Shown: in pieces, positions 1-64,000 of the stretch | Numbering within the stretch: position 1 is the stretch's first letter | How the letters are laid out: each line of letters begins with the position of its first letter | From: Minisyncoccota bacterium | Lineage (GTDB): Bacteria; Patescibacteriota; Minisyncoccia; UBA6257; 2-01-FULL-56-20 | NCBI GenBank assembly: GCA_035541435.1 | Contig: DATKNL010000010.1 | Span: 94,477-158,476, forward strand | Length of the DNA stretch: 64,000 nucleotides | Direction of reading: 5' to 3' | The notes under the pieces: generated by a model | Databases searched by the model: none | Told to the model about the DNA's origin: nothing | What the model saw: only the letters and a program-made list of their open reading frames with translations | Made by a program: the position numbers and the translations under genes

Positions 1-1336
1 ATTCCGCGGGAGTCATTTTTGCATTCGTTTTCCGTTTCGAAAACCGAGCACGTTGGATTTCCCTGCCTCGCTTTACCTCGGAACGAAGCGTTTCAGTTTC
101 GGAGCGGCGCACGTCAGCGTCTCGGCTTCGTAACATTTCCAAAGAAACCCTTCCGACTGCGATCCGCATGTCGATTCGATCCAAGAGCGGTCCAGAAATC
201 CTTTTTTGATATTTCACGACTTCATAAGCCGTGCACGAGCATGACCGTTCCTTGTCGCCGTAATACCCGCAGGGACAAGGATTCATCGCGGCGATCAGCA
301 TGAAGCCTGCCGGGAACGCGATCCTTCTTCTTGAACGCACGACCTCCATCCGCCCCGCGTCGAGCGGCTGGCGAAGCGCCTCGATTACTCCCCTGCGGAA
401 CTCCGGCAGTTCGTCGATAAAGAGGATGCCCCGATGGGCCAGGCTTATCTCCCCCGGTTTGGGATCCTGTCCCCCGCCGATGAGTGCGACTTGGGAAATC
501 GTATGGTGTGGCGCGCGGAATGGCAGCGATGCGATCAGGCCGTTCGGCTTGAGTCCCGCAGCGCTCCAGATTTTCGTTATCTCGATCGAATCCTCGATGG
601 TCGGCTCAGGCAGGATGCCGACGCAGGCGCTTGCGAGAAGACTTTTCCCAACGCCGGGCGGTCCGATTAGGCAAATGTTATGTTCTCCAGTCAGGGCAAC
701 GAGAAGCGCGCGCTTCGCCGTTTCCTGCCCCTTGACCTCCGAAAAGTCTGGAGCCGTACGGCTGATGAATTTTTTCTTTGTGCGGACTTCTTTCTCGGGT
801 GTTGGTGGCCAGGAATTGATGGCGTCGATTGCCTCGCGGAGTGTTTCTAAAGGTATGACCGTCAATCCTGCGATGACCGAAGCTTCGGCTGCGTTTTCTG
901 AAGGAAGAAAGAGATATTTGAAACGCTCCTTTGCGGCCCGTTCAGCGATGTTAAGGGCGCCCGAAACTCCCCTTAACCGGCCATCAAGCGCCAATTCGCC
1001 TATGAATACGGACGTCCTTTCGTCGAATTTCTTAATTTGGTTTGTTGCCGCTAAATAACCTATGGCAATCGCCAGATCATATTGTGAGCCAGTCTTTCGA
1101 AAGTCAGCCGGCGCCAAATTTATTATTATTTTTCGATTTTCTTGATTTGGGGATTTTATTCCTGTGTTTCTGATGGCGGAATTTACCCGCTCCTTCGCCT
1201 CGTTCAGCGACTTATCGGCAAGACCGACAATTGAAAAATCATGAAGGCCGACATGAACGTCGGCCTCCACCTCGATGATTCTTGCCTCTACCCCTTCTAA
1301 TTCAGCAGAAAAGATCCTCGAAGGCTTTCTAGCCAT
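1..1336 (-). CDS. comM: Mg-chelatase-like AAA+ ATPase, YifB/ComM family. The N-terminal start is at 1336. The C-terminus runs off the window edge.
   Basis: Manual minus-strand translation from the ATG (complement of 1334-1336) gives MARKPSRIFSAELEGVEARIIEVEADVHVGL... It includes a Walker A motif (GPPGVGKS), GILFIDELPEF, and a Cys cluster (NPCPCGYYGDKERSCSCT) typical of the YifB/ComM family. The frame stays open to position 1. It is absent from the ORF track because it is truncated. Confidence 0.8.
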   Translation of the reverse strand, partial: MARKPSRIFSAELEGVEARIIEVEADVHVGLHDFSIVGLADKSLNEAKERVNSAIRNTGIKSPNQENRKIIINLAPADFRKTGSQYDLAIAIGYLAATNQIKKFDERTSVFIGELALDGRLRGVSGALNIAERAAKERFKYLFLPSENAAEASVIAGLTVIPLETLREAIDAINSWPPTPEKEVRTKKKFISRTAPDFSEVKGQETAKRALLVALTGEHNICLIGPPGVGKSLLASACVGILPEPTIEDSIEITKIWSAAGLKPNGLIASLPFRAPHHTISQVALIGGGQDPKPGEISLAHRGILFIDELPEFRRGVIEALRQPLDAGRMEVVRSRRRIAFPAGFMLIAAMNPCPCGYYGDKERSCSCTAYEVVKYQKRISGPLLDRIDMRIAVGRVSLEMLRSRDADVRRSETETLRSEVKRGREIQRARFSKRKTNAKMTPAE

Positions 1337-1380
1337 TCGTTATGTTTAACAGAATGGCCATTAAATAATTATTAAATGAC

Positions 1381-1725
1381 TTACTTGCCTTGCTTATCGT
1401 TTATGCAAAACCGAGATTCCGGGTCTATTTCCAATATGGCCGCTTCAATTGATTTCCCGCATTTTTCACAAATTCCATAAACCCCCTTCGATATCTTATC
1501 CAAAGCCGAAGTTATATCAGAAAGGCGCTTTTTAAGATCTTCGGTTATGGCCATTTGATTGCCAACCTCTTCCGATATATCGGACTCTTCTTCGAAGCGG
1601 ACAACATCGACACCAAGGTCGACGGGTTTTTCATTCCTTTTTATTTCTTCAAGGATCATCACTCGCTCTTTTTCAAGCTTGCTTTTATATTCGCTTAATT
1701 TTTCATTTGTCATAATTGACACCAT
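1381..1725 (-). CDS. DksA/TraR family C4-type zinc-finger protein. The start is uncertain: the track ORF extends to 1812 through a repeat region.
   Basis: There is a coiled-coil N-terminus and a C-terminal motif CEKCGKSIEAAILEIDPESRFC (CxxC-x17-C). The size of about 110 aa fits DksA/TraR. The upstream part of the ORF reads through the TCCGGCAAA repeats and is probably not coding. Confidence 0.55.
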   Translation of the reverse strand: MVSIMTNEKLSEYKSKLEKERVMILEEIKRNEKPVDLGVDVVRFEEESDISEEVGNQMAITEDLKKRLSDITSALDKISKGVYGICEKCGKSIEAAILEIDPESRFCINDKQGK

Positions 1726-1738
1726 AAGATAAAAATTT

Positions 1739-1812
1739 TTATGCGTCAAATCCGGCAAATTATGACAATATTCCGGCAAAAAATCCGGCAAAAATATTCC
1801 GGCAAACTTCAT
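1739..1812. repeat. Four direct copies of (T)TCCGGCAAA spaced 13-15 bp apart in an AT-rich spacer.
   Basis: The sequence reads atccggcaaattatgacaatattccggcaaaaaatccggcaaaaatattccggcaaac. An inverted copy (ttgccgaa) lies at about 1832. Confidence 0.6.
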
Positions 1813-1892
1813 TAAAAAATCATTAAAATTGCCGAATTAAAAATCATAAAAATATCCAATAAACATAGATTTTCTCTAGTGATAAACAAAAA

Positions 1893-2182
1893 TGTTTTTC
1901 AGAATGTTTGTCGCTAAACAACCCATAATTCATTTTCCGATGTTTAGCGCTAAACATCCATTAATTCATTTAAAATTGTTTAGCGTGAAACATTTATAAA
2001 ATAATTAGCGAATGTTTGTCGCTAAACAACCAATAATTCATTTTAGGATGTTTGTCGCTAAACATCCTAAAAATCATTTATAGAAACAGATGAAACTGAA
2101 AAACAATTTCAGAATGTTTGTCGCTAAACATCCCATAATTCATTTTTGGAGTGTTTAGCGCTAAACATCAATTAATTCATTT
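1893..2182. repeat. Iteron-like tandem array. It has about seven 35-40-bp direct repeats, each carrying the palindrome TGTTTAGCGCTAAACA (or the variant TGTTTGTCGCTAAACA) followed by cc-ATAATTCATTT. It ends exactly at the yraN start codon.
   Basis: The units were read directly at about 1898, 1938, 1976 (degenerate), 2011, 2047, 2108 and 2149. GTTTAGCGCTAAAC is a perfect 14-bp palindrome. The region is AT-rich within a GC-rich genome. Confidence 0.7.
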
Positions 2183-2560
2183 ATGGAAAATAGGAAACTG
2201 GGACGACTCGGAGAAGAGATTGCTTTAAGATATCTCTTAAAAACGAAGCACGTCATCATTGAAAGAAACTTCAAGAAGAAATTTGGCGAGATAGACATAA
2301 TAGCTCGATCCATTGATGGGATGCTCATTTTTTGCGAAGTGAAGACCATGGCTTTCGGTGACTCTGCTCAGATGAACATATTTAAGCCGAGCGATCGCAT
2401 CAACTTCAAAAAGATTCAACACATGAGACGGATGGCCCGCTTTTATTCATTAAAGAATTCAAGCCTGGTTTTCGACATCGGTTGGCGCATTGACGCGATT
2501 TCGGTTTTTATAAAGAGCGAGCACAAAGCAGACGTCGTGCACTTCAAAAACATCGCTTGA
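2183..2560 (+). CDS. yraN: YraN family (UPF0102) predicted endonuclease.
   Basis: The product is 125 aa and reads LGRLGEEIALRYL...GEIDIIA...LIFCEVKT, the YraN/UPF0102 signature. Confidence 0.75.
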   Translation: MENRKLGRLGEEIALRYLLKTKHVIIERNFKKKFGEIDIIARSIDGMLIFCEVKTMAFGDSAQMNIFKPSDRINFKKIQHMRRMARFYSLKNSSLVFDIGWRIDAISVFIKSEHKADVVHFKNIA

Positions 2561-2627
2561 CACCTTTCTTGTTGTTCTATAGTATTAGGGTAATGACCGC
2601 TTCGAAGCGGCCTTTTTTACAAAAACA

Positions 2628-3854
2628 ATGTTAAACATCAAAGAACTATCAAAAGCGCTGCGACAAGTTTCCGAAGAGAAAGGACTCGAACCGGAGAAGG
2701 TTTTGGAGGTCATCGAGTCGTCGATCGCCGCTGCGTACAAAAAGGAATACGGAGAGCGGGGAGAGGTGGTGAAGTGCAGCATCGATCAGAAGACCGGAGA
2801 GCTTCACTTCTGGCAGATCAAGAAAGTGGTTGATGAGACGACGGTTCGATTCGTCGAAGAAGGCGAGGAAGGGGTTGAGACCGAGAAGAACGAAGCGGCG
2901 GAAAGCGAAGAGCCGAAGCTTCCGCGATTCAACGCGGAGCGAGACATCATGATTGAGGAAGCTCGGAAGACGAAGAAGGATGTCGAGCTCGGCGATGAGC
3001 TTTCGTTTCCGCTCGAGACGCACGAGGATTTTGGACGCATCGCCGCACAGACGGCCAAGCAGGTCATTCTGCAGAAGCTTCGCGAATCGGAGCGGGATTC
3101 GATTCTGAACGAGTGGCGGGGTCGTGAGGGGCAGATCGTGAGCGGCGTCGTGCAGCGCTTTGAACGGGGAAACATCTTCATCGATCTCGGCCGCACCATC
3201 GGCGTGATGTTCGCGAACGAATCGATCCCGGGCGAGCACTACCGCTCAGGGGAGCGGTTGCGATTCCTGGTTCTTGCCGTCCAAGAGGATACGCGCTTGC
3301 CTGGCATCATCCTCTCCCGGTCCCATCCTAAATTTGTCGTGGAGCTGTTCCGCATGGAGGTTCCCGAACTGATGGAAGACGCAATCGAGGTGAAGTCGAT
3401 CGCCCGCGAGCCCGGCAATCGAACCAAGATCGCCGCGGCTTCGAAGGCCGAAGGCGTTGATCCTGTCGGCGCTCTCGTCGGCCAGCGGGGAACACGCGTC
3501 ATGGCGGTGAACAACGAGCTCGGCAATGAGAAGATCGACATCGTCGAATGGTCCGAGGAGCCCGAGAAGTTCATCGCGAACGCGCTTTCGCCGGCGAAGG
3601 TTGACGGCGTTGAGATCATGCCGCGCCGAGAGGCGAGGGCATTCGTCCCCGAGAACCAACTGAGTTTGGCGATCGGCAAAGGAGGCCAGAACGTTCGGCT
3701 CGCCGCGAAGCTTACCGGATGGAAGATCGACGTGCGGTCGCAGACTGATCCTGAATCGGTTCAGGAAGGGGGAATCGCGGGCTTGACAGATGAGGCTGAT
3801 TCTGGTCAAATACCGCCTCAGGAAGACGGTGAGCGCGAGGACATTGCATTATAA
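2628..3854 (+). CDS. nusA: Transcription termination/antitermination factor NusA, with an acidic insertion in the N-terminal region.
   Basis: The N-terminus reads MLNIKELSKALRQVSEEKGLEPEKVLEVIESSIAAAYKK. It has S1-like and KH regions (SGVVQRFERGNIFIDLG; KH GxxG: IGKGGQNVRLAAKLTGWKIDV). Confidence 0.9.
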   Translation: MLNIKELSKALRQVSEEKGLEPEKVLEVIESSIAAAYKKEYGERGEVVKCSIDQKTGELHFWQIKKVVDETTVRFVEEGEEGVETEKNEAAESEEPKLPRFNAERDIMIEEARKTKKDVELGDELSFPLETHEDFGRIAAQTAKQVILQKLRESERDSILNEWRGREGQIVSGVVQRFERGNIFIDLGRTIGVMFANESIPGEHYRSGERLRFLVLAVQEDTRLPGIILSRSHPKFVVELFRMEVPELMEDAIEVKSIAREPGNRTKIAAASKAEGVDPVGALVGQRGTRVMAVNNELGNEKIDIVEWSEEPEKFIANALSPAKVDGVEIMPRREARAFVPENQLSLAIGKGGQNVRLAAKLTGWKIDVRSQTDPESVQEGGIAGLTDEADSGQIPPQEDGEREDIAL

Positions 3855-3885
3855 GACGGCCAATCTACAATCAATCAATACGAAC

Positions 3886-4425
3886 ATGCATAACAATCCC
3901 TGGGAACTGATACCGATCGGTGAGAAGGCGCCGGACGTGGTGAATGTTGTTATCGAAATCCCGAAAGGGAGTAATAACAAGTATGAGTTCGACGAAGAGC
4001 TCGGCGTCATCAAGCTTGATCGAGTTCTCTATTCGCCGTTTCATTATCCGCTTGATTACGGGTTCATCCCTGCCACGCGATCCGAAGACGGCGATCATCT
4101 TGATGCGCTGGTGATCGGGAGCGATCCGCTGCCGGTCGGATGCCTTGTCGCAGTCCGGCCGATCGGCATGCTGAAGATGATCGATTCGGGCGATCCCGAT
4201 GCGAAAATCCTTGCGGTGCAGGATAAGAATCCGCGGTTCGACAAGATCAAGAGCATCAAGGACATCGAAGCATTCACCCCGCATCTTCTGAAGGAGGTAG
4301 CCCACTTTTTCGAGCGGTACAAGGATCTTCAGGGTAAGAAGGTCGAAATTCAGGGATGGGACGACGTCGCAGCGGCGAAAGCCGAAATTAAAAAGGCCGA
4401 AGATGTTTATACAAAAGAGCACTAG
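3886..4425 (+). CDS. ppa: Inorganic pyrophosphatase (family I).
   Basis: The sequence [38 protein letters not shown]...DGDHLDALV...KILAV matches the soluble PPase core. The upstream in-frame extension in the track overlaps nusA and is unlikely to be translated. Confidence 0.85.
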
Positions 4426-4435
4426 AACCAAATCC

Positions 4436-5035
4436 ATGGAATACGAAAACCAATATCTCATTCCCACGGTCATCGAGAAGTCGCAATATGGCGAGCGGGC
4501 CTATGACATCTATTCGCGTCTCCTCAAGGAACGCATCATCTTTCTCGGCGGGCCGGTTACGGATGCGGTGGCGAACACCGTGATCGCCCAGCTCCTTTTC
4601 CTCGATCACGAGGATCAGAAGAAGGACATCCTCCTCTATATTAATAGCCCGGGCGGCTCGGTCACGGCGGGTATGGCCATCTATGACACCATGCAGTTCG
4701 TGAAGGCGGACGTCTCGACGATTTCGATCGGCGTCGCCGCGTCGATGGGGGCATTCCTGCTTGCGGCCGGGAAGAAGGGCAAGCGGTTGGCCTTGCCGAA
4801 TTCGGAGATCCTGCTTCACCAGGTCGCCGTCGATTCGATCGGGGGACAGGCGACCGAGATCGAAATCTCGGCCCGGCAGATCCTGAAGACCAAGCAGCGG
4901 CTGAATCAGATCCTCGCGAAGCACACCGGGCAGACGCTTGCGAAGATCGAGCGCGATACCGAGCGCGACTTCTGGCTTTCCGCCGACGAAGCGAAATCTT
5001 ACGGCGTGATCGACGAGATCATCAAGAAGCTCTAA
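4436..5035 (+). CDS. clpP: ATP-dependent Clp protease proteolytic subunit.
   Basis: The sequence reads [22 protein letters not shown]...[20 protein letters not shown]...[19 protein letters not shown]. The Ser and His catalytic context is present. Confidence 0.9.
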
Positions 5036-5051
5036 GCGCCGCGAGAAATGG

Positions 5052-5092
5052 GAGAGGCCTCGACGATGGTCGTCGAGGCCTTTTTCACATTC
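5052..5092 (+). terminator. Intrinsic terminator downstream of clpP.
   Basis: A perfect hairpin, GAGGCCTCGACGA-TGG-TCGTCGAGGCCTC, is followed by TTTTTC. Confidence 0.7.
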
Positions 5093-5393
5093 GTTTGCAG
5101 GGTCTCACCGTGGTGTTGTCGATGAAGTAGTGGGCGGGGCACGTGTCCGAACCGCACACGACCGGAAAGAGCCCGGCAATCTGTTTTTTCCTGACGAGTC
5201 CGAGCATGCCGCATTCAGGACATGCAAGAACCGCCCAATACGGATCATCTTCCGTCTCCTGCCTCCCGGCATTCTCAAGGACGTAAACGCTGCCAGGCGA
5301 CATCAGTTCAGGCGTCCAATCGCCTACCTCGGTCAATTCGGTCACCATCGTCACCTCCGGGTCTTGCGGATCTACCTTCATGCTACCCCTCAA
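5085..5393 (-). CDS. Hypothetical small zinc-ribbon protein (CPECG...C-x5-CP) in the clpP-tyrS spacer.
   Basis: It is a 102-aa ORF with CxxC...CxxxxxC. It has no recognisable family, and GC-rich antisense ORFs are common here, so confidence is low. Confidence 0.3.
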   Translation of the reverse strand: MRGSMKVDPQDPEVTMVTELTEVGDWTPELMSPGSVYVLENAGRQETEDDPYWAVLACPECGMLGLVRKKQIAGLFPVVCGSDTCPAHYFIDNTTVRPCKRM

Positions 5394-5413
5394 ATCGTGG
5401 TAGAATCAAGCCA

Positions 5414-6595
5414 ATGACGCGCGAGGATGCTGTAAAAAACCTGCTTTCGAGGAACGTCGAAGAGGTCATCGAAGAGGGCCATCTTCGGGCTGCCATGAAT
5501 GGCACGAAGAAACTTCGGGTCAAACACGGCATCGATCCTACGGGTCCGAAAATCCACATTGGCCGTGCCGTCGTCCTTTGGAAGCTGCGTGAATTTCAGG
5601 ATTTGGGGCACAAGATCGTCCTGGTCATCGGTGACTTCACGGCGCAAATAGGGGATCCGTCGGACAAGCTTGAGAAGCGCCCGTTCCTTTCCCACGAGCA
5701 GGTCAGGAAGAACCTCAAGGGATATCTTGATCAGGTCGGCCTGATCCTCGACATGAAGAAGGTCGAGGTCCGCTATAACAGCGAATGGCTCAAGAAGCTG
5801 GACTTCCAGCAGATTTCACAGCTCGCAGAAACCTTCAGCGTCCGGCAGATGATCGAGCGGAAGAATTTCAAAGGGCGTTGGGAGAATCACGAAGAAATAA
5901 GCCTTCGCGAATTCCTCTATCCGCTCATGCAGGGTTACGATTCGGTCGCCATCAAGGCCGACCTTGAACTTGGCGGTACGGATCAGCTTTTCAACATGCT
6001 TGCGGGCCGAAGGATCCAGGAGTATTACGGCCAAAAGCCGCAGGACGTCATGACGACCAAGATGGTGATCGGCCTCGACGGACGGAAGATGTCGACGAGC
6101 TGGGGGAACGTCGTGAACGTGAGCGACGCCCCCGATGAGCAGTTCGGAAGGCTCATGTCGCTGAACGATGATCTCATCGCCGAATATTTCGAGACGGTTA
6201 CCGGCGCAGCCATGAGCGATGTCGCGGCGGTACGAAAGGCGCTTTCAGCCGGCAGGAACCCGCGCGATCTTAAAATCGAGCTGGCCTCGAGCGTCGTCGA
6301 ACGCTATCACGGCGCAGCTGCCGCGTCTTCGGCCCGGGAAAAATTCGAAAAACTTTTTTCCAAAAAGGAAGTACCGGCGGATGTTCCCGAGCTGAAACTG
6401 AAAAAGGGTGCCATGACGGCCCTCGATCTCGTTGTCGCCGCGGGCGCGAAAAGCAAAAGCGAGGGACGGCGCCTTATCGAACAGGGAGCATTCGATTTCA
6501 ACGGAAAGACCGAAAAGGATCCCGGAGCCACGCTTGTCCTCAAGGGTGGAGAACTCATAAAGCTTGGAAAACATAGGTTTTTCAAGGTCAGATAG
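5414..6595 (+). CDS. tyrS: Tyrosyl-tRNA synthetase.
   Basis: It has a HIGH-type motif (KIHIGR), GDFTAQIGDPSDK, a KMSKS-type motif (RKMSTS), and a C-terminal S4-like domain (GAMTALDLVVAAGAKSKSEGRRLIEQGA). Confidence 0.85.
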   Translation: MTREDAVKNLLSRNVEEVIEEGHLRAAMNGTKKLRVKHGIDPTGPKIHIGRAVVLWKLREFQDLGHKIVLVIGDFTAQIGDPSDKLEKRPFLSHEQVRKNLKGYLDQVGLILDMKKVEVRYNSEWLKKLDFQQISQLAETFSVRQMIERKNFKGRWENHEEISLREFLYPLMQGYDSVAIKADLELGGTDQLFNMLAGRRIQEYYGQKPQDVMTTKMVIGLDGRKMSTSWGNVVNVSDAPDEQFGRLMSLNDDLIAEYFETVTGAAMSDVAAVRKALSAGRNPRDLKIELASSVVERYHGAAAASSAREKFEKLFSKKEVPADVPELKLKKGAMTALDLVVAAGAKSKSEGRRLIEQGAFDFNGKTEKDPGATLVLKGGELIKLGKHRFFKVR

Positions 6596-6849
6596 GGGAC
6601 TATCACAGATTATCCACAGATAGTGCTTGTGTTATCCCGAGCGGTGGTAAGATTAATACAGATTCATTAAAAGCATCCATATCCTCAGCAACCGCTCCCG
6701 GTGAGCGGCACATAAAACATTATCCCTTCTGTTTTCTGCGCAGAGCGCAGTATCGGTCATCATCCTCACATCAGGGTCCACCAATCGGCGGACCCTTTAT
6801 TTTTCTTTGCAATTTTTTGAACAAGGGAGTATAACAGGAGGCAGTTCGC

Positions 6850-7572
6850 TTGATATCGGAGAGGAGGAAGGGATTGGACTTCGCAAAACTTGAAGAAGCG
6901 TACCGACCATTTCGGGAAGAGCTTATCAAAAGGAATTTTTTCGAACAAGGGGTCGAGGAAACGTTCGCGGCTATCCGCGGTTTCCGTCTGATACGGCCTA
7001 AATCAAGAAGCTATCAGGAGCCGGGCGAAATGTGCTTCGTCTATGTTCCGCCGCTGAAGCAGATCGTCGAAGGCAATGATTATCGGGTGGTGGTTTGTTC
7101 GACGAAGCGCCGCGAAGGATGGGTTGGCAAGGATTCTGCGTGGGTGATCATCGTCGATCGTTCGGGAGAGAAACTCTATTCGAAAGGCCCGTTCGTCCGA
7201 CGAAGCCCTGCGGTGTTTGACCGCGTTCTTAAAGAGGCGAAGGTCGCCCGGTGGCGGGTGTACTATCGTCCAAACGAATGCCCGAAGGGCTGTCGGGCTC
7301 CCATGCTGCTTGTTCATGAGATCGGTCGGCTCAAATCCCAGTATTGGCGATGCGCCGTCTGTCCGAATGATCGCAGCCATAACCGACGTTTCGATGACAT
7401 CAGGAAGCCGCTTCCGCCCGACGTCATGGAGGAGCGGTTGCGTGGGCGAAGGCAGCGATCTAAGGAGCGCAAGAAGATGCGGGAGGCCGGGAAGGATCCA
7501 TTCGCCGCTTTCAAATTGCGGATGCGGCATCCTTGGAAGAAGGTGCCGATCGATACCCCGCTCCTCTTTTAG
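6850..7572 (+). CDS. Hypothetical protein with a C-terminal Cys4 zinc-ribbon (ECPKGC...CAVCP) and a basic tail.
   Basis: It is a 240-aa ORF with good coding appearance. No family was recognised. Confidence 0.5.
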   Translation: MISERRKGLDFAKLEEAYRPFREELIKRNFFEQGVEETFAAIRGFRLIRPKSRSYQEPGEMCFVYVPPLKQIVEGNDYRVVVCSTKRREGWVGKDSAWVIIVDRSGEKLYSKGPFVRRSPAVFDRVLKEAKVARWRVYYRPNECPKGCRAPMLLVHEIGRLKSQYWRCAVCPNDRSHNRRFDDIRKPLPPDVMEERLRGRRQRSKERKKMREAGKDPFAAFKLRMRHPWKKVPIDTPLLF

Positions 7573-7606
7573 CGGAAGTTTTCATAGGGATGCCCGCGGG
7601 CGTCCC

Positions 7607-8440
7607 TTATTTTATTTCTTTCGGATAGCCGTAATTCGGTTCAAGGCCCTGCGAGCGCAGCAGCGCGAGGTTCTCGTCGTCCATGTCCTTCAGCCATCGG
7701 ACGTCCACGCCCATCTTCTCGCCAAGCGCGATCAGCGTGCGCACGTCCTTCGGGAAGCATGTGCCGTTATAGCCGCGGAATCCTTCGTACATGACCTCGA
7801 GCCCGTAATGCCCGATCCGCGGGTCGGCGCCGATCAGCGCTTTGATCTCGTCATAATCGACTTCCAGCGCCTGTGCGAAATCATAGACTTTGTTCGCGAT
7901 GGCGACCTTCGATGCGAGGATCGTGTTCGATGCGAACTTCACAAGCTCGGCTTCGCGCGCCGGAACGATTTTCACATATTCGCGCGGCGCGGTTGGCAAC
8001 AGGTCGAGGATTTCCTGGGCGACCGATTCGCTTTTCGCCGTGGTCCCGATGAGTTGGCGCGGGGGATTGATGAAGTCCTCATAGGCCGTGGCGGCACGCA
8101 GGAATTCGGGATTGAAAAGGACGGCGTGCTGCGGAAATTTTTTCTGAAACGAATCGGTCGTTCCCGGCGGAATCGTCGATCGCAGGACGACGACCTTCTC
8201 GCTGTTCAGGATCGAAACGGCGGATTCGACATACGAGAGGTCGGTGAAGCCGGTCTTGGTGTCGAACGGCGTATTCACGCAGACGAAGACGATGTCGGCG
8301 CGGTTCACCTCGCCGGGCGAGCCGACGCCTTTCTTATCGTAGCGGAGGGTCTCGATGCCGTTGTCCCGGAAGTACCGGTCGACCGAACCGCCCAGGAATC
8401 CGAGCCCGATGACGCCTATTTTTTTCTGCGTTTTGATCAT
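7607..8440 (-). CDS. NAD-dependent nucleotide-sugar dehydrogenase (UDP-glucose/GDP-mannose 6-dehydrogenase family), short form.
   Basis: It has an N-terminal Rossmann motif KIGVIGLGFLGG when translation starts at MIKTQ. CVNTP, GTCFPKD and the family core are present. The track ORF extends 60 codons upstream, but the GxGxxG position argues for the 8440 start. Confidence 0.7.
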   Translation of the reverse strand: MIKTQKKIGVIGLGFLGGSVDRYFRDNGIETLRYDKKGVGSPGEVNRADIVFVCVNTPFDTKTGFTDLSYVESAVSILNSEKVVVLRSTIPPGTTDSFQKKFPQHAVLFNPEFLRAATAYEDFINPPRQLIGTTAKSESVAQEILDLLPTAPREYVKIVPAREAELVKFASNTILASKVAIANKVYDFAQALEVDYDEIKALIGADPRIGHYGLEVMYEGFRGYNGTCFPKDVRTLIALGEKMGVDVRWLKDMDDENLALLRSQGLEPNYGYPKEIK

Positions 8441-8583
8441 GAGCGGGTAACGGGAGTCGGACCCGTGTCTGCTCCTTGGAAGGGAGCCATAATAGCCGTT
8501 ATACGATACCCGCGTTTGTGTTCCATTGTATATGGTTTGCGGGCGCTTCTCAAGCGGTGAATCCTTGATTTTTAAGGCCACTT

Positions 8584-9201
8584 TTGCTAGAAATAGGGTA
8601 TTCAATGGACAGAATTTCACGACGGACGAAGGCCCTTGTGGCCTTCATTATTCTTGTAGCGGGCGGGTTTGCGATCACGGTCGTGTGGGGGAGCAGGAAT
8701 CAGGTTCCCGAGGCGTTCACCGACGCCCGCTTGCAGGGCGCCCTCATTTCCCAGACGATCGTAGGCATTTCGAATTCCTCGACCCAGGAGCTCGCCGAGA
8801 TCAACGCGCTTGACCGGAGCGGGAACTACGCCCAGGCGCTTTCCCTTACGACCGACCTCGTGAACCAGAGCCAGCAGCTCCGGGACCAGGGGGTCAAGCT
8901 GTCGAATCAGGTCGGGACGATGACGCAGAGCCTGTCGAGCATCAATTCGTTCTATGCGCAGCAGGCGGCGCTCGAGTCGATCTCGAGCCGGCTCGCGCTC
9001 ATCAACCAGCTCATAACCTATAGCAACGACCTTGACCGGCTGCTCGCCGTGCTTCAGGCGCGTTTTTCGGGAACCTATGAGCCCGCCGGGACCGTGCAGG
9101 GCATCGTTGACCAGATCAACACCGACGTGAACGCGATCAACAACTTCAACACGCAGGCGGAGCAGGCGATGGATCAGTTTGATAAGATAGTGAACAAGTA
9201 G
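8584..9201 (+). CDS. Hypothetical membrane-anchored protein. It has an N-terminal TM helix and a Q/N/S-rich coiled-coil extracytoplasmic region.
   Basis: The TM segment reads ALVAFIILVAGGFAITVVW. The alternative start is MDRISRR at 8605. Confidence 0.5.
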   Translation: MLEIGYSMDRISRRTKALVAFIILVAGGFAITVVWGSRNQVPEAFTDARLQGALISQTIVGISNSSTQELAEINALDRSGNYAQALSLTTDLVNQSQQLRDQGVKLSNQVGTMTQSLSSINSFYAQQAALESISSRLALINQLITYSNDLDRLLAVLQARFSGTYEPAGTVQGIVDQINTDVNAINNFNTQAEQAMDQFDKIVNK

Positions 9202-9272
9202 GGCGCGTAGCTCAACGGCAGAGCAGACGTCTTATACACGTCCGGTTCCTGGTTCGAATCCAGGCGCGCCCA
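9201..9272 (+). tRNA. tRNA-Ile with anticodon UAU, which decodes AUA.
   Basis: It folds as a canonical cloverleaf: acceptor GGGCGCG/CGCGCCC, D-stem GCTC/GAGC, anticodon stem GACGT/ACGTC, loop CTTATAC (U33, anticodon TAT, A37), T-arm CCTGG-TTCGAAT-CCAGG, discriminator A. Confidence 0.8.
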
Positions 9273-9299
9273 CATCGCGTTCCGCACCCCGCGCAATCA

Positions 9300-9334
9300 A
9301 AAAACCCCTCGAGCAGCGAGGAGCTTTTTGCAAC
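9300..9334. terminator. Hairpin CCCCTCGAGCAGCGAGGAG flanked by A- and T-tracts. It is possibly bidirectional (tRNA-Ile on the plus strand, the DUF378 gene on the minus strand).
   Basis: The sequence reads aaaaacccctcgagcagcgaggagctttttgc. Confidence 0.45.
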
Positions 9335-9351
9335 GCACTATGTTCCGATCC

Positions 9352-9576
9352 TTACTTCATCGCCGGCATCGCGGTCTTCGAGCTGCAGGTGCCGCAGTTC
9401 TTGCCGTGGGTGACGGCTTCGAAGATCGCCGAAAGGCCAACGAGGACATAGACGACCATGGCGATCGTGCCGGTCCCGAGCGCCCAGGCGACAAGGTTCA
9501 TGCTGAAGGCGAAGAAAAGCCAGTTGATGCCGCCGATGACGAGGAGGATAAACGCAATGATGTGGAGTGTTTTCAT
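9352..9576 (-). CDS. DUF378 family small membrane protein (YuzA-like).
   Basis: It is 74 aa with two TM helices. GGINWLFFAFSMNLVAW...VYVLVGLSAIF matches the DUF378 pattern. Confidence 0.6.
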   Translation of the reverse strand: MKTLHIIAFILLVIGGINWLFFAFSMNLVAWALGTGTIAMVVYVLVGLSAIFEAVTHGKNCGTCSSKTAMPAMK

Positions 9577-9680
9577 GGGGATGAATTGCTCGCTCTACTT
9601 CGACCTTTTATTCATTATACCAATCGGCATGCGCCGCCGCGCCGCAAAGCGGCGTTTTCCATGCTGTTAACGGGGTGCCG

Positions 9681-11510
9681 CTAGGCCGTGATCGGCTTAA
9701 GCTTGTAAGGCTTAAGGAGGCCATAGAACTCGTCTCCTTCAAGCGTTTCCTTCTCAACCAGCGTGTCGGCGACCTTCTTAAGGGCGGCTTTGTGGGTCTT
9801 AAGGATCCGCTCCGCGGTCTGATAGGCGTGCGTGAGGAATCCACGAACCTGCTTGTCGATCTCTGCGGCGACCTCTTCGGAATAATCCTTTTCCGACGAG
9901 ATCTCGCGGCCGAGGAAGACGAGGTCCTCGCTCTTGCCGAAGGTCATCGGTCCGAGGTCGCTCATGCCATATTTCGTGACGAGCCGCCGCGCGAGGTCGG
10001 ATGCCTGCTTGAGATCGTTCGAGGCTCCCGTCGAGACGTCGCCGAATGTCAGCTTTTCGGATGCGTAGCCGCCCATCATCATGGCGAGGTCGGCGAGGAA
10101 CTGCGCGCGCGTGCGCAGATGCTGGTCTTCGGTCGGCAGCTTCATCGTATAGCCGCCGGCGAATCCGCGGCTGATGATCGAGACCTTCTGTACGGGATCG
10201 GCATCCTTCACGCCGGCCGCGACGAGGGCATGGCCGCCCTCGTGATAGGCGGTGATCTCCTTTTCGCGCTGCGAGATGACGCGGCTCCGGCGCTCGGGGC
10301 CGAGGATGACCTTCTCGGCGGCTTCGAACAGCTCTTCCTGGCCGATGATCTTCTTGCCGCGCCGCGCCGCGATGATCGCGCCTTCGTTCATGAGGTTTGC
10401 CAGGTCGGCGCCCGAGAAGCCCGGCGTACGGATGGCGACCTTGCGGAGATCGATGCTCTTGTCGAGGAGCTTGCCTTCGGCGTGGATCCTGAGGATCGAT
10501 TCGCGGTCATTCATGTCGGGAAGGTCGAGGATCACGCGGCGGTCGAACCGTCCGGGACGGAGGAGGGCCGGATCGAGGATGTCGGGACGGTTGGTTGCGG
10601 CGAGCACGATCACGCGGGTGTCGCGGTCGAAGCCGTCCATTTCGACGAGGATCTGGTTCAGCGTCTGTTCGCGCTCGTCGTTGCCGCCGCCGAGGCCGGC
10701 GCCCCGCTGGCGTCCCACGGCGTCGATTTCATCGATGAACAGGATGGCCGGCGCGGCGCGTTTCGCGGTCATGAAGGCGTCGCGGGTTCGGGAGGCGCCC
10801 ACGCCGACGAACATCTCGACGAATTCGGAAGCCGAAATATAGAAGAAGGGAACGTTGCTTTCGCCGGCGACGGCGCGGGCGACAAGGGTCTTGCCGGTTC
10901 CCGGGGGTCCCATGAGCAGGATGCCGCGGGGGATCCGCGCTCCGAGGTCAAGGAATTTTTTAGGATTTTTTAAGAAGTCAACGACTTCGATCAGCTCCTC
11001 TTTCGCCTCCTTGAGGCCTGCGACGTCGCGGAACATGACCTTGTCCTTGAATGTCGAGAGCCTGAGGTTCGAGCGTCCGAAGCTGAAGGCCTGGTTCACG
11101 CCGGTGCGCGCCTGGCGGAACATGAGCCAGAAGAAGAGGGCGATGGCGAGGATCGGAAGGACCGTCGTGGCGAGGATGCCGGCCCAGAAGTTCCACTCGG
11201 ACTGGCTCTGCACTTCGAGCGTCACGCCGTCGAGGCTCGACGAGGTCACGCCGTAGTTGGCGAGCGTCTGCGTTATGCCGAGCTCGGCTTCCTTGTTGGA
11301 TTGCGCCGTGCTGCCGTCCTTGTAGGTCACGGTGAGCTGGTCGCCGTTCACGGTGATCTTCTTCACCTGTCCGGCGTTCACCTTTTGGGCGAGGTCGTTC
11401 AGGCTCACGGTCTGCGAAGGCGCCTGCGGGCCGGCGAAATAGGAAAAGATGAGCGAGAGGACGATCAGGGTTATGACGGCCCAAATGATGTTCTTGGTGA
11501 GGTTGGACAT
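9681..11510 (-). CDS. ftsH: ATP-dependent zinc metalloprotease FtsH.
   Basis: It has an N-terminal TM, an AAA+ Walker A (GPPGTGKT), an SRH, and a zinc-binding HEGGHAL motif. Confidence 0.92.
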
Positions 11511-11676
11511 GGTTAGTGATACGAGAGACGGTTAAGCGCAGGTGCGTCAGAGCTCCTGCGCGTTTGTATATACGTATAGTTTAAGAGAAATATTTTGGAG
11601 GGTCAAAACGAGAGCAGCGGAAAGGACAATCCTTGTGCTTTTGAATGAATCAGATTATCCTTGTGTTGTTTAGGAT

Positions 11677-11749
11677 GGTGCCTATAGTGTAACGGTTAGC
11701 ACTAGGGTCTGTGGCACCCTCGGTTCGGGTTCAAATCCCGATAGGCACC
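11677..11749 (+). tRNA. tRNA-His (GUG) with an encoded G-1.
   Basis: There is an extra 5' G pairing with discriminator C73, as is typical for bacterial tRNA-His. The anticodon loop is CTGTGGC and the T-arm is TCGGG-TTCAAAT-CCCGA. Confidence 0.85.
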
Positions 11750-11803
11750 CAAGAAAAAAGCGCCACTCAAGCGGCGCGCGGTCTCGCAGCGTCGCGCGCG
11801 ACC

Positions 11804-12151
11804 TTACAGGCTGTTCAGATAATTGGCGATATCCGCTCCGCGTTGCAGGAGCGTTGGCTTGTCCTCGGTTTCGGCGAGCGCGCGCATGAGGTCCTCGAGC
11901 TTGCCGACATCTTCGGGGTAAATGGTCTTCAAGCCGCTCCATCCGAGGGAGGCATTGAGCGAAGCTTTGAGTTGCTCAAGCTGCCCCGGGGTCAGGGTCT
12001 CGATGATGGACGCAAGGGGCGATTTCTTTTCGTGAAGCGCGGCCATGATGCCCGCCCATTCGAGCACATGGCGCTCCTCGTCGCTCCCGGGCTCGTACGT
12101 CCGGCTTTCGCCGAAATCGCCCAAATGTTCCTTAGGAAGTCCTTCGTTCAT
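11804..12151 (-). CDS. Hypothetical small acidic protein.
   Basis: It is a 115-aa ORF between tRNA-His and glyA with no recognisable family. Confidence 0.35.
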   Translation of the reverse strand: MNEGLPKEHLGDFGESRTYEPGSDEERHVLEWAGIMAALHEKKSPLASIIETLTPGQLEQLKASLNASLGWSGLKTIYPEDVGKLEDLMRALAETEDKPTLLQRGADIANYLNSL

Positions 12152-12279
12152 GACGCCTTCATTCTAGCAGAACGGCTTCGGATGCGGGCATGCGGAACGG
12201 AAAAGAGGTATTATAAATGGCATGATCTAGGGCCTTTCAAGCATGCCGGCAGTCAATAAACCTTATTTTTACCTTCTTT

Positions 12280-13551
12280 ATGAACCTTCATGATCCCGTG
12301 CTTGAAAAGCTAATAAAAGAGGAATTGCGGCGGCAGCGCGAATCCCTCGATTTCATTCCCTCTGAAAACATCGTTTCGAAAGAGGTGCTCGAGGCCCTCG
12401 GTTCGGCGCTCACGAACAAGTATGCCGAAGGCTATGCGGGTGCCCGTTATTACGGCGGCAACCAGTACGTCGACCAGATCGAGACGCTCTGCAAGGAGCG
12501 CGCGCTCAAGGTCTTCAGGCTTTCGCCGAAGCAGTGGCACGTGAACGTGCAGCCCTATTCCGGTTCGCCGGCGAACCTCGCCGCATATCTTGCGCTCGTC
12601 GCGCCGGGCGAGAAGATCATGGGCATGGAGCTTGCGATGGGCGGCCATCTGACGCACGGACACACGGTGAGCGCGACGGGAAAATTCTGGAACGCGATCC
12701 GCTACGGCGTCGACAAGAAGACCGAGACGCTCGACTATGATGCCGTCGCGCGGCTGGTGAGGCGCGAGCGCCCAAAGCTCATCGTCGCAGGATTCACCGC
12801 CTATCCGCGCACGATCGATTTCGCGAAGTTCCGAAAGATCGCCGACGCCATGGGCGCCTATCTCATGGTCGACATGTCCCATTTCGCGGGACTCGTCGCC
12901 GGCGGCGCGCATCCGTCGCCGTTCCCTTATGCCGACGTCGTGACGACGACGACGCACAAGACGCTGCGCGGACCGCGTGGAGCGATGATCTTCGCGAACC
13001 GCGATTCGAAGATCGCCGCCAAGCATTTCAAGGGGACGAAGCTCGACATTGCGAAAGCGATCGACCGCGCGGTGTTCCCCGGGCTGCAGGGCGGTCCGCA
13101 CGTGAATCAGATTGCGGCGACGGCCGTCGCCCTTCGCGAGGATGCCGCGCCGGCGTTCAAAAAGTACGCGCATCAGGTCGTGAAGAATTCGCGGACGCTT
13201 GCGCGCGAGCTGCAGCGGCTTGGCTGGCGCATCGTCTCGGGCGGCAGCGACACGCACCTCATCCTGATCGACGTCGCCTCGCGCGGGTTGTCCGGCAAGG
13301 AGGCGAGCCAGCGGCTCGAGAACAGCAACATCATCGCGAACAAGAACACGATCCCGTTCGATCCGCGACCGCCGATGGATCCGTCGGGCATCCGGCTTGG
13401 GACCCCGGCGCTCACGACGCGCGGCATGAAGGAGCGCGAGATGAAGGTCGTCGCGAAGCTTCTCGACGACGTGCTTGGCAAGGATAGGAACGTGAAGGCG
13501 GACGTCGTGAAGCTCTGCAAAAAATTCCCGCTCGCATCGCTCGCGGGCTGA
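12280..13551 (+). CDS. glyA: Serine hydroxymethyltransferase.
   Basis: The sequence reads LDFIPSENIVSKEVLEALGS...YAEGYAGARYYGG...TTTTHKTLRGPRG (PLP-Lys context). Confidence 0.92.
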   Translation: MNLHDPVLEKLIKEELRRQRESLDFIPSENIVSKEVLEALGSALTNKYAEGYAGARYYGGNQYVDQIETLCKERALKVFRLSPKQWHVNVQPYSGSPANLAAYLALVAPGEKIMGMELAMGGHLTHGHTVSATGKFWNAIRYGVDKKTETLDYDAVARLVRRERPKLIVAGFTAYPRTIDFAKFRKIADAMGAYLMVDMSHFAGLVAGGAHPSPFPYADVVTTTTHKTLRGPRGAMIFANRDSKIAAKHFKGTKLDIAKAIDRAVFPGLQGGPHVNQIAATAVALREDAAPAFKKYAHQVVKNSRTLARELQRLGWRIVSGGSDTHLILIDVASRGLSGKEASQRLENSNIIANKNTIPFDPRPPMDPSGIRLGTPALTTRGMKEREMKVVAKLLDDVLGKDRNVKADVVKLCKKFPLASLAG

Positions 13552-13563
13552 CCCCGTCACGGC

Positions 13564-14196
13564 ATGAACAGGAAGATCCTCCATCTCAAGCGGAGCGATC
13601 CCGTCATGAAGTCGCTCATCGAAGGGATCACGCTTCGCGCGATCTCGAACCGGCGCGGCCACTTCGAGGCGCTCGTCGAAGCGATCGTGAGCCAGCAGCT
13701 TTCGGTGAAGGCGGCCGACACGATCTTTGCGCGCCTCGTCGCCCTGGTTCCCGGCAAGCCGTTCCCGACGCCGCAGGACTTCCTGGCGCTGTCGCCCCGC
13801 CGGATGCGTTCGGCTGGCCTTTCGCGCATGAAGGTGAGCTTCATCAAGGATCTTGCGCGCAAGGTCCTTGACGGGACCGTCGACCTGAAAAAGATCGGGA
13901 CGTGGACCGATGACGAGGTCGTCGAGCACCTTACGGCCGTGAAGGGGATCGGGACGTGGACGGCCGAGATGTTCCTGATCTTTTCCCTCGGACGGGAAGA
14001 CGTCTTCTCGTATGGCGACTTGGGCTTGCGGAACGCGATCAAAAAGGCCTATAACTTGAGGAAGCCGCCGAGCGAGCAGCGCGCCAGGGCGATCGCGCTG
14101 CGGTGGAAGCCGTACCGCAGCCTGGCGAGCCGCTATCTCTGGGCGAGCCTCGGCAATACGCCGGTTCAAAAGAAGCAGAAAAGGAAACGACCATGA
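13564..14196 (+). CDS. HhH-GPD superfamily DNA glycosylase (AlkA / 3-methyladenine DNA glycosylase II-like).
   Basis: It has the helix-hairpin-helix GIGTWTAEMFLIFSLGREDVFSYGDLGLRNA with the catalytic Asp context. Confidence 0.7.
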   Translation: MNRKILHLKRSDPVMKSLIEGITLRAISNRRGHFEALVEAIVSQQLSVKAADTIFARLVALVPGKPFPTPQDFLALSPRRMRSAGLSRMKVSFIKDLARKVLDGTVDLKKIGTWTDDEVVEHLTAVKGIGTWTAEMFLIFSLGREDVFSYGDLGLRNAIKKAYNLRKPPSEQRARAIALRWKPYRSLASRYLWASLGNTPVQKKQKRKRP

Positions 14197-15002
14197 TCAT
14201 CGACGGCAAGGCCATCGCGCAGGGAGTCGTCAGGCGCCTTTCGGCGCTCCCGCGTCCGCAGAAGTTTTTCGGCGCGGCGCTCGTGGGCGACGATCCGGCG
14301 TCGGTCAATTTTCTCAAACAGAAGGAACGCGTGGCGAAGGAGCTCGGCGTCGAGTTCCGTCTTTACCATCTTTCGGATTCGATGACGACCGACGACCTTC
14401 GCCGCGAGATCGGGCGTCTTGCCGAACCGAAAAACTGCGGAGGGTTCATCGTGCAGCTTCCGCTTCCCGAGCGCGTGAACCGGCATTACGTGCTGAACGC
14501 GATCCCGAAGGACAAGGATGCCGACTGCCTTGGCGAGCCGGCGCTCGGCGCGTTCTATACCGAGCGGGGGACTGTCGCGCCGCCGTCGGTCGGCGTCGTC
14601 GAACAGATCCTGCAGCTCGAGCACATGAATCTTCGCGAAAAGAAAGTCGTCATGGTGGGTGCGGGGTTCCTCATCGGGAAGCCGATCGGCTTCTGGCTGC
14701 AGAACCGGGTTTCGGAACTCGTCGTGCTCGACGTGCACGTGAAGAATCTCGACGAAAAGCTGCGGGACGCCGACATCGTCATCAGCGGCGCCGGTCACGC
14801 GGGATTGTTTGGCGCCAAACAATTGAAAGAGGGGGCGCTCGTCATTGATTTCGGGTTCAATCAGCACGACGGCAAAATCATGGGGGACTTCGATTCCGAA
14901 GGCGCCGAGGACCGGCGGATCAGCTATACGAAAACCCCCGGCGGTACCGGACCGATCCTCGTCGCCGAACTGTTCGACAATTTCTATAAGCTGAACGGAT
15001 AG
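14193..15002 (+). CDS. folD: Bifunctional methylenetetrahydrofolate dehydrogenase/cyclohydrolase.
   Basis: The sequence reads MIIDGKAIAQ...VQLPLP...VVMVGAGFLIGKP...TPGGTGPILVAELF. It overlaps the upstream gene by 4 nt. Confidence 0.85.
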   Translation: MIIDGKAIAQGVVRRLSALPRPQKFFGAALVGDDPASVNFLKQKERVAKELGVEFRLYHLSDSMTTDDLRREIGRLAEPKNCGGFIVQLPLPERVNRHYVLNAIPKDKDADCLGEPALGAFYTERGTVAPPSVGVVEQILQLEHMNLREKKVVMVGAGFLIGKPIGFWLQNRVSELVVLDVHVKNLDEKLRDADIVISGAGHAGLFGAKQLKEGALVIDFGFNQHDGKIMGDFDSEGAEDRRISYTKTPGGTGPILVAELFDNFYKLNG

Positions 15003-15004
15003 GG

Positions 15005-15076
15005 TGCGCGCTCGAGGGATCGGACCTCGGACCTACTCGGTGTAAACGAGTCGCTCTACCACTGAGCTAAGCGCGC
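15005..15076 (-). tRNA. tRNA-Val (UAC), with a non-canonical T-loop.
   Basis: On the minus strand it has acceptor GCGCGCT/AGCGCGC, D-arm GCTC-AGTGGTA-GAGC, anticodon loop TTTACAC and discriminator A. The T-loop reads TCCGATC instead of TTCRANY. Confidence 0.75.
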
Positions 15077-15123
15077 CGTCCGCATCACTATACGGATTCC
15101 TGCCGATATTTCAATAAAAAAAG

Positions 15124-15156
15124 AAAAAGCTCGCGGGCTGATGCGCGAGCTTTTGG
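15124..15156. terminator. Bidirectional intrinsic terminator.
   Basis: The sequence aaaaagctcgcgggctgatgcgcgagctttt has a 9-bp stem with an A-tract and a T-tract on either side. Confidence 0.65.
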
Positions 15157-15397
15157 ATCACCTCCTCTCTCCCTTGGCAGGGACCTCGTCAGCCTCGAGG
15201 ATGAGGGTTCGCTCTCACTTGCGACCGGATCGTGTTGGCATTCTGCCTCGATGGCAAGCGCGGCGATAAGGTGTGAATCTCATGCTGTGGGGCTCCTCCG
15301 ACGCCCATGCTAGGATTGCTAACTTCATTATAGACCAGGCGCCTGTGCAGGTGTTGTGGATAATGTTATATAATGATGGGGAAGGAACCTGAATGAC

Positions 15398-16039
15398 ATG
15401 AGGAAAAGCGAATGGGTCATGCTTCTGATCGTGGCCGCGGCCGCCGTTACGGCGTGGGTTTTCTATCCTCAGCTGCCGCCGCTCGTCGCCGTGCATTGGG
15501 ATTCCCATGGGGTGGTGAACGGCTATTTTGCCCGGGAATCGGGCGTCGCCATCTTCCCCATCGTCATCGCGGCCCTTTTCATCATCTTTTTCATCATTCC
15601 CCGCATTGATCCAAGGAGGGAGAACATCAGGAAGTTCAGGCGCTATTACAACTATCTCGTCATAGCGATCGCGCTGTTCTTCTATTATCTCTTCGGGCTT
15701 TTCCTCGCCTGGAACCTCGGCTTGCAGTTCGACATGCTCGAGGTGCTCGTGCCCGCGTTCGCCGTCCTTTTCTGGGTCATAGGAGCGGTCCTGCCGCATA
15801 CCCAGCCTAACTGGTTCATCGGGATCCGCACGCCGTGGACCATCTCGAGCGCCGATGTCTGGCGCAAGACCCACGAGCTTGGCGGGATCCTCTTCAGGGC
15901 GTCGGCCGTCATGTCGCTCTTTGGCATCTTCGTGCCTCCGTCCGCGCTTCCGCTCATGCTCATCTCGGTCGTCCTTTCGTCAATCGTCCTCGTCGTCTAT
16001 TCATACTTCATTTACGAAAAGGAACGGAAGACGGCGTAG
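15398..16039 (+). CDS. SdpI/YhfL (DUF1648) family membrane protein.
   Basis: It is a polytopic membrane protein with the N-terminal pattern YPQLPPLVAVHWDSHGVVNGY, which is characteristic of the DUF1648/SdpI immunity-like family. Confidence 0.6.
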   Translation: MRKSEWVMLLIVAAAAVTAWVFYPQLPPLVAVHWDSHGVVNGYFARESGVAIFPIVIAALFIIFFIIPRIDPRRENIRKFRRYYNYLVIAIALFFYYLFGLFLAWNLGLQFDMLEVLVPAFAVLFWVIGAVLPHTQPNWFIGIRTPWTISSADVWRKTHELGGILFRASAVMSLFGIFVPPSALPLMLISVVLSSIVLVVYSYFIYEKERKTA

Positions 16040-16045
16040 GCGACG

Positions 16046-17188
16046 ATGAGAGTCCTGATTGTCGGTGCCGGTTTGGGCGGCCTTGCCTTGGCAGCTTTTT
16101 TGGATAGCTGCGGCATCGAATACGTCATCGTCGAAAAACATTCGGACTGGCTGCGTGAGGGATATTCCCTGGGTCTTTGGAACAACGGACGGGCCATGCT
16201 CAAAAAGCTGGGATTGTCAGAAATGCTTGATGAGCACGAAATCACGTTTCAGCGCTTTTTGATTTGCGACGGGAATGGCGCGATCCTTCGGGAGTACAAC
16301 CTGTCTAGATTCTATGCCGAGTTCGGTATGGGGTATTCGCATGTAAGGCGAGCGGACCTTCACGATTGGCTGCTTCGAAACGTGAAGCATCCCATTCGGA
16401 TGAATACGTCGCTCATTGCCCTGAATAATTCGATGACGAATGTGGAGGCAACCTTTTCCGATGGCGGCAGGGAAGTGTTCGATCTTGTGGTCGGCGCTGA
16501 CGGGATCCATTCCGACGTTCGAAGCATGTGCTTCGAACGTCATTTGGAATCCTATACGAATTGGCGGGCCTGGTATGTCTGGGTCAGAAGATCTTTTGCG
16601 CAGCCAAGGACCGTTTCCGAATATGTCGCCCCAAATGAATTCGCCGCGGTATTCGATGAGGGCGACAAGGCCCTGGCGGTGCTCGTGGCTCGAACCGATC
16701 ATTCGCTCTGGGATGCTCCCGAGAACAGAATCGAACGACTCAAGGCGTTATTCAAAGGCGAACCGGTCCTCATCCCCGAGATCCTGAATGGTGCTACCGC
16801 CGAAAACATCCTGCCCGTTGATCTCGTCGAGATCTCATTGAAAAAGTGGTCAGTCGGAAGAGTCGTGCTCATCGGCGATGCCGCACACGGATTCGAGCCG
16901 TTTGCCGGTCTCGGCGGTTCGCTGGCGATGGAGGATGCCTATGTTCTCGCCGGTGAATTGAAGAAGGCGCCCGATGCGAGTGAAGGCGCGATCTCGCGTG
17001 CGCTTGAAGCATATGAGGCCAAGCGGCGCAGGCGGGTCGAGGAGGCCCGAACGTTGACCAACCGCATGCAGGGGTGGGCGACTATTCGCTCCCCGTTATT
17101 GAGAAAGATCGTCAACCGGTGCGTCCCGTTCCTTCCGGAGTCATGGATAACGGACAACTATTTTTCCTTCATGCGGGAGGAGATTTGA
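16046..17188 (+). CDS. FAD-dependent monooxygenase (UbiH/salicylate hydroxylase-like).
   Basis: It has an N-terminal FAD fold (VLIVGAGLGGLALA), a GADGIHS motif and a GDAAH motif. Confidence 0.75.
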   Translation: MRVLIVGAGLGGLALAAFLDSCGIEYVIVEKHSDWLREGYSLGLWNNGRAMLKKLGLSEMLDEHEITFQRFLICDGNGAILREYNLSRFYAEFGMGYSHVRRADLHDWLLRNVKHPIRMNTSLIALNNSMTNVEATFSDGGREVFDLVVGADGIHSDVRSMCFERHLESYTNWRAWYVWVRRSFAQPRTVSEYVAPNEFAAVFDEGDKALAVLVARTDHSLWDAPENRIERLKALFKGEPVLIPEILNGATAENILPVDLVEISLKKWSVGRVVLIGDAAHGFEPFAGLGGSLAMEDAYVLAGELKKAPDASEGAISRALEAYEAKRRRRVEEARTLTNRMQGWATIRSPLLRKIVNRCVPFLPESWITDNYFSFMREEI

Positions 17189-17321
17189 TTCGGTCGCCCT
17201 CGGAGGGAATCGCCCGCGACTCAAATGCTCGCCGCCGCTCGCATTTGGTCTGGGCACCGCCTCGCCGGAATTTTCTGCTGAAAATTCCGGCTCCGGCGTT
17301 CGATTCCCTCTAAGACAACAA

Positions 17322-17432
17322 ACAGCAGGAATATGCCTCGAAAGGGAGCCTCGGAGGCACGTAGGTGCCGAGAGCCTAGGCGCGTGTTCAGCAGAACACG
17401 ACGCCGTCCCTTTCGAGACATATTCCTGCTGT
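17322..17432 (-). repeat. Structured repeat element, copy D. It is inverted relative to copies A and B and directly abuts the tRNA-Arg 3' end.
   Basis: A 26-bp outer inverted repeat (acagcaggaatatgcctcgaaaggga ... tccctttcgagacatattcctgctgt, with 1 mismatch) encloses GTGTTCAGCAGAACAC. This is the reverse complement of the conserved inner hairpin of copies A and B. Confidence 0.65.
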
Positions 17433-17434
17433 TG

Positions 17435-17506
17435 CGCCCTCGGAGGGAATCGAACCCCCATAACCAGCTTAGAAGTCTGGCGTTCTATCCATTGAACTAC
17501 GAGGGC
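17435..17506 (-). tRNA. tRNA-Arg (UCU).
   Basis: On the minus strand it has acceptor GCCCTCG/CGAGGGC, T-arm GGGGG-TTCGATT-CCCTC and anticodon loop CTTCTAA. Positions 31-39 form an A·G mismatch, so the loop assignment is slightly uncertain. Confidence 0.7.
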
Positions 17507-17584
17507 ACGGGCATCGCGGCGGACGCCGTGCGTGCATTGATTCTAATCCAAAAATGGGCTAGGTTGAAGTGGCGCGTTTGCGAC

Positions 17585-17655
17585 CGGGCCGTAGTGTAAC
17601 GGTAGCACGAGTCCTTTGGGAGGATTTAGTCCGAGTTCAAATCTCGGCGGCCCGA
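17585..17655 (+). tRNA. tRNA-Pro (UGG).
   Basis: It has C1-G72, acceptor CGGGCCG/CGGCCCG, anticodon loop TTTGGGA and T-arm CCGAG-TTCAAAT-CTCGG. Confidence 0.85.
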
Positions 17656-17721
17656 CAGGAAGATGGGCGGCCACGCTTGTTTTCGAAAGCGGAATACGAT
17701 AAGATGAAAACCGCTTTGTGC

Positions 17722-17792
17722 GCCGCGGTAGCTCAACGGTAGAGCGGGCGCCTGAAGAGCGTTATACGGGTGTTCAACTCACCCCCGCGGCA
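17722..17792 (+). tRNA. tRNA-Phe (GAA), tentative.
   Basis: It has acceptor GCCGCGG/CCGCGGC, D-arm GCTC-AACGGTA-GAGC, anticodon loop CTGAAGA (G37 is unusual for Phe) and T-arm GGGTG-TTCAACT-CACCC. Confidence 0.65.
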
Positions 17793-17847
17793 CAGGCAGG
17801 AAAAATCCGGCACAGCATGCCGGATTTTTCGTTCGCGGTCGGTTCGG

Positions 17848-18942
17848 TTATCTCTTAAGCTTGAGCGTGATGCGCTTCTCGTCGAGCTTCACCGTGTCGA
17901 TGACGAACGGATAGGTCTGGCCGACGGTGAGCATCTTCTTCATCTCGTCCTGCCCGCCGAATTCGGAAATGTGGACCATGCCCTGCAGGTCGTGGTCGAG
18001 CGCGACGACCGCGCCGAACGGGTTGAACTTATAGACCTTGCCCTGAGCGATGTCGCCCGGCTTGAAGAAGTCGCTGACCTTGAGCCACGGGTCCTCTTTG
18101 AGCGCCTTGAGCGAGAGGAAAACGCGGCCTTCCTTGATGTCGATGATCTTCGCCTTGAGCGGATCGTTGATCTTCACGAGCTCCTTCGGGTTCTCGATGA
18201 GTTTATAGTCGAGTTCGGAGATGTGGATCATGCCCTCGATCTGCGGGTTGTCGGTGAAGCGGACGAACACGCCGAAGTCCGCGGCGCCCGAGACCACGCA
18301 GTCTACGACCTGGCCGACCGCATAGGCGGTGAGGAGCTCCTTGACGTTGGCCGAAAGGACTTCGCGCTCGGAGACGATGATCTTGTTGGTGCGCGGATTG
18401 ACGTCGATGATCTTGACGTTGAGCTCCTGGCCGACGAACTTCTTAAGCTCTTCGGCGATCTTCACGCGGTCGCCGTCGGGAACCTTCGGATAATGTTCGA
18501 GCGAGAGCTGCGAAACGGGCAGGAAGGACTTGAGGTCCTCGGCGACGATGGCCATGAGGCCGCCGGCGTTCGCGCCGATGACTTTGGCCTTGGTCACTTC
18601 GCCGGACTCGGCGAGCTCCTTGGCCTGCTGCCAGAGCTTCTGCTTGCCGGCTTCGGACAGGGAGAGCTCGATCTGCCCCTCTTCGCCGTCGAGGGCGATG
18701 ATCTTTGCCTGGAGCTTGTCGCCGGGGTTGAGGTTGCGAAGCGCCTCCTTGGCGTTCATGACCTCGATGCCATAGACGATGCCCGTGCCGAAACGGCCGA
18801 GGTCGAAATAGGCCTTGCGCGGGAACTTCTTGATGAGGGAGACGTCGACAACCGAACCCTCCTTCGGCCACTCGATGGTCGAGAGCTCGGTTTTGAGGGT
18901 CTGCGTCGCGGCTGACGCCTTTTGGTCATCTGCTTGCGGCAT
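17848..18942 (-). CDS. rpsA: 30S ribosomal protein S1 (short form with four S1 domains).
   Basis: It has repeated S1 domains (GSVVDVSLIK..., GEVTKAKVIGANAGGLMAIV, GQVVDCVVSGAADFGVFV, GDIAQGKVYKFNPFGAVV). Confidence 0.85.
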   Translation of the reverse strand: MPQADDQKASAATQTLKTELSTIEWPKEGSVVDVSLIKKFPRKAYFDLGRFGTGIVYGIEVMNAKEALRNLNPGDKLQAKIIALDGEEGQIELSLSEAGKQKLWQQAKELAESGEVTKAKVIGANAGGLMAIVAEDLKSFLPVSQLSLEHYPKVPDGDRVKIAEELKKFVGQELNVKIIDVNPRTNKIIVSEREVLSANVKELLTAYAVGQVVDCVVSGAADFGVFVRFTDNPQIEGMIHISELDYKLIENPKELVKINDPLKAKIIDIKEGRVFLSLKALKEDPWLKVSDFFKPGDIAQGKVYKFNPFGAVVALDHDLQGMVHISEFGGQDEMKKMLTVGQTYPFVIDTVKLDEKRITLKLKR

Positions 18943-19039
18943 GAGGAACAGTATAGCAGGGAAATTTGAAATTGCAAATGGTTTTGAGGCCCGAAACGCC
19001 GTTGAAATTGAGGTTTTTTTCTGCTAAAATAGGAGGGTC

Positions 19040-19612
19040 ATGGTGATCAATTATTTCGGAAACGGATGCTTCAGGCTTCAGAGCGGCGACACCTCGATCC
19101 TCCTCGACTCCGACAACAACCGCCTTAAGGCCGACATCTCGATCAAGACCCTCGTCTCGACCGACGCTCCCGACGCGCCCGGCGACGATTCGGTTGAGAT
19201 CATGTTCCCCGGCGAATATGAGGCGAAGGGGATCGAAATCAACGGATTCCAGATCAAAGAGGAATCGACCGAGAAATTCCTGAAGACGGCCTATGCCGCC
19301 GTCTGGGAGGGGATGAAGTTCGTATTCCTGGGACACCTTTCGCATCCGATCGATGCGTCCCTCATGGAGGAGTTTTCCGAACCCGACGTCCTTTTCCTGC
19401 CGGTGGGAGGCGGCCATTACCTCGAGCCCGAGGTTGCGGCGAAGATGGCGAAGCAGCTTGAGGCGCGCATCGTCATCCCGAGTTTTCACAAAACGCCCAC
19501 GGAATTCCTCAAGGCGTTCGGCAAGAAGGCCGAAGACATGGACAAGTTCGTTTTCAAGCAGAAGGATATCGCAAGCGACAAAGGGCGCGTGATCGTTCTT
19601 AAGGCCGCTTAG
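19040..19612 (+). CDS. MBL-fold metal-dependent hydrolase (UPF0173/YtkL-like).
   Basis: It has the beta-lactamase-like fold pattern ILLDSD...HLSHPID...LPVGGGHY. Confidence 0.55.
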   Translation: MVINYFGNGCFRLQSGDTSILLDSDNNRLKADISIKTLVSTDAPDAPGDDSVEIMFPGEYEAKGIEINGFQIKEESTEKFLKTAYAAVWEGMKFVFLGHLSHPIDASLMEEFSEPDVLFLPVGGGHYLEPEVAAKMAKQLEARIVIPSFHKTPTEFLKAFGKKAEDMDKFVFKQKDIASDKGRVIVLKAA

Positions 19613-19624
19613 GCGAATGAAGGC

Positions 19625-20059
19625 ATGAACGAAGTCCCGCTCCCGCCCATCCATTATTCTCACGCGTCCGTGTCCCGTTCGGCTTCTGCGGCGCGCAAAA
19701 CGCGGCCTGAACGGAAGCCGATTCTTCAGACGCTGCAGGACCTCGACGAATCGATGAAGCGGCGCGTGCTCGTCATTTCGAGCGCGGTCGCCATGATCGT
19801 CGTGGTGTATGCCTGGGTGGGCTATGTGGGGGCGTTCATCGTGGTGCGGAATCCGGCGGGACAGCAGGCGGCGATTCAGACGGCCGCCGTTCCCGTTCCC
19901 GCCCCCGCCCCGGCTCAGGCGGGTGGCAGTCAGGCGAAACCTTCCGCCGCGGCCGGCGGGTTCTGGCGGGAACTCGAAAGCGGAGCGGTTTCGGCCTATC
20001 ATGGGATGGCGCAAGCCGTCACGAAGCCGATGGAATATGACGTGAAACCCAAGCAATAA
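19625..20059 (+). CDS. Hypothetical membrane-anchored Ala/Pro-rich protein.
   Basis: It has a single TM helix (VLVISSAVAMIVVVYAWVGYVGAFIVV) followed by a low-complexity tail. It lies immediately upstream of gyrA. Confidence 0.4.
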   Translation: MNEVPLPPIHYSHASVSRSASAARKTRPERKPILQTLQDLDESMKRRVLVISSAVAMIVVVYAWVGYVGAFIVVRNPAGQQAAIQTAAVPVPAPAPAQAGGSQAKPSAAAGGFWRELESGAVSAYHGMAQAVTKPMEYDVKPKQ

Positions 20060-20061
20060 CC

Positions 20062-22524
20062 ATGGCAAACCTCGAAAAGCGCGAAATCACCAAGGAGCTC
20101 GGCGAATCCTATCTCGACTATGCGATGTCGGTGATCGTTTCGCGCGCCCTCCCGGACGTGCGCGACGGACTGAAGCCGGTGCACCGGCGCGTGCTGTGGA
20201 CCATGTGGGACATGGGCCTCACGCACCTCGCGAAGTTCCGCAAGTCGTCGAACGTCGTCGGTGAGGCGATGGCGAAATACCATCCGCACGGCGACTCGGC
20301 GATCTATGACACCCTGGTCCGGCTGGCCCAGACGTTCTCGCTGCGTTATCCGCTCGTGCACGGCCAGGGAAACTTCGGATCGATCGACGGCGATTCGCCG
20401 GCGGCGATGCGCTATACCGAAGCCAAGCTCTCGGCGATCGCCGAAGAGATGCTGGCCGACATCGAGAAGGAGACGGTCGACTGGATGCCGAACTATGATT
20501 CGACCCGCGACGAGCCGAAGGTGCTGCCGGCCAAGCTGCCGAACCTGCTCCTGAACGGCACGCTCGGCATCGCCGTCGGCATGGCGACGAGCATCCCGCC
20601 GCACAACCTCGGCGAGATCGTCGACGCCATCCTTCATCTTGCCGACAATCCCGATGCGACGAACGAGGACCTCGTGCAGTTCGTGAAGGGACCGGACTTC
20701 CCGACGGCGGGAATCATCTATGACGCGAAGGCGATCAAGCAGGCCTATATCTCGGGGCGCGGGGCGATCCTCACGCGCGCGAAGGCCGAGATCGTCGAGC
20801 AGAAGGCCGGCAAGCAGTTCGACATCGTGATCACCGAGATTCCCTATCAGGTCAACAAGTCCGAGCTCATCAAGACGATCGCCGAGCTCGCGCAGGAGAA
20901 GAAGATCGAGGGCATCCGCGACCTGCGCGACGAATCGGACCGCGAGGGCATGCGCATCGTGATCGAGCTCAAGAACGACGTCCCGCCGCAGAAGGTGCTG
21001 AACTGGCTCTATAAGCACACGGACCTCGAGAAGAATTTCAACATGAACATGATCGCGCTCGTCACCGAGAACGGCGGGCTCGTTCCGCGCCTGCTCACGC
21101 TGCGTGACATCCTCGTCGAATATCTTGCCTATCGCAAAGAGGTCATCCGCCGCCGCACGCAGTTCGACCTGCGCAAGGCCGAAGAGCGGGCGCACATCCT
21201 CGAAGGGCTGGCCAAGGCCCTCGACGCGATCGACCGCGTGATCGCGACCATCAAGAAGTCGAAAGATAAAGAGGAGGCGCACGCGAACCTCGTGAAGACG
21301 TTCAAGTTCTCGGACGTGCAGGCGACGGCGATCCTCGAGATGCGCCTGCAGACGCTTGCGGCCCTCGAGCACAAGAAGATCGACGCCGAACTCAAGGAGA
21401 AGCGCGCGCTGATCGACGAGCTGCGGCTCATCCTCAAGAGCCCCGCGAAGATCGTGAAGATCATCAAGGACGAAGTGACGGGCCTCAAGGAGAAATACGG
21501 CGACGAGCGGCGCACCCAGGTCGTCGCGCGCGGCATCGAGGCCGTGAGCGACGAGGACCTGATCGCCGACGAAGGGGCGATCGTCACGGTGTCCGGCGGC
21601 GGCTATATCAAGCGCCTCCCGCCCGACACGTTCAAGGCGCAGCGCCGCGGCGGCAAGGGGATCATCGGTTCCGACGTTGCCGACGAGGACTTCCTGTCGC
21701 ACTTCTTCAGCGCCCGCACACACGACAACGTGCTCTTCTTCACCGACCGCGGCCGCGTGTTCCAGACCAAGGTCTATGAGATCCCGCAGGCGACGCGCAC
21801 CTCGAAGGGACGGGCCATCCAGAACTTCCTCGAGCTTCCGGCCGACGAGAACGTGAACGCGATCGTCAATTATTCGTCGAAGGGCGGTGCGAAGGCCGCC
21901 GACGGCTCGGTTTCGCCGAAGGGCAAGTTCCTCATGATGGTGACGAAGAACGGCGTGATCAAGAAGACGCCGATCGAGGACTTCGAGAACATCCGCCGGA
22001 ACGGCATCATCGCGATCTCGCTCAAGAAGGGCGACAAGCTCAAGTGGGCGCGGCTTACGGGAGGCAGCGACCAGGTGATCCTCGTCACGCGGCAGGGGCA
22101 GTCGATCCGTTTCGACGAGAAGCAGGTGCGGCCGATGGGCCGGACCGCCGCCGGCGTCCGCGCGATGAAGCTCAAGAAGAGCAACGACGAGGTTGCGGGC
22201 TTTGATATAATCAATAAGGAAGGCGACGCGGTGCTGCTCGTCGTCATGGAGCACGGGTTTGCGAAGCAGACGTCGCTCTCGGAATACAAGAAGCAGAGTC
22301 GCGGAGGGTCGGGCATCAAGACCGCGGAGATCACGCCGAAGACGGGTCCCCTCATCTCGGCCCACGTCGTGACCGATCAGAAAGAGATATTCGCCCTGTC
22401 GGCGAAGGGGCAGATGATTCGCACCGAACTCGGCGCCGTGCGCCATACCGGACGGTCCGCGCAGGGCGTGCGCATCATGAATCTGAAGGACAGCGACCGA
22501 CTCGCGGGAACCGTGGTCATCTGA
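20062..22524 (+). CDS. gyrA: DNA gyrase subunit A.
   Basis: The sequence reads [28 protein letters not shown]...AMRYTE (active-site Tyr context). It has a full-length C-terminal beta-pinwheel. Confidence 0.93.
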
Positions 22525-22604
22525 CGGCAGGCAGGCATCGTTCCAGGGGGAGCGGCTTGCAGCCTGGGCGAGTCGCGGATCGTCGTTAGGAACGAATTGC
22601 CAGC

Positions 22605-23939
22605 ATGAAACTCACGCAAAAACAGGTCGTCATCGTGGCAGCAGGATTCATCCTGCTCGTCATCATCGGCATCGTCGTGTTTTTCAATATCCGCAAGCCG
22701 AACAGCGCGGCCCAGGTGAACCTCACGGTGTGGGGGACCGATAGCGATGCCGCGATGACCGGCATGCTCGATGCCTATCAGTCGGCCAACAAGGGATCGA
22801 ACATCACCTATAAGCAGATCGATCCGGCGCAATACCGGACGGAGCTCCTGTCGGCGCTTGCCGCCGGCACGGGTCCCGACGTCTTCGAGATCGGCAACCG
22901 CGACCTGCCGCAATGGCAGAGCGTGATCGCGCCGCTGCCTCAGGCGGATGCGACCCTTTTCAACGATGCGACGCTGCAGGCCGATTTCCCGACCGTGGTC
23001 GGCAGCGATTTCGCCGACGCCCAGGGCGACATCTATGCCCTGCCGCTTTCGCTCGACACGCTCGCGATGATCTATAACAAGGACCTCGTCGATTCGGCCG
23101 GCATCGCCCTGCTGCCGAAGACGTGGGATGCGTTCGATGCCGACATTCCGAAGCTGCGCTCGATCAATGCGCAGGGACAGCTCACACAGGCGGCCGCGGC
23201 GCTCGGCGGTTCGAGCGCCAGCATGCCGAACGCGACCGACATCCTCTATCTTCTTATGCTGCAGAACGGGACGCAGATGACGAGCAGGGATTTTTCAAGC
23301 GCGACGTTCGCCGACAACGTGAACGGCGGAAGCGGGACGGGCGGTTCCGGGGCGAATCCCGGCGTTGCCGCGTTCGATTTCTATCTGCAGTTCTCGAATT
23401 CGAATTCCCCCTATTACACGTGGACCGATTCGATGGGCGACGCCGAGGGCAGTTTCGTGAACGGCAAGACCGCGGTCATCTTCGATTATGCGTCGGCGCT
23501 GCCCGACATTCGCAAGAAGGCTCCCTTCCTCAATGTCGGTGTCGCGCCGATGCCGCAGCCGACCGGTGCGAGCGTCGCCGTGAACTATCCCTCGTATGAA
23601 GGGCTCGCGGTGGCGCGCTATGGCCAAGTCGCGGCAGCGTGGAACTTCATCGTGAACCTCACGACGAACGCCTATGAGACGGGCCTCTATAATGAGAAGA
23701 CCGGAACCCCACCCGCGCTTCGCACGGCGATCGCGGCCGGCGCGGGCGATCCCGCCATGGCGGTCTTCGGAGCCCAGGCGCTCACCGCGCGTTCGTGGCA
23801 CGAAGCCGACGCCGCGAAGATCGATGCCGCGATGAGCGGCGCCGTGACGAGCGTCATGACCGGCCAGTCCGATTCGGCCAAGGCGCTGCAGACGGCGCAG
23901 GAAGCCGTGAACGCGATCATCCACCAGCAATCCCAATGA
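22605..23939 (+). CDS. ABC transporter extracellular solute-binding protein (family 1).
   Basis: It has an N-terminal TM anchor. The pattern LTVWGTDSD...IDPAQYRTELLSALAAGTGPDVFEIG is typical of SBP_bac_1. Confidence 0.7.
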   Translation: MKLTQKQVVIVAAGFILLVIIGIVVFFNIRKPNSAAQVNLTVWGTDSDAAMTGMLDAYQSANKGSNITYKQIDPAQYRTELLSALAAGTGPDVFEIGNRDLPQWQSVIAPLPQADATLFNDATLQADFPTVVGSDFADAQGDIYALPLSLDTLAMIYNKDLVDSAGIALLPKTWDAFDADIPKLRSINAQGQLTQAAAALGGSSASMPNATDILYLLMLQNGTQMTSRDFSSATFADNVNGGSGTGGSGANPGVAAFDFYLQFSNSNSPYYTWTDSMGDAEGSFVNGKTAVIFDYASALPDIRKKAPFLNVGVAPMPQPTGASVAVNYPSYEGLAVARYGQVAAAWNFIVNLTTNAYETGLYNEKTGTPPALRTAIAAGAGDPAMAVFGAQALTARSWHEADAAKIDAAMSGAVTSVMTGQSDSAKALQTAQEAVNAIIHQQSQ

Positions 23940-23940
23940 C

Positions 23941-24408
23941 ATGAAAACGGCAGGACGCATCATCCTTTTCGCATCGGTCGTCGCGCTCGCCGTCGTGCCG
24001 CTCTTTGCGCGCGCCGACAACGCGTCAGGCATCCCGTATTGGGCGAACGGGGGATTGCTCTCGTGCACCGGCAACTACGTGAACGGCGCCCATCCCTGCA
24101 CGAGCGTCTGCGACCTCATCCAGACGATCGTGAACGTCATCTATTTCGGCATCACGATCTGCCTCTTCGTGCTCGCGCCGATCTTCTTCACGATCGGCGG
24201 CGTCATGCTCATGGTTTCCGGCGCGAACCCCGAGATGATGAGCCGCGGCAAGGGCATCCTGCTGAACACCGTGATCGGCGTCGTGATCGTGCTCTGCTCC
24301 TATCTCATCGTCTTCACGTTCGTGAACGTGTTCGGCGCCTCGGTGAATGGCCAACCGGCATTCAATTCGACCTTTTCATGCGTGCCGCAGTATCCGACAG
24401 GACAATGA
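23941..24408 (+). CDS. VirB2/TrbC-like pilin family protein, paralog 1.
   Basis: It has a signal peptide, a conserved Cys (SVCDLIQ), and two hydrophobic helices separated by GANPEMMSRGKG. This topology and Cys motif are shared with the other four paralogs and with the VirB2 motif NNICTFILG. Confidence 0.55.
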   Translation: MKTAGRIILFASVVALAVVPLFARADNASGIPYWANGGLLSCTGNYVNGAHPCTSVCDLIQTIVNVIYFGITICLFVLAPIFFTIGGVMLMVSGANPEMMSRGKGILLNTVIGVVIVLCSYLIVFTFVNVFGASVNGQPAFNSTFSCVPQYPTGQ

Positions 24409-24409
24409 G

Positions 24410-25222
24410 ATGAGGAAGGCCCTGCTCGGCGCGGTCATCGGTGCGGCGGCCCTCGTGCCGTTCGCCGCGCTTGCGCAGACGCCGGGCCCGACGCCCATCT
24501 CGCTCTCGTTTCCCGGACAGTATATCGTGACGACGAGCACGCCGCCGGGCTATCTCATTTCGAACTTCTATCACTTCATGATCCTGGCGGGCGCGCTCAT
24601 CGCGCTCGGCGCGATCGTCTATGGCGGCATCAAATATGTCATTTCAGCCGGCAATCCGTCCGGGCAGAGCGACGCGAAAGAGCGGCTTGCCGACGCGTTT
24701 CTCGGGCTTACGCTCCTTGTCTGCGCCTATCTCGTGCTCTACACGATCAACCCAAACCTTGTCGAACTCGGCCTGCCGAACCTGAGTCCGATCAGCGTCG
24801 CGACGCCGCCGCAGACGGGCGGCGGCACGCCCTATGCGCCCGGAACGCCGACCGGAGTCGGGTGCGCCGGCGGGCAGTGCAGCACGCTGCCGAACTGCAC
24901 GCCGTCCGCGCGCGTGAACTGCGGCGGCGCCGCGGAGATGGTGTCGGCCATGCAGTGCATTCAGGCGAAGGACCCGAACTTCTCGGTTTCGGAAGGGTAT
25001 CCGCCGACGGGCGCCCATCAATCGAAATGCCATAGCAACGGCTGCTGCATCGACACGGTCGTTCCGGGATCGAGTTGCGCGGCGGTGAACGCGCTCATTC
25101 AGGCGGCGCAATCATGCGGGGCAAGCGTCGCGAACGAATACACGAACTGCAACGGAACGTCCTATGCGCACACGACGGGCGGCAACGTCCATATCAACGC
25201 GCCGCATATCAACGGATGCTGA
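24410..25222 (+). CDS. VirB2/TrbC-like pilin family protein, paralog 2, with a Cys-rich C-terminal extension.
   Basis: It has the signal peptide MRKALLGAVIGAAALVPFAALA and a two-helix core with AGNPSGQSDAKER. A roughly 130-aa tail follows, carrying at least 14 Cys (GCAGGQCSTLPNCTPS...NGCCID...). Confidence 0.55.
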   Translation: MRKALLGAVIGAAALVPFAALAQTPGPTPISLSFPGQYIVTTSTPPGYLISNFYHFMILAGALIALGAIVYGGIKYVISAGNPSGQSDAKERLADAFLGLTLLVCAYLVLYTINPNLVELGLPNLSPISVATPPQTGGGTPYAPGTPTGVGCAGGQCSTLPNCTPSARVNCGGAAEMVSAMQCIQAKDPNFSVSEGYPPTGAHQSKCHSNGCCIDTVVPGSSCAAVNALIQAAQSCGASVANEYTNCNGTSYAHTTGGNVHINAPHINGC

Positions 25223-25232
25223 TTCGAACACC

Positions 25233-25751
25233 ATGAGATCCCGCATCGTCACCATCATCATCGGCGTCATCGTGATCATCGGTTTTGCGATCTATCTGAT
25301 CTTCGGGCGGAGCGGCGGAACGGCCGGATCGGGGACCGGTGCGGGCGTCGGATCTTCGGGGACCGTCGATGGCACGCCCGTCACGGTGAGTCAGGCCTAT
25401 CCGGACGCCCCGACGACCGATCGGATTTCGATCGGGACCGCGGCCGGCATCGTCCAGGTCGCCAATTTCTATGAGGCAAGCGGGACGACCGTGGGCGACG
25501 ACGGCGTGCTCGTCATCAGCCGCGGCGCGGGATATTGGATCACCTATGACCCGTCGGACAGCAGCTTCTGGGTCGCGGTTTCGGGGACGCCGTTCGAGTC
25601 GGTCCGCCAGGCGGCCGAAGCCGACTTTCTCGCCGCGCTCGGCGTGAGCCGGGGCGATGCGTGCAAGCTTGCCGTTTCGGTCGGCGCGCCCTATGCTGCA
25701 GGGAGCGCCCTCAACGGCCAATCCTTCCCCCTGAGCTTCTGCCCGCACTAG
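25233..25751 (+). CDS. Hypothetical membrane-anchored Gly/Ser/Thr-rich protein.
   Basis: It has the N-terminal TM IVTIIIGVIVIIGFAIYLIF and then a soluble domain. It is embedded within the pilin-like array. Confidence 0.45.
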   Translation: MRSRIVTIIIGVIVIIGFAIYLIFGRSGGTAGSGTGAGVGSSGTVDGTPVTVSQAYPDAPTTDRISIGTAAGIVQVANFYEASGTTVGDDGVLVISRGAGYWITYDPSDSSFWVAVSGTPFESVRQAAEADFLAALGVSRGDACKLAVSVGAPYAAGSALNGQSFPLSFCPH

Positions 25752-25764
25752 CCGATAGTTTATA

Positions 25765-26121
25765 ATGAAAGGAATGCAACCCCTGCGGAAATTCGCCTCG
25801 AACGCCCTTGCAGCAGCCGCGCTTTTCGCGGCGGCGGCGAACATCGCCGTGGCCCAGTCCATCACGCTGCCGAACCCGATCGGCACGACGAGCTGGGCGG
25901 ATGTTGCCGGCAAGATCGTCAACGTCATCTTCGTCGATATCGCCATTCCGTTGTGCACCATCATGGCTCTCGTTGGCGGGTTCCAGCTCATGACATCGGC
26001 CGGCGAGCCTGAAAAGGCATCCCGCGGAAGAAAGACACTCTTATATGCCGCCCTGGGGTTCGGCGTCGTGCTGTGCGCCACCGGAATCGCAAGTCTGCTT
26101 CAGAACCTCCTGACTCCCTAA
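25765..26121 (+). CDS. VirB2/TrbC-like pilin family protein, paralog 3.
   Basis: It has a signal peptide, the motif PLCTIMALVGGFQLMTSAGEPEKASRGRKTLLYAALGFGVVL, and a two-helix hairpin. Confidence 0.55.
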   Translation: MKGMQPLRKFASNALAAAALFAAAANIAVAQSITLPNPIGTTSWADVAGKIVNVIFVDIAIPLCTIMALVGGFQLMTSAGEPEKASRGRKTLLYAALGFGVVLCATGIASLLQNLLTP

Positions 26122-26142
26122 AGTCGAACAATCAAAATAACC

Positions 26143-26547
26143 ATGAAAAAAATATCTTTGTCATTGAAGCTCCTCGGATCGTTCGTTGCTGGTTTGCAAG
26201 GATTTGCGGTTGTCGCACATGCTGCTCAATTCGACTCCAATTCCCAGGTGCAGGCTCCCATACAGAACGAAAGCAATCTCCAGCAGTTGTTTTGCAATAT
26301 CATCAGCTGGTTCTTTTGGATTATCATCGTGATCTCGGTCATCATGGTCCTTATGGCGGCGTTCACCTATGTGACGGCCCGGGGCGACGAAGAGAAGACG
26401 ACGCGCGCGAGAAGGACGATCACCTATGCCGCCATTGGCGTTGCGGTTGCGTTTATCGCGGCCGGATTCCCATCCGTCGTAGCAAGCGTCTTCCCGAACA
26501 TGTCTTCCGTGTCACCTGTCAGCCTGACAAAGGTCTGCGCTTTCTAG
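26143..26547 (+). CDS. VirB2/TrbC-like pilin family protein, paralog 4.
   Basis: It has a signal peptide and the motif QLFCNIISWFFWIIIVISVIMVLMAAFTYVTARGDEEKTTRARRTITYAAIGVAVAF. Confidence 0.55.
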   Translation: MKKISLSLKLLGSFVAGLQGFAVVAHAAQFDSNSQVQAPIQNESNLQQLFCNIISWFFWIIIVISVIMVLMAAFTYVTARGDEEKTTRARRTITYAAIGVAVAFIAAGFPSVVASVFPNMSSVSPVSLTKVCAF

Positions 26548-26610
26548 AAAAGGGAATGATGTGCTACACTGACTAAGTACCCAGGAAAGGTCGAATATTC
26601 CTCAAATTCC

Positions 26611-27003
26611 ATGAAGAACGTTATTGGTTTTGCGAAGACCTACGGCCCGGCGATCACGGCGTTCGTGCTCCCGGCGCTTGCGTTCGCTCAACCCGTCGCC
26701 GTTCCTCCGGGTTCCGGCGGAAACACCGTCCCGGGAACGAGCATCACGAGCCTGCAGAGCGTCCTCAACCTGCTCTGCAACATCTTCGGATGGGCCTTCT
26801 GGTTCCTGATCGTCCTTGCCGTCATTTTCGTCATCGTCGCCGCGTTCCGCTATCTCATGGCGGGTGGCAATCCTGAAAATGTCGGAAAGGCCGGCAGCAC
26901 GCTGCTTTATGCGGCGGTTGCGATTGGCGTCGCACTCCTCGCGCGCGCTGTTCCGCTTGTCGTCGGCAGCTTCCTCGGCGCCGGACAGGTGACGTCCTGC
27001 TAG
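26611..27003 (+). CDS. VirB2/TrbC-like pilin family protein, paralog 5.
   Basis: It has a signal peptide and the motif NLLCNIFGWAFWFLIVLAVIFVIVAAFRYLMAGGNPENVGKAGSTLLYAAVAIGVAL. Confidence 0.55.
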   Translation: MKNVIGFAKTYGPAITAFVLPALAFAQPVAVPPGSGGNTVPGTSITSLQSVLNLLCNIFGWAFWFLIVLAVIFVIVAAFRYLMAGGNPENVGKAGSTLLYAAVAIGVALLARAVPLVVGSFLGAGQVTSC

Positions 27004-27125
27004 TCCGATCGATTCGTTATGAAAAAGGGCCGTCCTCGCTGGACGGTCCTTTTGGTTTTTGCGCACGGGCAGAAAAAAGGCCGCGTGCATGAAGCGCGCG
27101 GCCAAGTGAACGAAGGGAGGAATGG

Positions 27126-27998
27126 TCACTGGAACATGATTTTTTCCTTTCGCGGATCCTCCGGGAGATAGAAAAATCCCGAGCCGCCTTTGACGGGGAG
27201 TGCCCCATCGGGCCAATGCTGAACGGCTATCGTCATCTGCGAGATGCCGCGCGCACGTGGGTCGATGCTGCACTTGCCGGTGATCTTATAACGAATGTCG
27301 GGATTGACCTTCTGTTGGTTGTTTCCCGAGCTGAACCCTATCGCACATGACATGAACGTAGGGAGCAGATATGAGTTTCCGAGATCATCGACGATCTGTC
27401 CGCCGGCCCCTTCGAACGAGAAAAATTGTCGTTCGCCCGAGGTGTTGGTCAGGTATCCCACGAACGCGACACCGCTTTCGGTCGTTCTCGCAGCTTGCAG
27501 TGTCAGCGTGAAGAAGTCCGTTTTCGTGGTCACAACCGGTCCGTAAGGGGATCTGGTTAGTGCTGCCGCGATTTCGGTGGTCTCGCCTTTTTTCTTGTCG
27601 TCAGTCCGGACTCCTTGTCCGTCTGCCGCCTTGGAAGAGGCGCCATTCACTTGCGCGCGCAGGTTGGAATTCGTCTTGCGCAGGTCGTTGATGGTTCCGT
27701 TTTGTCCGGCGATCACGCGGTCCTTTTCTTCCATCTGCGCCCGCAGGTCGTCGATCTGGTCGGCCAGCTTGTCGCCTTTTTCGTCGGCTGGGGTCTGCTC
27801 CTGGTCCTCTTGCGGATGTGATTCCGCCCGATGAACAAGCGCGGGTTCGTGGATCTTTTCCGCATTCTGTCGGGAGGGCTTGCGTACGTAAGGCCACCCG
27901 AACGATATGACGGCGATGAGGACGATCGCTCCTGCGAGGATCGCCCCCATGATGAGTTTGGGCTTCAGTACCTCGTACCTGAACCTCGCATCAACCAT
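27126..27998 (-). CDS. Hypothetical membrane-anchored protein with a coiled-coil region and a C-terminal globular domain.
   Basis: It has the N-terminal TM LIMGAILAGAIVLIAVISF and a heptad-like stretch DQIDDLRAQMEEKDRVIAGQNGTINDLRKTNSNLRAQV. The track ORF start at 28043 is an alternative. Confidence 0.45.
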   Translation of the reverse strand: MVDARFRYEVLKPKLIMGAILAGAIVLIAVISFGWPYVRKPSRQNAEKIHEPALVHRAESHPQEDQEQTPADEKGDKLADQIDDLRAQMEEKDRVIAGQNGTINDLRKTNSNLRAQVNGASSKAADGQGVRTDDKKKGETTEIAAALTRSPYGPVVTTKTDFFTLTLQAARTTESGVAFVGYLTNTSGERQFFSFEGAGGQIVDDLGNSYLLPTFMSCAIGFSSGNNQQKVNPDIRYKITGKCSIDPRARGISQMTIAVQHWPDGALPVKGGSGFFYLPEDPRKEKIMFQ

Positions 27999-28122
27999 AT
28001 GTTCTTCTCCGATCTCTGTAGAGAGCTGGTAACATATTACCATATAAATAGATAATTGTCAATTGTATTAAAAAAGGCCTTCGGTGGTTGCCGTCGGCCT
28101 TTGTTTTTGCGCATGCCTGAAG

Positions 28123-29076
28123 CTAGCGCTCTGCTTTTGTGGTGGTGGGAGCAAGAATCATGTAGCCGCCCTGCTTGCCTTGGACGAGGAACGCGTCCGG
28201 GCAATGGCCGATGTCCTCGGCGACCTTCGCGTTGCCGTCATCCGCCGTTCGGATCGGTCCGATAAAGCTTTTGTCCGGGCAGGCGATGCTCACCCAGCCG
28301 TCGCTCCTATCGATGACCGCGAATTCGCCTTCCCAGGAAGCATGGTATTCGTTTCTGAATCCATCCTCTTGATAAGCGACCTTCTCTTTCGGTTCCGTAA
28401 GATCATACTGGTTGCGCCCGTCTGCGATCTTCGGGCTGAAGCCGCGAGGAGCGGCGTCGCCGATGAACGTCCAGACGAAGAGAGCGGCAGTTGCGGCAAC
28501 AAGCGGGCCGCTGATCCAGATGTTCCTCATCGTCTTTGTCCACACGATCATCAGGATGACGAAGCCGAGGACGATCGTGTGGAATATCATGGTTGTCCAA
28601 GAGGCGTCTTTCGTCGCATTGAACCCGAAGCCTAGCCAAAGAGCCAGACAGAAGATGATTTCCCCGAGAAGGATGAATCCCCATATGCCGAAAATCCTGC
28701 GAGCCAAGGCCTGAGTCACCAGTGCCGCGGTGCGCAATTTTTTCGGCAGTTCCGCCAGGATTCGGGAATCATCCGAAAACCGCAGGATTGCGATGATTCC
28801 GATGAGGCCGAGGGGTCTGACCTTCAGCCAGATGACCCAGGCGATTACGGCGAATACCGTGATCGTCAACACCGGAACCAGCTTGAAAGCCGCGTCTCGA
28901 TCCAAGCAACGCTCGATCCAGAGGACGGCCACGGGAAGGAAGAAGATGGCGGCGAAGAGGCGTTCCAACCACAGGTTGACCTCTTCGTACCCTTCGTCCC
29001 TCAGGATGTAGTAATGCTCTCGGACGCTCCGTTTGCCCTCCTGAAGAAATGCCATTGGGTCGAAATCTTCGTCCAT
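28123..29076 (-). CDS. Hypothetical polytopic membrane protein (about 6 TM) with a C-terminal soluble Cys-containing domain.
   Basis: Several hydrophobic helices are present. No family was recognised. Confidence 0.45.
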   Translation of the reverse strand: MDEDFDPMAFLQEGKRSVREHYYILRDEGYEEVNLWLERLFAAIFFLPVAVLWIERCLDRDAAFKLVPVLTITVFAVIAWVIWLKVRPLGLIGIIAILRFSDDSRILAELPKKLRTAALVTQALARRIFGIWGFILLGEIIFCLALWLGFGFNATKDASWTTMIFHTIVLGFVILMIVWTKTMRNIWISGPLVAATAALFVWTFIGDAAPRGFSPKIADGRNQYDLTEPKEKVAYQEDGFRNEYHASWEGEFAVIDRSDGWVSIACPDKSFIGPIRTADDGNAKVAEDIGHCPDAFLVQGKQGGYMILAPTTTKAER

Positions 29077-29085
29077 AATCCCTCC

Positions 29086-29760
29086 TTACCTGCTGCGGCT
29101 AAGGCGCCGCGTTTCGAGCATGTCGTTGTGGTTCCGCATCCTGACCGTGAGTCGCGCGAGCGACCTTTTCATTCCTTCGAATTCGCTTTGGGCGCTTTTT
29201 TTCGCCTTTTCGAAATCGATGTGAACCAGGCTCGGATTTGTCGTGCCGTTCTGCGGATGATCGGGTATCTTGCACGCTGCGTGTTCCGCTTCGAGCTGGG
29301 CCTTGATGAACTTGAGCAGCTCGATTCTGACGCAGAACTCCTTTTTGATCTTATCGAGTTCCGCAGCAGGATCGCTTGCTTTCGTGATCCGTACCGCGGC
29401 GGCCGCATAGAAGTCCTTGATCCAGTCGCCATCGGAGGATTCAAGATGCTTCATGACCTCGGTCGTCTGCACGGCCGGTTTGTGTCCCAGTGCCAGCGCG
29501 ACAGCTTTGAGGAAGTCCGTAAAGATTTCCAGGCCGCCAGACAGGATGGGGTTACTTATGTCGTCTGCGGTGCCCTCGATCCTTCCCGAAAGAAGCCCTA
29601 TCGCACGACCGAATAGTCTCGATCGGGTCCAGTGCCCTTCGGGAATGAAGTTGCTGATATATTCAGCAAGCCTGTCGATCTCGGGATCCGCCAAGCCGAG
29701 CAACTCCAACGTCATCGTTCTCCGTCGGGAAAACTTCGGATCGATTTCCGGATTTGCCAT
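29086..29760 (-). CDS. Hypothetical cytoplasmic protein.
   Basis: It is a 224-aa ORF co-directional and tightly spaced with the two downstream membrane genes. No family was recognised. Confidence 0.4.
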   Translation of the reverse strand: MANPEIDPKFSRRRTMTLELLGLADPEIDRLAEYISNFIPEGHWTRSRLFGRAIGLLSGRIEGTADDISNPILSGGLEIFTDFLKAVALALGHKPAVQTTEVMKHLESSDGDWIKDFYAAAAVRITKASDPAAELDKIKKEFCVRIELLKFIKAQLEAEHAACKIPDHPQNGTTNPSLVHIDFEKAKKSAQSEFEGMKRSLARLTVRMRNHNDMLETRRLSRSR

Positions 29761-29855
29761 GATTTATCCCTCCACCATTATCAATGGTCTGGCAATATAA
29801 TATCATTAATTTTTATATTTGTCAAAATCACCGAAACCACTTAGAATGAAGGCGC

Positions 29856-29939
29856 GCTGGGGTGGTGAAATGGCAGACACGCAAGGTTTAGGACCTTGTG
29901 CCGCAAGGCGTGTGGGTTCAAGTCCCACCCCCAGCACCA
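29856..29939 (+). tRNA. tRNA-Leu (UAG), type II, with encoded CCA.
   Basis: It has acceptor GCTGGGG/CCCCAGC, anticodon loop TTTAGGA, a long variable arm TGCCGCAAGGCGT, T-arm GTGGG-TTCAAGT-CCCAC and ACCA. Confidence 0.85.
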
Positions 29940-29943
29940 GAGA

Positions 29944-30044
29944 TTTATTTTCCCCAAGAAAGGGTCGGCTCGTTTTCTGCTGAAAACGGCCTACGCCTCC
30001 GCGCCTTCGCGCGTCCGGCATACCCTTTCTTGGGGAAAATAAAT
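29944..30044 (+). repeat. Structured repeat element, copy A. It has a 23-bp perfect outer stem enclosing the conserved inner hairpin.
   Basis: The outer stem ATTTATTTTCCCCAAGAAAGGGT ... ACCCTTTCTTGGGGAAAATAAAT encloses TCGTTTTCTGCTGAAAAC ... CGCCTTCGCG. It starts 5 nt after the tRNA-Leu CCA. Confidence 0.7.
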
Positions 30045-30139
30045 ACTCTTCTGTTTTGGGTGGGGCTTGTACGAGTGGAGGGGGGTCGGGGAACTCGGCA
30101 CCGCTTTAAATGCCTGCAAAGAAGCGCTAAACTGAATGC

Positions 30140-31231
30140 ATGTCCATCATCGAGGACCGGCAGAAGATCAGACAGGAAGCTGAACGCGCGAAGCGGCAGA
30201 CGGAACAGCGCGGCGAGACGGTCGAGCAGGCGCCTGTTTTCGACCCGACCCTTCAGGAAATCCTGAGCAACCCGGAAGAGAGCCAGCTCTTCGGCTCCTA
30301 TCTTGAGCACGAAAAGAAGGGCGATCTCGGCGCGCGTCTTGCGAAGAACGAGCTTAAGCCCGAGGATCTCGAGGCGCTGGAATCGGACCGGGTGCAGTTC
30401 GTAAAGAGACTCGAGGCCGCAAAACGGATGGAGGGGCATTTTGCCGAAAGCGCGATCCAGAAGCTTGTCGATGCGTCGCCGCGCTTCAGGAAGATCGCAA
30501 ACGTTGTCGGCGTGAAGAACGTCAGCGAGGCATTCACCAAGCACCTCGTGGAGCTGTCGGTCGCGGAACCTCACGAATTCATGCAGATCGAGCGTGCCAT
30601 AACCCGGCTCATCGAGCGTCAGAAACGCGAAGAGCGGCTGCAGAAGGAGATCGTGGAGATCTGCCGAAAATATAAAATACCCAGCGTGCGCGAATATCTC
30701 AAGGCCGTCGACTCCGACGATCCCGAGGCGCTCAAGAAGCTGGTTGCGAAATCGATGGGTCGGCTTGAGCGATTCGTCAAAGGAAGGTCCGGAGAGCTTG
30801 AGGAAGAAGTGAAGGCGGCGAACAAGCGCGCGAAACTCGACAGCCTCGAAGCCTGGGCGAAGGACGATCTTGAGGAGGTGGGACGGCTGCTCAGCATCTC
30901 CCTCACGAACAACGACAGACTTCGGTCGACGTTGGTGTCGTTCTCAAAAAAAGAAGACGTTCTCGCGAAATCTCCCGTAGCGACCTTCAGGGATGTGCGA
31001 ATCGCCGAAGAGGCGTGGGAATCGCTTTCAGAAGAAGAGGTCGGCGAAGCGTGGGAAACCTATAAGAAAGAGCGTCCTGCGATGACCGACGTGAAAAAGG
31101 AAAAGGAAGGGTTCTGGAAGGTGTTTGCGCGAAGGAGCGGCTTCGGTGCAAAGAGCGGATTCTGGAGCGATGTCGCGACCATGACCGGCGCCGCGTCGCT
31201 TGCAGGTCGGTTCGAATCAAAACTTAACTGA
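30140..31231 (+). CDS. Hypothetical highly charged (E/K/R-rich) protein.
   Basis: It is a 363-aa ORF predicted to be helical with no recognisable family. Confidence 0.45.
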   Translation: MSIIEDRQKIRQEAERAKRQTEQRGETVEQAPVFDPTLQEILSNPEESQLFGSYLEHEKKGDLGARLAKNELKPEDLEALESDRVQFVKRLEAAKRMEGHFAESAIQKLVDASPRFRKIANVVGVKNVSEAFTKHLVELSVAEPHEFMQIERAITRLIERQKREERLQKEIVEICRKYKIPSVREYLKAVDSDDPEALKKLVAKSMGRLERFVKGRSGELEEEVKAANKRAKLDSLEAWAKDDLEEVGRLLSISLTNNDRLRSTLVSFSKKEDVLAKSPVATFRDVRIAEEAWESLSEEEVGEAWETYKKERPAMTDVKKEKEGFWKVFARRSGFGAKSGFWSDVATMTGAASLAGRFESKLN

Positions 31232-31239
31232 ACGCATCC

Positions 31240-31521
31240 ATGACGAACGACATCGTTGAAAGACTGCAGGAGGTCGTCGCGGCCGGCGACGAAGCCGCCG
31301 CGCGGGAGTTCGTGATGCAGCACCTTCACGAGTTTTCCGATGAGGACCGCCGCGCGATCATCGTGAGCCTGGCGACCGAAGCGCTATCCCGCGACGCTGA
31401 GGAGATCGACGGCCTGCTTTCGCTGCAGGAAAACGGCGTGAAGACGGTCCATGCGCTCGAGAAGATCCAGGAGAAGATCGACGACAAGCGCCGGCTGCTC
31501 GATATCAAGGAATCGATTTAG
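31240..31521 (+). CDS. Hypothetical small acidic protein.
   Basis: It is a 93-aa ORF lying 9 nt after the previous gene, and is likely co-transcribed with it. Confidence 0.4.
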   Translation: MTNDIVERLQEVVAAGDEAAAREFVMQHLHEFSDEDRRAIIVSLATEALSRDAEEIDGLLSLQENGVKTVHALEKIQEKIDDKRRLLDIKESI

Positions 31522-31540
31522 GATTTGCTGCCGCACCGCG

Positions 31541-32464
31541 TCAGTCCTCCTTGCGCCGCGTGCCGTGGAACGACTTGTGCACGTCCCGCAGCTGCTTGTT
31601 CGTGAGGTGCGTATAGATCTGCGTGGTCGATATGTTCGAGTGGCCGAGCAGCTCCTGCACGGCGCGGATGTCGGCGCCGTTGATCAGGAGGTCGGTCGCG
31701 AAGCTGTGCCGCAGCTGGTGCGCATGGATGCGTTTCGGAATGCCCGCTTCGCGCGCGCGCCGCTCGACGACGCGTTCGACGGCCCGCGTCGTGATCGGGC
31801 CGATGACGTTGCCCATCCGGTCGAGGCTGACGAACAGCTTCTCTTCGGCGTCGGCGCGCCTCGCGAGATATCTCTGCAGCGCATCGCGCGCGGAATCCGA
31901 GATGAAGACGACGCGGAGCTTGTCGCCCTTCCCGCGCACGGTCGCCTCGCCGCGACGGATGTCGATGTAGCGCGAGAGCGAGCAGAGCTCGGCCAGGCGC
32001 AGTCCCGTCGAGAAGAAGAGCTCGAGGATCGCCTTGTCGCGCAGCGACCGCAGGTCGTTGCCCTTCGGGGCCGCAAGCAGCCGCTCGAGGTCGGCATATT
32101 CCAGAACGTCGATCTGCCGGGCCGGCGCCTTGGGCAGCTCGATCTTCTCGGCGGCGAGCGCCTTCACGTTGCGCTTCGCGAGATATTTGAGGAAGTTCCG
32201 AAGCGCGATGACGTAATAGCCCTGCGTCACCTTCTTGAGCTCGCGGCGCGCAAGGGCCTTGCGGAATTCGGTGACGAGCGACTCGGTGATGTCCTTGGCG
32301 GAGCGGATATCGGCGAACGTCAGGAACTCCTTGAGGTAGTGGCGATAGTTCTCGCTCGTCTTCGGCGAGCGATTCTTCTCGACTTCAAGGTAGTTGAGGT
32401 AGTCCTGAAAGAGCTGTTCGATTTCGCTTGATGCCATTCCCTTATTATACGCCATCTGTCGCAC
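31541..32464 (-). CDS. xerD: Tyrosine site-specific recombinase, XerC/XerD-like.
   Basis: It has an N-terminal SAM-like domain (LSENYRHYLKEFL-type) and a C-terminal catalytic domain with R...HQLRHSFATDLLINGADIRAVQELLGHSNISTTQIYTHL (R-H-R-Y). Confidence 0.8.
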   Translation of the reverse strand: MRQMAYNKGMASSEIEQLFQDYLNYLEVEKNRSPKTSENYRHYLKEFLTFADIRSAKDITESLVTEFRKALARRELKKVTQGYYVIALRNFLKYLAKRNVKALAAEKIELPKAPARQIDVLEYADLERLLAAPKGNDLRSLRDKAILELFFSTGLRLAELCSLSRYIDIRRGEATVRGKGDKLRVVFISDSARDALQRYLARRADAEEKLFVSLDRMGNVIGPITTRAVERVVERRAREAGIPKRIHAHQLRHSFATDLLINGADIRAVQELLGHSNISTTQIYTHLTNKQLRDVHKSFHGTRRKED

Positions 32465-32578
32465 AATATTTGAGCGATTTTATGACGTTTTCATGATCGG
32501 CGGGGAATGAAGCGAAATCGCGGGTCGGAGGGCACGGGGACTTGCATTTTTCTGAATCACGGGATATAATAGCTTGTA

Positions 32579-32845
32579 ATGTTGACTAAGCGCGTAAAGA
32601 CCCGCATCGTCGGCGAACATGGCAAGCACGACAAGGACACCGGTTCCGCCGGGGTTCAGATCGGCATCATTTCCCGCCAGATCGACGAGCTCGCGACCCA
32701 TCTGAAGAAGAATCCCAAAGACAACCACTCCCGCCGTGGCCTGTTGAAGATGGTTTCGAAGCGCCGCAAGCTCCTTGCCTACATGAAGAAGACCGAGGCG
32801 TCTTCCTATGAAAAGTTGATTAAAAAACTCGACCTCAAGCGCTAA
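32579..32845 (+). CDS. rpsO: 30S ribosomal protein S15.
   Basis: The sequence reads HGKHDKDTGSAGVQIGIISRQIDELATHLKKNPKDNHSRRGLLKMVSKRRKLLAYMKK. Confidence 0.9.
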   Translation: MLTKRVKTRIVGEHGKHDKDTGSAGVQIGIISRQIDELATHLKKNPKDNHSRRGLLKMVSKRRKLLAYMKKTEASSYEKLIKKLDLKR

Positions 32846-32868
32846 GCGACGCATTTCGTTTTTGTGAA

Positions 32869-33549
32869 GTGAAGCAGGCTCCTCCCAATTATTCAAATCA
32901 GCGCGTCGGGATCTTCGTGGACGTGCAGAACCTCTATCATTCCGCGAAGAACCTTCATCACGCCCGCGTGAATTACGCCGAGTTGATGAAGCACCTTGTC
33001 GGCGACCGGCAGCTTATCCGGGCGCTCGCTTATGTTATCAAGAGCGAGGGCATCGAACCCCCGCGTTCGGGCGGCGCTTCGCGTCAGGGATCGGCGATGT
33101 CAGCCGCGGCCGCCCAGCATGAGCGCGACGCAGCGGCGCAGCAGAACGGCGTCGGCCAGGGTTCGTCCGAGGCGGGATTCTTCGAGGCGCTCGAAAAGGC
33201 GGGCCTCGAGCTTCGCATGAAGGACCTGCAGATCTTCGCGGGCGGCATGAAGAAGGCCGACTGGGATGTCGGCATGGCGGTTGACGCGATCCGCATGTCG
33301 CCGTTCCTTGACGCGGTGATCCTCGTGACGGGTGACGGTGATTTTCTGCCCCTGGTCGATTACCTCAAGTGGGGGGCGGGACGGCTGGTCGAGGTTGCGG
33401 CGTTTCGCCGGAGCGCATCGGCGAAGATCCAGGAAGCCGCGGACAAGTTCATCAACATCGAGGACGTGCCCCGGGCCATCATGAAGAGCGGACGCATGCA
33501 CGGGCACGGATCGATGAAGCAGACAGGGACAACGAAGCAAACAAACTAA
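32869..33549 (+). CDS. NYN-domain (LabA-like/DUF88) putative RNase with an Ala/Gln-rich insertion.
   Basis: The pattern VGIFVDVQNLYHSA...LIRALAYVI...ILVTGDGDFLPLV is the NYN/PIN-like signature. Confidence 0.65.
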   Translation: MKQAPPNYSNQRVGIFVDVQNLYHSAKNLHHARVNYAELMKHLVGDRQLIRALAYVIKSEGIEPPRSGGASRQGSAMSAAAAQHERDAAAQQNGVGQGSSEAGFFEALEKAGLELRMKDLQIFAGGMKKADWDVGMAVDAIRMSPFLDAVILVTGDGDFLPLVDYLKWGAGRLVEVAAFRRSASAKIQEAADKFINIEDVPRAIMKSGRMHGHGSMKQTGTTKQTN

Positions 33550-33660
33550 TCGACGCACGGAAAGAGGCGGTCATTTTGAGCCTTGCGACGCGAGAACGGC
33601 GTCTCGCTCCCAGGGCTCAGGATGACAGCTGCCTCTGTCGCTCGTGCTCATAATCAAATA

Positions 33661-35802
33661 ATGAAAGGAAAGAAGGAGTTTTCGATTGACATCGCGGGCA
33701 AGAAGCTCGTGATCGAGGTTTCGTCGCTCGCCGAACAGGCGAACGCCGCCGTCCTCGCGAAATACGGCGAGACGGTGATCCTCGCGACCGCCGTCATGGG
33801 CCGCAAGGACACCGAGTCGGACTACATGCCGCTCAAGGTGGACTACGAGGAGAAGTTCTATGCCGCAGGCAAGATCCTGGGCAGCCGCTACGTGCGCCGC
33901 GAGGGGCGCGCCTCGGAAGAGGCGATCCTCGCCGGACGCCTCGTCGACCGGACGATCCGGCCGCTTTTTGACAACCGCATCAGGCGCGACATCCAGGTCG
34001 TCGTCACCGTGCTGCAGATCGACGAGCAGAACGAGCCGGAATTCGTCGGCCTGATCGGCGCCTCGACCGCGCTCCTCATCTCGGACATCCCGTGGAACGG
34101 TCCGGTCGCCGGGGTGAGGCTCGCGCAGTTCATGAAGGACGCGAACGTCGCCGGTGCGAGCGCCGAAGGATTCCTCGCGAATCCCGATAACGCGGCGATC
34201 ACCGAGCATCAGCCGGTCTTCGACGCGTTCGTTTCCGGATCGAAGGACCGCATCAACATGATCGAGCTCGGCGGCCTCGACGCGCAGGAGAAGGACATCC
34301 TCGCGGGCATCGCCTATGCGCAGCGCGAGATCAACAAGCTCGTGGACTTCCAGCTCGGCATCCAGAAGGAGATCGGCAAGAAGAAGGCCGAGGTCTTCCT
34401 CGCCGAGCCCGATCCGGAGCTCAAGAAGGCCGTCGAGGCCTATCTGGCCGACAAGCTCGAAGCGGCCGTCTACCGTCCGAGCAAGATGGAGGAGCAGCAT
34501 GCGGTCACCGCGCTGCGCAACGACCTCACCGCCCATATCAAGGCGACGTTCGTCGAGGCGGGCAAGGCGGTGAACTGGAAGGCCGTCGAATTCATCATTG
34601 AAGAGGCGATCAACGACCTCGTCCATAAGAACGTGCTCGAGAAGGAGCGCCGTCCCGACGGGCGCAAGCTCGACGAGGTCCGAGCGCTCGACGCCGAAGT
34701 GAAGCTGTTCTCGCGCACCCACGGCTCCGCGTTCTTCACGCGCGGCAACACCCAGGCGCTTGCGATCACGACCCTTGCGGCTCCGGGTTCCGAACAGCTC
34801 GTCGAGACGATGGAGACGACCGGCAAGCGCCGGTTCCTGCTGCACTACAACTTCCCGCCGTTCTCGGTGGGCGAAGTGGGGAATTTCCGCGGTCCCGGGC
34901 GGCGCGAAATCGGCCACGGCAACCTGGCGCGCAAGTCGCTTGAGCGCCTGATCCCCGAGAAGGACGAGTTCCCCTATACGATCCGCATCGTTTCGGAAAT
35001 CATGTCGTCGAACGGCTCGTCGTCGATGGCCACCGTGTGCGCGTCGGCGCTTTCGATGATGGACGCGGGCGTTCCGCTCAAGAAGCCGGCCGCCGGCATC
35101 GCGATGGGCCTCATGATGAGCGACGTGAAGAACTTCAAGGTGCTGACCGACATCCAGGGTCCCGAAGACCATCATGGCGACATGGACCTCAAGGTCGCCG
35201 GCACCGATGACGGCGTGACCGGCATGCAGATGGACGTCAAAGTGGACGGCCTCACGCTCGAGATCCTCGAGCAGGGACTCGCGGACGCCCGCAAGGCCCG
35301 GCTTCACATCCTGAAGACGGTGAAGGCGGCCCTTCCGGCGCCTCGCGAAACGCTCTCGCCCTTCGTCCCGAAGATCAGGACCCTCAGGATCAGCGTCGAC
35401 AAGATCGGCGCGGTCATCGGTCCGGGCGGCAAGGTCATCAACGGCCTCATCGAGAAATACGCGCTCTCGGGCATCGACATCGACGACGATGGCGGCGTGT
35501 TCATCTCGGGCATGGACCTCGACAACGTGAACAAGGCGGCGTCCGACATCCAGTCGATCACCCGCGAGTTCAAGGTGGGCGAGATCATCGAAGGGAACAT
35601 CATCAAGATCCTCGAGTTCGGCGCGATCGTCGACCTCGGCGGCGGCAAGGACGGCATGATTCACGTCTCGGAACTCAAACAGGGATTCGTGAAGAAGGTT
35701 GAGGACGTCGTGAAGCTTGGCGACTTTGTCCGTGCGAAGATCATCAAGGTTGATGAGGACGGCGGGCGCATCGGCCTTTCGCTGAAGCAGATGGGGAATT
35801 AG
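33661..35802 (+). CDS. pnp: Polyribonucleotide nucleotidyltransferase (PNPase).
   Basis: It has two RNase PH domains, a KH domain (IGAVIGPGGKVINGLIEK) and a C-terminal S1 domain (GEIIEGNIIKILEFGAIVDLGGGKDGMIHVSEL). Confidence 0.92.
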   Translation: MKGKKEFSIDIAGKKLVIEVSSLAEQANAAVLAKYGETVILATAVMGRKDTESDYMPLKVDYEEKFYAAGKILGSRYVRREGRASEEAILAGRLVDRTIRPLFDNRIRRDIQVVVTVLQIDEQNEPEFVGLIGASTALLISDIPWNGPVAGVRLAQFMKDANVAGASAEGFLANPDNAAITEHQPVFDAFVSGSKDRINMIELGGLDAQEKDILAGIAYAQREINKLVDFQLGIQKEIGKKKAEVFLAEPDPELKKAVEAYLADKLEAAVYRPSKMEEQHAVTALRNDLTAHIKATFVEAGKAVNWKAVEFIIEEAINDLVHKNVLEKERRPDGRKLDEVRALDAEVKLFSRTHGSAFFTRGNTQALAITTLAAPGSEQLVETMETTGKRRFLLHYNFPPFSVGEVGNFRGPGRREIGHGNLARKSLERLIPEKDEFPYTIRIVSEIMSSNGSSSMATVCASALSMMDAGVPLKKPAAGIAMGLMMSDVKNFKVLTDIQGPEDHHGDMDLKVAGTDDGVTGMQMDVKVDGLTLEILEQGLADARKARLHILKTVKAALPAPRETLSPFVPKIRTLRISVDKIGAVIGPGGKVINGLIEKYALSGIDIDDDGGVFISGMDLDNVNKAASDIQSITREFKVGEIIEGNIIKILEFGAIVDLGGGKDGMIHVSELKQGFVKKVEDVVKLGDFVRAKIIKVDEDGGRIGLSLKQMGN

Positions 35803-35826
35803 GTTTCGGTGTGATACACTGAGATC

Positions 35827-36123
35827 ATGGTTGACATGCCGTCGCCGGATGCGATGCAGGTCGGCGCTCCGCCGCCTCCATCGGAAGTAAAGATCAGGAC
35901 GATGAAATCGGACCTCGCTGGGCTCGCCGCGAGCGGGGGAGGCATGCCGAAATTCGAAAGCGTGAAAGTGACCGGCTTGTCGATTGAAAAGGGCGTCGAT
36001 ACGCCCGAAGCCGTCCATCGCAGCAACGCGGTGACGATCGTCATTGTGACGATCGTGGCGGCGGTCATCCTGGGGATTTTGGGCTATGTGGCCTATAGGA
36101 TCGCAACGACCGGAAAGATATAA
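35827..36123 (+). CDS. Hypothetical small protein with a C-terminal TM helix.
   Basis: It is a 98-aa ORF with the C-terminal helix VTIVIVTIVAAVILGILGYVAY. Confidence 0.35.
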   Translation: MVDMPSPDAMQVGAPPPPSEVKIRTMKSDLAGLAASGGGMPKFESVKVTGLSIEKGVDTPEAVHRSNAVTIVIVTIVAAVILGILGYVAYRIATTGKI

Positions 36124-36126
36124 AAA

Positions 36127-36234
36127 GCGCGAACCATAGTGCCGAAAGGGACGGGTCGTTTTCTGCTGAAAACCCCTCTATCTCGCCGCCTTCGCGGCTC
36201 CGATAAGCCCTTTCGGCACTACGCTTTCGCGCCC
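36127..36234 (+). repeat. Structured repeat element, copy B, between the convergent pnp-side ORF and recA.
   Basis: The outer stem TAGTGCCGAAAGGG ... CCCTTTCGGCACTA encloses ACGGGTCGTTTTCTGCTGAAAAC ... CGCCGCCTTCGCGGCTCC. It shares the 18-nt identical inner core with copy A. Confidence 0.7.
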
Positions 36235-36239
36235 TTTTG

Positions 36240-37298
36240 TTATTCTTCCGCCGCGTCCGCTCCCCCTGTGACGGTGCCGTTTTTATAAGCCTCAACCACC
36301 TTTTTCTTGAGGGCTTCGAGAAGCTTCTTGTCCTCTTTCAGCTTCAGTCGGGCATTTTCAAAACCGGCGCCGAGGCGTTCGCCTTCGAACGAGAAGCTCG
36401 CCCCCGATTTCTTGACGACGCCGAAATTCACGCCGGCGTTGAGGACGTCGCCTTCGAACGAGATGCCTTCGTTGAACAGGATGTCGAATTCGGCGAACTT
36501 GAAGGGCGCCGCGACTTTGTTCTTCACGATCTTCGCCTTCACCCGGTTGCCGACCACCTGGTCGCCTTTCTTCACCTGGGCGATGCGGCGGATGTCGATG
36601 CGGACCGATGCGGCGAAGGGGAGCGCGCGGCCGCCCGGCGTCGTTTCGGGGTTGCCGAACATGATGCCGATCTTCATGCGGATTTGGTTGATGAAGATGA
36701 TCATGGTCTGGCTGTTTGCCGCCGCCGCCGTGAGCTTGCGGAGCGCCTGGCCCATCATGCGCGCCTGCCGGCCGACATGCTGCTCGCCCATTTCGCCTTC
36801 GAGCTCCGCCTGGGGCGTGAGCGCGGCGACGGAGTCGACGACGACGACCGAGATCATGCCCGACCGGACGAGGCTTTCGAGGATGTTGAGCGCCTCTTCG
36901 CCGCTATCGGGTTGCGAGATGAGGAGCTCGTTCACGTTCACGCCGAGCTTCTTCGCATAGTCGGGATCCATCGCGTGTTCCGCGTCGATGAACGCCGCCT
37001 TGCCGCCGAGCTTCTGGGCCTGTGCGACGACATTCAGGGCGAGCGTCGTCTTGCCGCTCGATTCCGGACCGAAGATCTCGACGATGCGGCCGCGCGGCAG
37101 CCCGCCGACGCCGAGGGCGAGGTCGAGGGAAAACGATCCGGTCGGCACGACGGCGACATCGACCTTCGTCACGTCACCGAGCTTCATGATGGCCCCCTCG
37201 CCGAACTTCTCTTGGAGCGAGGAGAGGAGCGCTTCGAGGTCCTTCGACTTGGTTTCTTTCGCCTGCTTCGCGGCGGATGATTTTTTGATGGGTGTCAT
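36240..37298 (-). CDS. recA: Recombinase RecA.
   Basis: It has a Walker A motif (GPESSGKTT), VVDSVAAL, and the L1/L2 loop context. Confidence 0.93.
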
Positions 37299-37391
37299 AG
37301 GCCTATTATACCAGGGCGATTGTTAAAAACATATTAAAAACCGCAGGCGTATTCCCCTGCGGTTTCCTTTCGGCGGCGGATTCGCGAGTCC

Positions 37392-38117
37392 CTATTCGAA
37401 ATAGGTCCCCGTTGCGGGTGTCGAGCTCTCGAAATGGATGGACGGAGAGGAGCTCGACGTGCCGTTCGTCGGGCCGGAAGGGCTCTCGTACCACACCTGT
37501 TCGGTGATGTCGGTTTCGCCGCCGAGGAACTTCTGCGCCGTGATCTTGAAGGAATTCGGGCCGTCCGTGAGAAGCACGCTTTTCTGCCACGAGCCGTCCG
37601 GGTTTACGGGGATCTGTTCCTGGCTGCCGTTCGCCCCCTGAAGATAGAGGCTGTCGGCATCGCGGACCGTTCCTGCGAGCGTGAGTGGGTTCTGGGTTGC
37701 CGTCGCGGGGTTGCCGGCCGGGAAGGTCACGGCGAGGGTCGGCTTGCCGACGATGCGGGTGAACTGGAACGCAAGATAGATGAGGACGATCACTCCGGCG
37801 CCGACAAGCCACAGGTATTTCGGCGGGGCCATCTTCATGAAGCGGTTGCGCGGGAGCTGGTCGGCTGCGCCCGAATTGCGCGCGCCGCCCTTGAGGCGCT
37901 TCCACCACTCCTCGCCGTCGAAGTCGAGCGTCTTGCCGAGCCGGATGAGGTAGCCCCGGAAATACGGCGCCGCGGGAAGGTTGCCGAAATCGCCGCGGAT
38001 CAGATTTTCAATATGCGAGGGCGCGATCCCCGTGAGGTCGGCGACTTTCTTCAGCGAATACCCCTTGGCCTTGATGCGGTCCGCGAAGAATTGTTCGAAC
38101 GGAATTTCGTCCGGCAT
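37392..38117 (-). CDS. RodZ-like protein with an N-terminal XRE-type HTH, a single TM and a C-terminal domain.
   Basis: It has the HTH KGYSLKKVADLTGIAPSHIENLIRGD and then the TM helix YLWLVGAGVIVLIYLAF. Confidence 0.55.
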   Translation of the reverse strand: MPDEIPFEQFFADRIKAKGYSLKKVADLTGIAPSHIENLIRGDFGNLPAAPYFRGYLIRLGKTLDFDGEEWWKRLKGGARNSGAADQLPRNRFMKMAPPKYLWLVGAGVIVLIYLAFQFTRIVGKPTLAVTFPAGNPATATQNPLTLAGTVRDADSLYLQGANGSQEQIPVNPDGSWQKSVLLTDGPNSFKITAQKFLGGETDITEQVWYESPSGPTNGTSSSSPSIHFESSTPATGTYFE

Positions 38118-38179
38118 ATCGTGATTTTAGCACGGGTCGGACGAACGGGCTATCGAGGGACGGCCTTACGCCACCGCGG

Positions 38180-40411
38180 CTAGGTGAGCCGCGATTCGAT
38201 CTTTTCGATGTTCACGTCGCGGGGTTTCGCGCCTTCGCCGGGACCGATGTAGCCGCCGGATTCCATAAGGTCGAGCAGGCGCGCCGCGCGGGCATAGCCG
38301 ACCTTCAGGCGGCGCTGCAGGAGCGATGCCGAGGCCTTTTTCGCTTCGAGCACGGTCGCGAGCGCCTCGTCGAAGAGATCGTCGTCCTCGTCGCCGCCAT
38401 TCGCTTCGCCTTCCATGAACGCGTCGAAGCTCGTCGGACCCGCGATGCCGAGGTTGGCCGGTCCGCCTTTCTCGATATCCGATTCCTCGCGCTCGACGAG
38501 TTCCACCTTGTTGTTCTCGCGGACGAAATCGGCGACCGCGCGGATTTCCTCTTCTGATATGTAGGCGCCCTGGATGCGCTTGGGTTTCGACAGTTCCGCC
38601 GAGATGAAGAGCAGGTCGCCGTGGCCGAGCAGCTTCTCGGCGCCCGCGGTGTCGATGATAGTGCGCGAGTCGATCTGCGAGGCGACCTGCAGGGCGACGC
38701 GCGAGGTGATGTTCGCCTTGATGAGGCCGGTGATCACTTCGACCGACGGGCGCTGGGTCGCGAGCAGCAGGTGGATGCCGGTCGCGCGGGCCATCTGGGC
38801 GAGCCGGACGATCGAACCTTCGACTTCGCGGCCGTACGAGGTCATGAGATCGGCCATCTCGTCGATGCCGACGAGCACATAGGGCAGCGATTCCGAGGGG
38901 TGCGAACCGTTGTAGCTCTTGATGTCGCGGCTGCCCGCCTTCTGCAGCAGCTCGTAGCGGCGCTCCATCTCGGAAATCGCCCACTTGAGCACGCCGACGG
39001 CCTTCTTGTTGTCGGTGATCACGGGGCTGATGAGGTGCGGGATGCCGTCATAGATCGAGAGCTCCACGCGTTTCGGGTCGATGAGCGCCATCTTGAGCGT
39101 CTGCGGCGAGTTCTTGTAAAGGAGGGACGTGAGGAGCGCGTGCACGAGGATCGACTTGCCCGATCCGGTCGCGCCGGCGACGAGCATGTGCGGCATCTTC
39201 TCGATGTTCGCGAAGATCGGCTCGCCCGAAACGTCGCGGCCGAGGGCGAACCCGAGCGGGCCGGCCTGGGTGAAGTCCGGATAGTTCATGAGGCTGCCGA
39301 GTCGCACGAGAGCGGCGGCCTTGTTCGGCACCTCGATGCCGACGAGCGACTTGCCGGGGATCGGCGCCTCGATACGGATCGGATGCGCGGCGAGCGCGAG
39401 CGCGAGGTCGGAGTTGAGGGCCGTGATGCGCGAGAGTTTCACGCCCTCGGCGGGCTTGAGCGTATAGCGGGTGACGGCGGGTCCCACGTTGATCTCACCC
39501 ATCTCGACGGGGATGCCGAAGCTGTCGAGCGTGCGCTTGATGATGTTCGCGTTCGCATAGAGGTCGCCCGTCGTCGGCTTCGAGCTTTCCGACTTGAGGA
39601 GCGACAGGGGCGGGGGAACATAGTTCTTGAAGACGGGCGCCTTGAACTTCTTCGGCTTCGCGTCGTCGTGCGAATCCTTCTGATGCGTCACGGCGATGTC
39701 CTGCATGTCCGCATCCTTTTCCTCCTTCTCGGATTTTTTCTCATCGTCCTTCTTCTCGCCGGTTTCGGATTCCTCGGGCGCGTCCGTCCCCGTGACAAGG
39801 ATCGGTTCGTCGTCGTCAGTCTCGTCGGATCCGGCCCTGTGCGGCATCTTGATCTTCAGCGGGACGTTGGCCGTCACGAGGATGGCCGCGACCAGGATAA
39901 AGACGTTGATCACGCTCGCGGCGATCGTGCCGAAGGGTGTCCGGAGCGAGCCGAAGACGAGCCCGAGCCAGCCGCCGTTGCCCGGCGAGGCGAGCTCGAT
40001 GAGGGCCAGGAAGGAAAGCATGAGCAGGACCGATCCGAGGAGCGTCATGCCGACGATCCGGCGCCTGCCGGCCGAAAGCAGGACCACGGCGGCGAAGAAG
40101 AGCGTCGTGGGCAGGATGAAATAGCCCCATCCGAACAGCGCGTGAAGCCCCTGATAGATCGCGGCGCCGGCGGGACCGGCTTTTGCGAAGCCCGCGAGGA
40201 TCAGGATGATCGCCACGCAGAGGAAGCTGATCGCCCAGATGCTGTTTTTCGTTTCGGAATGAAGCCGGGGTTCCTGAGGTTCGCGCGTGGCGCGGCGTTC
40301 GGTCGCCGCTGCGGCCGCCTTGTCTTTGCGTCCGCCGTTTCGCGACCCGTTCCGCGCACCGTTGCCGTTCTTTTTCGCCATTATGCCTCTTATTGTACGA
40401 CATCGAGGCAT
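38180..40411 (-). CDS. ftsK: DNA translocase FtsK/SpoIIIE.
   Basis: It has N-terminal TMs, an acidic linker, a motor domain (GATGSGKS Walker A) and a C-terminal gamma-like winged helix. Confidence 0.9.
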   Translation of the reverse strand: MPRCRTIRGIMAKKNGNGARNGSRNGGRKDKAAAAATERRATREPQEPRLHSETKNSIWAISFLCVAIILILAGFAKAGPAGAAIYQGLHALFGWGYFILPTTLFFAAVVLLSAGRRRIVGMTLLGSVLLMLSFLALIELASPGNGGWLGLVFGSLRTPFGTIAASVINVFILVAAILVTANVPLKIKMPHRAGSDETDDDEPILVTGTDAPEESETGEKKDDEKKSEKEEKDADMQDIAVTHQKDSHDDAKPKKFKAPVFKNYVPPPLSLLKSESSKPTTGDLYANANIIKRTLDSFGIPVEMGEINVGPAVTRYTLKPAEGVKLSRITALNSDLALALAAHPIRIEAPIPGKSLVGIEVPNKAAALVRLGSLMNYPDFTQAGPLGFALGRDVSGEPIFANIEKMPHMLVAGATGSGKSILVHALLTSLLYKNSPQTLKMALIDPKRVELSIYDGIPHLISPVITDNKKAVGVLKWAISEMERRYELLQKAGSRDIKSYNGSHPSESLPYVLVGIDEMADLMTSYGREVEGSIVRLAQMARATGIHLLLATQRPSVEVITGLIKANITSRVALQVASQIDSRTIIDTAGAEKLLGHGDLLFISAELSKPKRIQGAYISEEEIRAVADFVRENNKVELVEREESDIEKGGPANLGIAGPTSFDAFMEGEANGGDEDDDLFDEALATVLEAKKASASLLQRRLKVGYARAARLLDLMESGGYIGPGEGAKPRDVNIEKIESRLT

Positions 40412-40442
40412 TTGCGGGAAGCGGAAATGCTATCATGGATCC

Positions 40443-41195
40443 ATGACGCCGAAGGAACTCATCGTGTTCGATCTCGACGGGACGCTTGCGCCGAGCAAGG
40501 CGCCGATGAGGCCCGACATGTCCAAGGCCCTGGCCGCGCTCCTCGCGAAAAAGAAGGTCGCCGTGATCGGCGGCGGCAGCTATGAGCAGTTCAGCCGGCA
40601 GTTCGTCGGCCGCCTCAAGGTGCCGAAAGCGCTTCTTCCCAACCTCTTCCTGTTCCCGACCACGTCGACGTCCTTCTATCGCTACCGCAACGGATGGAAG
40701 AAGGTCTATCGGAAGGTCCTCAAGGCGACGGAGAAGAAGAGGATCATGGCGGCGTTCGACGAGGCGTTCGCGAAGACGGGTTACCGGCATCCGAAAAAGC
40801 ATTGGGGGCCCATCATCGAGGACCGCGATTCGCAGATCACGTTCTCGGCGCTCGGTCAGGCCGCCCCCATTCCGGCGAAGGAGGCATGGAACAAAAAGAG
40901 CGACGTGCGTCCCGCCCTCATGAGGATCATGCAGCGGCACCTGCCTGATTTCGAAGTGCGCCGCGGCGGCCTTACCTCGATCGATGTCACGCGCAAGGGC
41001 ATCGACAAGGCCTTCGGCGTCCGACAAATTAAGAAAGTATTAAAGATCCCGATTGCGAACATGCTGTTCGTGGGGGACGCCCTCTATCCCGGCGGCAATG
41101 ACTACGCGGCGAAGAAGACGGGCATCGACTGCATCCCCGTGAAGGATCCGAGCGATACTAAAAAAGTCATTAAAAGAATCTTGACCGCCCGCTAA
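40443..41195 (+). CDS. HAD superfamily hydrolase (IIB / phosphomannomutase-like subfamily).
   Basis: It has the HAD motif I (FDLDGTL) and a C-terminal GD motif (VGDALYPGGNDY). Confidence 0.6.
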   Translation: MTPKELIVFDLDGTLAPSKAPMRPDMSKALAALLAKKKVAVIGGGSYEQFSRQFVGRLKVPKALLPNLFLFPTTSTSFYRYRNGWKKVYRKVLKATEKKRIMAAFDEAFAKTGYRHPKKHWGPIIEDRDSQITFSALGQAAPIPAKEAWNKKSDVRPALMRIMQRHLPDFEVRRGGLTSIDVTRKGIDKAFGVRQIKKVLKIPIANMLFVGDALYPGGNDYAAKKTGIDCIPVKDPSDTKKVIKRILTAR

Positions 41196-41207
41196 GGGCG
41201 GTTTTCG

Positions 41208-41723
41208 TTGACATGGGGCCGTTTTGTGGGTAGGATGGCGGTAATGCCGGAATCCTTTAACAGCTCACTCGGGGTCCGCCTTCCGGTCGACGGCGTCGTG
41301 AAGGAGATCGTCTCATTCATGAAGGCCGACCTGCTCCGCCGGTACACGATCACGATCGGGACCGACTCGGAACTGCTTGCGAACAAGCAGGCTGATTTCG
41401 TGACGGCGATCGTCGTGCACCGCGTCGGCAACGGCGGGCGCTATTTCTGGCGGCGGTTCGAGCTCGGCGCGTTCCACACGCTGCGCGACCGCATCATCCG
41501 CGAGGTCCTCATCTCGCTCGAAGTCGCGCAGAAGGTGCTCGAGGAGCTGAAACAGTTCCCGCTGCCGGAATTCGATTTCGAGATCCACGCCGACATCGGC
41601 GAGACCGGTCCGACGAAGGCGGTGATCCAGGAGGTCATGGGCATGATCCGCGCCCACAACTTCGAGCCGCGGATGAAACCCTATAGCTATGCGGCGACGA
41701 ACGTCGCCGACCGGCACGTCTGA
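41208..41723 (+). CDS. RNase H-like DUF458/YkuK family protein, tentative.
   Basis: The pattern TIGTDSE...AIVVHRVGNGGRYF resembles the YkuK/DUF458 family. The start is uncertain (MAVMPES is an alternative). Confidence 0.45.
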   Translation: MTWGRFVGRMAVMPESFNSSLGVRLPVDGVVKEIVSFMKADLLRRYTITIGTDSELLANKQADFVTAIVVHRVGNGGRYFWRRFELGAFHTLRDRIIREVLISLEVAQKVLEELKQFPLPEFDFEIHADIGETGPTKAVIQEVMGMIRAHNFEPRMKPYSYAATNVADRHV

Positions 41724-41727
41724 TTCC

Positions 41728-42342
41728 ATGAACACGAAAGGCGACACATTGGTATTCGACATCGAGACGTCGAACTTCTTCACCGACCCCGGCGTGGGAT
41801 GGGACAACTTTGCGGCGCTCAGAATTTCGGTCGTCGGCGTCTATTCGTACCTTCGGGACGAATATTTCTGCTTCGAGGAGCACGAGATGGACAGGCTCGC
41901 CGAGCTTTTTGCCGGAGCGACGACGATCGTCGGTTTCAGCATGAACCGCTACGATGTGCCGGTGCTCAACCTTTATTTTCAGAAGCTGAAGCGTCAGGCT
42001 CCGAACCTGTGGGGCATGGAGCGCGTCGACCTCCTCGAGGAGGTCGAGCTCGCGATGCGGCAGCGCATCAGCCTGAGCCGGCTCGCCGAGGCGAATCTCG
42101 GCGTGAAGAAGGACCGGCACGGTTCCGAAGCCATCGCGCTCTTTCACGACGGCAAGATGGACGAGCTCAAGGAATACTGCCTGAACGACGTGAAGCTCAC
42201 GAAGCAGCTCTATGACCTCTATCGGTCGCAGCAGCATTTCATGGTTCCCGACAAGAAGACCGGCGAGATGGTCCGCGTGGCGTTTTCGAAATCATCGACA
42301 GGGACCGGCGGGACCGTCCTTCCTGCGCAGCAGCTCTTATAG
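41728..42342 (+). CDS. DEDD-type 3'-5' exonuclease (PolB-exo-like / YprB-like).
   Basis: It has Exo I (LVFDIETSNFF) and ExoIII-like (YCLNDVKLTKQLY) motifs. Confidence 0.6.
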   Translation: MNTKGDTLVFDIETSNFFTDPGVGWDNFAALRISVVGVYSYLRDEYFCFEEHEMDRLAELFAGATTIVGFSMNRYDVPVLNLYFQKLKRQAPNLWGMERVDLLEEVELAMRQRISLSRLAEANLGVKKDRHGSEAIALFHDGKMDELKEYCLNDVKLTKQLYDLYRSQQHFMVPDKKTGEMVRVAFSKSSTGTGGTVLPAQQLL

Positions 42343-42377
42343 CCCGCTTCCGGCCCCCTCTATTATTAAAGAGGACT

Positions 42378-43571
42378 ATGGACAGGATTTATCTCGATTA
42401 TGCGGCGTCGACTCCCGTCGACCCCGAGGTGTTCGCCGCGATGGAGCCTTATTTCATGAAGAAGTTCGGCAATCCGGGCTCGCTTCACGCGTTCGGACAA
42501 GAGGCGATTGCCGCCGTCGACCGGGCCCGGGAGGCGGTCGCGGCGAGCGTCGGCGCGGATTTTCGCGACGTCATCTTCACGGCTTCGGCGACCGAAGCGA
42601 ACAACCTCGCGCTTCGCAGCGCCGTTCGGTGGGCGCGCGAATCGGGGATTGGCCGCCCGCGCATCGTCGTGTCGGCGATCGAACACGAATCGGTCCTCGA
42701 GACGGCCCGCGATCTCGAGCGTGACGGAGCGGAGCTCGTCGTGTGCCCGGTCGACGGGCATGGCGTTCTTGATATCGACGCGTTGCGGGGCGCGATCGAC
42801 GGGCGAACGGCGATCGTTTCGGTGATGGCGGCGAACAACGAGATCGGCACGATCGAGCCTGCCGCGGCGATCGCGGAAATGATCCGCGGCCACCGCGCGG
42901 AGGCGAAGTCGACGCTGCCGCTGTTCCACGCCGACGCCGCGCAGGCATTCCAGTTTTTCGACTGCCGGTTCGGCGCCGACTTCATGACGATTTCATCGCA
43001 CAAGATCTATGGACCGAAAGGCGCCGCGGCGCTCATCGTCGACGCGCGAACGGTGCCGGTGAAGCGGCTGCGCGCGGCCGCGACGGGAGGCGGCCAGGAG
43101 TTCGGCCTGCGTTCGGGAACGGAGAACGTTCCCGCGATCGTTGGGTTCGCAAAGGCGGCCGAGCTCACCGCAGCGAAGCGCGAATCCGCGCGGACCCGCA
43201 TCGGCGACTTAAGGGACGCGCTCCGCGACGGCATTAGGACGGTTGTGCCCGGCGCCGAGACGAACGGGTTTGCCGATTGGCAGACGGACGGAAAAGACAA
43301 CGCGCTCCCATCGATTTTCAACGTCTTCTTTCCGAACCGCGAGGCGCAGGACCTGCTCACCGCATTCGACCTCGCAGGCCTCGCCGCCGCATCGGGGTCG
43401 GCATGCCACTCGCGCGCGCTCGAGCCATCATATGTCATCGAGGCGCTCGGACATGCGAAGGAGCGGGCGCGATCGAGCATACGATTCAGCTTGGGACGGC
43501 CCACGACGGCAGGCGACATCGAGGGCGCCCTGCGCATCCTCCGTGAAACTTTTTCAAAAAAGGTGTCGTAA
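42378..43571 (+). CDS. Cysteine desulfurase (class V aminotransferase, IscS/NifS-like).
   Basis: It has the PLP-Lys context SSHKIYGPKG and the catalytic Cys loop SGSACHS. Confidence 0.85.
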   Translation: MDRIYLDYAASTPVDPEVFAAMEPYFMKKFGNPGSLHAFGQEAIAAVDRAREAVAASVGADFRDVIFTASATEANNLALRSAVRWARESGIGRPRIVVSAIEHESVLETARDLERDGAELVVCPVDGHGVLDIDALRGAIDGRTAIVSVMAANNEIGTIEPAAAIAEMIRGHRAEAKSTLPLFHADAAQAFQFFDCRFGADFMTISSHKIYGPKGAAALIVDARTVPVKRLRAAATGGGQEFGLRSGTENVPAIVGFAKAAELTAAKRESARTRIGDLRDALRDGIRTVVPGAETNGFADWQTDGKDNALPSIFNVFFPNREAQDLLTAFDLAGLAAASGSACHSRALEPSYVIEALGHAKERARSSIRFSLGRPTTAGDIEGALRILRETFSKKVS

Positions 43572-43591
43572 TAGGATATAAAGAGAAAACC

Positions 43592-44878
43592 ATGGAAAAC
43601 CATCAAAAAAAGCTCATTGCGATAGCCCTGCTTATCGTCGCCGCTTTTGCCGTGGCAGGCTTTACGCGGCCGCAGCACGCCCAGGCGAACGCCTTCGACA
43701 GCTTTCTGAACAGCCTGATCGCACCCTTCAAAGGGACGAGCACGGCCGGACCGCTGATCGGGGGATCGGTCCCGACGGCCTCCACCACGCCGCTCTATCA
43801 GCCGGTCGTCGACTATGAGAATGCGGTCGTGAACGCCGTGAAACAGGCGTCGCCTGCCGTCGTCTCGATCACGATTTCGGAAAACGTCCCGGTCGTGGAG
43901 CAGTGCCCGTATGATCCGTTCGGGAATCTTTCGCCCGACTTCCAGCAGTTCTTCGGCGGCGGTTCGTCGATGACGGTTCCGTGCAACAGCGGAAAGACGC
44001 AGCTGCAGCAGGTCGGCGGCGGCAGCGGCTTCATCATTTCGTCCGACGGGCTGATCCTCACGAACAAGCACGTCGTCTCGGATATCGGCGCGTCGTATTC
44101 GGTCCTCACGAACGACGGCAAGACCTATGACGCGACGGTGCTCGCGCGCGATCCGAGCCAGGACCTTGCGGTGCTGAAGATCAAGGCGAGCGGCCTGCCG
44201 ACGGTGACGCTCGGCGATTCGGGAAGCCTCGAGCTCGGCCAGTCGGCGATCGCGATCGGCAACGCGCTCGGACAGTTTTCGAACACGGTCTCGGTGGGCG
44301 TCGTCTCGGGCCTTGAGCGGACCGTGACCGCGGCCGCGCCCGACACGGGAGCCGAAGAGACGATCGCGGGCGTCATCCAGACCGACGCGGCCATCAATCC
44401 CGGCAATTCCGGCGGACCGCTGCTCAACCTGCAGGGACAGGTGATCGGCATCGATACCGCCGTCGCCGAAGACGCGCAGGGAATCGGATTCGCGATCCCG
44501 ATCAATCAGGCGAAGCGCGACATCGCGTCGGTCGAGACGACCGGCAACATCGTCGCCCCGTACCTCGGCGTGCGCTACGTGCCGCTCGATCCGGCGACCG
44601 CAAACGAGAACGGCCTTTCGGTGAACTATGGCGCATGGGTCAAGGGATCGTCGTCATCGGCCCCCGCGGTTCAGCCGAACTCGCCCGCCGCCAAGGCCGG
44701 CGTGCAGGCGGGCGACATCATCACGGCGATCGACGGAACCCCGATCGATGCGACCCATGACCTCGCGACGATGGTGAACCAGCATAGCGTGGGGGATACG
44801 GTGACGCTTACGATCAGCCGCGGCGGCAAGCAGCTGTCGGTGCAGGCGACGCTCACCCAGCGTCCGGCGGGGTCCTGA
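43592..44878 (+). CDS. htrA: HtrA/DegP family serine protease with a C-terminal PDZ domain.
   Basis: It has an N-terminal TM, the catalytic triad context (H in TNKHVV; D; GNSGGPLLN) and a PDZ domain (GDIITAIDGTPI). Confidence 0.85.
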   Translation: MENHQKKLIAIALLIVAAFAVAGFTRPQHAQANAFDSFLNSLIAPFKGTSTAGPLIGGSVPTASTTPLYQPVVDYENAVVNAVKQASPAVVSITISENVPVVEQCPYDPFGNLSPDFQQFFGGGSSMTVPCNSGKTQLQQVGGGSGFIISSDGLILTNKHVVSDIGASYSVLTNDGKTYDATVLARDPSQDLAVLKIKASGLPTVTLGDSGSLELGQSAIAIGNALGQFSNTVSVGVVSGLERTVTAAAPDTGAEETIAGVIQTDAAINPGNSGGPLLNLQGQVIGIDTAVAEDAQGIGFAIPINQAKRDIASVETTGNIVAPYLGVRYVPLDPATANENGLSVNYGAWVKGSSSSAPAVQPNSPAAKAGVQAGDIITAIDGTPIDATHDLATMVNQHSVGDTVTLTISRGGKQLSVQATLTQRPAGS

Positions 44879-45007
44879 ATGGGCCGGCACCGGGCGGATT
44901 AGCAGTCTCATCCTTAGATTGACAATGGGGCCTCGGGCGCTATAATTGTTGCATGGCGCGAAACAAATCAAGTCTCGCGGCGGTATAATAAAAGAGAATC
45001 AACCACC

Positions 45008-47695
<2,688 letters not shown>

Positions 47696-48439
47696 GGCCG
47701 CGATTTTCGCCGCCGCGTGGCTCGTCCTTCCGTTCTGGCTGTTCGCGATCGTCGCGCTCTATCTCTGTTTCGTTCCGGTCCCGCAATCAGCCACGGTTGC
47801 GGGGCCTTTTTTCGCGCTGCTCCTCGTCGCATTCCTCAATCCGCCGGGATGGACGTTCGCCGTCATCCTCGGATGCATCTTCTTCGCGCTGCTCCTCATC
47901 AAAGGGTTCATCCTGATCGACCGCGAGTCGGCCTATGAGGCCGTGATCCTGTCGATCACGTTCCTGCTCTTCCTGGCGTTCTATGAGAAAGCGGGATCGG
48001 CGATCGGCTGGGAGTCGCTCGGCTATTCGTTCGGCGTCGCGCTCGTCGCGGGATTCCTGGTTTCCAACTTCGTGCGGTTCGCCGCACCCAGTCATGTTCC
48101 GCCGGATGAGGGCGCTCTTGCGGGCGACGCCGGTGCAGAGGCGCGGGAGCCGGACGACGACGAAGCCATGGCGTCCGAAAGCCGCATCAGCCGTTTCGGC
48201 CGCCCGGCCGTCTGGCTTGCGACGCTGCTCGTTTGGGAATTCCTGCTCGCCGCGCTCTTCCTGCCGCTCGATTTCGTCTATCAGACGATCGCGGCGTTCC
48301 TCGGCGCGATCGTCGTGATCGATCTCGTACCGCAGCATCTCTTCGGGACGCTTTCGCGCGCCAAGGTGCTCGTGACGGCGAGCATCGTCTTCGTGCTCTT
48401 CGTGTTCATTCTCGGATCGGCGCGCTGGGGGCTCTAGGC

Positions 48440-49633
48440 CTAGGGGAAGACGAGGTCCCACACCATCCCGGCAACGTTGCGTGCCGGTCCCTTGAGCGGG
48501 AAGTGGTGGAGGTCGATGAAGGGCAGGCTGTTGCATTCGATCACGCCGCAGCGCGATGAGCGCCAGGACCGGGCCATGTCCTCGATCATGAAGTCGATGC
48601 CGATCAGGGGATCGTCCACGATGCGTCCGATCGCGAGAAAGAGTTCCCGGTTGTCCGGATGGACGTCCTCGACCTCGGTCGTCGATGCGCCGAACGAACG
48701 GCTTACTTTGGGATGCAGCATGACCATGGCGTTCGCCGCGGGGACGGTGTCGAGCGAATGGCCCTGCGCGGCGACGAAGGCGAGATCGACTTCGATCGCG
48801 TGGAAGACCGGCCCCTTGCGCAGGGGATTTTCGTTTTCTGCGGCGATGAGCTCGCGCAGCGAGCGCCTGCCGTCCCCGATCACGTGCGGCGGCTCGCGGC
48901 GCATGATGCCGCCGATCCGCCCGCCGATCAGCGTGATGCGAAAGACGAATCCCGGCAGCTCCTCTTCGACGACGACGCGGCGCGAGATCTCGCGCGCCTT
49001 CTTGAACGCGTGGCGGAGCGCATCAAGGGTCGTGATATGCATATAGGTGTGGCGGCTGCGCGAACCGATCGCGGGCTTCACGATCACGGGGCCGCCGATG
49101 GACGCGAAGATCGCCTCGGCCTGACGGATGGTCCGCGCGTCCCCGCCGCGGGGGACGGGGATGCCGGCCCGCCCGAACGTCCTGATGATCGCGCCCTTGT
49201 CGTCCATCCAGTCGAGGCCCGCCTCGTGGGCGAGGCGCGGGCGGGGGAGTCCGTCGAAGACGCGCGTGTCGCCGTTCTTGGTCGCGAAGAAGATGTTGCG
49301 CGGAAGGCCGAACGGCCGGAATTCGCGCATGGCGATGCCGCGGCGTTCGGCTTCCTCCCAGAGCACGCGCGAGCGGTCGGTCGTCGTGCGGTCGGGGCGG
49401 TCCGCGATGGTGCCGAAGCCGAGCGCGGCGAGGGCGCCGAACACCGGTGGTGCCAGGCGTCCGGGTTTGAGCCACGCGACGGCGGGGCGGATGAGGTTCC
49501 ATATGGCCTCAAGCGGCGCGAAGATCGTCGCGGACCAGTCGTCGACGGTCGCGTTCCACCGCTCGACGGCGTGCGAGACCGGCATCGGTCCGCAGTCGGG
49601 GCAATAGGCGTGCATGGTGCGGTCGGCCATCAT
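48440..49633 (-). CDS. ATP-grasp domain protein (RimK/cyanophycin-synthetase-like ligase), tentative.
   Basis: It has an N-terminal CPDCG motif. The layout GGPVIVKPAIGSRSRHTY...EEELPGFVFRI...IEVN-type resembles the ATP-grasp fold. Confidence 0.45.
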   Translation of the reverse strand: MMADRTMHAYCPDCGPMPVSHAVERWNATVDDWSATIFAPLEAIWNLIRPAVAWLKPGRLAPPVFGALAALGFGTIADRPDRTTTDRSRVLWEEAERRGIAMREFRPFGLPRNIFFATKNGDTRVFDGLPRPRLAHEAGLDWMDDKGAIIRTFGRAGIPVPRGGDARTIRQAEAIFASIGGPVIVKPAIGSRSRHTYMHITTLDALRHAFKKAREISRRVVVEEELPGFVFRITLIGGRIGGIMRREPPHVIGDGRRSLRELIAAENENPLRKGPVFHAIEVDLAFVAAQGHSLDTVPAANAMVMLHPKVSRSFGASTTEVEDVHPDNRELFLAIGRIVDDPLIGIDFMIEDMARSWRSSRCGVIECNSLPFIDLHHFPLKGPARNVAGMVWDLVFP

Positions 49634-49649
49634 GCACCATCATACGCCA

Positions 49650-51173
49650 TCAGAGGAACCCAGGGAAGAAGTCGGTTTCGATCTGCGCGAGCGGGATGCC
49701 GAGCTCCCGGAGTGTCTTCTTGAATCCCGAGACCATCGCTTCGGTTCCTGAAATGTAAAAGATGCGCTCGCGGTAGTCGGGGACCGTGCGGCGGATGAGG
49801 TCGGCGTCGATGCGCCCCTTCACGCCGTTGTGCGCGGGCGCCGGCTCTCCCTCACCCGTGACGACATAGACCGTGCGCAGGCCCCAGCCCGTTTCGGCCT
49901 CGTCGAAGATCTCTTTATAGGAGATGTCGGCGTTCGTGCGGTTCGAATAGAGGAGGACGGCGTCGCGCCGGCCCCCGGAATCGGAGATATGCTTCACCAT
50001 GCTTCGGAACGGGGTGATGCCGATGCCTCCGGCGACGAAGACGAGTTTTTTCGACAGGTCGTCCGGCAGGGTGAAGTCCCCGGCGAGCTGTCCCGCAAAG
50101 ATCGGGTCGCCGGGCTTCATGGCGAGCATGCGTTTCTTGAAACTGCTCGAATTGTCATAGAACCGGACACCGAGGCGCACGTTCGGTTCGGTGGGCGACG
50201 ACGCGATGGTGAAATAGCGGCGGTTGCCGCGCGAATCGATGAGCTCGTGCGCGAGCGTCCATTCGAGATATTGTCCCGGGCGGAACGAAAGCCCCTTGAC
50301 CGGCTCGAACGAGAAATCATAGATGTCGGCGCTTACGGCCTTCTTTTCGCGTAGCACGAAGCGATATTTTCGCTTGGGGCTCACGAGATAGGCGAAGACG
50401 TTGCCGACGAGGAGCGCAAGTTCGGGAATCGAATAGACCGGGCCGATGTGGATATAGGGAGAATAGAGCGCGCCCACGAGCACGGCATAGGCGATGCGGA
50501 GGGAGCGCGTTGGCGGCGTTGTGAGCGGCTCGGTGAGCATGATGAACGCGAAGAAGAAGAGGGGCGTGTGAAGGGCGAGGCGTTCAAGCGTGCCTGCGGG
50601 ATCGAAGAGGGGGCTGAGCGCGATGCAGCTTATGGCCGCCGCGCCCAGGAACGGCAGGACGAGGTCGAACCGCTGGATCTTGCGGACGACGAGGAGCCCG
50701 CCCACGAGGACGAACGGGAGCATGGGCAGGTTGCCGCCGACCCACCAGCTCGCATAGTCACCGAGCGCGAATGCCGTGACGACGACCGCGAGCGCCGCCG
50801 GATTGAAGACGTGCTTCTTCCCGATGGCGAGGAGGTATTTCGAAGCCATCCCGACGACGGCTGCGGCGGCGAGGAACGTGACGCCCGCCAGGCTGTTGGG
50901 CGATGCCGGCGGAACGATGAGGGCGAGGATGAGCGCCGTGATATAGGTCGATTCGTGGTTCGGATGCGCGTCGAAGATCTTTGCGAAAAGCGCGTTCGCA
51001 AGCCATGAAAGCACGATGAGGAAGAGCGTCGAGAAGACGAGCGCCGTCGGATCCACCGGGACCCAATGGACGGCCCCGAAGATGGCGCCCAGCGCGACGA
51101 AGGCAATGAGGACATACAGCACGAGGCGGTACATCGTGATCCTGTTGAGCAGCCGGTCTATGAAGTCAATCAT
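49650..51173 (-). CDS. Membrane oxidoreductase with an N-terminal RnfD/NqrB-like polytopic domain fused to an FNR-type FAD/NAD(P)-binding reductase domain.
   Basis: The N-terminal helices carry VFNPAALAV (the RnfD/NqrB FNPA motif). The C-terminus has RYFTIASSP (RxYS FAD-binding) and GGIGITPF (NAD-binding). Confidence 0.65.
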   Translation of the reverse strand: MIDFIDRLLNRITMYRLVLYVLIAFVALGAIFGAVHWVPVDPTALVFSTLFLIVLSWLANALFAKIFDAHPNHESTYITALILALIVPPASPNSLAGVTFLAAAAVVGMASKYLLAIGKKHVFNPAALAVVVTAFALGDYASWWVGGNLPMLPFVLVGGLLVVRKIQRFDLVLPFLGAAAISCIALSPLFDPAGTLERLALHTPLFFFAFIMLTEPLTTPPTRSLRIAYAVLVGALYSPYIHIGPVYSIPELALLVGNVFAYLVSPKRKYRFVLREKKAVSADIYDFSFEPVKGLSFRPGQYLEWTLAHELIDSRGNRRYFTIASSPTEPNVRLGVRFYDNSSSFKKRMLAMKPGDPIFAGQLAGDFTLPDDLSKKLVFVAGGIGITPFRSMVKHISDSGGRRDAVLLYSNRTNADISYKEIFDEAETGWGLRTVYVVTGEGEPAPAHNGVKGRIDADLIRRTVPDYRERIFYISGTEAMVSGFKKTLRELGIPLAQIETDFFPGFL

Positions 51174-51197
51174 CGTTTAAGGAATTTTTAATGAATG

Positions 51198-51941
51198 CTA
51201 CGCGGCCGCGAACCGTTCGAACCCGCTCGTCATGACGGCCTGCCGGTCGTTCCGGATCATGTAGGTTTCGAATCCGGGCAGCGATTCGACGAACGCTGCG
51301 GCATCGGTGCCCATGGCAAACGCCGCCGTCGCGATCCGGTCGGCCTCATAGACGTTCGGGCCGATGACTGTGAGGCTTGCGATGTCCTCGGCGGGTTTTC
51401 GCGTCAGGGGATTATAGATGTGCGGGCCCCTGACATAGGTACCCGAGGTCGCGACGCCTTCGCCGGTCACCTTCACTATTTTGACATGTTCATCCTGGTT
51501 CCAGGGATTCTTGATGCCGACGCTCCACGATTCGCCTTCGGCATTCCGGCCGTGGGGCTGGATGTCGCCCCCGGCGTCGACATAGAAATCTGCAAATCCG
51601 GCCTTGAGGATGAGCTGGGCCGCGTTCCATATGGACCAGCCTTTCACGAGTCCCGAGGGATCGAGCCTGCCTTCGGGCGTGCGGATGTCGAAGAATCCCC
51701 GTGTGAGCTGCTTCGTCTCTTCGGAAAGCATGAGCACGAGCCGCATCTCGGGGCTCGCATCTTCGGGCGCGAGGCGTCCGCTGTTGATCGCGCTGATCTC
51801 GCTCGTCTCTTTATAGGTGCTGAATGTCTCGTCGATATGCGTGAAATAATCGAACACGCGGTCGAAGATTTTTTCGCCCGCGCGGGGATCGGCGATTTCG
51901 AGTGAGATGGGCATGCCCATGAGGAATCGTGTCTGTTTCAT
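51198..51941 (-). CDS. apbE: FAD:protein FMN transferase (ApbE family).
   Basis: The sequence reads FLMGMPISLEIAD...YVDAGGDI...VATSGTY, the ApbE signature. Confidence 0.8.
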   Translation of the reverse strand: MKQTRFLMGMPISLEIADPRAGEKIFDRVFDYFTHIDETFSTYKETSEISAINSGRLAPEDASPEMRLVLMLSEETKQLTRGFFDIRTPEGRLDPSGLVKGWSIWNAAQLILKAGFADFYVDAGGDIQPHGRNAEGESWSVGIKNPWNQDEHVKIVKVTGEGVATSGTYVRGPHIYNPLTRKPAEDIASLTVIGPNVYEADRIATAAFAMGTDAAAFVESLPGFETYMIRNDRQAVMTSGFERFAAA

Positions 51942-51983
51942 GGGTGGGATCGCTCACGGCTCGCGCCGGCCGGCGCCGATAGG

Positions 51984-52529
51984 TCAGACTTTCGCCTGGG
52001 CGAGCGCCGAAGCGAGCGACTGCTGGAACGCCTGACTGTCCTGGGTTGCGCCCGAGACGATGTCGACCGTCGCGCTCTGGGCGGTGATGGCTTCCTGCTT
52101 GAGCTGCGGCAGCGCTTCGCGTGAAACTTCGGCCGTATGCCCGGGGTCGTTCGGATATTGCAGGAACTTCACGTCGGTCAGCTTGCCGCCGCTTATGACG
52201 GCCGAGACCTGGATGGTTCCATAGAACGCGTCGGCAGCCGTTCCGGTGTATGTTCCATTCTTATAGAGGCTGGTCGTTCCGGAGCCTGAGCCCGATCCAG
52301 ACCCGGTGCCGCCGGTGCCGGTGCCAGTGCCGCTTCCGCTACCGGTCCCCGTTGTTCCGGTTCCCGATGACGTTGCACCGCTGCCGCTGCCGGAAGGCGT
52401 CGGCGTGCTTGAGGGCTGACCGCCGCCGGTTGTCGCGACGTTGCTATTCCGTTGCGATGAGAAGATGGCATATCCCGCAATGACGACGACGGCGATGATG
52501 GCCAGAACGTATTTCCAGGCGTTTTTCAT
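51984..52529 (-). CDS. Membrane-anchored FMN-binding domain protein with a flavinylation motif.
   Basis: It has an N-terminal TM, a Gly/Ser/Thr-rich linker and an FMN_bind-like domain ending in DIVSGATQDSQAF. This is the D-x-x-[ST]-G-A-T motif recognised by ApbE. Confidence 0.7.
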   Translation of the reverse strand: MKNAWKYVLAIIAVVVIAGYAIFSSQRNSNVATTGGGQPSSTPTPSGSGSGATSSGTGTTGTGSGSGTGTGTGGTGSGSGSGSGTTSLYKNGTYTGTAADAFYGTIQVSAVISGGKLTDVKFLQYPNDPGHTAEVSREALPQLKQEAITAQSATVDIVSGATQDSQAFQQSLASALAQAKV

Positions 52530-52634
52530 GGGGTTTGATCGTGATGCGACGTTTCGACGTCCTTATAATACGGCGGACGGACGAGTTTTGGTTCTCGTAA
52601 GGGATTATAGCAGATCGATGCGGAGTTCTCTATA

Positions 52635-54617
52635 ATGAGAGCCATGCAGCAGCAACCGGGTCCCGCCATCGACCCCGCCGCGCTCGACCATTCCGTCAAG
52701 CCGTCGGACGACTTCTTTCATTATGTGAACAGTTCCTGGATCGCCTCGCATCCCATTCCGCCGACCGAGGCGCGATGGGGGTCGTTCTATGTGCTTCGCG
52801 TCGAAGTCGAAGAGCAGTTGAAGAAGATCTTCGAGGAGCTCGCGTCGATGCCCGCCGACAAGCTTGGCGAGGAAGGGCGCAAGGTGAGGGATTTCTATGC
52901 GAGCGGCATGGATGTCGAAAAGCTGAATGCGGTAAAGGACGGGGCCCTGGGGACCGTCATGCAGGAAGTGAACGGCATCGCGAACCTGAGCGATCTCGTG
53001 AGGGTCGTCGCGTTCCTGCATCACCGCGGCATTCGCGCGTGGTGGAACTGGAGCGCCGAACCCGACGCCAAGGCGAGCGACGTCATGGCGCTCTATCTTT
53101 CCCAGAGCGGGCTCAGCCTTCCCGACAGGGATTACTATCTGAAGGACGACGAGAAGAGCGCCGAGATCCGGAAAAAATATGCCGACTATGCGGCGGGTCT
53201 TGCCGGGATGTCGGAATGGATGGCCGCGGACGGTCCGTTCCTCAAGCCGATCCGCGACATCGAGACGGAACTCGCCAAGGCGTCGATGACGCGGGTCGAA
53301 TTGCGCGACATCGAGAAGCAGTACAACAAGATGTCGCCCGCCGAGCTCGCGGCCATCACCCCGCACGTGGACTGGGGGACGTATTGGGCCGAGATCGGCA
53401 TTGCGCCGCCGCCCTATGTCATTGTGTGCCAGCCGGAGTTCATGAAGGCGACCGACCGCATCCTTGCCGAAACGCCCATCGAGACCCTGAAGGCCTATCT
53501 GCGTTGGCATGTGCTCAACAATCTCGCCGGTTTTCTCGGTGAGGAATTCGAGAAGCGCCCGTTCGATTTCTATGCGCGCACGTTCGGGGGCGCGACCGAA
53601 ATGAAGCCGCGGTGGCGGCGCGTGTCGGGCATGGTGAACTCCCTGCTTGATCATGCCGTCGGCCGGCTGTACGTCGAGCGGTATTTCAGCCCCGAAGCCA
53701 AGGCGCGCATCGGCGCCCTCGTCGACCACCTCACCGAAGCCTATCGCACCCGCATCAGGAATCTCGACTGGATGAGCGACGAGACCAAGAAGAAGGCTTT
53801 GGGGAAGCTCGACATGGTTGCGCGCAAACTCGGCTTCCCTGAGCCGTGGAAGGACATCGCCGCGATGACGATCGGGCCGGATTCATATGTCGAAAATTAC
53901 ATGCGCGCCAACATGTTCGAAAGCGACCGCATGTCGCAGAAGGTGGGCAAGCCCGTCGATCGAACCGAGTGGTATATGTCGCCCCAGACCGTGAACGCCT
54001 ATTATTCGCAGCTCATGAACGACATCGTGTTCCCCGCCGCCATCCTGCAGCCGCCCTTCTTCTATCCCGAAGGCGACGACGGCGTGAATTTCGGAGGGAT
54101 CGGCAGCGTGATCGGCCACGAGCTCACGCATGGGTTTGACGACAAAGGATCGCTCTTCGACGGCAAGGGCAACCTGCTTCATTGGTGGACGCCGCAAGAC
54201 CGCGAGCGGTTCGAGAAGAAGGCCGCGATGCTTGCCGAGCAGTTCGACCGTTATGAGCCCCTGCCGGGACTTCATGTAAACGGCAAGCTGACCCTCGGCG
54301 AGAACATCGCCGACCTCGGAGGGCTGCTCATCGCCTATGACGGGCTCATGCTTGCGCTTCGGGACAATCCCGCCGCCAACGTCGCGATCGACGGCCTCAC
54401 GCCCGTACAGCGGTTTTTCATCAACTATGCGATCACCGAGCGCTCAAGCGTCCGCGAGGAAAGCCTGCGTTCGCAGATCCAGACCGATCCGCATTCGCCC
54501 TCGGAATACCGGGTGAACGGACCGCTTTCGAACATGACGGCCTTTTATGAATCATTCGACTGCAAAAAGGGCGACGCCCTGTGGCGCGATCCCGAAGACA
54601 GGGTCAATATCTGGTAG
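52635..54617 (+). CDS. pepO: M13 family zinc metallopeptidase (PepO/neprilysin-like).
   Basis: It has HExxH (VIGHELTHGFDDKG) and a downstream ENIADLGG (E-x-x-x-D) motif. Confidence 0.8.
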   Translation: MRAMQQQPGPAIDPAALDHSVKPSDDFFHYVNSSWIASHPIPPTEARWGSFYVLRVEVEEQLKKIFEELASMPADKLGEEGRKVRDFYASGMDVEKLNAVKDGALGTVMQEVNGIANLSDLVRVVAFLHHRGIRAWWNWSAEPDAKASDVMALYLSQSGLSLPDRDYYLKDDEKSAEIRKKYADYAAGLAGMSEWMAADGPFLKPIRDIETELAKASMTRVELRDIEKQYNKMSPAELAAITPHVDWGTYWAEIGIAPPPYVIVCQPEFMKATDRILAETPIETLKAYLRWHVLNNLAGFLGEEFEKRPFDFYARTFGGATEMKPRWRRVSGMVNSLLDHAVGRLYVERYFSPEAKARIGALVDHLTEAYRTRIRNLDWMSDETKKKALGKLDMVARKLGFPEPWKDIAAMTIGPDSYVENYMRANMFESDRMSQKVGKPVDRTEWYMSPQTVNAYYSQLMNDIVFPAAILQPPFFYPEGDDGVNFGGIGSVIGHELTHGFDDKGSLFDGKGNLLHWWTPQDRERFEKKAAMLAEQFDRYEPLPGLHVNGKLTLGENIADLGGLLIAYDGLMLALRDNPAANVAIDGLTPVQRFFINYAITERSSVREESLRSQIQTDPHSPSEYRVNGPLSNMTAFYESFDCKKGDALWRDPEDRVNIW

Positions 54618-54716
54618 CGTTGAACGGACGGACGGCCGACCGCGGATTTCTTTAAGGGAAATTTAATGAGGGATATGGACAATGGTTAGGGTCGACCATT
54701 AACCAATCCTTTTCAT

Positions 54717-55829
54717 ATGAAACGGTTCTTCGCCGCCCTGGCGGCACTCGTGGTTTTCGCTGCCGCAACGCCGTTCGCAAAGGCCGATTATCATTTCGCC
54801 GACTTCATGGGATCGCCGCCGATCCACGTGTTCAGGTCGGCGCAGAAGACGCCCGTGGGGCTCACTCCGCTCGAGGTGAAGCATATCTATCATCTGCCAC
54901 TTGCGGGCGGGGCGAGCAGCACGATCGTCCTCATCGAGGCCTACGACGATCCGACCGTTGAGGCGGACCTCGCTTCGTTCGACGATGCCTTCGGATTGCC
55001 CGCATGCACGTCCAAGAACGGATGTTTCGAGAAGCACGTCATGGCCGCCGGTTTGAAAACCGATGCCGGATGGGCGCTCGAGACCGCCCTCGATGTCGAA
55101 TGGGCCCATGCGATCGCGCCGCAGGCGAAGATCCTCGTGATCGAAGCCAAGACCCAGAGCGGCGCAAACCTATTGAGGGCGGTTGACTATGCAGCGGCGC
55201 GGAGCGACGTGACCGCGGTATCGATGAGCTGGGGTGGCCGTGAGTTCCGCGAAGAGACGTCCCTCGACAATCATTTCGTCGGCAGCCATCCCGAGGCGTT
55301 TTTCGCTGCCGCCGGGGATCGGGGAGCGGGGGCGAGCTGGCCCGCCGCATCGCCGAACGTGATCGGGGTCGGCGGCACATCGCTCGAGATCCTGAAGGAC
55401 GGCACGCTGGTTTCGGAATCGGCGTGGGAAGGGAGCGGAGGCGGCGTGAGCGCCTATGAGCCCGAAACGGGCTTCGAGCGCGCGTACGACATTCCGAAAG
55501 CCGGCGGCCACCGGGCGATTCCCGACGTCGCCTACGACGCCGATCCGAAGTCGGGATTCGCCGTCTATAGGTCGAGCGGCGCGTCGAAGAACGGTTGGTA
55601 TGTGGTCGGCGGCACCTCGGCCGGTGCGCCGCAATGGGCCGCGATCTTCGCCATCGGCCGTTCAGCGACGCTGAAGAATCTTTATACCGACAAAGCTTCC
55701 GCGAATCCGCTGAGTTACTTCAGGGATATCACGAGCGGCTCGAACGGGACGTGCCAATATTATTGCGATGCGCGCAAGCGATATGACTATGTGACCGGCC
55801 TCGGCGTACCGATCACGACGAAATTCTAA
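54717..55829 (+). CDS. Secreted S8/S53 (subtilisin/sedolisin-like) serine peptidase.
   Basis: It has a signal peptide and the catalytic Ser context GGTSAGAPQWAAI. Confidence 0.65.
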   Translation: MKRFFAALAALVVFAAATPFAKADYHFADFMGSPPIHVFRSAQKTPVGLTPLEVKHIYHLPLAGGASSTIVLIEAYDDPTVEADLASFDDAFGLPACTSKNGCFEKHVMAAGLKTDAGWALETALDVEWAHAIAPQAKILVIEAKTQSGANLLRAVDYAAARSDVTAVSMSWGGREFREETSLDNHFVGSHPEAFFAAAGDRGAGASWPAASPNVIGVGGTSLEILKDGTLVSESAWEGSGGGVSAYEPETGFERAYDIPKAGGHRAIPDVAYDADPKSGFAVYRSSGASKNGWYVVGGTSAGAPQWAAIFAIGRSATLKNLYTDKASANPLSYFRDITSGSNGTCQYYCDARKRYDYVTGLGVPITTKF

Positions 55830-55861
55830 ATGTTAAAAAATCATTAAAGCATCATTGACCT

Positions 55862-56338
55862 ATGGACCTCTTGGAATACGATGACGAGATGACGGGTGAG
55901 ATCATGGATGCGATAGAGAACCTGGCGCTCATGACCCAGCGCGAGTTCGTCGCTTTGCGTGCGGAGATGCAGGAATTCAAAGAGGACCTCAAGCTTGAGC
56001 TCAAGGCCGAGCTGAAGGCCGAGCTGCGGGCGGAGTTCAAGGCCGACATCAGGACCGAGCTGCGGCCGGAGCTCCTTGCCGAATTCCAGGCGGCCCTGAA
56101 TGCGCTGAAGGCCGAACTGCACGAGGAGCTCTATAGCGGATTCACAGTCCTGCGCAACAAGATTGATGGGGATATCGCGAGCCTGCGGCATGAGACGGCG
56201 CTCGGATTCGCGGGCATGAGGAGCGAGGCCGACGAGATTCGGCAGGAAATGAGGGTCGGATTTGCCGCCGTCAGCTCGATTCTGAGCGATCACGAATGCC
56301 GGACGGAACGGCTCGAGAAAAACACCGATTTTACCTGA
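55862..56338 (+). CDS. Hypothetical coiled-coil protein with tandem ELKAELRAEF-type heptad repeats.
   Basis: It is a 158-aa ORF reading LKLELKAELKAELRAEFKADIRTELRPELLAEFQAAL. Confidence 0.4.
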   Translation: MDLLEYDDEMTGEIMDAIENLALMTQREFVALRAEMQEFKEDLKLELKAELKAELRAEFKADIRTELRPELLAEFQAALNALKAELHEELYSGFTVLRNKIDGDIASLRHETALGFAGMRSEADEIRQEMRVGFAAVSSILSDHECRTERLEKNTDFT

Positions 56339-56410
56339 GGTTTAGGGCGTCGGAACCTTGCGGGGCTGGGTGGAAATATTGCGGGAAATCTGCTAAAATA
56401 GACCTATCGC

Positions 56411-58465
56411 ATGCCTCAGCAAACTTCGAAAAACCAGGGCAGCGCGTCATACGGTGCCAAGGATATCTATGTCCTTGAAGGGTTGGAGCCGGTCCGCAAG
56501 CGGCCGGGAATGTACATCGGTTCGACCGGATCGATCGGCCTGCATCACCTGATCTGGGAGGTCGTCGACAACTCGATCGACGAGGCGATGGCGGGCTTCG
56601 CGAAGAACGTCACCGTCGAGCTTTTGCCCGAGAACAAGGTGGCGGTCACCGACGACGGACGCGGCATTCCCGTCGAAGTCCACCCGCAGACCAAGAAGTC
56701 GACGCTCGAGACGGTGCTCACGACGCTTCACGCGGGCGGCAAGTTCGGCGGCGAGTCATACAAGGTGTCCGGCGGCCTTCACGGCGTCGGCGTTTCGGTC
56801 GTGAACGCGCTGTCGGAATGGACGAAAGTCGAAGTCGAGCGCGACGGCGGCATGTTCGTGCAGGAATACGAACGGGGCAAGCCGAAGTTCAAGGTCAAGA
56901 AGGTGGGCGCATCGAAGCGGCACGGCACCAAGGTGACGTTCTCGCCCGATCCGCAGATTTTTTCCGAGCTTGAATTCAACGACAAGACGATCATCGAGCA
57001 CCTGCGGCAGCAGGCCTATCTCACGAAGGGCGTCCGCCTCAACATCATCGACCGCCGGCCGAGCGTGCCGCTCTTCTATTCCTTCTATTTCGAAGGAGGC
57101 GTTTTGTCGTTCGTGAAGTTCCTCGCGCAGAAGAAGAACCAGCTTCACGAGGATATTTTCTATGTCGAGAAGGAGAATCAGAACATCGACATCGAATGCG
57201 CGTTCATGTACGTCGACGATACGCGGACGCAGGAAATGAGTTTTGCGAACAACATCTATACCCCCGAAGGCGGCATGCATCTCACCGGATTCCGTTCGGC
57301 GCTCACGCGCACGCTCAACAACTACGCGCGCGCCGAGGGCTATCTGAAAGAGAAAGAGGAAAACCTGACGAGCGACGACGTGCGCGAGGGCCAGATCGTG
57401 GTCCTTTCGGTAAAGCTGCGCGAGCCGCAGTTCGAAGGGCAGACGAAGGCCAAGCTCGGCAACCCTGAGGCGCGTACGGCGACCGAGGCGGTCATCAACG
57501 AGGCCCTCAAGGAGTTCCTCGAGAAGCATCCGTCCGAGGCCAGGGCGATCATCGCGAAGGTGATCCTCACCGCGAAGGCCCGCCTAGCCGCCCGGGCCGC
57601 GCGCGAGACCGTGCTGCGCAAGGGCGCGTTCGAAGGGCTGACGCTGCCGGGCAAGCTTGCGGACTGCACCTCGAAGAGCGCCGAAGAGTCCGAACTTTTC
57701 ATCGTGGAGGGGGACTCCGCCGGCGGAACGGCGAAGCAGGGGCGCAACCGCCACACCCAGGCCATCCTGCCGCTGCGTGGAAAGCCGCTCAACGTCGAGC
57801 GGGTGCATCTCGACAAGATGCTCGCGAACGCAGAGATCCGTTCGCTCGTCATCGCGATCGGCACCGCGATCGGCGAGGAATTCAACATGGAGAAGCTCCG
57901 CTATCACAAGATCGTCATCATGACCGATGCCGATGTCGATGGCGCGCACATCAGGACGCTGCTCCTCACGCTGTTCTATCGCCACTTCCGCGGCGTGGTT
58001 GACGGCGGCTATGTCTATATCGCCCAGCCGCCGCTCTATCGCATCCAGCTCGGCAAGGCCGTTCACTATGCGTTTTCGGATGCGGAACGCGACAAGATCA
58101 TCGCTGAGCTGCAGAAGGACGCGTCCGCGAAGGCCGCCGGCAAGGCCGCGAAGAAGAAGGCCGCCGAAACCGACATCGTGACCGAAGAGGACGAGGCGAG
58201 CGGCATCGAGGGCGAGGCCGCGGCGGTCGGCGGCGACGGCAAGCGGCAGCCGAACATCCAGCGCTACAAGGGTCTCGGCGAGATGAACGCCGAGCAGCTT
58301 TGGGAAACGACGATGAATCCCGAAAACCGCATCATGAAGCAGGTGACGATCGAGGACGCCGAGGCGGCCGACAAGCTGTTCGACATCCTCATGGGCGACG
58401 CCGTGGAGCCGCGCAAGAATTTCATTCAGGCGCACGCGGCGACGGTGCAGAACCTCGACATCTAG
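56411..58465 (+). CDS. gyrB: DNA gyrase subunit B.
   Basis: It has a GHKL ATPase domain (LHHLIWEVVDNSIDEAMAG), a TOPRIM domain (ELFIVEGDSAGG) and the C-terminal tail PENRIMKQV. Confidence 0.93.
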   Translation: MPQQTSKNQGSASYGAKDIYVLEGLEPVRKRPGMYIGSTGSIGLHHLIWEVVDNSIDEAMAGFAKNVTVELLPENKVAVTDDGRGIPVEVHPQTKKSTLETVLTTLHAGGKFGGESYKVSGGLHGVGVSVVNALSEWTKVEVERDGGMFVQEYERGKPKFKVKKVGASKRHGTKVTFSPDPQIFSELEFNDKTIIEHLRQQAYLTKGVRLNIIDRRPSVPLFYSFYFEGGVLSFVKFLAQKKNQLHEDIFYVEKENQNIDIECAFMYVDDTRTQEMSFANNIYTPEGGMHLTGFRSALTRTLNNYARAEGYLKEKEENLTSDDVREGQIVVLSVKLREPQFEGQTKAKLGNPEARTATEAVINEALKEFLEKHPSEARAIIAKVILTAKARLAARAARETVLRKGAFEGLTLPGKLADCTSKSAEESELFIVEGDSAGGTAKQGRNRHTQAILPLRGKPLNVERVHLDKMLANAEIRSLVIAIGTAIGEEFNMEKLRYHKIVIMTDADVDGAHIRTLLLTLFYRHFRGVVDGGYVYIAQPPLYRIQLGKAVHYAFSDAERDKIIAELQKDASAKAAGKAAKKKAAETDIVTEEDEASGIEGEAAAVGGDGKRQPNIQRYKGLGEMNAEQLWETTMNPENRIMKQVTIEDAEAADKLFDILMGDAVEPRKNFIQAHAATVQNLDI

Positions 58466-58668
58466 CTTTTTGCCGGGGTTCTCAGGACCGGTGTCGCGCC
58501 GTGCTCGGCGCGCACCTGTCTCGCGACCGCCTGCGCGGTGGCCGCCTTGACTCAGTGTTCCATCCGTATTAAGCTAGTCTCATCTCCGAACCGCGAGTAT
58601 AGCGGTCTTTTATTTATAAAGGACATTGCGGATCGCGGCTTCCTGGGGTATAATCAACTTCTCAAACC

Positions 58669-58860
58669 ATGTTCGATCGCATCAAACGGTTTTTCGACGA
58701 GGCACGTCATGAGTTCCGCCACGTGAACTGGCCGACGCAGCAGGAGGCGATCCGCCTCACGGGCGTCGTGATCGGCATCTCGCTCGGCCTCGCCGTGTTC
58801 CTCGGCGCGTGCGACTATCTCTTCACCTACGTCATCCGCACGATCGTCATCAAGGCCTAA
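58669..58860 (+). CDS. secE: Preprotein translocase subunit SecE.
   Basis: It is 63 aa with FRHVNWPTQQEAIRLTGVVIGISLGLAVFLGACDYLF. It lies immediately upstream of nusG, the conserved arrangement. Confidence 0.75.
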   Translation: MFDRIKRFFDEARHEFRHVNWPTQQEAIRLTGVVIGISLGLAVFLGACDYLFTYVIRTIVIKA

Positions 58861-58871
58861 CACCAACCACC

Positions 58872-59444
58872 ATGGCTCTTACCGGTCCGCGCTCCGGCGC
58901 TCCCAGTGAAAAATCGCATACGAGGCAGTGGTACGCCGTCCAGACCTATTCGGGCTACGAAGAGGCCGTCGCGCGTTACCTGAAGCAGCGCGTCGAATCG
59001 CTCACGATGGGCGATAAGATCTTCAACGTGCTCGTGCCGAAAGAGAAGACGGTCAAGGTGAAGGGCGGCAAGCGCCAGACGATCGAAGAGAAGATCTATC
59101 CGGGATACGTGCTTGTCGAGATGATCCTCACCGAGGATTCGTGGTACGTTGTCCGCAACACGCCGCGCGTGACCGGCTTCGTCGGTCCCGACAACACGAC
59201 CCCGACCCCGCTTTCGAAGGAGGAGGTCGACGTGCTGCTCGCCCGCACGGGCCGCGACGAGAGCAAGATGCAGCTTGACCTTAAGGTCGGTGATCTGGTA
59301 AAAATAACCGACGGTCCGTTCAAGGAATATGACGGCAAAGTCGCCGAAGTGAACGAGGAGCGCGGCAGCGTGAAGGTGCTCGTCCCGATCTTCGGCCGCG
59401 ATACCGCCGTCGAGCTTGATTCCCTGCAGGTCCGCAAAGTCTAA
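58872..59444 (+). CDS. nusG: Transcription termination/antitermination factor NusG.
   Basis: It has an NGN domain (WYAVQTYSGYEEAV...GYVLVEM) and a KOW domain (GDLVKITDGPFKEYDGKVAEV). Confidence 0.88.
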   Translation: MALTGPRSGAPSEKSHTRQWYAVQTYSGYEEAVARYLKQRVESLTMGDKIFNVLVPKEKTVKVKGGKRQTIEEKIYPGYVLVEMILTEDSWYVVRNTPRVTGFVGPDNTTPTPLSKEEVDVLLARTGRDESKMQLDLKVGDLVKITDGPFKEYDGKVAEVNEERGSVKVLVPIFGRDTAVELDSLQVRKV

Positions 59445-59459
59445 CGATCCATCATCACC

Positions 59460-59663
59460 ATGAGCCAACAGTGCTTTTTCTGCTCGCAGAACCTCAAGAA
59501 CATCGATTATAAGGAGATCGAACTCCTGCGGCGTTTCGTTTCGAGCCAGGCGAAGATCATCGATCCGCGCCACACGAGCGTCTGCGCGAAGCATCAGCGC
59601 AAGCTTTCGCTCGCCGTGAAGCGCGCGCGCTTCATGGGGCTCCTCCCGTACGTGAGGAAATAA
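59460..59663 (+). CDS. rpsR: 30S ribosomal protein S18.
   Basis: The sequence reads IDYKEIELLRRFVSSQAKIIDPRHTSVCAKHQRKLSLAVKRARFMGLLPYV. Confidence 0.8.
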   Translation: MSQQCFFCSQNLKNIDYKEIELLRRFVSSQAKIIDPRHTSVCAKHQRKLSLAVKRARFMGLLPYVRK

Positions 59664-59769
59664 CCGCGACCGCGCAGCTTTTGAAAACCACGGCTCCGGC
59701 CGTGGTTTTTTTCGCTCAAGCGGGCGATGCGCCCGCTTTTAGCGCCCGCCTGATCTGCGGTACAATGAG

Positions 59770-60342
59770 ATGACCATGTCCTTCAATCAGTCTGTTTTTC
59801 TTTTCGTGCATCACCTCGCCGGCCGGAGCGGATGGATCGACGGCGTCGGCGTCTTCTTCGCCGACTGGCTTCCTTACCTGCTCGCCGCGGGATTCGTCGT
59901 GTTCGTGCTCGGGCAGAAGGGATGGCGGCAGCGCTTCTATCTTTTCGCCGAAGGCGCCCTTGCGGTCATCGTGGCGCGCGGGCTCGTGACGGAAACGATC
60001 CATCTTCTCTATCACGAGGAGCGGCCGTTCTCGTTCTATCATTTCGCGCCCCTGGTTCCCGGGATCGGCTGGTCGTTCCCGTCCGCGCATGCCGCCGCGT
60101 TCTTCGCGCTTGCGACCATGCTCTGGTATTTCAACCGCCGCTGGGGCGTCTGGTATTTCGCATTCGCCGTCATGAACGGGGTCGCGCGCGTCTACGCGGG
60201 CGTCCATTGGCCGCTCGACATCGTGGGAGGCGTCGCCGTCGGAGTCCTGTCAGCGATGGCCGTGCATGCGGCCCTCAAGGCGAGCCGCCAGGCGCTCGAG
60301 CATTCCGTGGGTCACGCTTTCGATAACTCTGCCGTGCAATAA
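59770..60342 (+). CDS. PAP2 family phosphatase (undecaprenyl-diphosphatase BcrC-like).
   Basis: It has PAP2 motifs (SFPSAH and ARVYAGVHWPLD). Confidence 0.7.
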   Translation: MTMSFNQSVFLFVHHLAGRSGWIDGVGVFFADWLPYLLAAGFVVFVLGQKGWRQRFYLFAEGALAVIVARGLVTETIHLLYHEERPFSFYHFAPLVPGIGWSFPSAHAAAFFALATMLWYFNRRWGVWYFAFAVMNGVARVYAGVHWPLDIVGGVAVGVLSAMAVHAALKASRQALEHSVGHAFDNSAVQ

Positions 60343-60716
60343 GGACAGCGCCGCGCCCGGAGGGGGATCGTGCTCGTGCATTCCGGGCATTCCTTCGTCG
60401 TCGCCTCGGGCGGCGGTCCCTTGCGGATGCGGTCGTTCAGCTTGTTGACCGGCAGGACGACGAAGAAATAGATGGTTGCGGCGAGGATGAGGAACGAGAT
60501 GACGTTGTTCAGGAAGTCGCCATAGGCGAACTGGCTTCCGTGAACGGTGAACGTAAGGTCGCTGAAATTCGGCTGGGTTGCGATCGCGGCGATGAGCGGC
60601 GTGAGCAGGTCCTTCACGAGCGCGGTCACCACGCCGTTGAACGCGGCGCCGATCATGATGCCGACCGCGAGGTCGATCACGTTGCCGCGCAAAATGAACT
60701 GCCGGAATCCTTTCAT
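60312..60716 (-). CDS. mscL: Large-conductance mechanosensitive channel MscL with a C-terminal zinc-ribbon-like tail.
   Basis: The sequence reads LRGNVIDLAVGIMIGAAFNGVVTALVKDLLTPLI (MscL TM1). The C-terminal tail is ECPECTSTIPLRARRCPYCTAEL. Confidence 0.8.
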   Translation of the reverse strand: MKGFRQFILRGNVIDLAVGIMIGAAFNGVVTALVKDLLTPLIAAIATQPNFSDLTFTVHGSQFAYGDFLNNVISFLILAATIYFFVVLPVNKLNDRIRKGPPPEATTKECPECTSTIPLRARRCPYCTAELSKA

Positions 60717-60736
60717 GGATTCAGTATATCAGACCG

Positions 60737-61699
60737 TCAGAAGGGCAGGCCGAAGTGCGCCCGCAGGAAGTCCAGGATGGCCGCGAAGGGCGATGTCGGC
60801 ACGACGGCGACGGTCGGCGCGTTGCCGCCGAAGGCGGAACGCCACCCGCCGGTCCGCGGGATGCGGCTCACGAAGGACGGCGTGTCGCGGCCGGCCGAGA
60901 CGACGTTTGACCGCAGGACGGTGAAACTCGCGCCGTCCGCGCCGAGCGGCGAAGGCGAAGCGAGTGCCGCGCCGTCAGGGGTCATCATCGCGACGCCGCC
61001 GGCGCGGGTCTCGGCGATCGTGAGGGCCGTGCCGTCGGCTGTCGCGGAGCCGTTCGTAAACGAGACGCTGCCGAACCGGTCGAGCGGGAGCGCGCCGATG
61101 TTCGCGGTCGGCATCTCCTCGATCCATTCCGCCGAAGATCCGTCGTCGCGATAGGTGACGGTCGTGCGGTAGTTCTCGCCCGTCGTCGCGTCGGCGAAGG
61201 ATACCGACCACACGTTCGTATCGGACTCGGTGATCGAAACGTTCACGGCGTCGTGCGCGTGGACGTCGAGCGGGATTGTCTTCATGTCCTGCGGCAGGGT
61301 TTCGAACCAAGCCTGATAGTCCACGGCGCCCGAAGGGTCGGTGAGGGCCTGCGTCCCGGCCTGGATGAGTGCGTCGCTCGAGACGCCGCCGATGCCGACC
61401 CAGGTCGCGTCAGCGGTCGTCGACGATGCGGGTGCGACCTGCGGGACGACCCACGATCCGGCGACTGCGGTGAAAGGGCCCTGATCCGTCATATAGCCGG
61501 ACCAGTTGAGCGAGGTGTTGAGGCCTGTCGCGACGAGCGGGGCCTGGGGTGCGGCGACCGGCGTCGCGCCGTCGGGAACGGCGGCCGCGCGACCGTGCCG
61601 CCATCCGTTGGATGCGGCGAAAACCGGCGCCCAGGCCAGCGCCTGCGCGATGAAGGATGCGGCAACCACGACGGCGGTGAGCGTCACGGCGGATTTCAT
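60737..61699 (-). CDS. Secreted peptidase of the G1 (eqolisin/scytalidoglutamic, Pfam Peptidase_A4) family.
   Basis: It has a signal peptide (MKSAVTLTAVVVAASFIAQALA) and the family hallmarks NWSGY, TAVAGSWVVP, WVGIGG, LIQAGTQ, YQAWFE and SAEWIEE. Confidence 0.7.
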   Translation of the reverse strand: MKSAVTLTAVVVAASFIAQALAWAPVFAASNGWRHGRAAAVPDGATPVAAPQAPLVATGLNTSLNWSGYMTDQGPFTAVAGSWVVPQVAPASSTTADATWVGIGGVSSDALIQAGTQALTDPSGAVDYQAWFETLPQDMKTIPLDVHAHDAVNVSITESDTNVWSVSFADATTGENYRTTVTYRDDGSSAEWIEEMPTANIGALPLDRFGSVSFTNGSATADGTALTIAETRAGGVAMMTPDGAALASPSPLGADGASFTVLRSNVVSAGRDTPSFVSRIPRTGGWRSAFGGNAPTVAVVPTSPFAAILDFLRAHFGLPF

Positions 61700-61765
61700 A
61701 CCCTCCCTTATACGCCCCGCGCTCCGCAGTGTTTCATTCCGAGCTGTCATCCGTAGTATCAGGAT

Positions 61766-62008
61766 ATGGCCCGACGCTATGGCAGAAAATCGCAGCAGAA
61801 GGTGAAGCGCGCGATGCACGAAATGAAGCGCGGCAAGCTTAAAAGCGGCCGCAGCGGCAAGACGGTCCGCAGCCGAAAACAGGCCATCGCCATCGGTCTT
61901 TCCGAGGCGCGCCGATCGGGCGCAAAGGTTCCGCCGGCGCCGAAGCGAGGAAGGGGACGAGGGCGGTCCTCTACCCGCACCCGCAAACGCTCAAGGAAAA
62001 GCAGATAA
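61766..62008 (+). CDS. Hypothetical small highly basic protein.
   Basis: It is an 80-aa Lys/Arg-rich ORF overlapping the 5' end of the peptidase ORF on the opposite strand. No family was recognised. Confidence 0.35.
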   Translation: MARRYGRKSQQKVKRAMHEMKRGKLKSGRSGKTVRSRKQAIAIGLSEARRSGAKVPPAPKRGRGRGRSSTRTRKRSRKSR

Positions 62009-62070
62009 TTTTTCGTCGCGCCTCTCACTTGAACCGCCGGACGGAGTGCGGTACCCTTAGGTGTCATTTT

Positions 62071-62157
62071 GGAGGCGTGGCCGAGTGGCTTAAGGCAGCA
62101 TCCTGCTAAGATGTTAGGGGAGAAATCCCCTCGAAGGTTCGAATCCTTCCGCCTCCG
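62071..62157 (+). tRNA. tRNA-Ser (GCU), type II.
   Basis: It has acceptor GGAGGCG/CGCCTCC, anticodon loop CTGCTAA, a long variable arm, T-arm GAAGG-TTCGAAT-CCTTC and discriminator G. Confidence 0.85.
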
Positions 62158-62287
62158 CAGACAAGGTAAAAGTATCGTAGCAACCGTCTTATATAGCTTC
62201 TTAGTGCGACCGCCCTACCCGAGGACAGGAGGACGGCCGAACTTTTTGATTTTTAATTTGTCTAATTCTGGGCTTTGATCCTTCGGG

Positions 62288-62920
62288 TTAAAATACCATC
62301 TTCGTATCTCCCCATCCTCCTTTCGGAGAGAACTCTCCGGCGATGGCACGCTCGTGTATTTCCCACGGCGTAGCGCCCGCTTCGCGTGCTTCCACTAATT
62401 TGTCGGGATCGACGGGTGTTATTTTCGGTTCCATCGTTTTAATATGCTCCGTCGCGGTCTCCCACGAGCTGTAATTGTTGACGAAGATCTCTACGTTGTT
62501 TCCGTCGGGATCCATCCAATAGAACGACGTGCCCACGCCGTGGTCGGCCGCCCAGACCGGCTTGATGCCTTCGTCCTTCAGGCGCACGTAGGTGCCCAAG
62601 AGGTCATCCAAGGTAGGAATTTCAAATGCCACGTGTTGCAGCCTGAGATGTTTTTGCTTGTCGGGGTCAGTTTTGACGCCCTTAACTTCGAAGAGGACGA
62701 TGCGGTGATCCACCTCGTCATTGCCCATAAACGTTGCGGCCGAAAAGGGTGAAAATTGACGCGCAACAAGCCCCACTTCCGAACGATGATTTACGTTCAT
62801 CCCTAATACCCTACGGTACCACTTTGCCATAGCATCCATGTTGGCGGTGACGAGCCCGTAATGCATCAGTTTGGGATGAGCGATGACTTCTGCGTTAAAT
62901 TTATTATTTTTTGTACTCAT
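62288..62920 (-). CDS. VOC family protein (glyoxalase/bleomycin-resistance/extradiol dioxygenase fold).
   Basis: It has two betaabetabetabeta modules (HYGLVTANMDAMAKWYRRVLG and HVAFEIPTLDDL). Confidence 0.65.
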   Translation of the reverse strand: MSTKNNKFNAEVIAHPKLMHYGLVTANMDAMAKWYRRVLGMNVNHRSEVGLVARQFSPFSAATFMGNDEVDHRIVLFEVKGVKTDPDKQKHLRLQHVAFEIPTLDDLLGTYVRLKDEGIKPVWAADHGVGTSFYWMDPDGNNVEIFVNNYSSWETATEHIKTMEPKITPVDPDKLVEAREAGATPWEIHERAIAGEFSPKGGWGDTKMVF

Positions 62921-62950
62921 TGGTTTATTTATATTTAATTAGTTTATATT

Positions 62951-62967
62951 ATCTTAGTTGCTAAGAT
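62951..62967. promoter_or_regulatory. Palindromic operator (7-3-7) in the divergent VOC/MarR intergenic region.
   Basis: ATCTTAG-TTG-CTAAGAT is a perfect inverted repeat in an AT-rich spacer. It matches the typical pseudo-palindromic architecture of a MarR binding site. Confidence 0.55.
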
Positions 62968-63005
62968 ATTTACATGGTAAGCGATGTCTGCTATCCTTGT
63001 CAAAT

Positions 63006-63470
63006 ATGGAAAAAGGCCGACTTTTACAGAATTTAGGACAGGCCATGATGGGCCTCAGCAACGAGCAGATCCTACTCCATCAGGCCGTTGCCGACGCGCT
63101 TGGCCTTAATATCACGGATCACAAATGTGTGAACCTTATTGCGCGGTTCAATCCCATGACCGCAGGTAAGCTTGCAGAACTCACCGGCCTCACCACGGGA
63201 GCAATCACAGGCGTCATCGACCGGCTCGAGAAAGGCGGCTATGCAAAGAGAATCCTCGACCCCAACGACAGGCGCGTGACCGTCGTCGAACTGACCAAGA
63301 AAGGAGAATCGATCAGCAAGATATTCTTGCCGCTGGTTAAGAAAATGGGAAAAGCGTTTGAAGCATTTAGCGACAAAGAACTGGCTGTTATTCTCAAGTT
63401 TGTAACTCTCGCCGCGGAAACTTCTCATGATGCGGCGAAGGAACTCAGGAAGAAAAGCGGAAAGAAATAA
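63006..63470 (+). CDS. MarR family transcriptional regulator.
   Basis: It has a winged-helix region (MTAGKLAELTGLTTGAITGVIDRLEKGGYAKRILDPNDRRVTVVELT). Confidence 0.8.
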   Translation: MEKGRLLQNLGQAMMGLSNEQILLHQAVADALGLNITDHKCVNLIARFNPMTAGKLAELTGLTTGAITGVIDRLEKGGYAKRILDPNDRRVTVVELTKKGESISKIFLPLVKKMGKAFEAFSDKELAVILKFVTLAAETSHDAAKELRKKSGKK

Positions 63471-63603
63471 GGAGAACTCTCCATGGGAGAATAAATCGGT
63501 AAGTTCGAATCCTCCCGCCGATATGGATAAATTAAAAAACTCAATAAAATCAATGGGATGGCACCAGGGCGACCGAGACGGTTCGAATACTGCCGCCCCC
63601 GCC

Positions 63604-63643
63604 ATGCTAAAAAAGACACTCATATGAGTGTCTGTTTTAGCAT
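63604..63643. terminator. Long perfect hairpin flanked by A-tracts and T-tracts (bidirectional terminator-like).
   Basis: The sequence atgctaaaa-aagacactca-ta-tgagtgtct-gttttagcat is a nested perfect inverted repeat. Confidence 0.6.
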
Positions 63644-64000
63644 TTGTTGAGATGAAGGATTCGAACAGCGGAGGGGGTCGGGGAACCGCGATCGGTTCCC
63701 CGTGTCGGAGAGCCGCTGAGAACCGAGGGTTCTGAGGGTGCGAGCATAGCGAACGATGTTCGATTCCCTTCCGCCTTCGCCAGCGGCGGATTTGGAAAAA
63801 CCAGGGCTTCGTCAATTAAAAAAATAGCTTCTACTTTTTTGTAGAAGCTATCCGTTCTTGCGACGGTTAACCCGTCAGAACAAAGTCAATCCGTACCATA
63901 CCCTGCCATCGCAGCAAGTTGATGGGGATCGCTGATGCGCGATCCAGCATCGAACCGGTCACGATATCGGTAGTCGAAATCGAACGATGTGCGGAGCACT

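Follow-up and report, generated by a model that had tools for sequence, protein, structure and literature searches.

The centromere of the F plasmid, sopC, consists of 12 units of 43 bp, each with a 16-bp inverted repeat that is bound by SopB, and the lac operators O1, O2 and O3 form a multi-operator repressor system with auxiliary intragenic operators. To our knowledge, almost nothing is known about gene regulation and chromosome organisation in the CPR/Patescibacteria, which are mostly uncultured and are thought to depend on DNA uptake. The canonical parS consensus is TGTTNCACGTGAAACA (PMC7022226), and the operators of plasmid RK2 are TGTTTAGCTAAACA (OA, the KorA operator) and TTTAGCGGCTAAA (OB, the KorB operator) (PMC11790492). 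YraN has been reported as a single-strand PD-(D/E)xK endonuclease required for natural transformation and as the nuclease partner of the ComM helicase, with which it forms a co-evolving, interacting pair; comM and yraN were recently proposed to process transformation D-loops, and they are co-localised in 34% of the genomes having both (bioRxiv 10.1101/2024.02.06.579203). According to the same preprint, the YraN of Legionella pneumophila is a monomer whose site specificity is highly relaxed (bioRxiv 10.1101/2024.02.06.579203).

Here we describe a clade-conserved non-coding signal that lies between comM and yraN and is composed of a 12-position dyad, a lead-in block of ~95 nt and a second family of boxes. 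This is a familiar type of binding-site array—the motif and the setting are new, the kind of system is not. As in sopC-type plasmid centromeres, the units are arranged head to tail, measure tens of base pairs and contain one short inverted repeat each, with no unique spacers; unlike those centromeres, the array is chromosomal, does not lie beside partition genes, and nothing similar to it was found in the plasmid or phage collections.

The palindrome array and its setting

The locus comes from a metagenome contig of 158.7 kb that NCBI assigns to the CPR lineage Candidatus Paceibacterota, of which we analysed one 64-kb stretch (hereafter the window, to which all coordinates refer). On one side of the spacer, the minus strand carries, from left to right up to the spacer, a PKD-domain gene, rsmA, uvrD, a LysM-M23 gene, comM and a dksA-like gene, and yraN, nusA, ppa, clpP and tyrS lie on the plus strand beyond it. 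Pfam scans of the rest of the 64 kb identified gyrA, gyrB, recA, ftsK, a xerC-like gene, pnp, clpB, nusG and folD, and found no dnaA, dnaN, parA, parB or rep gene in the window. The contig is chromosomal, because housekeeping genes (gyrA, gyrB, recA, nusA and tRNAs) are present. The catalytic motifs of YraN (GEIDII and CEVK) are present, and all 58 of the 58 dksA-like homologues encode proteins of about 110 aa that start at MTxEKL. DksA-like proteins bind RNA polymerase rather than DNA. Neighbouring hypothetical proteins had no family matches, a conserved neighbouring zinc-ribbon protein of 102 aa gave a structure prediction with a pLDDT of 44 (unusable), and no gene for a DNA-binding protein was seen adjoining the array. 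The features of the locus are as follows (coordinates, strand, description).

1–1335, minus: comM (Mg-chelatase-like helicase), 5′ part only in the window, downstream of the dksA-like gene; ChlI, Mg_chelatase and Mg_chelatase_C in the gene table of L001
1381–1713, minus: dksA-like gene (110 aa); full-length match to NCBIfam DksA_like (E = 2.5e-18, below the curated cut-off) and a weak match to Pfam zf-dskA_traR
1721–1749, minus: sigma-70-type promoter of the dksA-like gene, from a promoter scan (TTGACG, 17 bp, TATGGT, 7 nt to the ATG)
1751–1837, plus: box cluster, four copies of TCCGGCAAA (1751, 1772, 1784 and 1798; to 1806) and an inverted degenerate copy, TTGCCGAAT (1829–1837)
1850–1936, plus: conserved lead-in block (degenerate here), comprising an everted pair AAACA-N4-TGTTT (1884–1897) and the first palindrome
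1905–2064, plus: sub-array 1, five 36-bp units, each composed of TGTTTnnCGnnAAACA, 3–4 nt and an AT-rich −10-like hexamer
2095–2149, plus: partial second copy of the lead-in block, opening sub-array 2 (second nhmmer match, model positions 40–101, E = 1.8e-5)
2115–2182, plus: sub-array 2, two units, with the last palindrome at 2152–2167 and an ATTAAT hexamer at 2171–2176
2183–2560, plus: yraN (UPF0102, PD-(D/E)xK nuclease); Pfam UPF0102 (E = 2.9e-19) and NCBIfam YraN models
14804–14823, no strand assigned: isolated eighth site in folD, a 20-bp perfect palindrome, ATTGTTTGGCGCCAAACAAT, with the exact motif at 14806–14821 (codons L F G A K Q)

The true start of the dksA-like gene at 1713 (minus strand) and the yraN ATG at 2183 enclose a spacer of 469 bp (1714–2182) with a GC content of 26–29% (about 27%) versus ~60% for the genome, in agreement with the AT-rich spacer of ~450 bp in a GC-rich genome that a first-pass annotation, made from the sequence alone, had described. 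Seven copies of the 16-mer TGTTTnnCGnnAAACA are found at 1905, 1941, 1977, 2013, 2049, 2115 and 2152 (the span ends at 2167), with start-to-start spacings of 36, 36, 36, 36, 66 and 37 bp, against 0.08 matches expected from shuffles. Every 16-mer is followed by 3–4 nt and then by a ATAATTCATTT-like stretch, and the final unit ends at the yraN ATG. The first-pass description of seven tandem palindrome units upstream of yraN was right about the number of copies and the end point of the last one, but not about their symmetry: only two of the seven (1941 and 2152) are perfect 16-bp palindromes (TGTTTAGCGCTAAACA), and the others (four copies of TGTTTGTCGCTAAACA and one of TGTTTAGCGTGAAACA) are symmetric only at positions 1–5, 8–9 and 12–16. 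The array consists of two sub-arrays (5 + 2 units) split by the partial duplicate of the conserved lead-in block, and the −10-like hexamers of sub-array 1 read CATAAT, ATTAAT, TATAAA, AATAAT and TAAAAA. The units are contiguous, without unique spacers, and the 20-nt stretch between palindromes is itself repeated; as recognised from the outset, this is not a CRISPR. A one-off assembly artefact is ruled out, because an independent assembly from another sample (L002) carries the identical array and spacer.

The only other exact match to the motif in the 64 kb is the site in folD (identified by Pfam), 12.6 kb from the array. The folD of one relative (L003) has an exact motif, TGTTTGGCGCTAAACA, at the orthologous codons, differing only at a free position, versus a codon identity of 40% elsewhere in folD between the window and that genome; the site is absent in three other relatives. 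Across ~300 kb of clade sequence, four exact sites lie outside the spacer, three of them inside yraN at <300 bp from the array; such intragenic yraN sites were found in three relatives. Within this sequence, the palindrome does not behave as the genome-wide dispersed repeat that the first-pass annotation had named as a refutation of its reading.

The four direct repeats first reported ahead of the array are also borne out, as copies of TCCGGCAAA (four in the spacer versus 0.9 expected across the whole window), and the cluster they form is situated directly upstream of the −35 element of the dksA-like gene. Relatives have 1–6 (A)ATCCGGCAA boxes, in both orientations, between the lead-in block and the dksA-like gene. 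The TCCGGCAAA/AATCCGGCAA boxes are a second, separate conserved element, with a putative regulatory role at the dksA-like promoter. The layout of that promoter (TTGACN-17-TATCCT/TATCTT/TATGGT-7-ATG) is conserved in most relatives, and the dksA-like transcript is predicted to be leaderless because the −10 element sits 7 nt from the ATG.

Conservation of the dyad and the lead-in block

Relatives were gathered through the YraN protein, exact look-ups of DksA-like homologues and a metagenome scan with a DksA-like alignment. The comparison set comprised 24 non-redundant loci with a divergent order of yraN and dksA-comM (comM and the dksA-like gene on one side, yraN and nusA on the other). Between 1 and 8 exact copies of TGTTTnnCGnnAAACA occupy the same spacer in 16 of the 24 loci, and most of the other loci have degenerate copies, so that the array is not peculiar to the window, as a lack of it in relatives would have implied. 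The YraN proteins of the relatives are just 35–45% identical to that of the window, and because the sites are kept at this distance, the element is under selection. By sequence comparison, the repeats are a clade-conserved array in a group of uncultured Paceibacteria, and the observation from which we started is a real one that, once corrected, stands on firm statistical and phylogenetic ground.

All 54 exact sites have the same nucleotides at 12 positions (T1 G2 T3 T4 T5, C8 G9 and A12 A13 A14 C15 A16). Positions 6, 7, 10 and 11 are free and vary even inside one genome (AG, GT, GG and CA half-sites); TA, CG and others also occur among the sites, and some lineages have symmetric centres of their own (GTCGAC in L007, CGCGCG in L012 and TACGGA in L013). 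Positions 6 and 11 are complementary in 20 of 33 cases, versus 9.6 from shuffled half-sites, and there is no excess at positions 7 and 10. Copy number (0–8) and inter-site spacers vary by lineage; across the clade, start-to-start spacings are mostly 34–38 bp, then 43–47 and 53–56 bp, with some gaps of 82–116 bp. The units all point the same way, and on their yraN side a T/A-rich TTAAAAT-like element occupies +20 to +26. The sites are always on the yraN side of the spacer, and the last one ends 13–50 nt before the yraN ATG in relatives. TGTTT/AAACA elements stay beside the yraN start in L039, in which yraN and dksA are in tandem, and in L047, in which they are ~1 kb apart. A single half-site survives in L005 and L009.

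The lead-in block was profiled with an nhmmer model from 18 loci. The ~95-nt block occurs once per locus (E = 6e-13 in the window and 1e-14 to 1e-22 in most relatives), the everted pair AAACA-N4-TGTTT is always found before the first palindrome, and AAAACCCGATAAGCCCGTAAAACCTA lies further upstream.

Operator and parS-like readings of the array

The dyad core is constant in 54 sites while the spacers between sites change freely, and the dyads are fixed relative to the yraN start in 16 of 24 loci and follow yraN on gene-order change. These properties support the general idea, put forward in the first-pass annotation, that a DNA-binding protein acting as a dimer has its sites in the array. We tentatively favour an operator array for such a protein that would overlap −10-like elements of the yraN promoter(s) and control yraN and, possibly, the divergent dksA-like–comM operon. 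The element recognised would be the dyad TGTTTnnCGnnAAACA, joined 3–5 bp downstream to an AT-rich −10-like hexamer. No canonical −35 element was found upstream of yraN, and the dyad would span roughly −32 to −17 of each potential promoter. In the last unit, the dyad lies at about −31 to −16 of yraN and ATTAAT at −12 to −7, 6–7 nt before the ATG, which would correspond to the leaderless geometry of many genes in the genome. Indeed, the genome is largely devoid of Shine–Dalgarno sequences, with none before yraN, and many genes in the window (recA, tyrS, the S1 gene, the HTH_25 gene and gyrB) have a −10 hexamer at −12/−13 from the ATG, often with an extended TGn; the dksA-like gene is also leaderless by prediction. 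A leaderless start of yraN is possible on this geometry.

Given that the dyad would lie within the candidate promoter and the hexamer precedes the ATG, a bound protein would cover the yraN core promoter(s) and would most likely repress the potentially harmful YraN nuclease until it is needed. The opposite sign is the alternative, with an activator of the type that binds between −35 and −10. Extra units may have been gained by tandem duplication, raising occupancy or cooperativity. The spacer would represent a shared control region of a helicase/nuclease pair, because YraN is reported as the partner of ComM, and shared control of yraN and comM is plausible because the pair is reported to co-evolve, to interact and to be needed for transformation. 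The array is a concrete bait for a first regulator of transformation genes in the CPR.

Several observations speak against an operator. Local multi-operator systems usually have the gene of their DNA-binding protein alongside, and none adjoins the array; seven tandem promoter–operator modules are also hard to explain by simple repression. The exact folD site is present in two lineages, 12–25 kb away, which is unexpected for a local operator. The −10-like element has a low information content (0.5–0.9 bit per position against an AT-rich background), and some lineages lack it (L021, L022 and L032). For the strongly autoregulated operator that the first-pass annotation had also considered, the neighbours on offer are a DksA-like, RNA-polymerase-binding protein and YraN; the latter, reported as a monomeric nuclease of relaxed specificity, is unlikely to read a 16-bp dyad.

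Among the closest described systems are lac-type multi-operator systems and the RK2 operators. As in lac-type systems, several putative dyad operators are grouped round a promoter, and an extra exact site lies a few hundred base pairs into yraN in three relatives; unlike in those systems, the tandem copies number up to 8, no repressor gene lies alongside and one site is 12–25 kb off. The arms of RK2 OA (TGTTTAG/CTAAACA) are identical to those of the two perfect units in the window, and OB shares TTTAGC/GCTAAA with them; because both operators share arms with the perfect units, unrelated helix–turn–helix dimers can read such arms. The RK2 operators are likewise found at or near promoters, where they mediate repression. 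By contrast, the gap between their half-sites is shorter than in the units described here, by 2 bp in OA and by 1 bp in OB, and they are plasmid-borne single sites; AG at positions 6–7 is not conserved in the relatives of the window and no KorA-like or KorB-like gene was seen.

The most serious rival, although we consider it unlikely, is that the array is a ParB-family loading or centromere-like site in which parS has become less strict at its centre. The palindromes would serve as nucleation points for a ParB-type, CTP-dependent clamp, which would then organise or segregate the chromosome or, in a KorB-like manner, silence neighbouring promoters. All 12 invariant positions of the array (TGTTT..CG..AAACA) equal those of canonical parS; the best parS match in the window is unit 3 (14/16), and a site in L012, TGTTTCGCGCGAAACA, is also identical to parS at 14 of 16 positions. 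The resemblance to parS/ParB (Spo0J) sites thus extends over a 16-bp dyad with 12 shared positions, the spacing, the placement of arrays far from parB and the occasional intragenic sites, here in folD (conserved in two lineages) and yraN. A scan of IMG/VR for two such dyads 15–45 nt apart retrieved 109 contigs with 350 sites, and the arrays on these viral contigs have spacings in the same range (~20–60 bp, mostly 30–44 bp with a mode of 30–34 bp; the mode in the Paceibacteria is 35–39 bp). Only one of the 109 contigs has a ParB gene in the fetched stretch, and tandem parS-class arrays without adjacent parB are, on this evidence, a common known architecture. ParB is widespread in Patescibacteria, and in more distant Paceibacterota comM and dksA lie 2–3 kb from parA–parB.

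The centre of the dyad is what separates the array from parS proper. In the tandem arrays from IMG/VR, 336 of the 350 sites are canonical (TGTTTCACGTGAAACA, with a CACGTG centre), so that positions 6, 7, 10 and 11 are near-invariant in real parS arrays, yet they vary within one genome here; the outer 5 + 5 positions and the central CG match in 54 of 54 sites and the CA/TG around that CG is free. The parS-like character noted at first sight therefore holds for the 12 invariant positions and fails for the centre. The locus also lacks the expected genes, as neither parA nor parB was found within 10 kb in any clade member or anywhere in the 64-kb window, and no ParB from the same contigs as the array loci was among the best 120 matches. 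No parS-like sites were found beside parAB in the distant Paceibacterota (L048, L053 and L257). Further points against a ParB array are the retention of only one half-site in L005 and L009, the fixed promoter position and polarity with an adjoining −10-like element, which would have no role in a centromere, and the position of the locus away from the skew minimum—skew indicates an origin >10 kb to the left.

A hybrid of the two readings, which we consider more doubtful still than the ParB array itself, is that a ParB-family clamp, or a relaxed-centre paralogue of it, has been recruited to a parS-derived array and exerts KorB-like silencing of yraN and comM, with folD as a second loading site. 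If true, natural transformation in CPR bacteria would be under the control of machinery otherwise used for chromosome partition. The array may alternatively be a natural example of parS-type specificity drift, affecting those positions by which ParB, Noc and KorB sites differ.

Promoter, origin and RNA readings

The units could also be tandem promoters or a slippage-prone repeat without a dedicated binder, for example promoters of an alternative sigma factor with a neutral copy number. Dedicated sigma factors often serve competence genes in other organisms, −10-like hexamers are part of the units, and copies range from 0 to 8 with spacings of 34–115 bp across lineages. Strict two-fold symmetry at 12 positions, however, is not a property of sigma-factor promoters. 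The dyad remains symmetric within the coding sequences of folD and yraN, and the everted AAACA-N4-TGTTT of the lead-in block points to recognition of half-sites. As a general promoter consensus in the window, TGTTT-N-TAnAAT finds little use: besides the array units, one array-internal minus-strand match and 1343, recA alone fits. We regard this explanation as improbable.

Still less probable is a replication origin, or an iteron region of the plasmid type, in the spacer, where an initiator would bind the boxes and the AT-rich stretch would unwind. The locus shares with oriC regions and plasmid iterons an AT-rich spacer (26–29% GC) between divergent genes and two kinds of repeat, one of which occurs in both orientations in relatives, and the cumulative GC skew of the window is lowest near 2 kb. 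That dip, however, does not extend beyond the dksA-like gene and the 5′ end of comM. The top-strand GC skew of genes in the window is positive whichever strand they lie on (+0.03 and +0.07), as is that of genes 5–10 kb to the left of the spacer, and in four of five genomes the sign of the GC3 skew is unchanged across the spacer. Neither the window nor any clade locus yielded a dnaA, dnaN or rep gene (Pfam; tblastn with DnaA found nothing). The spacer shows no TTATCCACA-like DnaA box, and its main repeat is a palindrome, not a direct repeat. The iteron and origin proposal of the first-pass annotation does not survive these comparisons, nor does the locus mark an origin or terminus by the GC-skew analysis suggested with it, as the skew keeps its sign there and both initiator genes and DnaA boxes are missing.

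A role at the RNA level, with tandem 5′-leader hairpins before yraN and nusA that would weakly terminate or attenuate transcription or be bound by an RNA-binding protein, is similarly remote. Unit 5 forms a 14-bp hairpin with a T-rich tail (−15 kcal/mol, z = −7.7), the complementarity of positions 6 and 11 exceeds that of shuffles (20/33 versus 9.6), and G-T outnumber A-C combinations by 10 to 2 on the yraN strand. For five of the seven units, however, the folding energy (−2 to −4 kcal/mol) does not improve on that of shuffles, no sign of pairing is seen at positions 7 and 10, the invariant CG would be in the loop, and L005 and L021 keep the sequence but lose the pairing. RNAalifold gave −2 kcal/mol for the lead-in block, with no consensus structure and no covariation; no Rfam match was obtained, only the nine tRNAs of the window reaching the threshold; and nusA is served by a separate promoter and a separate terminator-like leader, downstream of yraN. 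As an intrinsic terminator or attenuator, unit 5 alone would qualify. Origin, RNA structure and neutral repeat are each unlikely.

The remaining candidates were rejected: a LexA/SOS box by the upstream region of recA, which is without the motif; a dif/Xer site, a DNA uptake sequence and a CRISPR by the architecture, the single-locus distribution and the missing spacers; and a mobile-element origin by the plasmid and phage collections, in which no similarity was found, the specific array 16-mers giving no more than isolated single matches on IMG/VR contigs.

The box repeats also bear on gene calling. The public dksA-like call of 143 aa, which starts at 1812, runs across them and is probably too long, given the 110-aa homologues described above; annotation pipelines can mis-start genes across such repeats.

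Start of the dksA-like gene and motif variation in relatives

The public call for the dksA-like protein (P0001, 143 aa, start at 1812) translates the TCCGGCAAA repeats (window 1713–1812). All of its homologues are approximately 110 aa long, so translation probably does not begin at the annotated position.

The boxes and palindromes around this gene vary among relatives. In L032 (reverse strand, ~200–700), three copies of the lead-in block, the conserved stretch that precedes the array, accompany eight palindromes over ~650 bp, indicating that the whole module can duplicate and not the 36-bp unit alone. L039, a more distant relative, has yraN, dksA and comM in tandem and carries a cluster of CCGGCAA/TTGCCGG boxes (780–845) within an intact yraN reading frame, at a variable loop of the protein. 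Repeated GGAGGTTGGACCTC palindromes replace the motifs of the window upstream of the dksA-like gene in L014 (9870–10010), a locus with 49% DksA identity and a different synteny. Five dispersed copies of another perfect palindrome of 16–18 bp (core CTTCCCTATAGGGAAG, extending to ACTTCCCTATAGGGAAGT in four of the five) were found in L053 (6947–8408), within 1.5 kb downstream of dksA–comM.

parAB genes and parS arrays on viral contigs

The parA–parB genes lie 2–3 kb from the dksA-like–comM pair in more distant Paceibacterota (L257, 4638–11080; L048, 1067–5327; and L053), and topA and dprA are also near the pair in L257. Canonical parS sites occur in tandem arrays (2–6 copies, spaced by ~20–60 bp) on 109 viral or plasmid-like contigs from IMG/VR (L095–L203). 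A tblastn search of the fetched stretches detected a ParB gene for only one of these 109 contigs, and such elements may exploit the ParB of their host.

Promoters, translation signals and tRNA

Shine–Dalgarno sequences are nearly absent across the window, and a −10 hexamer, often TGn-extended, lies 6–7 nt ahead of the ATG in numerous genes, such as recA, tyrS, the S1 gene, the HTH_25 gene and the dksA-like gene. Together, these sequence features suggest widespread use of leaderless mRNAs by the organism. Examples of this layout, and a tRNA that represents an uncommon means of decoding AUA codons in bacteria, are as follows:

37299–37345, example of the −10 layout
5394–5413, example of the −10 layout
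18943–18960, example of the −10 layout
9201–9273, tRNA-Ile, anticodon UAU (tat)

In the segment at window 2557–2627, nusA is served by a separate canonical promoter (TTGACA-17-TAGTAT) that shares sequence with the 3′ end of yraN; TTGACA is also present at the yraN stop in L003. A terminator-like hairpin, CCGCTTCGAAGCGG, with a T-tract follows the promoter directly before the nusA ATG at 2628, and could be a NusA-autoregulatory attenuator.

Features elsewhere in the window

Three small genes encoding T4SS_pilin domains (PF18895) are clustered at 24347–27003, where they lie downstream of both gyrA and a gene for a solute-binding protein, an arrangement shared with the relatives L253 and L255. 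Immediately upstream of gyrB, a gene for a hypothetical protein of 158 aa contains an in-frame 12/36-nt tandem repeat (GAGCTCAAGGCC...; 55997–56074). The GC content falls to ~50% right after tRNA-Ser (62071–62158), and this segment (62001–64000), a possible island or site of integration, contains one further repeat:

62928–62959, 15-bp AT-rich tandem repeat

What the first reader, a model, noticed from the sequence alone, without database searches (positions are those of the whole stretch)
9201..9272. tRNA-Ile with a UAU anticodon (AUA decoder) instead of the usual lysidine-modified CAU
This is a textbook cloverleaf whose anticodon loop CTTATAC gives anticodon UAU. Most bacteria read AUA with tRNA-Ile2 (LAU, which needs TilS). 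tRNA-Ile(UAU) is known only from a few lineages, for example Mycoplasma mobile. This implies an alternative AUA decoding strategy, possible loss of tilS, and perhaps a modified U34.
Basis: partly seen in the sequence, partly recalled or inferred. Interest (0 to 1): 0.55.

Follow-up and report, generated by a model that had tools for sequence, protein, structure and literature searches.

The report
Conserved AUA-reading isoleucine tRNA in Patescibacteria
The flagged sequence is a genuine isoleucine tRNA with a UAU anticodon in a tiny-genome "candidate phyla radiation" bacterium, and this tRNA is standard equipment next to the ftsH gene across that whole group, even though the literature treats such tRNAs as rare in bacteria.

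Summary
Window 9201-9272 (+) is a canonical 72-nt tRNA with anticodon UAU at 9233-9235. ARAGORN calls it, and its Rfam score of 68.6 bits is the best of the nine tRNAs in the window. The window is chromosomal DNA of a Candidatus Paceibacterota/Minisyncoccia (Patescibacteria, CPR) MAG.

The tRNA is not a one-off. In 80 metagenome loci chosen only by FtsH similarity, 36 of the 42 with at least 3 kb downstream of ftsH carry tRNA(UAU) there. The layout usually matches the window. Across 46 distinct sequences the anticodon loop CUUAUA and A73 never change, while 18 of 21 stem pairs show compensatory changes. AUA codons in CPR ftsH genes align to Ile/Val/Leu exactly as AUU and AUC do, not to Met.

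This is therefore the lineage's functional AUA=Ile decoder. Whether tilS and tRNA-Ile2(CAU) are absent could not be tested. Neither occurs in the 81.6 kb of the contig that I could read, but the rest of the genome was out of reach.

It is a new member of a known kind. The phylum-wide conservation appears to be undescribed in the literature I could search.

The parts
9201..9272 (+). tRNA-Ile(UAU) gene, 72 nt up to discriminator A73; CCA is not encoded
   Evidence: ARAGORN; Rfam 68.6 bits; sequence; covariation in 46 orthologues
9233..9235 (+). Anticodon T34-A35-T36 (UAU) within the loop C32-U33-U34-A35-U36-A37-C38 (9231-9237)
   Evidence: Sequence. Loop positions 32-37 are invariant in 46 distinct orthologues that were not selected on the tRNA
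9307..9329 (+). Terminator-like hairpin CCTCG-AGCAG-CGAGG followed by AGCTTTTT, 34 nt after the tRNA 3' end, between the tRNA and the convergent DUF378/ftsH genes
   Evidence: Consensus scan; a consensus match only, function not shown
8584..9201 (+). ORF of 198-205 aa (N-terminal membrane anchor, no Pfam hit). Its stop codon TAG (9199-9201) overlaps the first base of the tRNA, so the tRNA is probably co-transcribed with it (inferred)
   Evidence: ORF list and sequence; called as a 198-aa gene without a Pfam hit; the same ORF follows DUF378 downstream of ftsH in relative L210
9352..9576 (-). DUF378 (PF04070) small membrane protein lying between ftsH and the tRNA
   Evidence: same position in relative L210
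9681..11510 (-). ftsH, the conserved syntenic anchor; tRNA-Ile(UAU) lies downstream of it across Patescibacteria
   Evidence: Pfam architecture. The tRNA is downstream of ftsH in 32 of 33 GTDB loci and in 36 of 42 metagenome loci picked by FtsH alone
8441..8513 (-). tRNA-Gly(UCC), a conserved neighbour in the layout ftsH> ... <tRNA-Ile(UAU) ... tRNA-Gly(UCC)>
   Evidence: the same pairing occurs in 31 of the 80 FtsH-selected loci

Best explanation
This is a functional, vertically inherited tRNA-Ile with a genomically encoded UAU anticodon. It reads the rare AUA codon as isoleucine in a Candidatus Paceibacterota (Patescibacteria/CPR) bacterium.

Shown:
- The gene is a canonical tRNA.
- Its orthologue sits downstream of ftsH in most relatives and in many other CPR classes.
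- The anticodon loop and A73 are invariant while the stems co-vary.
- AUA codons in these genomes occupy Ile-type positions.

Inferred:
- It is probably transcribed with the upstream 198-aa ORF and released by RNase P and 3' processing. CCA is then added enzymatically, because it is not encoded.
- It is charged by IleRS. It carries A35, U36, A37, A73, C4-G69, U12-A23 and C29-G41, which are E. coli IleRS determinants.
- It pairs U34 with the A of AUA.

Most likely, but not shown: it is the only AUA decoder, meaning the lineage works without lysidine (no TilS, no tRNA-Ile2(CAU)), as in Mycoplasma mobile or Bifidobacterium. In that case, AUG misreading would have to be limited by the tRNA context (C32/C38), by an unknown U34 state, or by the ribosome.
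For: tRNA detection.

Organism: the identical FtsH is NCBI HVN26571.1, 'MAG TPA ... [Candidatus Paceibacterota bacterium]'. The nearest homologues are Paceibacterota, Minisyncoccia and Liptonbacteria. The flanks are housekeeping chromosomal genes.

Synteny: the tRNA is downstream of ftsH in 32 of 33 GTDB loci that contain ftsH. In the sample not selected on the tRNA, 56 of 80 loci carry tRNA(UAU), and 36 of the 42 with at least 3 kb downstream do; the median distance is 608 nt.

Constraint: 99.8% of cells are paired, 18 of 21 pairs change on both sides, and the covariation score is 0.744 against 0.18 for shuffles (0 of 500 reach it) and 0.06-0.12 for slid registers. Positions 32-37 and 73 are invariant. 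In 68 CPR sequences from GTDB, A73 is present in 68 of 68.

Decoding: 294 AUA codons in 27 CPR ftsH genes align to I 49%, V 17%, L 15% and M 2.7%. AUC and AUU give I 52%; AUG gives M 48%. Some CPR use AUA for more than half of the Ile codons in ftsH.

AUA use in the window: 72 codons, 4.0 per 1000.

No tRNA(CAU), TilS-like ORF or PP-loop SGGxDS N-terminal ORF was found in the window, in the contig extensions, or in about 1.9 Mb of related loci.

Identity elements are as listed in PMC9976931.
Against: The 'sole decoder, no lysidine' part rests on absence within only 81.6 kb of a 158.7-kb contig, from a genome probably close to 0.9 Mb.

The related loci are syntenic copies of the same region, so they are not independent samples of whole genomes.

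Bacteria that carry both tRNA-Ile(CAU)+TilS and tRNA-Ile(UAU) exist (Lactobacillus plantarum; references).

Position 38 is C, whereas A38 is an E. coli IleRS determinant. The D-loop lacks E. coli's G16/U20.

Neither charging by IleRS nor the modification state of U34 can be read from DNA.
Confidence: 0.62

Rival explanations
1. Redundant decoder. The genome also encodes TilS and tRNA-Ile2(CAU), and the UAU tRNA is a second AUA reader, as in Lactobacillus plantarum/casei.
For: Such redundant systems are documented (Tomikawa 2018 and Uesugi 2022, cited in PMC9976931; an evolutionary intermediate stage is proposed in PMC3575796). Only about 10% of the genome could be inspected. Large-genome bacteria in the scan (Streptomyces, Planctomycetota) probably carry both systems (inference).
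Against: In a ~1-Mb reduced genome, a redundant tRNA would be expected to be lost often. Instead the gene is retained at the syntenic site in 86% of relatives with adequate flanks, and its anticodon loop is invariant. Of the 17 tRNA(CAU) genes in the 120 GTDB loci, those in CPR loci looked like initiator or elongator Met types, and I could not assign any to Ile2. No tRNA(CAU) was found in the 80 metagenome loci.
Confidence: 0.32
2. Non-functional or foreign copy: a tRNA pseudogene, or a tRNA brought in by a phage or mobile element.
For: Nine tRNAs scattered over 64 kb first suggested a mobile element or large phage. An integrase-family gene lies at 31541-32464.
Against: This is the highest Rfam score in the window. 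The stems are perfect. Orthologues at the same chromosomal site across many CPR classes show compensatory substitutions. The flanks are housekeeping genes (nusA, clpP, tyrS, ftsH, glyA, folD, gyrA). Megablast of window 1-25000 against 50,697 phage records gave a single 397-bp match to one phage, inside the ftsH coding region.
Confidence: 0.02
3. Codon reassignment: the UAU tRNA carries an amino acid other than Ile (for example Met, as for AUA in many mitochondria).
For: By wobble rules a U34 tRNA could read both AUA and AUG. Isotype calls by ARAGORN rest on the anticodon alone.
Against: AUA positions in CPR ftsH genes align to I/V/L with the same profile as AUU and AUC. Met accounts for 2.7%, against 48% at AUG positions. 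A73 and the stem pairs C4-G69, U12-A23 and C29-G41 fit the Ile identity set.
Confidence: 0.02

Closest known systems
Mycoplasma mobile tRNA-Ile2(UAU) system (Taniguchi et al. 2013, PMC3575796)
   Same: A bacterial tRNA with a genomically encoded UAU anticodon that reads AUA as Ile in a small, reduced genome. The sequence looks like a tRNA-Ile2-type body with T at position 34.
   Different: In M. mobile, the absence of tilS, the unmodified U34, the IleRS Arg865 adaptation and ribosomal AUG avoidance were all shown experimentally. None of these could be examined here. The M. mobile case is a recent, species-level event within Mollicutes. Here the gene is conserved, with synteny, across a whole superphylum.
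Bifidobacterium / Neorickettsia: tRNA-Ile(UAU) with eukaryote-type IleRS (IleRS2) and no tilS (PMC3575796, PMC3919564)
   Same: Bacterial lineages in which the UAU tRNA replaces the lysidine system at clade level.
   Different: The IleRS type of this organism is unknown, because ileS is not in the readable sequence. The class-I synthetase fragments seen in related loci proved to be ValRS (L143) and MetRS (L012).
Lactobacillus plantarum/casei redundant tRNA-Ile(CAU) + tRNA-Ile(UAU) (Tomikawa 2018; Uesugi 2022; cited in PMC9976931)
   Same: A UAU tRNA in a bacterium that reads AUA as Ile.
   Different: There, TilS and tRNA-Ile2(CAU) coexist with it. Coexistence here has been neither shown nor excluded.
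Canonical bacterial tRNA-Ile2(CAU->LAU) with TilS
   Same: The same decoding task (AUA=Ile). The general body is similar: A73, U12-A23, C29-G41, and a variable loop ending in GGUY.
   Different: Position 34 is T in the DNA, so lysidine, which is a modified C, cannot be made on this tRNA. Position 38 is C rather than A.
Eukaryotic cytosolic tRNA-Ile(UAU, PsiAPsi) and archaeal tRNA-Ile(UAU) of Nanoarchaeum/Korarchaeum (PMC3919564)
   Same: A UAU-anticodon solution to AUA decoding. Archaeal tRNA(UAU) genes also turned up in the scan (L020, L082, L109, L113, L124).
   Different: A different domain of life. In eukaryotes, Psi34/Psi36 and an intron are part of the mechanism. No intron is present here.

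Membership tests
Canonical tRNA (Rfam RF00005) | Cloverleaf scoring above the family gathering score | tested here: met
   68.6 bits against a gathering score of 29, full-length model match; ARAGORN call
Canonical tRNA (Rfam RF00005) | Four helices maintained by compensatory change in orthologues | tested here: met
   99.8% of cells paired; 18 of 21 pairs changed on both sides; 0 of 500 shuffles reach the covariation score; slid registers give 25-41% paired
Bacterial tRNA-Ile (IleRS substrate; E. coli identity set, PMC9976931) | Discriminator A73 and anticodon A35, U36 | tested here: met
   A at 9272; A35 at 9234 and U36 at 9235. A73 is present in 68 of 68 GTDB CPR sequences and in all 46 FtsH-selected sequences
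Bacterial tRNA-Ile (IleRS substrate; E. coli identity set, PMC9976931) | Stem determinants C4-G69, U12-A23, C29-G41 | tested here: met
   All three are present in the window copy. Across CPR, 4-69 and 29-41 vary (C-G in 50 of 68 and 15 of 68), so they are not family-wide determinants in this phylum
Bacterial tRNA-Ile (IleRS substrate; E. coli identity set, PMC9976931) | A37 (t6A) and A38 in the anticodon loop; D-loop G16/D20/D21 | tested here: not met
   A37 is present, but the t6A modification cannot be read from DNA. Position 38 is C here, and in 43 of 68 GTDB CPR sequences and 37 of the 46 FtsH-selected sequences. The D-loop AACGGCA has C at positions 16 and 20. These are E. coli-specific minor elements, so this weakens the claim 'E. 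coli-like recognition', not the claim 'Ile tRNA'
Bacterial tRNA-Ile (functional definition) | The cognate codon AUA encodes Ile in the organism's proteins | tested here: met
   AUA-aligned residues are I 49%, V 17%, L 15% and M 2.7%, the same as for AUU and AUC
Lysidine-independent AUA decoding (M. mobile / Bifidobacterium type) | tRNA gene with a TAT anticodon | tested here: met
Lysidine-independent AUA decoding (M. mobile / Bifidobacterium type) | No tilS in the genome | tested here: inconclusive
   No PF01171 gene in contig positions 72641-154233. No tblastn hit with E. coli TilS, and no N-terminal SGGxDS ORF, in the window or in any fetched locus.
Lysidine-independent AUA decoding (M. mobile / Bifidobacterium type) | No tRNA-Ile2(CAU) gene | tested here: inconclusive
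   No CAU tRNA in the window or its extensions, nor in the 80 FtsH-selected loci. The CAU tRNAs in CPR loci from GTDB look like initiator or elongator Met types, but they could not be typed rigorously
Lysidine-independent AUA decoding (M. mobile / Bifidobacterium type) | IleRS adapted to U34 (Arg or another residue in place of E. coli Trp905, or an IleRS2-type C-terminus) | not testable with these tools
   ileS is absent from all readable sequence of this lineage. The candidate fragments were ValRS and MetRS
Lysidine-independent AUA decoding (M. mobile / Bifidobacterium type) | U34 unmodified, or modified so as to avoid AUG | not testable with these tools
   Requires LC-MS or tRNA-seq of the native tRNA
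tRNA-Ile2(CAU)/lysidine system | C at position 34 as the TilS substrate | tested here: not met
   Position 34 is T at 9233. It is T in all 46 orthologues not selected on the tRNA

The most novel reading that the evidence does not exclude
Patescibacteria (CPR) as a whole, possibly together with their Chloroflexota/Dormibacterota relatives, decode AUA with an ancestral, ftsH-linked tRNA-Ile(UAU) and have dispensed with lysidine (TilS plus tRNA-Ile2(CAU)). If so, lysidine-independent AUA decoding would be the norm for a very large share of bacterial diversity, not a handful of exceptions. The frequent C38 (a C32/C38 loop) and an unknown U34 state, IleRS adaptation or ribosome adaptation would then be what prevents AUG misreading, even in CPR genomes that use AUA for more than half of their Ile codons.
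Probability: 0.5. Interest if true: 0.75.

Novelty: new member of a known kind. Interest (0 to 1): 0.5.

Why it matters
How to read AUA without misreading AUG is a classic problem of the genetic code. The textbook bacterial answer is lysidine made by the essential enzyme TilS. Papers up to 2026 describe tRNA-Ile(UAU) in bacteria as confined to 'rare cases' or 'very few species'.

The evidence here is that a UAU tRNA is conserved, syntenic and under strong purifying selection across the candidate phyla radiation. That points to a large, testable natural reservoir of the alternative solution. Cultivated members such as Saccharibacteria and Minisyncoccus are available for biochemistry.

The result also matters for three practical reasons:
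- Annotation: Ile-TAT calls in CPR genomes should not be treated as errors.
- Phylogenomics: TilS is, to my recollection, one of the bacterial marker genes used for phylogenomic placement and genome-completeness scoring (own knowledge, not checked here). If CPR lack it, those scores are affected.
- TilS as a proposed antibacterial target.

For this single locus the result is modest. It is an ordinary, functional gene of its lineage.

Tried and rejected
1. Phage or mobile-element origin. This was suggested by the nine scattered tRNAs. It was rejected because the flanks are housekeeping genes, synteny is conserved, and megablast of window 1-25000 against phage records gave only one 397-bp match, inside the ftsH coding region.

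2. Looking for tilS near ftsH. In Bacillus the order is tilS-hprT-ftsH (own knowledge). In CPR loci the gene upstream of ftsH is usually a divergent smpB or an unrelated gene, never tilS.

3. TilS search. I ran tblastn with E. coli TilS and a PP-loop SGGxDS regex over the window, the contig extensions, 120 GTDB loci and 80 metagenome loci. There were no TilS hits. The only SGGxDS hits were internal to SHMT-like ORFs or were spurious. This is uninformative about whole genomes.

4. IleRS typing. tblastn with E. coli IleRS found true IleRS only in two archaeal loci. The CPR hits were ValRS (L143, DTWFSSG motif) and MetRS (L012).

5. Typing the 17 CAU tRNAs found in the GTDB loci as Met or Ile2. 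This was not possible with confidence.

6. Literature. No paper in the searchable library contains both 'lysidine' and 'Patescibacteria'. The 'tilS' hits were tumour-infiltrating lymphocytes. The Codetta genetic-code screen does not mention AUA. The supplement of PMC3575796, which lists tilS-less bacteria, is not held.

7. A database search for a CPR TilS was not attempted. Only the best 120 hits are listed, so an E. coli query would return only enterobacterial proteins (judged). Walking along the 913-kb contig of the relative is blocked by the look-up rules.

Full report
**Observation**

ARAGORN predicts nine tRNAs in the window, including tRNA-Ile(tat) at 9201-9273 on the + strand. Rfam's tRNA model matches 9201-9272 over its full length at 68.6 bits (gathering score 29, E=7.6e-13). 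That is the best score of the nine.

The sequence folds as a standard cloverleaf:
- acceptor stem GGGCGCG/CGCGCCC
- U8 A9
- D arm GCUC-AACGGCA-GAGC
- anticodon arm GACGU-CUUAUAC-ACGUC
- variable loop CGGUU
- T arm CCUGG-UUCGAAU-CCAGG
- discriminator A73 at 9272

The anticodon U34 A35 U36 lies at 9233-9235. The 3' flank reads CAT, so CCA is not encoded.

**Where it sits**

The window is part of ENA metagenome contig ERZ27256510:k141_595828 (158,720 bp), with window position 1 at about record position 81,261. Gene calls with Pfam hits across record positions 72,641-154,233 show an ordinary bacterial chromosome. The genes include comM, nusA, ppa, clpP, tyrS, ftsH, glyA, folD, rpsA, gyrA, rpsO, pnp, recA, ftsK, clpB, gyrB, secE-nusG, rpsR and obg. 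There is also a run of small T4SS-pilin-like genes of the kind seen in CPR bacteria.

The identical FtsH protein is NCBI HVN26571.1, 'MAG TPA ... [Candidatus Paceibacterota bacterium]'. The closest named homologues, at 77-85% identity, are Paceibacterota, Minisyncoccia and Liptonbacteria. The host is therefore a Patescibacteria (CPR) bacterium with about 60% GC. A phage origin is not supported.

Locally, the tRNA begins at the last base of the stop codon of a 198/205-aa membrane-anchored ORF on the same strand (8584-9201). A terminator-like hairpin follows at 9307-9321. The tRNA converges on a DUF378 gene (9576-9352) and on ftsH (11510-9681). tRNA-Gly(UCC) lies at 8441-8513 on the other strand.

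**Is AUA used, and as what?**

In 59 window CDSs chosen by GC3 frame bias, AUA occurs 72 times in 17,822 codons. That is 4.0 per 1000 and 6.4% of Ile codons. It occurs in ftsH, gyrA, tyrS, nusA, clpP and ftsK, so a decoder is required.

I aligned 27 CPR FtsH proteins and looked up the residues opposite every AUA codon (294 codons). They are Ile 49%, Val 17%, Leu 15% and Met 2.7%. This profile cannot be told apart from that of AUC and AUU (Ile 52%). It is unlike the AUG profile (Met 48%). AUA is therefore Ile in these organisms.

In low-GC CPR genomes AUA can be the commonest Ile codon in ftsH, for example 30 of 52 in L040 and 29 of 60 in L093. In those genomes the AUA decoder is not a minor tRNA.

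**How widespread is the tRNA?**

I scanned one genome per GTDB species with a degenerate pattern that requires only the D stem, the loop CTTATA and GTTCRA. The pattern had 1 hit in the window and 0 in shuffles.

By record title, 63 of the 120 are CPR lineages. These are Saccharibacteria, Kaiser-, Jorgensen-, Taylor-, Nomura-, Uhr-, Falkow-, Woese-, Levy-, Shapiro-, Dojka-, Peri- and Moranibacteria, plus Paceibacterota and Minisyncoccia. Four more unlabelled MAGs share the CPR synteny. The rest include Planctomycetota, Chloroflexota, Dormibacterota, Streptomyces, Ignavibacteria and five archaea. The order in which the scan walks the collection is unknown, so these are counts and not prevalences.

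In 33 of the 120 loci an FtsH homologue lies in the same 8-kb chunk. In 32 of those the tRNA is downstream of ftsH, often only 50-125 nt away and on the same strand.

**A test not selected on the tRNA**

Those loci had been selected for having the tRNA. I therefore fetched 80 JGI metagenome loci using only the window's FtsH protein as the query (64-88% identity).
- 56 of the 80 carry tRNA-Ile(tat).
- Among the loci with at least 3 kb downstream of ftsH, 36 of 42 (86%) have it there. Among those with at least 5 kb, 30 of 34 do.
- The median distance from ftsH is 608 nt.
- The commonest layout is ftsH> ... <tRNA-Ile(UAU) ... tRNA-Gly(UCC)>, as in the window.
- No CAU tRNA occurs in any of these loci.

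A relative with 85% FtsH identity, on a 913,682-bp contig, has the same gene order around ftsH, including DUF378 and the 198-aa ORF.

**Selective constraint**

The 46 distinct tRNA(UAU) sequences from this sample were aligned and scored against the cloverleaf:
- 99.8% of 966 cells form standard pairs.
- 18 of 21 pairs show changes on both sides.
- The covariation score is 0.744, against 0.18 for shuffles (0 of 500 reach it) and 0.06-0.12 for slid registers.
- The D stem also switches, with compensation (GCUC/GAGC to GUUC/GAAC, GCAU/AUGC or GCUU/AAGC).
- C32-U33-U34-A35-U36-A37, A73, U8, A9, G18 G19 and G53-C61 are invariant.

The nearest orthologue (L130, FtsH 88%) differs from the window tRNA at one D-loop base. 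In the 68 CPR sequences from GTDB, A73 is likewise present in 68 of 68. This is a functional gene family under purifying selection, not a pseudogene or a recent acquisition.

**Identity**

The E. coli IleRS determinants listed in PMC9976931 are A73, the anticodon, t6A37/A38, C4-G69, U12-A23, C29-G41 and some D-loop bases. The window tRNA has A73, A35, U36, A37, C4-G69, U12-A23 and C29-G41. It has C38 instead of A38, and a short D-loop without G16/U20.

C38 is the majority state in CPR: 43 of 68 in the GTDB set and 37 of 46 in the FtsH-selected set. It also appears in a Chloroflexia copy that is 82% identical to the window tRNA. Most non-CPR hits have A38. Whether a C32/C38 loop tunes codon binding is speculation on my part.

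**What could not be settled**

I found no tilS (PF01171), no tRNA(CAU) and no ileS in the 81.6 kb of the contig I could read. I also found no TilS-like ORF in about 1.9 Mb of related loci, using tblastn with E. coli TilS and the SGGxDS motif. Those loci are copies of the same neighbourhood, and 81.6 kb is roughly a tenth of a genome of this kind, so this is weak evidence.

The synthetase fragments that looked promising were ValRS and MetRS.

My preference for 'sole decoder' rests on an argument, not a test. A redundant tRNA in a ~1-Mb genome should be lost often. This one is retained at its ancestral site, with an invariant anticodon loop, across very deep CPR divergences. Redundant CAU+UAU systems do exist, in Lactobacillus, so I give that rival about one chance in three.

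**Comparison with the literature**

Taniguchi et al. (PMC3575796) characterised the M. mobile system. It has no tilS, an unmodified U34, IleRS Arg865 in place of E. coli Trp905, and ribosomal avoidance of AUG. They noted that Bifidobacterium and Neorickettsia lack tilS and have eukaryote-type IleRS.

Kohrer et al. [quoted passage not shown] A 2026 preprint still writes 'rare cases', and a 2025 TilS paper names only M. mobile. No paper in the searchable library contains both lysidine and Patescibacteria. Subscription-journal literature was not searchable, so I do not claim priority.

**Verdict**

The finding is real and correctly read. For this organism it is an ordinary, conserved, functional gene, so it is a new member of a known kind: a bacterial tRNA-Ile(UAU).

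The interesting part lies outside the given coordinates. An ftsH-linked tRNA-Ile(UAU) appears to be ancestral to, and nearly universal in, Patescibacteria. If tilS is indeed missing there, lysidine-independent AUA decoding is far more common in bacteria than is currently stated. That question can be tested directly with whole-genome surveys and with the few cultivated CPR strains.

Noticed in passing
window 23941-27003: A run of five or six small ORFs on the + strand with PF18895 (T4SS_pilin) hits, following a solute-binding protein gene. This is the pilin-like cluster typical of CPR/Patescibacteria.
   Followed up: no
P0074 (homologue of window FtsH): A close FtsH relative (83% identity over the matched part) is 1040 aa long and carries LAGLIDADG (PF14528) and intein-splicing (PF14890) domains. 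It is an intein-containing FtsH.
   Followed up: no
L011, L039, L041, L060, L089, L115, L118 (GTDB loci): These records are titled 'uncultured Gammaproteobacteria bacterium' but carry CPR-like tRNA(UAU) genes. The tRNA set of L041 is almost identical to that of L012 and L120 (Patescibacteria/Shapirobacteria). The taxonomic labels of these MAGs are probably wrong.
   Followed up: partly
L012 98-168, L024 5794-5865, L041 1153-1223, L048 7126-7197: An unusual 71-72-nt CAU tRNA (TGCGG(G/T)(G/T)TAG(T/G)GTA...CTCATAA...) with a very short D arm lies close to tRNA(UAU) in several Patescibacteria and one Chitinophagaceae-labelled MAG. Whether it is an initiator, elongator or Ile2 type is unknown.
   Followed up: no
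L082 1427-3694 and L124 7235-7978 (archaeal MAGs): In two archaeal loci an IleRS gene lies within a few kb of the tRNA(UAU) gene. This may be synthetase-tRNA linkage in archaea that lack agmatidine.
   Followed up: no
window 9199-9201 / 9201: The stop codon TAG of the upstream 198/205-aa ORF overlaps the first nucleotide of the tRNA, so there is no spacer. The same ORF follows DUF378 downstream of ftsH in the relative on the 913-kb contig (L210 12388-12984). The ORF has an N-terminal membrane anchor and no Pfam hit.
   Followed up: partly
L008, L022, L125 (Chloroflexota), L065 (Dormibacterota): tRNA(UAU) genes in these phyla are up to 82% identical to the window tRNA, and one shares the CUUAUAC loop. 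This would fit an origin before the CPR/Chloroflexota split, or transfer between them.
   Followed up: no
window 1-2000 and 62001-64000: GC drops to 0.47-0.50 at both ends of the window, against about 0.60 elsewhere. The ORFs at 1381-1812 and 2183-2560 are relatively AUA-rich, with 9 and 5 AUA codons.
   Followed up: no
window 31541-32464 (-): A tyrosine recombinase/integrase-family gene (PF00589) lies among housekeeping genes, close to rpsO-pnp. It is probably xerC/D-like. No mobile element was delineated.
   Followed up: no

What the first reader, a model, noticed from the sequence alone, without database searches (positions are those of the whole stretch)
17190..17435. Nest of tRNA-Arg 3'-fragment duplications plus inverted and partial copies of the repeat element next to tRNA-Arg
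The 18-nt tRNA-Arg 3' segment CGATTCCCTCCGAGGGCG is duplicated 225 bp away at 17192-17210, in the same orientation as the gene. A second T-arm-like fragment (GGCG-TTCGATT-CCCTC) lies at 17297-17313 in the opposite orientation. Between them are the inverted element copy D and a partial copy (GAATTTTCTGCTGAAAATTC). Direct duplication of a tRNA 3' end is the classic scar of integrase-mediated insertion. Here only ~225 bp is bracketed, which suggests a decayed integration site or repeated element insertions and excisions at this tRNA.
Basis: seen in the sequence. Interest (0 to 1): 0.55.

Follow-up and report, generated by a model that had tools for sequence, protein, structure and literature searches.

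The report
tRNA-end copies framing hairpin modules
The duplicated tRNA-Arg pieces are the arms of two conserved branched-hairpin DNA modules that recur behind many different tRNA genes in ultra-small (Patescibacteria) bacteria and each time carry copies of whichever tRNA is next door, which points to an undescribed small element or process acting on tRNA gene ends, not to a decayed island.

Summary
The 18-mer is exact at 17195-17212 and 17435-17452, and a 13-nt inverted T-arm copy lies at 17298-17310. The locus is intact, not decayed. Behind tRNA-Arg(TCT) (minus strand) sit two co-oriented three-way-junction palindromes. "Y" (17318-17433) has about 109 copies in Patescibacteria genomes and metagenomes. 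"X" (17195-17313) has 12 strong copies. Neither matches Rfam.

The inverted fragment (I) and the direct 18-mer (D) are the two strands of X's closing helix. In other genomes the same helix is built from whichever gene lies upstream: tRNA Arg, Pro, Gly, Leu, Val or Asp, or tmRNA. The register is fixed, with I = nt 53-65 and D = nt 56-74. Of 261 tRNA genes, 17 carry such a direct copy downstream and 1 upstream.

Y sits at stop codons or tRNA ends, co-oriented, in the position of a terminator. Its arms are locus-specific and almost purely Watson-Crick.

Best reading (about 0.4): small non-coding modules enter tRNA T-loops and regenerate the gene's 3' end while displacing the old one. Their arms are kept complementary by fold-back or template-switch copying. 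The enzyme is unknown. An integrase-made island remnant is not supported.

The parts
17434..17506 (-). tRNA-Arg(TCT), intact. Its nt 56-73 (window 17435-17452) are copy 1 of the 18-mer.
   Evidence: ARAGORN; Rfam tRNA 66.9 bits; 18-mer positions.
17318..17433 (-). It is a three-way-junction palindrome that starts at the base after the tRNA and is co-oriented with it. The core is 17330-17424. The locus-specific outer arms are 17321-17347 and 17407-17433.
   Evidence: Inverted repeat I12; fold -78.5 kcal/mol, z -12.2; covariance model R1, 97.3 bits; family covariation.
17311..17320 (-). T-rich spacer (TGTTGTCTTA on the minus strand) between the 3' arm of Y and the inverted tRNA fragment.
   Evidence: Sequence. 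Equivalent T-rich spacers are seen in L014, L115, L163 and L129.
17298..17310 (-). I: GAGGGAATCGAAC on the minus strand, the exact inverted copy of tRNA-Arg nt 53-65. It is the 5' strand of the closing helix P1 of module X.
   Evidence: P1 pairs in the X alignment.
17213..17297 (-). Body of module X. It has conserved junction sequences and two hairpins with covarying stems.
   Evidence: Alignment A7 and RNAalifold: 39 pairs, 21 with compensatory changes. Model R2, 136.9 bits. Fold of 17190-17320: -77.3 kcal/mol, z -7.5.
17195..17212 (-). D: the same-sense copy of tRNA-Arg nt 56-73 (copy 2 of the 18-mer). Its first 10 nt form the 3' strand of helix P1 of X. The last 8 nt (acceptor strand plus discriminator) are an unpaired tail. 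It ends 6 nt from the stop codon of the convergent ORF.
16046..17188 (+). Context only: a convergent FAD-dependent monooxygenase gene. It is absent from all 80 related loci.
   Evidence: Pfam FAD_binding_3; NCBIfam; tblastn against the loci; nearest homologues 63-65% identical.
29940..30046 (+). Module Y copy A, directly 3' of tRNA-Leu(TAG) (29856-29939) and co-oriented with it. A degenerate inverted tRNA-Leu T-arm and the start of an X2-like body follow at 30047-30110.
36127..36232 (+). Module Y copy B. It starts 3 nt after the stop codon of the upstream co-oriented ORF.
63480..63790 (+). A second nest in the window, of the same architecture. It holds tRNA-like 3' ends, a plain hairpin (63607-63644), a T-rich spacer, an inverted T-arm (GAAGGATTCGAAC), an X2-type body and a tRNA-like 3' end. 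No intact tRNA or tmRNA is called here.
   Evidence: X2 homologues behind the tmRNA in L096 and in L110, L065, L054 and L080.

Best explanation
SHOWN. The nest is an intact composite: tRNA-Arg, then module Y, a T-rich spacer, I, the X body and D. Y and X are two families of about 95-125-nt three-way-junction palindromes found in Patescibacteria. Each has a conserved branched core and a closing stem made of locus-specific sequence. For Y, the 5' arm is the native end of the upstream gene (last codons plus stop codon, or the tRNA trailer) and the 3' arm is its inverted copy. For X and its relative X2, the closing helix is made from the neighbouring tRNA or tmRNA. I is the inverted copy of nt 53-65. 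D is a same-sense copy from nt 56 (X) or nt 54 (X2) to nt 74. Both track whichever gene is local.

INFERRED (about 0.4). X-type modules are small non-coding insertion modules directed at the T-loop of tRNA and tmRNA genes. An insertion leaves a regenerated, intact 3' end followed by a terminator-position hairpin (a plain hairpin or Y) next to the gene. It pushes the old 3' end (D, sometimes with its old terminator and flank) to the far side. I and the stems in general are produced and kept perfectly Watson-Crick by intrastrand fold-back or template-switch copying between hairpin arms (quasipalindrome correction). This would explain why the arms follow local sequence.

Y itself occupies, and probably serves as, the transcription-terminator position. 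The enzyme responsible is unknown. The only recombinase in the window is a Xer-type tyrosine recombinase.
For: Family status and structure:
- Y has 3 copies in the window, 14 in related genomes and 94 matches on metagenome contigs, giving a working set of 109.
- On 101 Y copies, 92.6% of cells are paired against 59.6% in shuffles. 31 of 33 pairs show double changes. Slid-partner controls give 38-47%.
- X has 12 strong hits and 21 of 39 pairs with compensatory changes.

Local origin of the arms:
- The arms of Y include stop codons and up to about 20 nt of coding sequence. 12-mers are shared only between orthologous loci.
- P1 of X covaries with the local T-loop: A-U in 6 copies, U-A for Leu, G-C for Gly.

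Register of D and I:
- D = nt 56-74 (19/19) behind Arg (L115, L050), Pro (L115), Leu-GAG (L014) and Gly (L127).
- D = nt 56-73 in the window and nt 57-75 behind the tmRNA (L096).
- I always ends at G53.

Census of tRNA flanks: D lies downstream of 17 of 261 tRNA genes and upstream of 1. I lies downstream of 16 and upstream of 0. In all 8 loci with both, I precedes D.

Evidence that modules spread between tRNA loci: P3 of the window's X (at Arg) is nearly identical to that of L115's X at tRNA-Pro and differs from L115's X at tRNA-Arg.

Age pattern expected for nested T-loop insertions:
- In L078 the proximal D is 16 nt exact and the distal D is degenerate.
- In L014 the D of tRNA-Leu is followed by a Y and a degenerate second inverted copy.
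- Old D copies decay from the acceptor end while I stays perfect (L014a, L163, L116, L080).

Terminator position:
- 44 Y copies have only a co-oriented ORF stop at the 5' arm, against 6 with only a convergent ORF.
- All 10 tRNA-adjacent copies are on the tRNA's strand.
- In L019 and L006, Y sits at the apex of what is a plain GC-hairpin plus T-run terminator in L014, L007, L009, L046 and the window.

DNA-type pairing: only about 0.8% of paired cells are G.U, and there is no excess of G.U over A.C mismatches.

Presence or absence behind (nearly) identical tRNA-Arg genes.
Against: - No enzyme was identified. The 64-kb window has no integrase, transposase, TnpB or Cas1 apart from a Xer-like recombinase 14 kb away.
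- No matched filled and empty allele pair with the same flanks was found, so insertion is inferred and not seen.
- The left part of the bracketed segment (a plain hairpin or Y) does not co-vary with X. The unit that moves is therefore undefined.
- In L028 the direct repeat continues for at least 34 nt past the tRNA. That argues against a fixed-length target duplication.
- The strict end of I at G53 is not explained. Nor is the absence, in young copies, of any complement of the acceptor strand in the spacer.
- T enrichment after Y is only modest, 35% against 23% background.
- Strict co-orientation with genes fits an RNA-level role as well as a DNA-level one.
Confidence: 0.4

Rival explanations
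1. Purely replicative zig-zag. No insertion into the tRNA takes place. Any hairpin core in these genomes seeds an inverted duplication of its upstream flank by fold-back or template switching. The terminator or Y hairpin produces I, an inverted tRNA end. An X core lying next to I then produces D, the inverted copy of the inverted copy. Alternating copies of the tRNA end build up downstream.
For: - The arms of Y are inverted copies of gene ends.
- I occurs without X or D in 8 of 16 loci.
- In L134 and L080, I also includes the complement of the acceptor strand.
- L078 shows D, a hairpin, the complement of the acceptor strand, I, X and D in alternation.
- In L028, D is followed by the same 3' flank as the tRNA.
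- The stems are Watson-Crick only.
- Quasipalindrome template switching is an established mutational process (PMC7202029).
Against: - In the window, L115, L014b, L127 and L050, D keeps a perfect acceptor strand, yet the spacer before I shows no trace of its complement. D cannot have been copied from the present I flank.
- The model does not explain the constant junctions of the X body with G53 and C56, nor the age gradient in L078.
Confidence: 0.2
2. A miniature integrative cassette moved by a tyrosine recombinase (Xer-like, or one supplied in trans). The segment [tRNA 3' end, terminator, I, X] would be an element with an attP. It recombines in the T-loop in the same way as classical tRNA- or tmRNA-targeting islands. 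The folded I-X-D hairpin may act like an integron attC.
For: - The direct repeat starts in the T-loop and runs to the gene end, the classical geometry of a regenerated gene plus displaced fragment (PMC4383910).
- tmRNA is also a target.
- Duplications of the anticodon-loop type occur in L003 and L053.
- Repeat length varies (19 nt, and at least 52 nt in L028), which fits att homology.
- A Xer-type recombinase that also passes the XerA/integron-integrase model is present in the window.
Against: - No integrase lies in or beside any of the modules examined.
- X was not found among viral contigs.
- Near-identical X bodies sit at Arg, Pro, Leu and Gly with arms matched to each tRNA. A carried attP does not predict this.
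- There are no R''/R' core boxes at the outer ends, and the cassette carries no cargo.
Confidence: 0.2
3. Functional RNA. X is a structured RNA made from the tRNA 3' trailer. Its ends are selected to mimic or pair with the cognate tRNA, acting as a decoy or processing signal. Alternatively, D is a guide-like segment next to a scaffold, as in TnpB reRNA or the CAST homing crRNA. Y would be a specialised terminator or 3'-end stabiliser.
For: - Both modules are strictly co-oriented with the upstream gene.
- Unpaired junction nucleotides of X are conserved from Paceibacterota to Jorgensenbacteria and an AT-rich lineage.
- Covariation is strong.
- D is 18-20 nt long and lies directly 3' of a scaffold.
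Against: - G.U pairs are almost absent, about 0.8%.
- There is no promoter-like sequence before X, and a terminator-position hairpin lies in front of it.
- D decays in older copies while the body persists.
- There is no Rfam family and no RNA-guided nuclease gene in the window.
Confidence: 0.13
4. One reading: a decayed remnant of a larger integrase-borne island at tRNA-Arg.
For: A direct repeat of the tRNA 3' end is present. Foreign genes (FAD monooxygenase and an SdpI-like gene) lie next to the site.
Against: - The bracketed 222 bp are two complete modules conserved in many genomes, not debris.
- The foreign genes lie outside the repeat-bounded segment.
- No island sits at this tRNA in any of the related loci.
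Confidence: 0.04

Closest known systems
Genomic islands and prophages integrated in tRNA or tmRNA genes by tyrosine integrases (as catalogued by Islander, PMC4383910; T-loop and anticodon-loop 'sublocations', Williams 2002, cited from memory)
   Same: There is a regenerated intact gene plus a displaced same-sense 3' fragment. The fragment starts in the T-loop (or in the anticodon loop in L003 and L053) and runs to the gene end. tmRNA is also a target.
   Different: The bracketed segment is only 100-330 nt, with no integrase and no cargo. An inverted tRNA fragment is always present. The same body is found at many tRNA species, with arms matched to each one.
Palindromic intergenic repeats: REP/BIME/REPIN, ERIC, Correia and other MITE-like elements. 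Also insertion sequences that target hairpin loops (IS1397 into palindromic units, cited from memory).
   Same: They are short, non-coding and multicopy. They lie at the 3' ends of genes and form hairpins. In L019 and L006, Y sits at the apex of a pre-existing terminator hairpin.
   Different: In those families the whole palindrome, stems included, is conserved between copies. Here only the branched apex is conserved and the long stems are unique to each locus.
Quasipalindrome template-switch mutagenesis (PMC7202029) and fold-back inverted duplication
   Same: This mechanism makes imperfect inverted repeats perfect and copies one arm from the other. It fits the Watson-Crick-only, locus-specific stems.
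   Different: It is known as a point-mutation hotspot mechanism. It is not known to build 30-55-bp stems around a conserved core or to copy tRNA ends.
Integron attC sites and parvovirus/AAV terminal hairpins
   Same: Structure is conserved while sequence varies. The hairpins are branched (three-way junctions). attC sites act as folded single strands.
   Different: There are no R''/R' boxes, no cassette arrays, no integron integrase and no Rep gene. The elements are scattered across the chromosome.
Repetitive hairpin-forming and double-hairpin elements of sponge and fungal mitochondria (PMC2800124)
   Same: They are small hairpin elements that invade intergenic regions, often near tRNA genes.
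   Different: The sequences and hosts are unrelated. Arms copied from the neighbouring tRNA have not been reported for them.

Membership tests
tRNA/tmRNA-integrated genomic island (tyrosine integrase att scar) | An intact regenerated tRNA plus a displaced same-sense 3' fragment | tested here: met
   The 18/18 copy at 17195-17212; recurrent 19/19 copies elsewhere.
tRNA/tmRNA-integrated genomic island (tyrosine integrase att scar) | The fragment starts in the T-loop or anticodon loop and extends to the gene end | tested here: met
   The start is at nt 56 (X), nt 54 (X2), or the anticodon loop (L003, L053). The end is at nt 73-75.
tRNA/tmRNA-integrated genomic island (tyrosine integrase att scar) | An integrase gene and cargo inside the repeat-bounded segment | tested here: not met
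   The segment is 222 bp of two non-coding hairpin modules. The Pfam tables show no integrase nearby. The only recombinase is Xer-like, at 31541-32455.
tRNA/tmRNA-integrated genomic island (tyrosine integrase att scar) | An element lineage is tied to one target tRNA through a carried attP | tested here: not met
   Near-identical X bodies occur at Arg, Pro, Leu and Gly, with arms matched to each.
MITE | Terminal inverted repeats conserved between copies | tested here: not met
   The arms are unique to each locus. 12-mers are shared only between orthologous sites.
MITE | Short, non-coding, multicopy | tested here: met
   The modules are 95-125 nt. Y has about 109 copies and X has 12.
MITE | A short direct target-site duplication (2-10 bp) of fixed length | tested here: not met
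   The direct repeat is 18-20 nt, and at least 52 nt in L028.
REP/REPIN | A conserved palindrome sequence and an associated RAYT transposase | tested here: not met
   The stems are not conserved. No Y1/HUH transposase appears in the Pfam tables that cover most of the window. The rest of the genome was not examined.
Integron attC | RYYYAAC and GTTRRRY core boxes at the outer ends, cassette arrays, and IntI | tested here: not met
   The outer ends are locus-specific. The copies are scattered 6-12 kb apart. The recombinase scores best as XerC/XerD.
Intrinsic (Rho-independent) terminator | A position directly after a co-oriented gene end | tested here: met
   44 copies with only a co-oriented ORF stop against 6 with only a convergent ORF. 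10 of 10 tRNA-adjacent copies are co-oriented. Y replaces plain terminators at the orthologous S1 3' end.
Intrinsic (Rho-independent) terminator | A U-tract directly after the stem | tested here: inconclusive
   T is 35% in the 12 nt after the stem against 23% background. T-rich spacers are seen behind tRNA-adjacent copies. The consensus scanner cannot handle such large loops.
Known structured RNA family (Rfam 15) | A match to a curated covariance model | tested here: not met
   Only tRNAs, one tmRNA (L096) and one group I intron (L020) were hit. Nothing matched Y, X or X2, even at E up to 10.
RNA under RNA-level structural selection | Compensatory covariation, with G.U pairs tolerated on the transcribed strand | tested here: inconclusive
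   Covariation is very strong. G.U pairs are only about 0.8% of paired cells, and A.C mismatches (66) outnumber G.U mismatches (31) on the sense strand.
IS200/IS605-derived PATE, TnpB reRNA; casposon (Cas1) | A partner gene (TnpA/TnpB or Cas1) and that family's end structure | tested here: not met
   No such gene appears in the window's Pfam tables. IS200/IS605 elements make no target duplication. No terminal inverted repeats of the casposon kind are present.

The most novel reading that the evidence does not exclude
X and X2 (and perhaps Y) would be a previously undescribed class of protein-less, hairpin-shaped mobile modules in Patescibacteria. They recognise the universal T-loop of tRNA and tmRNA genes. 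They build their own closing helix by copying the target. The gene is thereby regenerated and each insertion carries an inverted and a direct copy of its target. Alternatively, X-D is a scaffold plus guide that directs an unknown enzyme to tRNA genes.
Probability: 0.2. Interest if true: 0.85.

Novelty: new variant of a known kind. Interest (0 to 1): 0.62.

Why it matters
If the reading holds, tRNA gene ends in the small genomes of Patescibacteria are remodelled by a recurrent, sequence-copying process. That process leaves intact genes with a trail of alternating tRNA-end copies.

- It explains pseudo-tRNA fragments, assembly breaks and the rearrangement hot spots seen at the Phe/Pro/Arg/Val tRNA cluster.
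- It adds two or three structured element families that no RNA or repeat library holds.
- It offers a natural example of insertion into an essential gene that regenerates the gene without any carried copy or nearby integrase. Such a mechanism would interest mobile-element biology, and possibly genome engineering, if the enzyme can be found.
- It cautions against scoring every tRNA 3'-end duplication as an island scar.

Tried and rejected
1. Known RNA family. Rfam at gathering thresholds and at permissive E-values on the window and on six loci gave no hit for Y, X or X2.
2. Integron attC. No core boxes and no cassette arrays.
3. Larger island at tRNA-Arg. 80 syntenic loci showed none.
4. Empty-site comparison through the FAD gene. 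The gene is absent from relatives, and its homologues are at most 65% identical and probably from another phylum. This gave no comparator.
5. Empty-site comparison among L014, L015, L021 and L023, which have identical tRNA-Arg genes. The downstream flanks are unrelated.
6. Phage or plasmid attP. A loose X pattern gave 120 viral stretches. I ran model R2 on the first 100 of them and none matched. The X2 pattern gave no viral hit at all.
7. tmRNA at 63.2-63.6 kb of the window. Not found by Rfam, ARAGORN or comparison with the L096 tmRNA.
8. Island at tRNA-Leu bounded by the Xer-like gene. No tRNA-Leu fragment lies at the far end.
9. Fixed-length 19-bp target duplication as the whole story. Contradicted by the repeat of at least 52 nt in L028.
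10. Strand test using G.U against A.C mismatches. It did not favour the sense strand, and the counts are confounded by orthologous copies.
11. The promoter/terminator scanner was uninformative for hairpins with large branched loops.
Full report
**Observation.**
- tRNA-Arg(TCT) lies on the minus strand at 17434-17506.
- The 18-mer CGCCCTCGGAGGGAATCG, the antisense of tRNA nt 56-73, is exact at 17195-17212 and 17435-17452. Nothing else in the 64 kb matches with up to three mismatches, and 0.27 matches are expected.
- An exact 13-nt copy of tRNA nt 53-65 lies in the opposite orientation at 17298-17310.
- Between them are a 116-nt hairpin (17318-17433; arms 96% complementary; -78.5 kcal/mol, z -12.2) and the hairpin CCGGAATTTTCTGCTGAAAATTCCGG (17265-17290).
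- The stretch is identical in an ENA assembly and a Logan assembly of other read sets.

**Organism.** Neighbouring genes and 80 syntenic loci place the window in a soil lineage of Patescibacteria (Paceibacterota/Parcubacteria). The nearest species representatives are 86% identical in the adjacent S1-domain protein.

**Module Y.**
It has a long closing stem, a hairpin with a C-UGCU-G loop, and a GC-rich hairpin with a 3-nt bulge.
- A covariance model finds three copies in the window, 14 in related genomes and 94 matches on peat, soil and groundwater contigs fetched with a core pattern.
- On 101 copies, 92.6% of cells pair against 59.6% in shuffles and 38-47% when partners are slid. 31 of 33 pairs show changes on both sides.
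- Only the branched apex is conserved. The closing stem extends a further 10-40 bp and is different in every locus.
- The 5' arm is native sequence. It often contains the last codons and the stop codon of the upstream ORF, and the 3' arm is its inverted copy.
- The element is polar. 44 copies have only a co-oriented ORF ending at the 5' arm, against 6 with only a convergent ORF. Ten copies start directly after a tRNA, always on the tRNA's strand.
- At the 3' end of the S1 gene, L019 and L006 carry Y at the apex of what is a plain GC-hairpin plus T-run terminator in L014, L007, L009, L046 and the window itself.
- G.U pairs make up only about 0.8% of paired cells. The pairing therefore looks DNA-made and not RNA-selected.

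**Module X.**
- The interval 17195-17313 is not debris. Read in the sense of the tRNA it is: I (GAGGGAATCGAAC), a conserved junction (GSCGGAG), a hairpin with an AT-rich covarying stem and a CAGCAG/CACCAG loop, GAGSCGGTGCCCAG, a second covarying hairpin, CTCGCGGG, and then D.
- Homologues follow Y or a plain hairpin in L014 (twice), L115 (twice), L163, L129, L089, L127, L116, L078 and L080.
- RNAalifold gives a three-way junction with 39 pairs, 21 of them with compensatory changes.
- The closing helix P1 is I paired with the first ten bases of D.
- A longer relative, X2, follows the tmRNA of L096 (tmRNA 121 bits). X2 also follows tRNA-Leu(TAG) and tRNA-Val in L080, L078, L054, L065 and L028. 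It occurs in the window at 63.6 kb, and as a stub after Y copy A.
- Neither Y, X nor X2 matches any Rfam family.

**The arms are copies of the local tRNA.**
- In each locus, I and D match the gene immediately upstream: Arg-TCT, Arg-GCG, Pro-TGG, Gly-GCC, Leu-GAG, Leu-TAG, Val-TAC, Asp-GTC or tmRNA.
- The register is constant. I = nt 53-65/66 and always ends at G53. D = nt 56-74 (19/19) in L115 Arg, L115 Pro, L014 Leu, L127 Gly and L050 Arg. D = nt 56-73 in the window and nt 57-75 behind the tmRNA. With X2 bodies, D runs from nt 54.
- P1 covaries with the T-loop variant of the neighbouring tRNA.
- In a census of 261 tRNA genes, a direct copy of at least 11 nt of the last 27 nt lies within 400 nt downstream of 17 genes and upstream of 1. 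An inverted copy lies downstream of 16 and upstream of none. In all eight loci with both, I precedes D.
- The layout is always: tRNA, terminator-position hairpin (plain or Y), a short spacer that is often T-rich, I, body, D, and often another hairpin or Y.

**Evidence bearing on history.**
1. Hairpin P3 of the window's X (at tRNA-Arg) is nearly identical to that of L115's X at tRNA-Pro and differs from L115's X at tRNA-Arg. The two hairpins of X assort independently among copies. Bodies therefore spread or recombine between tRNA loci and end up with arms that match the new tRNA.
2. D is either perfect or decayed from its acceptor end, while I stays perfect (L014a, L163, L116, L080).
3. L078 has two successive modules. 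The D nearest the tRNA is near-perfect and the distal D is degenerate.
4. In L014, the D of tRNA-Leu is followed by a Y and a degenerate second inverted copy, as if it were the old gene end with its old terminator.
5. In L028 the direct repeat continues for at least 34 nt into the 3' flank.
6. L003 and L053 show duplications that start in the anticodon arm, and L090 has a pseudo-copy interrupted in its T-loop.
7. Relatives with identical or nearly identical tRNA-Arg genes lack the modules (L016, L020, L022, L024, L021, L023).

**Mechanism.**
- Shown: the architecture, its recurrence, the local origin of the arms, the polarity, the position of Y in the terminator slot, and Watson-Crick-only pairing.
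- Inferred, and my commitment at about 0.4:
  - X-type modules enter tRNA and tmRNA genes at the T-loop.
  - The event leaves a regenerated 3' end plus a terminator hairpin next to the gene and displaces the old end (D) distally.
  - Hairpin arms, including I, are generated and kept complementary by intrastrand fold-back or template-switch copying of the kind known from quasipalindrome mutagenesis (PMC7202029).
- This accounts for the T-loop start of D, for its perfection when young and decay when old, for the age order in L078 and L014, and for the tracking of the local tRNA.
- It leaves several things open: the enzyme, the exact mobile unit (the hairpin to the left of I does not co-vary with X), the strict end of I at G53, and the long repeat in L028.
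- No integrase, transposase, TnpB or Cas1 is encoded in the window. A Xer-type recombinase lies at 31541-32455.

**Rivals.**
- A purely replicative zig-zag, in which each hairpin seeds an inverted copy of its upstream flank and D is a copy of a copy, explains I, the arms of Y, L078 and L028. It fails on the perfect acceptor strand of young D copies next to spacers that carry no complement of it (0.2).
- A miniature integrase or Xer cassette with a carried attP fits the geometry defined for islands (PMC4383910). It lacks an integrase and a viral or plasmid counterpart, and it does not predict one body serving many tRNAs (0.2).
- A functional RNA (tRNA-end mimic, or scaffold plus guide) fits the polarity and the conserved junctions. 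It does not fit the near absence of G.U pairs, the preceding terminator hairpin or the decay of D (0.13).

**Comparison with known systems.**
- The composite works like a tRNA-targeting integrative element in that it regenerates the gene and displaces a fragment. It fails membership because it has no integrase, no cargo and no fixed target.
- It resembles REP, MITE and Correia-type repeats in size, copy number and position at 3' ends. It fails on the defining conserved inverted repeats.
- It shares 'conserved structure, variable sequence' with integron attC sites and the branched-hairpin shape with parvoviral termini, but has none of their defining sequence boxes or genes.
- I found no description of such elements in the searchable literature. 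That search covers open-access papers only.

**Verdict.** This is a real, recurrent and apparently undescribed variant of palindromic, tRNA-targeting small elements. The descriptive part is solid and the mechanism is provisional. Interest 0.62.

Noticed in passing
window 1866-2182: About eight tandem 36-bp units, each holding the 18-bp palindrome ATGTTTAGCGCTAAACAT. They lie in the intergenic region between a 143-aa gene and a UPF0102 gene. The units are nearly identical, so they look like iterons, operators or a centromere-like site and not a spacer array.
   Followed up: partly
L001 11546-11598 (equivalent to window 17590/17591, inside tRNA-Pro): The ENA assembly of the same population has a 53-bp insertion in tRNA-Pro. 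It consists of a 26-nt direct duplication of tRNA nt 7-32 flanking 27 nt of novel sequence. ARAGORN no longer calls the gene. It could be a population variant or an assembly artefact.
   Followed up: partly
window 63480-63790: A second nest of tRNA-like 3' ends, with a plain hairpin, an inverted T-arm, an X2-type body and a tRNA-like 3' end. No intact tRNA or tmRNA is detectable nearby.
   Followed up: partly
window 30047-30110: After Y copy A (behind tRNA-Leu) there is a degenerate inverted copy of the tRNA-Leu T-arm, followed by the first ~25 nt of an X2-like body. It is truncated before the next ORF.
   Followed up: partly
L020 11211-11434 (also likely L003, L016, L017, L022): The tRNA-Phe gene of some relatives is interrupted by a group I intron (Rfam Intron_gpI, 61 bits). 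This is why ARAGORN misses tRNA-Phe in those loci.
   Followed up: yes
Loci L003-L066, downstream of the S1 gene (window 17434-17793): The Phe/Pro/Arg/Val tRNA cluster is syntenic, but the Arg-Pro pair and tRNA-Phe are inverted in different relatives. In L115, oppositely oriented X modules flank the Arg-Pro pair and could mediate such inversions.
   Followed up: partly
window 15398-17188: The FAD-dependent monooxygenase and the SdpI-like gene between tRNA-Val and tRNA-Arg are absent from all 80 related loci. The nearest monooxygenase homologues are only 63-65% identical, one of them labelled Terriglobales. This suggests recent foreign DNA next to the tRNA-Arg modules.
   Followed up: partly
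window 9201-9273: tRNA-Ile with anticodon TAT, which is uncommon in bacteria, is conserved in the related genomes.
   Followed up: no
window 31541-32455 (minus strand): The only recombinase in the window is a Xer-type tyrosine recombinase. It scores for XerC/XerD and passes the XerA/integron-integrase model. It lies beside rpsO, 1.5 kb from tRNA-Leu plus Y copy A.
   Followed up: partly
L046 9867-9958, L011 9865-9959, L008 9864-9958, L012 6724-6818, L007 40-136: An orthologous Y copy sits upstream of the S1 gene. The outermost arm contains TTGCAA, which with a TATAAT 16 nt away forms a promoter-like pair just before the S1 start codon. The inner ~20 bp of the stem are completely different in each genome, yet perfectly paired.
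   Followed up: partly
window 55985-56131: A 12-bp-period repeat (GAGCTGAAGGCC-like) lies inside a coding region. It is probably a repetitive coiled-coil protein segment.
   Followed up: no
L002 (Logan contig), 3' end: The contig stops inside tRNA-Arg, right after the two palindromic modules. These hairpins can therefore break short-read assemblies.
   Followed up: no
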